The translations under genes were made by a program, and so were the position numbers. A stretch of DNA of 11,010 bases from a virus (Duplodnaviria > Heunggongvirae > Uroviricota > Caudoviricetes): IMG/VR virus record IMGVR_UViG_3300010356_001624, positions 64,001-75,010 of that record; one strand, 5' to 3'. Position 1 is the stretch's first letter; every line of letters begins with the position of its first letter. This document shows positions 1 through 11,010 of this stretch, piece by piece. Below the pieces are notes generated by a model. It did not search any database. It saw only the letters and a list, made by a program, of their open reading frames with translations, and was not told the DNA's origin.

Positions 1-2
1 AT

Positions 3-59
3 AAACCAGCCTTTGATTTATTAATAGATGATAAGGCAATAAAAATTGATGAATTATGA
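3..59 (+). CDS. 3' end (partial) of a small HAD-superfamily phosphatase-like protein
   Basis: Not in the ORF track. The frame from nt 3 reads KPAFDLLIDDKAIKIDEL*, resembling the C-terminal K-P-x-x-D-x-x-I-D-D-K-A motif of small HAD phosphatases in polysaccharide loci. Its TGA (57-59) overlaps the next ATG (ATGA coupling). Only 18 residues are visible. Confidence 0.6.
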   Translation, partial: KPAFDLLIDDKAIKIDEL

Positions 60-481
60 GAGTTTGGGTAAATGGTTGTTTTGATATTCTTCATAGTGGT
101 CATATTGATTTATTGTGGTTTGCAAAAAGATATGGTGTTACTAAAAAGAAACAAAATAAATTAAATAAACTATTTGTTGGTTTAGATAGTGATGAACGTA
201 TAAAAGAATTAAAAGGGGATAATCGTCCAATAAATGATTTAGAAACAAGAGTTAAAATAATGTCAAGTTTAAATATGGTTGATGTTGTTGCTATATTTAA
301 TACGGATGATGAATTAAAAAATTATATAAAGAACTTAAAAATTGATTGTATGGTTGTTGGTGATGAATATAAAAATAAAACAGTTATTGGTTCTGAGTAT
401 TCAAAATATGGTGTTGTTTATTATCCAAAAACAAACGGAAAATCAACAACCGATATTATTAATAAAATAAAGAAATTATGA
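56..481 (+). CDS. rfaE2: Cytidylyltransferase-family nucleotidyltransferase, RfaE2/HldE C-terminal-like (heptose 1-phosphate adenylyltransferase)
   Basis: N-terminal VWVNGCFDILHSGH (HxGH), GLDSDERIKELKGDNRPIN and C-terminal GKSTTDII motifs. Coupled by ATGA overlap to the hldD gene downstream. Substrate inferred from motifs and context. Confidence 0.8.
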   Translation: MRVWVNGCFDILHSGHIDLLWFAKRYGVTKKKQNKLNKLFVGLDSDERIKELKGDNRPINDLETRVKIMSSLNMVDVVAIFNTDDELKNYIKNLKIDCMVVGDEYKNKTVIGSEYSKYGVVYYPKTNGKSTTDIINKIKKL

Positions 482-1392
482 TTGTAATTACTGGTGGTGA
501 TGGTTTTATTGGTAGAAATTTAGTGTTTGAATTTTCTATAACGAATAATAAATTACCAATTAAAATTCTTGATACTAAAAGAGAAAGTTTAAATGATATT
601 TATATTTGGTTAACAAATAATGCTAGTAGTATTAAAACTATTATTCATTTGGGTGCAATTACAGATACTACATTAGAAAATAGTGAACTTTTTTATGAAT
701 ATAATTTAGGTATGTCTATGTTTATTTGGAAACTATGTTCTAAATATGATATAACATTAATTTATGCTAGTTCTGCTGCAACGTATGGTGATGGTAGTTA
801 TGGTTTTGATGATAAATCGGATATTTGGAAATTAAAACCATTGAATTTATATGGTTGGTCAAAACATAATTTTGATTTATGGTCACAATTAGAACATAAA
901 TCACCTAAGAATTGGTATGGTTTGAAGTTTTTTAATGTGTATGGTAAATTTGAAGAATATAAACTTAGAATGTCTTCAATGATATATCAAATATATAATC
1001 AAATTATTGATAATGGGTATGTAAAATTATTTAAATCAAACACATTTAATATTTTGGATGGTGAACAGAAAAGAGATTTTATTCATATTGATGATGTTGT
1101 AAATGTTATAATATTTTTAATAAATAGATTACCAAAATCAGGTATTTATAATGTTGGAACAGGAATTGCAAGGTCGTTTAATGATATTGCTAATATTATT
1201 TTTCACAATTTAGGAATACCACCTAATATTAAGTATATTGATATTCCAGATAGTATATCAGATAAATATCAAAATTTTACAGAAGCAAAAATTGATAAAT
1301 TAAAAGAAATTGGTTATTCTATTAAATTTAAGAGTTTAGAATATGGAATTAGTGAATATTTAAAATATTTAAATTATTTAAAAAAATGGTAA
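478..1392 (+). CDS. hldD: ADP-L-glycero-D-manno-heptose 6-epimerase (extended SDR)
   Basis: TGGDGFIG (GxxGxxG), HLGAITDTT, YASSAATYG, catalytic YGWSK (YxxxK), LKFFNVYG-x-x-E-x-x-K-x-x-M and GEQKRDFIHIDD motifs, as in HldD/RfaD. Adjacent to an RfaE2-like gene. Confidence 0.88.
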   Translation: MIVITGGDGFIGRNLVFEFSITNNKLPIKILDTKRESLNDIYIWLTNNASSIKTIIHLGAITDTTLENSELFYEYNLGMSMFIWKLCSKYDITLIYASSAATYGDGSYGFDDKSDIWKLKPLNLYGWSKHNFDLWSQLEHKSPKNWYGLKFFNVYGKFEEYKLRMSSMIYQIYNQIIDNGYVKLFKSNTFNILDGEQKRDFIHIDDVVNVIIFLINRLPKSGIYNVGTGIARSFNDIANIIFHNLGIPPNIKYIDIPDSISDKYQNFTEAKIDKLKEIGYSIKFKSLEYGISEYLKYLNYLKKW

Positions 1393-2027
1393 AGATTGGT
1401 AATATTATTTATGAAGATGAATTGGTAAATCATATTATGGTTGATTATGTTAACTACATAAAAGAACCAATTGAATATTCAATTATTGATAAATCTTTAC
1501 CAACATTATACGTTGGATGGAATTTTATGAAATCAACAAATCAAGATAATGAAATTATACAAAATGCCGATATTCTAAAAAAGAAAATAATAACCAATGA
1601 ACTGTATTGGGAATTTTCTTTTAATGAGAATAAATCATCACACATTAAAGGTATTGAGAAATTTATAAATTTATTACCAGAATTTTATTTTTCACCAAAA
1701 TATATGTATGTTGATTTAGACCCTGTTTTTTTCCATTTAAGAAATGTTGAAGATTTAATGGATGTATTACCAAAAACAATAGATTTGTTTTATCAGTATA
1801 AAGATGAAATAATTTATGTATTATTTGATAATAAAATATGGGGTATTAATTTAAATATTTATAAGTTTTTTCAATTTGATGTTGAATTATTAAATACTTC
1901 TATTTCTAATAGATGTTATAAGTATGGTTATTATGATGTTGATGGTGAAATTTATAATAAATATAAAAAACTACTTCCTGATTTTACCAAATTAAAAAGA
2001 TATATAGTTACAATATTATCAAAATGA
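1386..2027 (+). CDS. Hypothetical protein (213 aa)
   Basis: Long ORF overlapping the hldD stop by 7 nt. No catalytic motif recognised. Confidence 0.8.
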   Translation: MVKIGNIIYEDELVNHIMVDYVNYIKEPIEYSIIDKSLPTLYVGWNFMKSTNQDNEIIQNADILKKKIITNELYWEFSFNENKSSHIKGIEKFINLLPEFYFSPKYMYVDLDPVFFHLRNVEDLMDVLPKTIDLFYQYKDEIIYVLFDNKIWGINLNIYKFFQFDVELLNTSISNRCYKYGYYDVDGEIYNKYKKLLPDFTKLKRYIVTILSK

Positions 2028-2038
2028 ATGTTAAGTAG

Positions 2039-2046
2039 TATTTATA
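2039..2046 (+). promoter_or_regulatory. TATTTATA motif, candidate phage late promoter element
   Basis: Intergenic, 20 nt before ATG 2067. An identical motif lies 19 nt before ATG 5586. The 8-mer is common in AT-rich DNA, so support is positional only. Confidence 0.45.
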
Positions 2047-2066
2047 ATAAATAAATTATAAATGCT

Positions 2067-2243
2067 ATGGAAAATAAAATTGATAAAGTAATTGACGATT
2101 TTATTGATAATGAAAATCAAGAAACCCAAAATAAAGAATTTAATAAAAGGGTTATAAAAAAAAGTGATAATTCTATTATTGAACGTCTTGATAAAATCAT
2201 TATTGCAGAAAATGGTAAACAATTACTAAGAGAGGTTTATTAA
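2067..2243 (+). CDS. Small hypothetical protein (58 aa), missed by the ORF track
   Basis: MENKIDKVIDDFIDNENQETQNKEFNKRVIKKSDNSIIERLDKIIIAENGKQLLREVY*. It fills the 2028-2253 gap on the coding strand, follows the TATTTATA motif, and ends 10 nt before the next ATG. Confidence 0.75.
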   Translation: MENKIDKVIDDFIDNENQETQNKEFNKRVIKKSDNSIIERLDKIIIAENGKQLLREVY

Positions 2244-2253
2244 TAACATTCAT

Positions 2254-2958
2254 ATGAAAAAAAATATTAGTTTAAATCCAATAGATAAGCATTTGGATAG
2301 AATAAAATATGTTGTAGATTATAAAATTAACGAATCTGCTAGATATATACCAATTAGTAATTTAGATGAATTTGACGAAATTCCAAATACTAATGAAGCG
2401 GATGATGTTGTAAATGATGATAATTTAGAAAAAAAACCAAAAATTAATAATCCTGAAAAACAAGAGGATGATACTGGTGGAGTTCCAGCAGAAACGCCAA
2501 TACCTTCATTTGATGCAGAAAATCCCAATGAAAATCCAAATAATGAATTAAATAATGAACCTGTAAATGAACCTCAAGAAAATGTTGATAATATTCAAAA
2601 TGATATTATTAGACATAATATTGAAGCCATGAAAACTATTCATAGTGAATTGGAAAATCTTAACAATATGGTTCAATCGTTAAATTCAAAATTGGATGTT
2701 TTAAATTCTGATGTGGAAGAAGTTCGTGAACCATCAACCGTTGAAAAATTAACATCAAGAAAAAATGTTAGTTATCCATATTATTTTAATTTAAACGATA
2801 TGTGGAGTAATAATTGGTTTAATAATAAATATAATACTGGTGATAATATGGAAAATGGTGTTAGAGAATTACCTGATGGTACTTTTATTGCAGATTTTGA
2901 TGATTTACCACAAAAATCAAGAATTGATATAAAAAATAGTTTTACTGAAATTGATTAG
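2254..2958 (+). CDS. Acidic coiled-coil protein, candidate prohead core/scaffold or internal head protein
   Basis: N-terminal leader ending INE (aa 25-27), N/E/P-rich low-complexity linker, and a 4-3 hydrophobic heptad at I129, L133, L136, V140, L143, L147, L150, V154, V157. The ORF is secure; the function is inferred. Confidence 0.55.
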   Translation: MKKNISLNPIDKHLDRIKYVVDYKINESARYIPISNLDEFDEIPNTNEADDVVNDDNLEKKPKINNPEKQEDDTGGVPAETPIPSFDAENPNENPNNELNNEPVNEPQENVDNIQNDIIRHNIEAMKTIHSELENLNNMVQSLNSKLDVLNSDVEEVREPSTVEKLTSRKNVSYPYYFNLNDMWSNNWFNNKYNTGDNMENGVRELPDGTFIADFDDLPQKSRIDIKNSFTEID

Positions 2959-2960
2959 TG

Positions 2961-3407
2961 ATGGTGTTAAAAGGAAATCAACATAGTAAAGAAAGATTTT
3001 TTGATTTATTTAAAAAAGTTAATTATATTAATGAATCTAAATTATCACCAGAAAAAAAAATGAAAATCCTTAATGATTTTGTGAATTTTGTTGGAAATAA
3101 ATTGGATATTATGGATAATTTACCAAATATAAAAATATCTAATGATGATTTTGCAGCAAAAAAAATGAAATCATTTGGTAAATATACACCAGATTTAAAA
3201 GAAATTGTTGTTGTAATGGTAAATAGAAATTTGGCAGATGTTTTAAGAACATTAGCACATGAAATAGTCCATCATAAACAGAATTTAGAAAATAAATTAG
3301 ATGTTAATTCAAATGATGATGGTAGTGATATTGAAAATGAAGCCAATGCATTAGCAGCAGTTTTTATGAGAGAATATGGTAAAAATAATCCTATAATATT
3401 TGAATAA
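2961..3407 (+). CDS. Zinc metallopeptidase, ImmA/IrrE-like gluzincin signature, with N-terminal leader
   Basis: RTLAHEIVH (HExxH at aa 100-104, nt 3258-3272) followed by IENEANALAA (third-ligand motif). Start placed at ATG 2961 rather than GTG 2958 because the N-terminus then aligns without gaps to the next protein from Met1. Confidence 0.75.
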   Translation: MVLKGNQHSKERFFDLFKKVNYINESKLSPEKKMKILNDFVNFVGNKLDIMDNLPNIKISNDDFAAKKMKSFGKYTPDLKEIVVVMVNRNLADVLRTLAHEIVHHKQNLENKLDVNSNDDGSDIENEANALAAVFMREYGKNNPIIFE

Positions 3408-3409
3408 TT

Positions 3410-5485
3410 ATGAGAGTTTTTAGTCCAATTGGTAGTAAAGAAAGATTATTTGAAATGCTTCAAAGAGTAAATAAAATTACTTTAAATGAGGAAAATATAA
3501 TAAATAATCCAATAGAAAATTTAAAAATAGTATTCAATCAACTACTTAATGATGAAATTGAAATTAAAAGAATAACAAATGATATTGAATCAAATGAATG
3601 TTATACAACAATTGATTGTTTAGGTGAAAATAATAGAGAAATTAATTTTGTTTTCAAAAGTGAATTTATTGAAAGGGAAACTGATGGTGTAATTGAAATT
3701 GAAGATTCAAAATTAATTAATTTTTTTATGGGCAATGATGGTGATTCATTAAACATTGATGAAAACACACTAAAAGAATTTAATGATGATTATAATACAG
3801 AAATTATTGATTTTATTTCTAATTATATTAATTTTGAAGATGATATGAAATCAAAGGTTGATGATTTGGATGAAGTTATTAAATTAATTGATAATATTCC
3901 ATATAAAAGAAGTACAGAAGAATTACAAAATCATAAATCCTATGTTGATGAAAAACCAACAAATCCGAATCTTAGAGTAAACTCACCCGAATTAAATTCA
4001 TATGTTACTGAAAATAATGATGATTTTGATGATGATTTTAATTATGATGATTTAGATGATGAAGATTTGGATGATGGATTAGATTATGATGATAATTTTG
4101 GAAATAATTTAAATAATGATATTGATTTTGATGATGATTCCAATTTAGTAAATAAATATAGTGATAAGGATGCAATGAAGTATAAAGATTTAGAAAATGA
4201 TTATGATGATGAAAACATATCTAATTTAGATTATGAAAATATGGAAAGTTCATCAGAAGATGATGAATTATATAATAAAGCATTTGATAATTTAATGATG
4301 AAAAATAAAACACAAAAAAATCCAAATTATTTTCCGTCAAAATCTGAAGTTGAAAGAGAAGTAAATAGAATTTCTAATTTAAATAAAGAACCCGAAAAAA
4401 GAAAAAAAGGAATGAGAATGGCTAAAAATAAAACACGTGTATATCCATCATGGGCTGATAATTATTTAAGTGAAAATAAATTAAAAAACACAAATGTTGA
4501 TTATATTGAATGGAAGTATTTTAATTCAACTAGTGATGAATTTAAAACGTTTTTAATAAAAAGAGCAGATAATATAATCACTAATAAATATGGTATTAAT
4601 AAATTCAAAATACCAAAAGAAAAATATCATAATTTGATAAGAGATTTAGTCGTTGTATTATTTAAAGAACATATAAGAAGTATGAATGAATCTGAAGATG
4701 ATGTCATTAAGAATGCTGAAGATAATGAAAATCTTAATATTGGTGATGTTGTTGAAGTAAATGGAATAGAAGGTACATTTCAAATAGGTGTTTTAGCAAG
4801 AGAAGGTAAACCTTTTATAATGCCTTTTGATATGAATACAAAAAAACCATATACAAGATTTAGAATATATCTATTTTCATTGAAAGATACTAACATGAAA
4901 AGAATTATGAGGTTTTCAGAAACTGATGGTGGTTTTATTATTGAATCAGAAGAAGAAATTGAAACAACTGAAAAAAATAATTTAGATATTGAAAATCTTG
5001 CAAAAAAAAGGGATGAAATCGGTGACCAAATTGAAGGTGGTCTTGGTGATGATAAGTCACCATTGGAATTTGACCCAGAACAAATTAAATTGGGAATGAA
5101 GGTTGAAATGGAACATACTAATGACCCTATGATTGCATTGGAAATAGCATTAGACCATTTAACTGAAGACCCTAAATATTATACTGTTAAAGAAGACCCA
5201 GAAATAAGCGCACAATTTAATGCAAGTAAGGAAGCAAGTGAATATGATAATGAAAAGGAATTGGTAGATGAATTGTTGGGTTATAAGCCAATAAATGTTG
5301 GTGATTTAACTGAAGAAATTGTTGGTTCTGATAATGCAAAATCGGTTGTGGGTGGTCAAAGTTCTGATAATAATGATGATGAAATAAAAAAATATCAGGA
5401 ATATGAAAAGAAAGATTTTAATAGTTTAAGGGATGATGAAAAAGAAGAATTTTTTGAATTATGGAAAAAATATAGAGAAAAATAA
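3410..5485 (+). CDS. Large modular acidic protein (691 aa), candidate processed virion/internal head protein, with a DUF5661-like domain near the C-terminus
   Basis: Leader homologous to that of the peptidase, D-rich linker (aa ~202-285), basic patch (aa ~326-343), and an SH3/KOW-like segment LNIGDVVEVNGIEG (aa 442-455). The motif QIKLGMKVEMEHTNDPMIALEIALDHLTEDPKYYT (aa 558-592) is one I recognise as DUF5661-like from memory. Confidence 0.6.
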   Translation: MRVFSPIGSKERLFEMLQRVNKITLNEENIINNPIENLKIVFNQLLNDEIEIKRITNDIESNECYTTIDCLGENNREINFVFKSEFIERETDGVIEIEDSKLINFFMGNDGDSLNIDENTLKEFNDDYNTEIIDFISNYINFEDDMKSKVDDLDEVIKLIDNIPYKRSTEELQNHKSYVDEKPTNPNLRVNSPELNSYVTENNDDFDDDFNYDDLDDEDLDDGLDYDDNFGNNLNNDIDFDDDSNLVNKYSDKDAMKYKDLENDYDDENISNLDYENMESSSEDDELYNKAFDNLMMKNKTQKNPNYFPSKSEVEREVNRISNLNKEPEKRKKGMRMAKNKTRVYPSWADNYLSENKLKNTNVDYIEWKYFNSTSDEFKTFLIKRADNIITNKYGINKFKIPKEKYHNLIRDLVVVLFKEHIRSMNESEDDVIKNAEDNENLNIGDVVEVNGIEGTFQIGVLAREGKPFIMPFDMNTKKPYTRFRIYLFSLKDTNMKRIMRFSETDGGFIIESEEEIETTEKNNLDIENLAKKRDEIGDQIEGGLGDDKSPLEFDPEQIKLGMKVEMEHTNDPMIALEIALDHLTEDPKYYTVKEDPEISAQFNASKEASEYDNEKELVDELLGYKPINVGDLTEEIVGSDNAKSVVGGQSSDNNDDEIKKYQEYEKKDFNSLRDDEKEEFFELWKKYREK

Positions 5486-5508
5486 ATTTAAATAATATTT
5501 CTTTTTTG

Positions 5509-5538
5509 AAAAAGGACTACTTATTGTAGTCTTTTTTT
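5509..5538 (+). terminator. Intrinsic terminator
   Basis: Stem GACTAC (5515-5520), loop TTATT, GTAGTC (5526-5531), then 7 T (5532-5538). An upstream A-tract extends the stem. Located 24 nt after the stop at 5485. Confidence 0.8.
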
Positions 5539-5558
5539 GTTGTTGTTGAAAATATTAC

Positions 5559-5566
5559 TATTTATA
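5559..5566 (+). promoter_or_regulatory. TATTTATA motif, candidate phage late promoter element
   Basis: Lies between the terminator at 5509-5538 and ATG 5586 (19-nt spacer), where re-initiation would be needed. Same motif and similar spacing as at 2039. Confidence 0.5.
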
Positions 5567-5585
5567 TTAGAATAAATTTATCATT

Positions 5586-7001
5586 ATGAGTAGAATTAGA
5601 AGTTATTTTAAAAAGTCAAATACTTTAATAACAAATAATACAACAAATAATTCTCAAAATCCTGTTACCGAAATATCATATGGTACTTATGATGGTTGTG
5701 TTAGTAGATATATTTTTGATATTGATTTTTCTTTATTAAGAAAAAGAATAGAAAGGGGTATTATTATTCAAAACAATATTAAAAAACATATTTTACACAT
5801 GACAAATACAATTGGTAGGGATTTAAAATATGTTGGAAAAAAATCATATTCGGAAATGATTGAAAGAGCAAGTAGTTTTGAATTGGAAGTTTTTAATCTT
5901 TCTGAAGATTGGGATGAAGGAAATGGTTATGATTTATTATATGATGATACATTTGCTGATAAATCATCAAAACATGCATCCAATTGGTTTAATAGAAAAA
6001 CAAATTTATTTTGGAATGTAGATGGTGTTTATTCAACTGGTAATACTGAAATTATTGGAAATCAAAGATTTGAAAAGGGTAATGAAAATATTGAAATTGA
6101 TATTACTGATTATGTAAACCAAAGATTATTTGAAAATGAATATAGTGGTAATACTGTTTTTAGTGGTGATTCTTTTGGTTTAGGGATTAAGTTTTTAGAC
6201 TTATATGAATCTTTGGAAACAGATTTTAGACATGCAGTTGCTTTTCATACAAATAAAACAAACACGTGGTATGAACCGTATGTTGAAACAATTTATGATG
6301 ATATCATATTAGATGATAGAAATTATTTTTATTTAGATAAAAAAAATAGATTATATTTATATACAAATTCTATTAGTATTTTAAATAATAATGAAATTAT
6401 TGTTAATCATGTAAATATATATGATAATAATAATAATTTTATTGAAACCATTAGTGGTGATTCAATTACGAATGTTGGTAATGGAATTTATTTTGTTGAA
6501 TATAAAATAAATTCAAATGAATATCCTGATAGTGTTTTATTTGTAGATGAATGGAATTTAACAATGAATGGAGTTGAAAGTAATTATTATAGTAAATTTT
6601 ATTTGATATCACCAGAAAAATATTTTATAATTAATGAAGAATCACAACTAAATTTAGAAAATTATCATTTTAATTTTTGGGGAATTAAAGAATCTGAACA
6701 AATAAAATCTGGTGATATAAGGAAAATAAAAATATCGGTTAAAGAATTGTATACAAACCAAAACAATTTTATTCCATTAAATATTGAATATAGAGTATAT
6801 ATAAAAATTAGTGATGGATATGAAATTGATGTAATACCATTTACTAGTGTAAATAGAACCAAATTTGGATATTATTTTAATTTAGATACATCGTGGTTAA
6901 TACCACAAGTTTATTATATTCAAATTAAGTTAAAATCGGGCGAATATTTTGATATAAAACAACCATTATCGTTTGAAATAGTAAATGATGGATTTTTTTA
7001 A
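5586..7001 (+). CDS. Probable virion structural protein (471 aa, beta-rich; N-terminal DNRLRE/CBM96-like region, C-terminal Ig-like regions)
   Basis: SRYIFDID, FELEVFNLSEDWDEGNG and ASNWFNRKTNLFW segments resemble DNRLRE-type beta-sandwich domains. The C-terminal half has an aromatic-rich alternating-strand pattern. Fold and role are inferred. Confidence 0.45.
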   Translation: MSRIRSYFKKSNTLITNNTTNNSQNPVTEISYGTYDGCVSRYIFDIDFSLLRKRIERGIIIQNNIKKHILHMTNTIGRDLKYVGKKSYSEMIERASSFELEVFNLSEDWDEGNGYDLLYDDTFADKSSKHASNWFNRKTNLFWNVDGVYSTGNTEIIGNQRFEKGNENIEIDITDYVNQRLFENEYSGNTVFSGDSFGLGIKFLDLYESLETDFRHAVAFHTNKTNTWYEPYVETIYDDIILDDRNYFYLDKKNRLYLYTNSISILNNNEIIVNHVNIYDNNNNFIETISGDSITNVGNGIYFVEYKINSNEYPDSVLFVDEWNLTMNGVESNYYSKFYLISPEKYFIINEESQLNLENYHFNFWGIKESEQIKSGDIRKIKISVKELYTNQNNFIPLNIEYRVYIKISDGYEIDVIPFTSVNRTKFGYYFNLDTSWLIPQVYYIQIKLKSGEYFDIKQPLSFEIVNDGFF

Positions 7002-7017
7002 TTATTAGTTGAATTTA

Positions 7018-7049
7018 TTTGTATATTTGAAAAAACTGAAATATATTTG
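7018..7049 (+). promoter_or_regulatory. Bacteroidota-type primary-sigma promoter (-33 TTTG / -7 TAnnTTTG)
   Basis: TTTG at 7018-7021, a 20-nt spacer, and TATATTTG at 7042-7049, upstream of the SSB start at 7107. A second TATATTTG lies at 7022-7029. Confidence 0.65.
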
Positions 7050-7105
7050 TATTGTAATTTAATTTTAATTGTAAAAATAATAACTGTAACTTAAAAAACT
7101 GAAAT
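7030..7105 (+). repeat. 13-bp direct repeat AAAAAACTGAAAT x2
   Basis: Exact copies at 7030-7042 and 7093-7105, 63 nt apart. Confidence 0.8.
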
Positions 7106-7106
7106 T

Positions 7107-8363
7107 ATGAGTAATGTAACTGAAGGAAAATCACCACAAGGTGGTGATTTATCACAACTGAAAAAAATGTTTGCTGACTATCAAAAAAAACAATCACAAG
7201 CAAACAAAAAAACATCATCCCGTGAAAATATTCTTGCTAAGTATTTTGTGCCTAGAAATACGAAAGAAACGTTTAGAATATTACCACCAAAACAAGGTAG
7301 AAAACATATTGAAGAAGCCTATTTTCATGTTGTTACTACAAACATTGCGGGTGGTGTAAAAAAGCATGGTACAATTCTTTATTGTCCTGCACACAATGAC
7401 CCTAGAGTTCCAAAAATTGGTAGTGATGGTAAACCTATGTTAGACCAAAACAATAATCCAATTTTAGTTCCAGCACCATGTCCTCTATGTGCAAAGTATA
7501 AAAAACTATTATCACAACAAGACCCATCATTAATTGGTGTTAAGAAAGAGGAAATGAATGATGTTCAAAAAAGAATAAAGGCAAAAAACGATGAAATATA
7601 TAAAGAAGCCATTAAATGGGAAGCAAAGAAATTTTATATAATTCGTGGTATTGATAAAGGTGCTGAAAAGGATGGTGTTAAATTTTGGAGATTTAAACAC
7701 AATTATAAAAATCAAGGAACTCTTGATAAACTACTTCCAATTTTAGAAGATTATATGATGATGAATCAAGCAGATTTTTCAGACCCATATAATGGAACTG
7801 ATTTAAATATTATAATGACTGATAGTGAATTTAATGGTCGTGTTTATAAGGCAATATCAGCAATTACAGCAAGAGGAAAATCTAAATTATCACAAGACCC
7901 TCTTGTGATGAAACAATGGCTTGATGATGATATTAGTTGGAGAGATGTTTTCTTACCAAAGAAAGCACCAAATATAACACCATTTGAATTTTTAGAAATG
8001 GTTGTAAGTGGTACTAATCCATATTGGGATGATACTGATGCAAAAAATAAACGTTGGGTATTTCCAAATAGACCTGATTTGGAAGAATTAGCAAATACAC
8101 GTAAAATGAATTTAGATTCAACTGAAGATGATAATTTTGAATATGCTTCTGATTTAGAGGATGTTGAATATCCACGTGTAACAATAAGCAATATAACCGA
8201 ATCTGATGTTGGAACATATGATGATGATGCTACTGATTTAGGTAGTGATGTTATGGAAAATGAAGATGATTTGAATGAGAATGATTCAAATGATGATTCA
8301 GAAATAAGTGATTTTTCTGATTATGATATGGATTCTGATGATTATGATGATTTACCATTTTAA
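7107..8363 (+). CDS. gp32: T4 gp32-like single-stranded DNA-binding protein
   Basis: TFRILPP, candidate Zn ligands H74, C93, C125 and C128 (FHVV, YCP, CPLC), KKFYIIRGID...GVKFWRF, DFSDPYNGTDL, and a long acidic tail ending DDLPF. Confidence 0.8.
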   Translation: MSNVTEGKSPQGGDLSQLKKMFADYQKKQSQANKKTSSRENILAKYFVPRNTKETFRILPPKQGRKHIEEAYFHVVTTNIAGGVKKHGTILYCPAHNDPRVPKIGSDGKPMLDQNNNPILVPAPCPLCAKYKKLLSQQDPSLIGVKKEEMNDVQKRIKAKNDEIYKEAIKWEAKKFYIIRGIDKGAEKDGVKFWRFKHNYKNQGTLDKLLPILEDYMMMNQADFSDPYNGTDLNIIMTDSEFNGRVYKAISAITARGKSKLSQDPLVMKQWLDDDISWRDVFLPKKAPNITPFEFLEMVVSGTNPYWDDTDAKNKRWVFPNRPDLEELANTRKMNLDSTEDDNFEYASDLEDVEYPRVTISNITESDVGTYDDDATDLGSDVMENEDDLNENDSNDDSEISDFSDYDMDSDDYDDLPF

Positions 8364-8372
8364 TTTATTTTT

Positions 8373-8416
8373 AAATCCAATTGGTGTTGATTAAAATACC
8401 AATTGGATTTTTTTTT
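8373..8416 (+). terminator. Intrinsic terminator with 16-bp stem
   Basis: AAATCCAATTGGTGTT (8373-8388), loop GATTAA, AATACCAATTGGATTT (8395-8410), with one G-U pair. T-run at 8408-8416. Starts 10 nt after the SSB stop. Confidence 0.8.
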
Positions 8417-8443
8417 ATTTAATTTTAATAAAATTTATATATA

Positions 8444-9586
8444 ATGAAAAACGATTCTTTAAATTTAGATAGTGATGGTATTCAAGGAAATAAAAGAAAA
8501 CCAACACCCAAAAAAACATTTTCTTTAGAGAACTTTAAGAAAAAGGCAAATGTTGAAGATGTACCCAATAAACCATTAGAATGGATTACTTTATCTTCAG
8601 GTTTTAAAAAAGCAACAGGTCTTCCTGGTGTAGCAAAGGGTTATGTTAATTTATTTCGTGGACATACAAATACAGGAAAGTCAACAGCAATTTGTGAAAC
8701 ATTAGTTGAATCTCAAAAAATGGGAATTTTACCTATTCTAATAGATACAGAAAATAATATGGGTAAAGGTAATTATCGATTAAGTGAGTTGGGTTTTGAT
8801 TTTGATAATTATATAAGAGTGGATAATGATTATCTTTTGACTGAATTTGGAAAAAAACAAAATAAAAATAGAAATGAAGCATCAATTGAAGATTTAGCAA
8901 AATGTTTTTATTATTTTTTAGACATGCAAGAATCTGGTGAATTACCATACGATTTATTATTTGCAATTGATTCTATTGGTACATTAAATTGTATAAAAAC
9001 AATTGATGCAGCAGAAAAAGACGATACACAAAACAATATGTGGAATGCTGGTGCATATGAAAAATCTTTTATGTATTTGTTAAATAATATAATACCAAGT
9101 AGTAGAAAGGGTAATAGAAAATATACAAATACTGTAGCAGCAGTTCAAAAAATTTGGATTGATAATATGAATAAAGGTGTGGTAAAACATAAAGGTGGTG
9201 AAACTTGGTATTTAGGTTCTAGGTTAATATATCATTTTGGTGGAATTATTACACATGGAACTAAAGCAGCAGTTGCTGAGAGTAAAAAACGTGTTGTTTC
9301 ATATGGTATTGATACAAAAATTGGTGTTGCAAAAAACCATATTGACGGTCCGTTGGGTGGTATATCAATGCAAGGTAGAATTGTTTCAACACCATTGGGT
9401 TTTGTACATCCTGATGATATTCCTGATTTCAAGAAAAAACATATTCTTTATTTTAGAAATCTTTTTGGTGATGATTCTATTAATGAAAATGATTTAGTTC
9501 TTTCAACAAAGAACATTGATGGGGAAGGAAAAATATCATTTGAAGATGATATTGTAGAACATATGGATTTTGAAGATGAAGATTAG
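8444..9586 (+). CDS. uvsX: UvsX/RecA-like recombinase
   Basis: Walker A GHTNTGKS (aa 73-80), LIDTE, Walker B LLFAIDSIG, KGG loop and late KNH motif. It is too divergent to be a canonical bacterial RecA and sits next to a gp32-like SSB. Confidence 0.85.
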   Translation: MKNDSLNLDSDGIQGNKRKPTPKKTFSLENFKKKANVEDVPNKPLEWITLSSGFKKATGLPGVAKGYVNLFRGHTNTGKSTAICETLVESQKMGILPILIDTENNMGKGNYRLSELGFDFDNYIRVDNDYLLTEFGKKQNKNRNEASIEDLAKCFYYFLDMQESGELPYDLLFAIDSIGTLNCIKTIDAAEKDDTQNNMWNAGAYEKSFMYLLNNIIPSSRKGNRKYTNTVAAVQKIWIDNMNKGVVKHKGGETWYLGSRLIYHFGGIITHGTKAAVAESKKRVVSYGIDTKIGVAKNHIDGPLGGISMQGRIVSTPLGFVHPDDIPDFKKKHILYFRNLFGDDSINENDLVLSTKNIDGEGKISFEDDIVEHMDFEDED

Positions 9587-10613
9587 GACATTATTGGTTG
9601 ATTCATCATACTTATTACAACGTTCATTTCACGGTGCAAGAGATACTTACACCGTGAAATTTGGACATATTGGTGGATTATATCAATTTTTAACAACTGT
9701 TCGTAAATTAATAAAAACACATAAAATTAATAAAGTTGTTTTAGTTTGGGATGGTGAAAATAGTGGAATATATAGACATAGAATTGATAGTAATTACAAA
9801 TCGAATAGAAAAAACAAAGAATGGTATCGTAAAATTGAAATGAGTGATGTTGAAATAAAAAAAGAAAAAGAAAAAGAAGAATCAATATTAAAACAGAAAA
9901 AAAGAATACAAGCATATGCAGAAGAATTATTTTTAAGACAAATAGAAGTTGACGAAATAGAAGGTGATGATTTAATTGCAAAATATTGTATTGAATATCA
10001 TGATAAAGAAGAAATTTTATTATATTCAAATGACAAAGATTTTCTTCAATTATTAGATTTAAATATTTTAATTTTATTTCCAAATAAAGAACAACCAATA
10101 AATAAAATTAATTATATTATGCACTTTAGTCATCATTATACAAATGCTTTAGTTTATAAAATAATTTGTGGCGATGCTTCAGATAATATAAAAGGTATTG
10201 ATGGATTGGGTGAAAAAAGTTTATTGAAATATTTTCCAGAATTAAAATTTAAAAAATTGACTGTTCGTGAAATTTGTATTAAAGCAAAAGAATTTAATGA
10301 AAATAGATTAAAAGAAAATAAAAAACCAATAAAGGCATTGGATAATTTATTGAACAATGTGAATAGATTAAAAACAAATTATAAATTAGTTAATTTAAAA
10401 AATCCAATACTTAATGAAAAAGCAAAGGAAGAATTATTACAATTAGAAGTACCATTATCTCCAGAAAATAGGGGGAGTAAAAATTTGTATAATATGATGA
10501 TTGAAGATGATTTTTTAAGTGTTTATGGTAGCACTTTTCCTAATTACGTTGAACCGTTTTATACTGTAATTATGAATGAAAAAAAATTATTAACTGAATA
10601 TTATAAAAAATAA
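9576..10613 (+). CDS. 5'-3' exonuclease / flap endonuclease (Pol I 5'-nuclease, T4 RNase H family)
   Basis: LLVDSSYLL, VVLVWDG, YRHRIDSNYKSNR, EIEGDDLIA, SNDKDFLQL and H3TH motif GDASDNIKGIDGLGEKS. ATG 9576 is preferred over the TTG at 9570 used by the track, and it overlaps the recombinase stop. Confidence 0.92.
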   Translation: MKIRTLLVDSSYLLQRSFHGARDTYTVKFGHIGGLYQFLTTVRKLIKTHKINKVVLVWDGENSGIYRHRIDSNYKSNRKNKEWYRKIEMSDVEIKKEKEKEESILKQKKRIQAYAEELFLRQIEVDEIEGDDLIAKYCIEYHDKEEILLYSNDKDFLQLLDLNILILFPNKEQPINKINYIMHFSHHYTNALVYKIICGDASDNIKGIDGLGEKSLLKYFPELKFKKLTVREICIKAKEFNENRLKENKKPIKALDNLLNNVNRLKTNYKLVNLKNPILNEKAKEELLQLEVPLSPENRGSKNLYNMMIEDDFLSVYGSTFPNYVEPFYTVIMNEKKLLTEYYKK

Positions 10614-10620
10614 TATTTTT

Positions 10621-10650
10621 TTTGTTTATTATTAAAATATAATATATTTT
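10621..10650 (+). promoter_or_regulatory. Possible degenerate Bacteroidota-type promoter
   Basis: TTTG at 10621-10624, an 18-nt spacer, and TATATTTT at 10643-10650 (one mismatch to TAnnTTTG), upstream of ATG 10682. Confidence 0.3.
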
Positions 10651-10681
10651 TATACAATAAAACTTTTTAAATTATACGAAA

Positions 10682-11010
10682 ATGGAAGAAAAAGATGTTA
10701 ATATTTTTAAATTTTCTTTATCACAGGGTGATATAATTTTATGTGAAAAAATTTTTGATGGAAATGTTTTTAGTCCGTATGTTAGATATTCAGTGGATAT
10801 TAGAGATATTTTACCAAAAATAATAACAAGATTACAAAAACTATTATCCAAACAACAATATAGTCATATATATTATGTAGGTAAGGATAGTATTAATTCA
10901 GAAAATTTAACACATTATGATTTTTTAAATTATAATAATCATATAATTAATTCTTTTCCTAAAAAACAAAGAGAAGAATTAAAATATCAACCAAAACCAA
11001 TCATTTACAT
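10682..11010 (+). CDS. Hypothetical protein, partial (runs off the window end)
   Basis: Not in the ORF track. Open for 109 codons: MEEKDVNIFKFSLSQGDIILCEKIFDGNVFSPYVRYSVDIRDILPKIITRLQKLLS...KYQPKPIIY. Confidence 0.85.
   Translation, partial: MEEKDVNIFKFSLSQGDIILCEKIFDGNVFSPYVRYSVDIRDILPKIITRLQKLLSKQQYSHIYYVGKDSINSENLTHYDFLNYNNHIINSFPKKQREELKYQPKPIIY

Follow-up and report, generated by a model that had tools for sequence, protein, structure and literature searches.

Why should neighbouring phage genes for otherwise unrelated proteins open with a similar run of 25 to 27 codons, ending each time in [IL]-N-E? This is the question raised by the window, as we call the whole stretch of 11,010 nucleotides of viral DNA analysed here. 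The capsid-targeting sequence (CTS) of phage T4 is the textbook route for loading accessory proteins into a phage head; the T4 internal proteins are counter-defence weapons, and the T4 tag has been used for packaging foreign proteins. In the same vein, the initial annotation of the window proposed that three consecutive proteins carry one leader, which would direct diverse cargo into the head.

The two genes for which we could confirm the leader lie one after the other on the + strand. The first encodes a putative metallopeptidase and starts from the ATG at 2961 with MVLKGNQHSKERFFDLFKKVNYINE, whereas the second encodes a protein of 691 aa and starts from 3410 with MRVFSPIGSKERLFEMLQRVNKITLNE. 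The leader takes up 25 residues in the peptidase (2961-3035), where it is a degenerate copy, and 27 residues in the 691-aa protein (3410-3490). The gap-free alignment from Met1 described in the initial annotation, with 7 identities over the 13 residues 9-21, holds as far as Asn21, after which there is a two-residue indel ahead of the [IL]NE. A profile 30 residues long, made from the leaders of 111 other peptidases only, recovered the N-terminus of the 691-aa protein with 48.5 bits (E = 3e-14 among the 1227 six-frame segments of the 75-kb contig). Conversely, a profile made only from 83 leaders of the large family to which the 691-aa protein belongs recovered the window's peptidase with 20.5 bits (E = 1.7e-5 in the same contig). 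With these profiles, the next best segment in the whole contig reached about 11 bits. Such cross-family E-values rule out a chance origin of the similarity: the peptidase (2961-3407) and the 691-aa protein (3410-5485) do have a leader in common.

The peptidase leader scores 25.5 bits against the leader profile of its own family; it has FFD in place of the family's LFE, and the MKVFxxY start is absent. The leader of the 691-aa protein contains two T4-type sites, LFE at residues 13-15 and LNE at residues 25-27. In the AlphaFold models of both proteins, the leader is a low-confidence detached helix, followed by a disordered segment holding the Glu and then by a confident core. In the peptidase, the pLDDT is 49-61 over residues 1-29, of which 10-20 form the helix and 21-29 are disordered, and the core exceeds 90; in the 691-aa protein, the helix spans residues 9-21, with L13, F14, M16 and V20 on its hydrophobic face, and residues 24-30 fall below a pLDDT of 50.

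The third protein of the initial proposal (234 aa; 2254-2958, + strand) is encoded directly upstream of the peptidase. It starts from 2254 with MKKNISLNPIDKHLDRIKYVVDYKINE and combines an N-terminus of its own, conserved in its family (consensus MKNxKKxxLSEEHLRKIKYRxxYxINE/SPRYRPL), with an acidic low-complexity region and a coiled coil. The INE noticed at residues 25-27 is indeed there and conserved, E27 being invariant in 20 homologues and I/V25 found in at least 90% of them. In the same homologues, the flanking residues Y23, P29 and Y31 are as conserved as the I-N-E itself (Y23 and Y31 are invariant), which argues for a family-specific N-terminus and not for a portable module. The protein had no match to the leader profiles even at an E-value of 100, and a profile-profile comparison (hhalign) of its family's N-terminus with the leader returned a probability of 1.3%. 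We therefore excluded it as a third bearer, so that the common leader stands for two of the three consecutive proteins; the 234-aa protein could be a protease substrate.

A search of 1.84 billion representatives of 50%-identity clusters gave 307 matches to the leader profile at E <= 1e-3. Among the best 150 matches, the leader begins at residue 1 in 146, and the remaining four, starting at residue 2, 8, 9 or 57, look like mis-called starts; the weaker variants all begin 10 residues or less from a Met. The confinement to N-termini anticipated in the initial annotation is thus borne out. The pattern may be written as M-[KR]-x-[FY]-x-x-[YI]-G-S-K-E-R-L-F-E-M-x-x-x-V-N-x(1-3)-[LI]-N-E, and a shorter form, M-x(4-8)-[KR]-R-L-F-E-V-M-x-R-[LV]-D-...-L-N-E, was also found. 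All 148 representatives analysed end in hydrophobic-x-Glu, with L or I at the first position in 144 and [LI]NE in 131, and the residue that follows the Glu is variable. The final Glu is invariant in three separate alignments, in line with the conservation expected of a cleavage site in the initial annotation.

What follows the leader is as diverse as had been supposed. The cargoes in the library belong mostly to the DUF5661-type family and to the peptidase, with about eight unrelated singletons besides, and those in complete related genomes include GP88, DUF3293 and orphans of 63-540 aa. Each complete related genome (250-357 kb) has 2-12 leader genes. In 26 syntenic loci, the variable slot between the genes for the 234-aa protein and for a 471-aa protein contains 63 ORFs, 57 of them with the leader. 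As a module, the leader is portable and confined to the N-terminus of unrelated cargo, and it is conserved between families that share less than 50% identity. No phage with it was found in the INPHARED collection of cultured phages, and the only match of the region's DNA to cultured phages was a 70-base low-complexity stretch in Lak megaphages. We found no description of the leader in the literature on DUF5661 or on capsid-targeting sequences in jumbo phages and metagenomes.

The peptidase consists, past its leader, of a minimal zincin metallopeptidase core (3036-3407, + strand) with HEIVH at aa 100-104. We found 592 homologues, nearly all of 148 aa. The HExxH and an ENEAN motif are invariant. 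The C-terminus, NPIIFE, is also conserved (I146 and E148 are invariant and its other residues are kept in at least 90%), and the leader's Glu at position 25 does not vary among 112 homologues. The sequence stays just below the gathering cut-off of Pfam Peptidase_M78 (PF06114; 21.8 against 22 bits) and matches PHROG 87 'metallo-protease' at 4.9e-7; fold matches to PprI/IrrE, selecase, Spartan/Wss1 and ArdC are weak (Foldseek E of 0.016 or worse). The cargo thus resembles the Peptidase_M78/IrrE-PprI/ImmA, SprT-Wss1-Spartan and minigluzincin groups in its HExxH with a downstream acidic motif and in its small alpha/beta zincin core of about 120 residues, with weak matches in both sequence and fold. 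Unlike those minimal zincins, it comes without a partner repressor or DNA-binding domain and has the N-terminal phage leader and the conserved C-terminal NPIIFE.

Homologues of the peptidase without the leader, in other viral contigs, either start exactly where the leader would end or form part of fusions with other domains. Several have a short N-terminus of the T4 type instead (MKKFKQFLNE, MKKFREYLKE), the same as on neighbouring ORFs. In cultured phages we found distant cores only, all without this leader, in the Synechococcus phages B3, B23 and S-SRM01 and in the Flavobacterium 'immuto' phages; in the latter, it forms a fusion with an NMNAT-like enzyme. The cyanophage B23, a T4-like, S77-positive member of the Kyanoviridae, has four ORFs with T4-type short N-termini against 0.5 expected, and one of the four is its peptidase homologue.

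The second cargo is a multidomain acidic protein (3491-5485, + strand, past the leader). In its AlphaFold model, an alpha/beta N-domain (aa 31-140) is folded and is followed by an acidic, disordered linker and a helical domain (282-430); DUF5661 (Pfam, 5.7e-9) at aa 556-592 and C-terminal helices complete the layout. Searches of the PDB and BFVD with the model returned no informative neighbour. DUF5661 is present in 44 of 60 members of the family. The leader is the most conserved stretch of this large protein, and the only invariant columns over its whole length in the 60 members are M1, G8, S9, R12, N21 and E27.

If the leader were a targeting propeptide, a protease and head proteins to match would be expected in the same genome. 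The contig encodes a T4 gp21-type Peptidase_S77 (PF03420, E = 4e-18; contig positions 13982-14677), as the initial annotation had anticipated. An alignment with T4 gp21 runs through the HP and SSRG motifs and places the enzyme's C-terminal LFE opposite LAE of T4; the enzyme was present in all five related genomes searched whole. The contig also encodes a T4-type portal protein (5e-63) and a Gp23 capsid protein (3e-70). T4 gp21 recognizes L/I-X-E and cuts after the Glu (PMC9026906). As a motif, [LI]xE is short and common in the AT-rich proteome of this phage, at 0.015 per residue, and this rate served as background for the counts in the capsid protein, where residues 1-60 hold six such sites and the following 500 residues two (binomial P = 2e-4). 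Its N-terminal region thus resembles the [LI]xE propeptide of T4; the last of these sites, LKE60/SSDS, aligns with the maturation site of T4 gp23, LTE65/AEIGG, and reads MINE/SSDS in relatives. Homologues of the scaffold have 21-24 [LI]xE sites. A complex prediction for scaffold and leader scored 0.00, below the mark, which speaks neither for nor against binding.

In T4, the CTS is found on the internal proteins IPI, IPII, IPIII and Alt (Mullaney and Black 1996, reviewed in PMC9026906, PMC5694885 and PMC3012670). As the CTS does, the leader begins at Met1 of otherwise unrelated, fast-evolving proteins and ends in L/I-x-E, in a genome that has a gp21-type (S77) protease and the same sites in the capsid protein and scaffold. 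The CTS has 10-19 residues, whereas the leader has 25-27, with a predicted amphipathic helix and two candidate sites, LFE and LNE, and it shows no detectable sequence homology to MKTYQEFIAE, the N-terminus of T4 ipII and ipIII. Positions 2, 4 and 7 are K/R, F/Y and Y/I/V in about 80-88% of the long leaders and K, Y and F in T4, a likeness that is only suggestive. With that length, and with T4 likeness at these three positions only, we rejected the leader as a member of the T4 CTS sequence family. Its cargoes are large, some of about 1000 aa, and one enzyme fold among them is not known from the T4 internal proteins; the leader itself occurs in uncultivated genomes of 250-357 kb.

Giant phages such as phiKZ, 201phi2-1 and SPN3US likewise use a gp21-related protease with cleavage after Glu. 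In this group, conserved N-termini are common to paralogous inner-head proteins and have been proposed to be CTS-like, and in SPN3US the 15 N-terminal residues of gp53 and gp54 are identical (PMC5694885, PMC10052503). The initial annotation had also referred to phiKZ gp175; that parallel fits less well, since L/I-x-E as found here is the T4 type of motif and differs from S/A-x-E. In that group, moreover, most propeptides exceed 100 residues and the common N-termini belong to paralogues, whereas the leader described here is short and precedes unrelated folds. A phiKZ-type head propeptide is ruled out by the L or I in 144 of 148 leaders and by the length of 25-27 aa. The head genes of the present phage are close to those of T4 (Pfam matches for portal, gp23 and gp21) and not chimallivirus-like.

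Altogether, we think it likely that the leader is a capsid-targeting propeptide of the T4 kind, but longer and with two sites, used in an uncultivated clade of giant T4-like myoviruses. During prohead building, the amphipathic helix (about residues 9-21) would dock the new protein onto the scaffolding core. The gp21-type Peptidase_S77 of the same genome would then cut after the invariant Glu of [LI]-N-E, which sits in a linker predicted by AlphaFold to be flexible, and probably also after L-F-E within the helix. The leader fragments would exit the head, and the mature cargo would stay and be ejected with the DNA. We infer core binding, cleavage, presence in the virion and injection of the leader proteins from the patterns described above; the zincin metallopeptidase and the 691-aa DUF5661 protein would plausibly be early-acting injected effectors.

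A conserved amphipathic helix placed strictly at the N-terminus of diverse proteins, some of them encoded beside replication and recombination genes, might also be an uncleaved docking helix for a single partner (a host hub, a phage assembly factor or a replication factory, for example), with the Glu kept for binding. We regard this as unlikely. The invariant hydrophobic-x-Glu lies past the helix in a disordered linker, which is the place expected of a cleavage site and not of a binding residue, and the capsid propeptide of relatives ends in the same tripeptide, I-N-E. Besides, leaderless peptidase homologues begin at precisely that boundary and every related genome searched whole has the matching protease. 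Still less probable is that the leader is a pro-sequence which the co-encoded zincin itself, made as a zymogen, removes from its own chain and from its neighbour without any involvement of the head. In about 30 loci, a gene with the leader does come immediately after the peptidase gene; selecase, abylysin and jannalysin, minimal zincins with a weak fold match, are known as zymogens from their entry titles; and the conserved NPIIFE could fill an active site. Nevertheless, leader genes also occur far from the peptidase in complete genomes (at 218, 244-252, 260 and 330 kb in genome G001, for instance), and the gp21 family is documented to cut after the Glu of L/I-x-E (PMC9026906). The same sites are found in the capsid protein and scaffold of the phage, and the peptidase homologue of the T4-like cyanophage B23 bears a T4-type targeting sequence instead.

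The similarity could finally have arisen at the level of the DNA, through a recombination hotspot, for instance, or a copied translation-initiation cassette, the peptide itself being functionless; a conserved 5' gene segment could mediate gene swapping in the variable slot. Across loci of 24-39% GC, pairwise identity of the leaders is 0.66, 0.79 and 0.56 at codon positions 1, 2 and 3. Position 2 is thus the most and position 3 the least conserved, which indicates selection on the peptide and not on the DNA. Conservation that persists between families below 50% identity, and a match of only 38 of 66 bases between the window's two leader DNAs, also make this explanation very improbable.

If the leader is indeed a targeting propeptide, the tag principle would reach beyond the T-even leader sequence into a large uncultivated clade with genomes of 250-357 kb, and the injected proteins of phages that cannot be grown could be listed from sequence, with some 300 clusters (50% identity) so far. 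A small, widespread metallopeptidase and the DUF5661 proteins would be nominated as injected effectors, and the leader would offer a ready packaging tag if a member of the clade were brought into culture. A broader and distinctly more speculative possibility is that the leader is a clade-wide address label, marking out a hypervariable protein set that is injected together with the DNA. A profile search would then list hundreds of candidate early effectors, one of them a nearly universal minimal zinc protease with host defence or DNA-bound proteins as its targets on entry, and the bipartite tag (a scaffold-binding helix and two protease sites) would not derive from the T4 sequence.

The leader genes adjoin replication and recombination genes (SSB-like, UvsX-like and FEN), with the head module about 50 kb away, so the genomic context does not show late expression. 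The late-promoter motif TATAAATA occurs 17 times on the + strand and 32 times on the - strand, which is uninformatively frequent in a genome of 24% GC, and sigma-70-like promoter matches were no more numerous than in shuffled sequences. The apparent transcription unit begins with a conserved small ORF of 58 aa (2067-2243, + strand), with homologues in the same position in 26 loci, and the 234-aa gene is syntenic in 29 loci. Just past the 691-aa gene there is an intrinsic-terminator-like hairpin with a T-run (5507-5539, + strand), the only such site on the + strand between 1900 and 5700 (shuffle mean 0.2). The right border of the variable slot is formed by the conserved 471-aa protein (5586-7001, + strand), which is without the leader and has a beta-sandwich with CBM96-like features. 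It occurs in 31 loci, with E-values down to 1e-184, and in viral clusters only in the Atlas, some of them with CBM96; it is probably a virion surface protein.

We found a shared N-terminal leader of 25-27 residues on two proteins of the window, the peptidase (2961-3407) and the 691-aa protein (3410-5485), the latter belonging to a large DUF5661-bearing family. The initial annotation had assigned an [IL]-N-E leader to three consecutive proteins. The N-terminal sequences that it quoted are correct, as are the 7 of 13 identities over residues 9-21 and the gap-free alignment through Asn21 for this pair. Significance was tested non-circularly, each profile being built from the other members of one family and run against the six-frame translation of the contig. 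The profile covering residues 1-30 of 111 other peptidases matched the 691-aa N-terminus with 48.5 bits (E 3e-14), and that from 83 large-family proteins alone matched the window's peptidase with 20.5 bits (E 1.7e-5); with either leader profile, no segment in the rest of the contig scored above about 11 bits. The third protein, of 234 aa (2254-2958), was rejected as a leader bearer, as it matched neither profile and the hhalign comparison of its family N-terminus with the leader gave a probability of 1.3%. Its family keeps I/V-N/S-E at residues 25-27, with E27 invariant, and since Y23, P29 and Y31 are conserved beside it, this N-terminus is family-specific.

The 592 peptidase homologues detected, nearly all of 148 aa, start with M[KR]VFHxYGSKERLFEMMKRVNxLNE, and homologues of the 691-aa protein with MKIYxPIGSKERLFEMxxxVNKIxLNE (10/10). 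Across 40 aligned sequences drawn from both families, M1, R12 and E27 never vary. The leader on the window's peptidase is a weakened version, in which FFD replaces LFE and the start is altered. A 32-column leader profile retrieved 307 proteins at E <= 1e-3 among 1.84 billion cluster representatives. Among the best 150 of these 307, the match began at residue 1 in 146, and removal of the leader left 132 members of the DUF5661-type family, a few peptidases and about eight unrelated cargoes. Beside the strong pair, complete relatives carry further N-terminal variants, such as MKKNDKQRLFEVMGRLDKTFKPKLNE, on ORFs of 63-540 aa, which brings five genomes to 12, 6, 6, 6 and 2 leader genes; among the cargoes of these variants are GP88 (PF17338) and DUF3293 domains. 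The expected restriction to N-termini and the expected diversity of cargo were thus both observed. In the variable gene interval between the 234-aa and 471-aa genes, 57 of the 63 ORFs from 26 syntenic loci bear the leader. Within the large family (n=60), the invariant columns of the whole protein all lie in the leader. The peptidase core in other viral contigs starts just past the leader boundary or is fused to other domains, and the leader is a separable module. Neither a search of cultured phages (INPHARED collection) for the leader nor literature searches for a description of it returned one.

One recurrent fusion places the peptidase core C-terminal to a nucleotidyltransferase-like domain (YPGxFKPPHxGH); it occurs in other viral contigs (loci L042, L051, L061, L062, L070, L074, L079 and L082) and in cultured Flavobacterium phages 'immuto', where the domain is annotated as NMN adenylyltransferase. 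Peptidase homologues labelled 'Dehalococcoidia bacterium' and 'Candidatus Paceibacterota' in NCBI come from contigs measuring 357,275 and 362,763 bp, the former also being the size of the IMG/VR phage genome G001 (terminal repeats, rated 100% complete); mis-binning of giant phage genomes is the probable origin of these MAG records.

The window closes a viral contig of 75,010 bp and 24% GC, taking up its final 11 kb; CheckV estimates the completeness at about 25%. Elsewhere on this contig lies a T4-type head module encoding the large terminase, a gp20-type portal (PF07230, 5e-63), a protease of the T4 gp21 family Peptidase_S77 (contig 13982-14677; PF03420, 4e-18), a scaffold-like protein of 523 aa and a Gp23-type major capsid protein (PF07068, 3e-70). 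Given this module and close relatives that are complete IMG/VR genomes of 246-357 kb (capsid proteins 77-80% identical), we identify the contig as part of the genome of a giant T4-like myovirus.

T4 gp21 cleaves L/I-X-E sites on the C-terminal side of the Glu (PMC9026906). The first 10 residues of IPIII are sufficient for packaging, residues 4 and 7 serving targeting and residues 8 and 10 processing (PMC9026906; PMC5694885). The leader ends in hydrophobic-x-E in all 148 representatives analysed, with L or I first in 144 and [LI]NE in 131, the residue after Glu being variable; a second candidate site, mostly LFE, occupies residues 13-15. The gp21-like protease anticipated by the initial annotation is present, as the S77 protein of the head module, and was found in 5/5 related genomes searched whole. 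It aligns to T4 gp21 via HP and SSRG motifs, with a C-terminal LFE opposite T4 LAE. Of the capsid protein's [LI]xE sites, six fall within residues 1-60 and two in the other 500 (binomial P 2e-4 at a proteome background of 0.015 per residue). The last propeptide site, LKE60|SSDS, lies opposite LTE65|AEIGG of T4 gp23; relatives have MINE|SSDS at this site, and the same tripeptide closes many leaders. Scaffold homologues contain 21-24 [LI]xE sites.

In the AlphaFold models of both proteins, leader residues 9-21 form a low-confidence detached helix, followed by a disordered stretch with the Glu and then by a confident core, a geometry that would suit protease access. The L/I-x-E ending, the S77 protease and its substrates, this flexible geometry, the separability of the module and the independent parallel with T4-type tags lead us to propose, as the likely reading, that the leader of the peptidase and the 691-aa protein is a cleaved capsid-targeting propeptide. 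The helix might instead be retained for docking, which we consider unlikely. The neighbouring peptidase, a minimal zincin weakly similar to IrrE/PprI, selecase, Spartan/Wss1 and ArdC, might process the leader as a pro-sequence, a decidedly improbable case. An artefact at the DNA level is hardly credible: in loci of 24-39% GC, leader codon conservation is highest at position 2 (0.79) and lowest at position 3 (0.56), which points to selection on the peptide.

The proposed targeting propeptide resembles the T4 capsid-targeting sequence (CTS) in function, every sequence-testable property of this functional class having been found in it. It is not homologous in sequence and falls outside the T4 CTS family; it is longer, predicted to be helical, apparently has two cleavage sites and occurs in an uncultivated clade. 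A K/R2, F/Y4, Y/I/V7 pattern is suggestive at most. T4 ipII and ipIII start with MKTYQEFIAE, and some peptidase homologues with MKKFKQFLNE, MLKFKQYLKE or MKKFREYLKE, as do, in similar form, unrelated neighbour ORFs. The cultured, S77-positive cyanophage B23 (Kyanoviridae) has four ORFs with T4-type short N-termini vs 0.5 expected, two of them MKTYSQFITE and MKTYREFISE, and one of the four is its peptidase homologue, with MNYKQFLRE. The cargo fold of the peptidase is thus found behind a canonical T4-type tag in one lineage and behind the long leader in a second.

The 691-aa protein consists of folded domains between long acidic linkers, modelled as disordered at 200-278, 434-523 and 616-653, and fold searches with it gave no informative neighbour. 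Several hydrophobic-x-Glu sites (VTE201, IIE512, LTE635) lie inside or at the edge of these stretches, and this cargo may be further cut into domains by the same protease. The peptidase ends in a conserved NPIIFE directly before the stop codon (3390-3407); in 112 sequences neither I146 nor E148 varies, and N143, P144, I145 and F147 occur in at least 90%. Its natural C-terminus thus looks like a product of [LI]-x-E cleavage, and could fit into the active site of a protease or act on the zincin as an auto-inhibitor. Of five related giant phages, three (G002, G003 and G004; loci L108-L110) give an S77 match in two segments of a single open frame of 598-653 aa, the prohead protease elsewhere being 231-248 aa long, which suggests an intein or other in-frame insertion.

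The leader-bearing genes of the window adjoin replication genes, and a look at promoter motifs gave no signal for the time of their expression, sigma-70-like matches being at the level of shuffled sequence. ADP-heptose genes are followed by those for a 213-aa protein (1386-2027), a 58-aa protein (2067-2243; MENKxEKAxxxF...EREGLIERVDK), the 234-aa protein, the peptidase and the 691-aa protein, then by a terminator-like hairpin (5507-5539), the 471-aa gene (5586-7001), and SSB-like, UvsX-like and FEN-type exonuclease genes. The 213-aa and 58-aa proteins, both without family assignment, are positionally conserved in 23-26 related loci. The 418-aa protein (7107-8363) upstream of the UvsX-like recombinase had no Pfam or PHROG match; its cysteine cluster (CPAH...CPLC) and acidic C-terminal tail mark it as a probable divergent single-strand-binding protein of the gp32 type. 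The 471-aa protein, right bound of the variable interval, shows very strong conservation (31 loci, E down to 1e-184) and, in the Atlas, beta-sandwich, CBM96-like features; it probably forms part of the virion surface.
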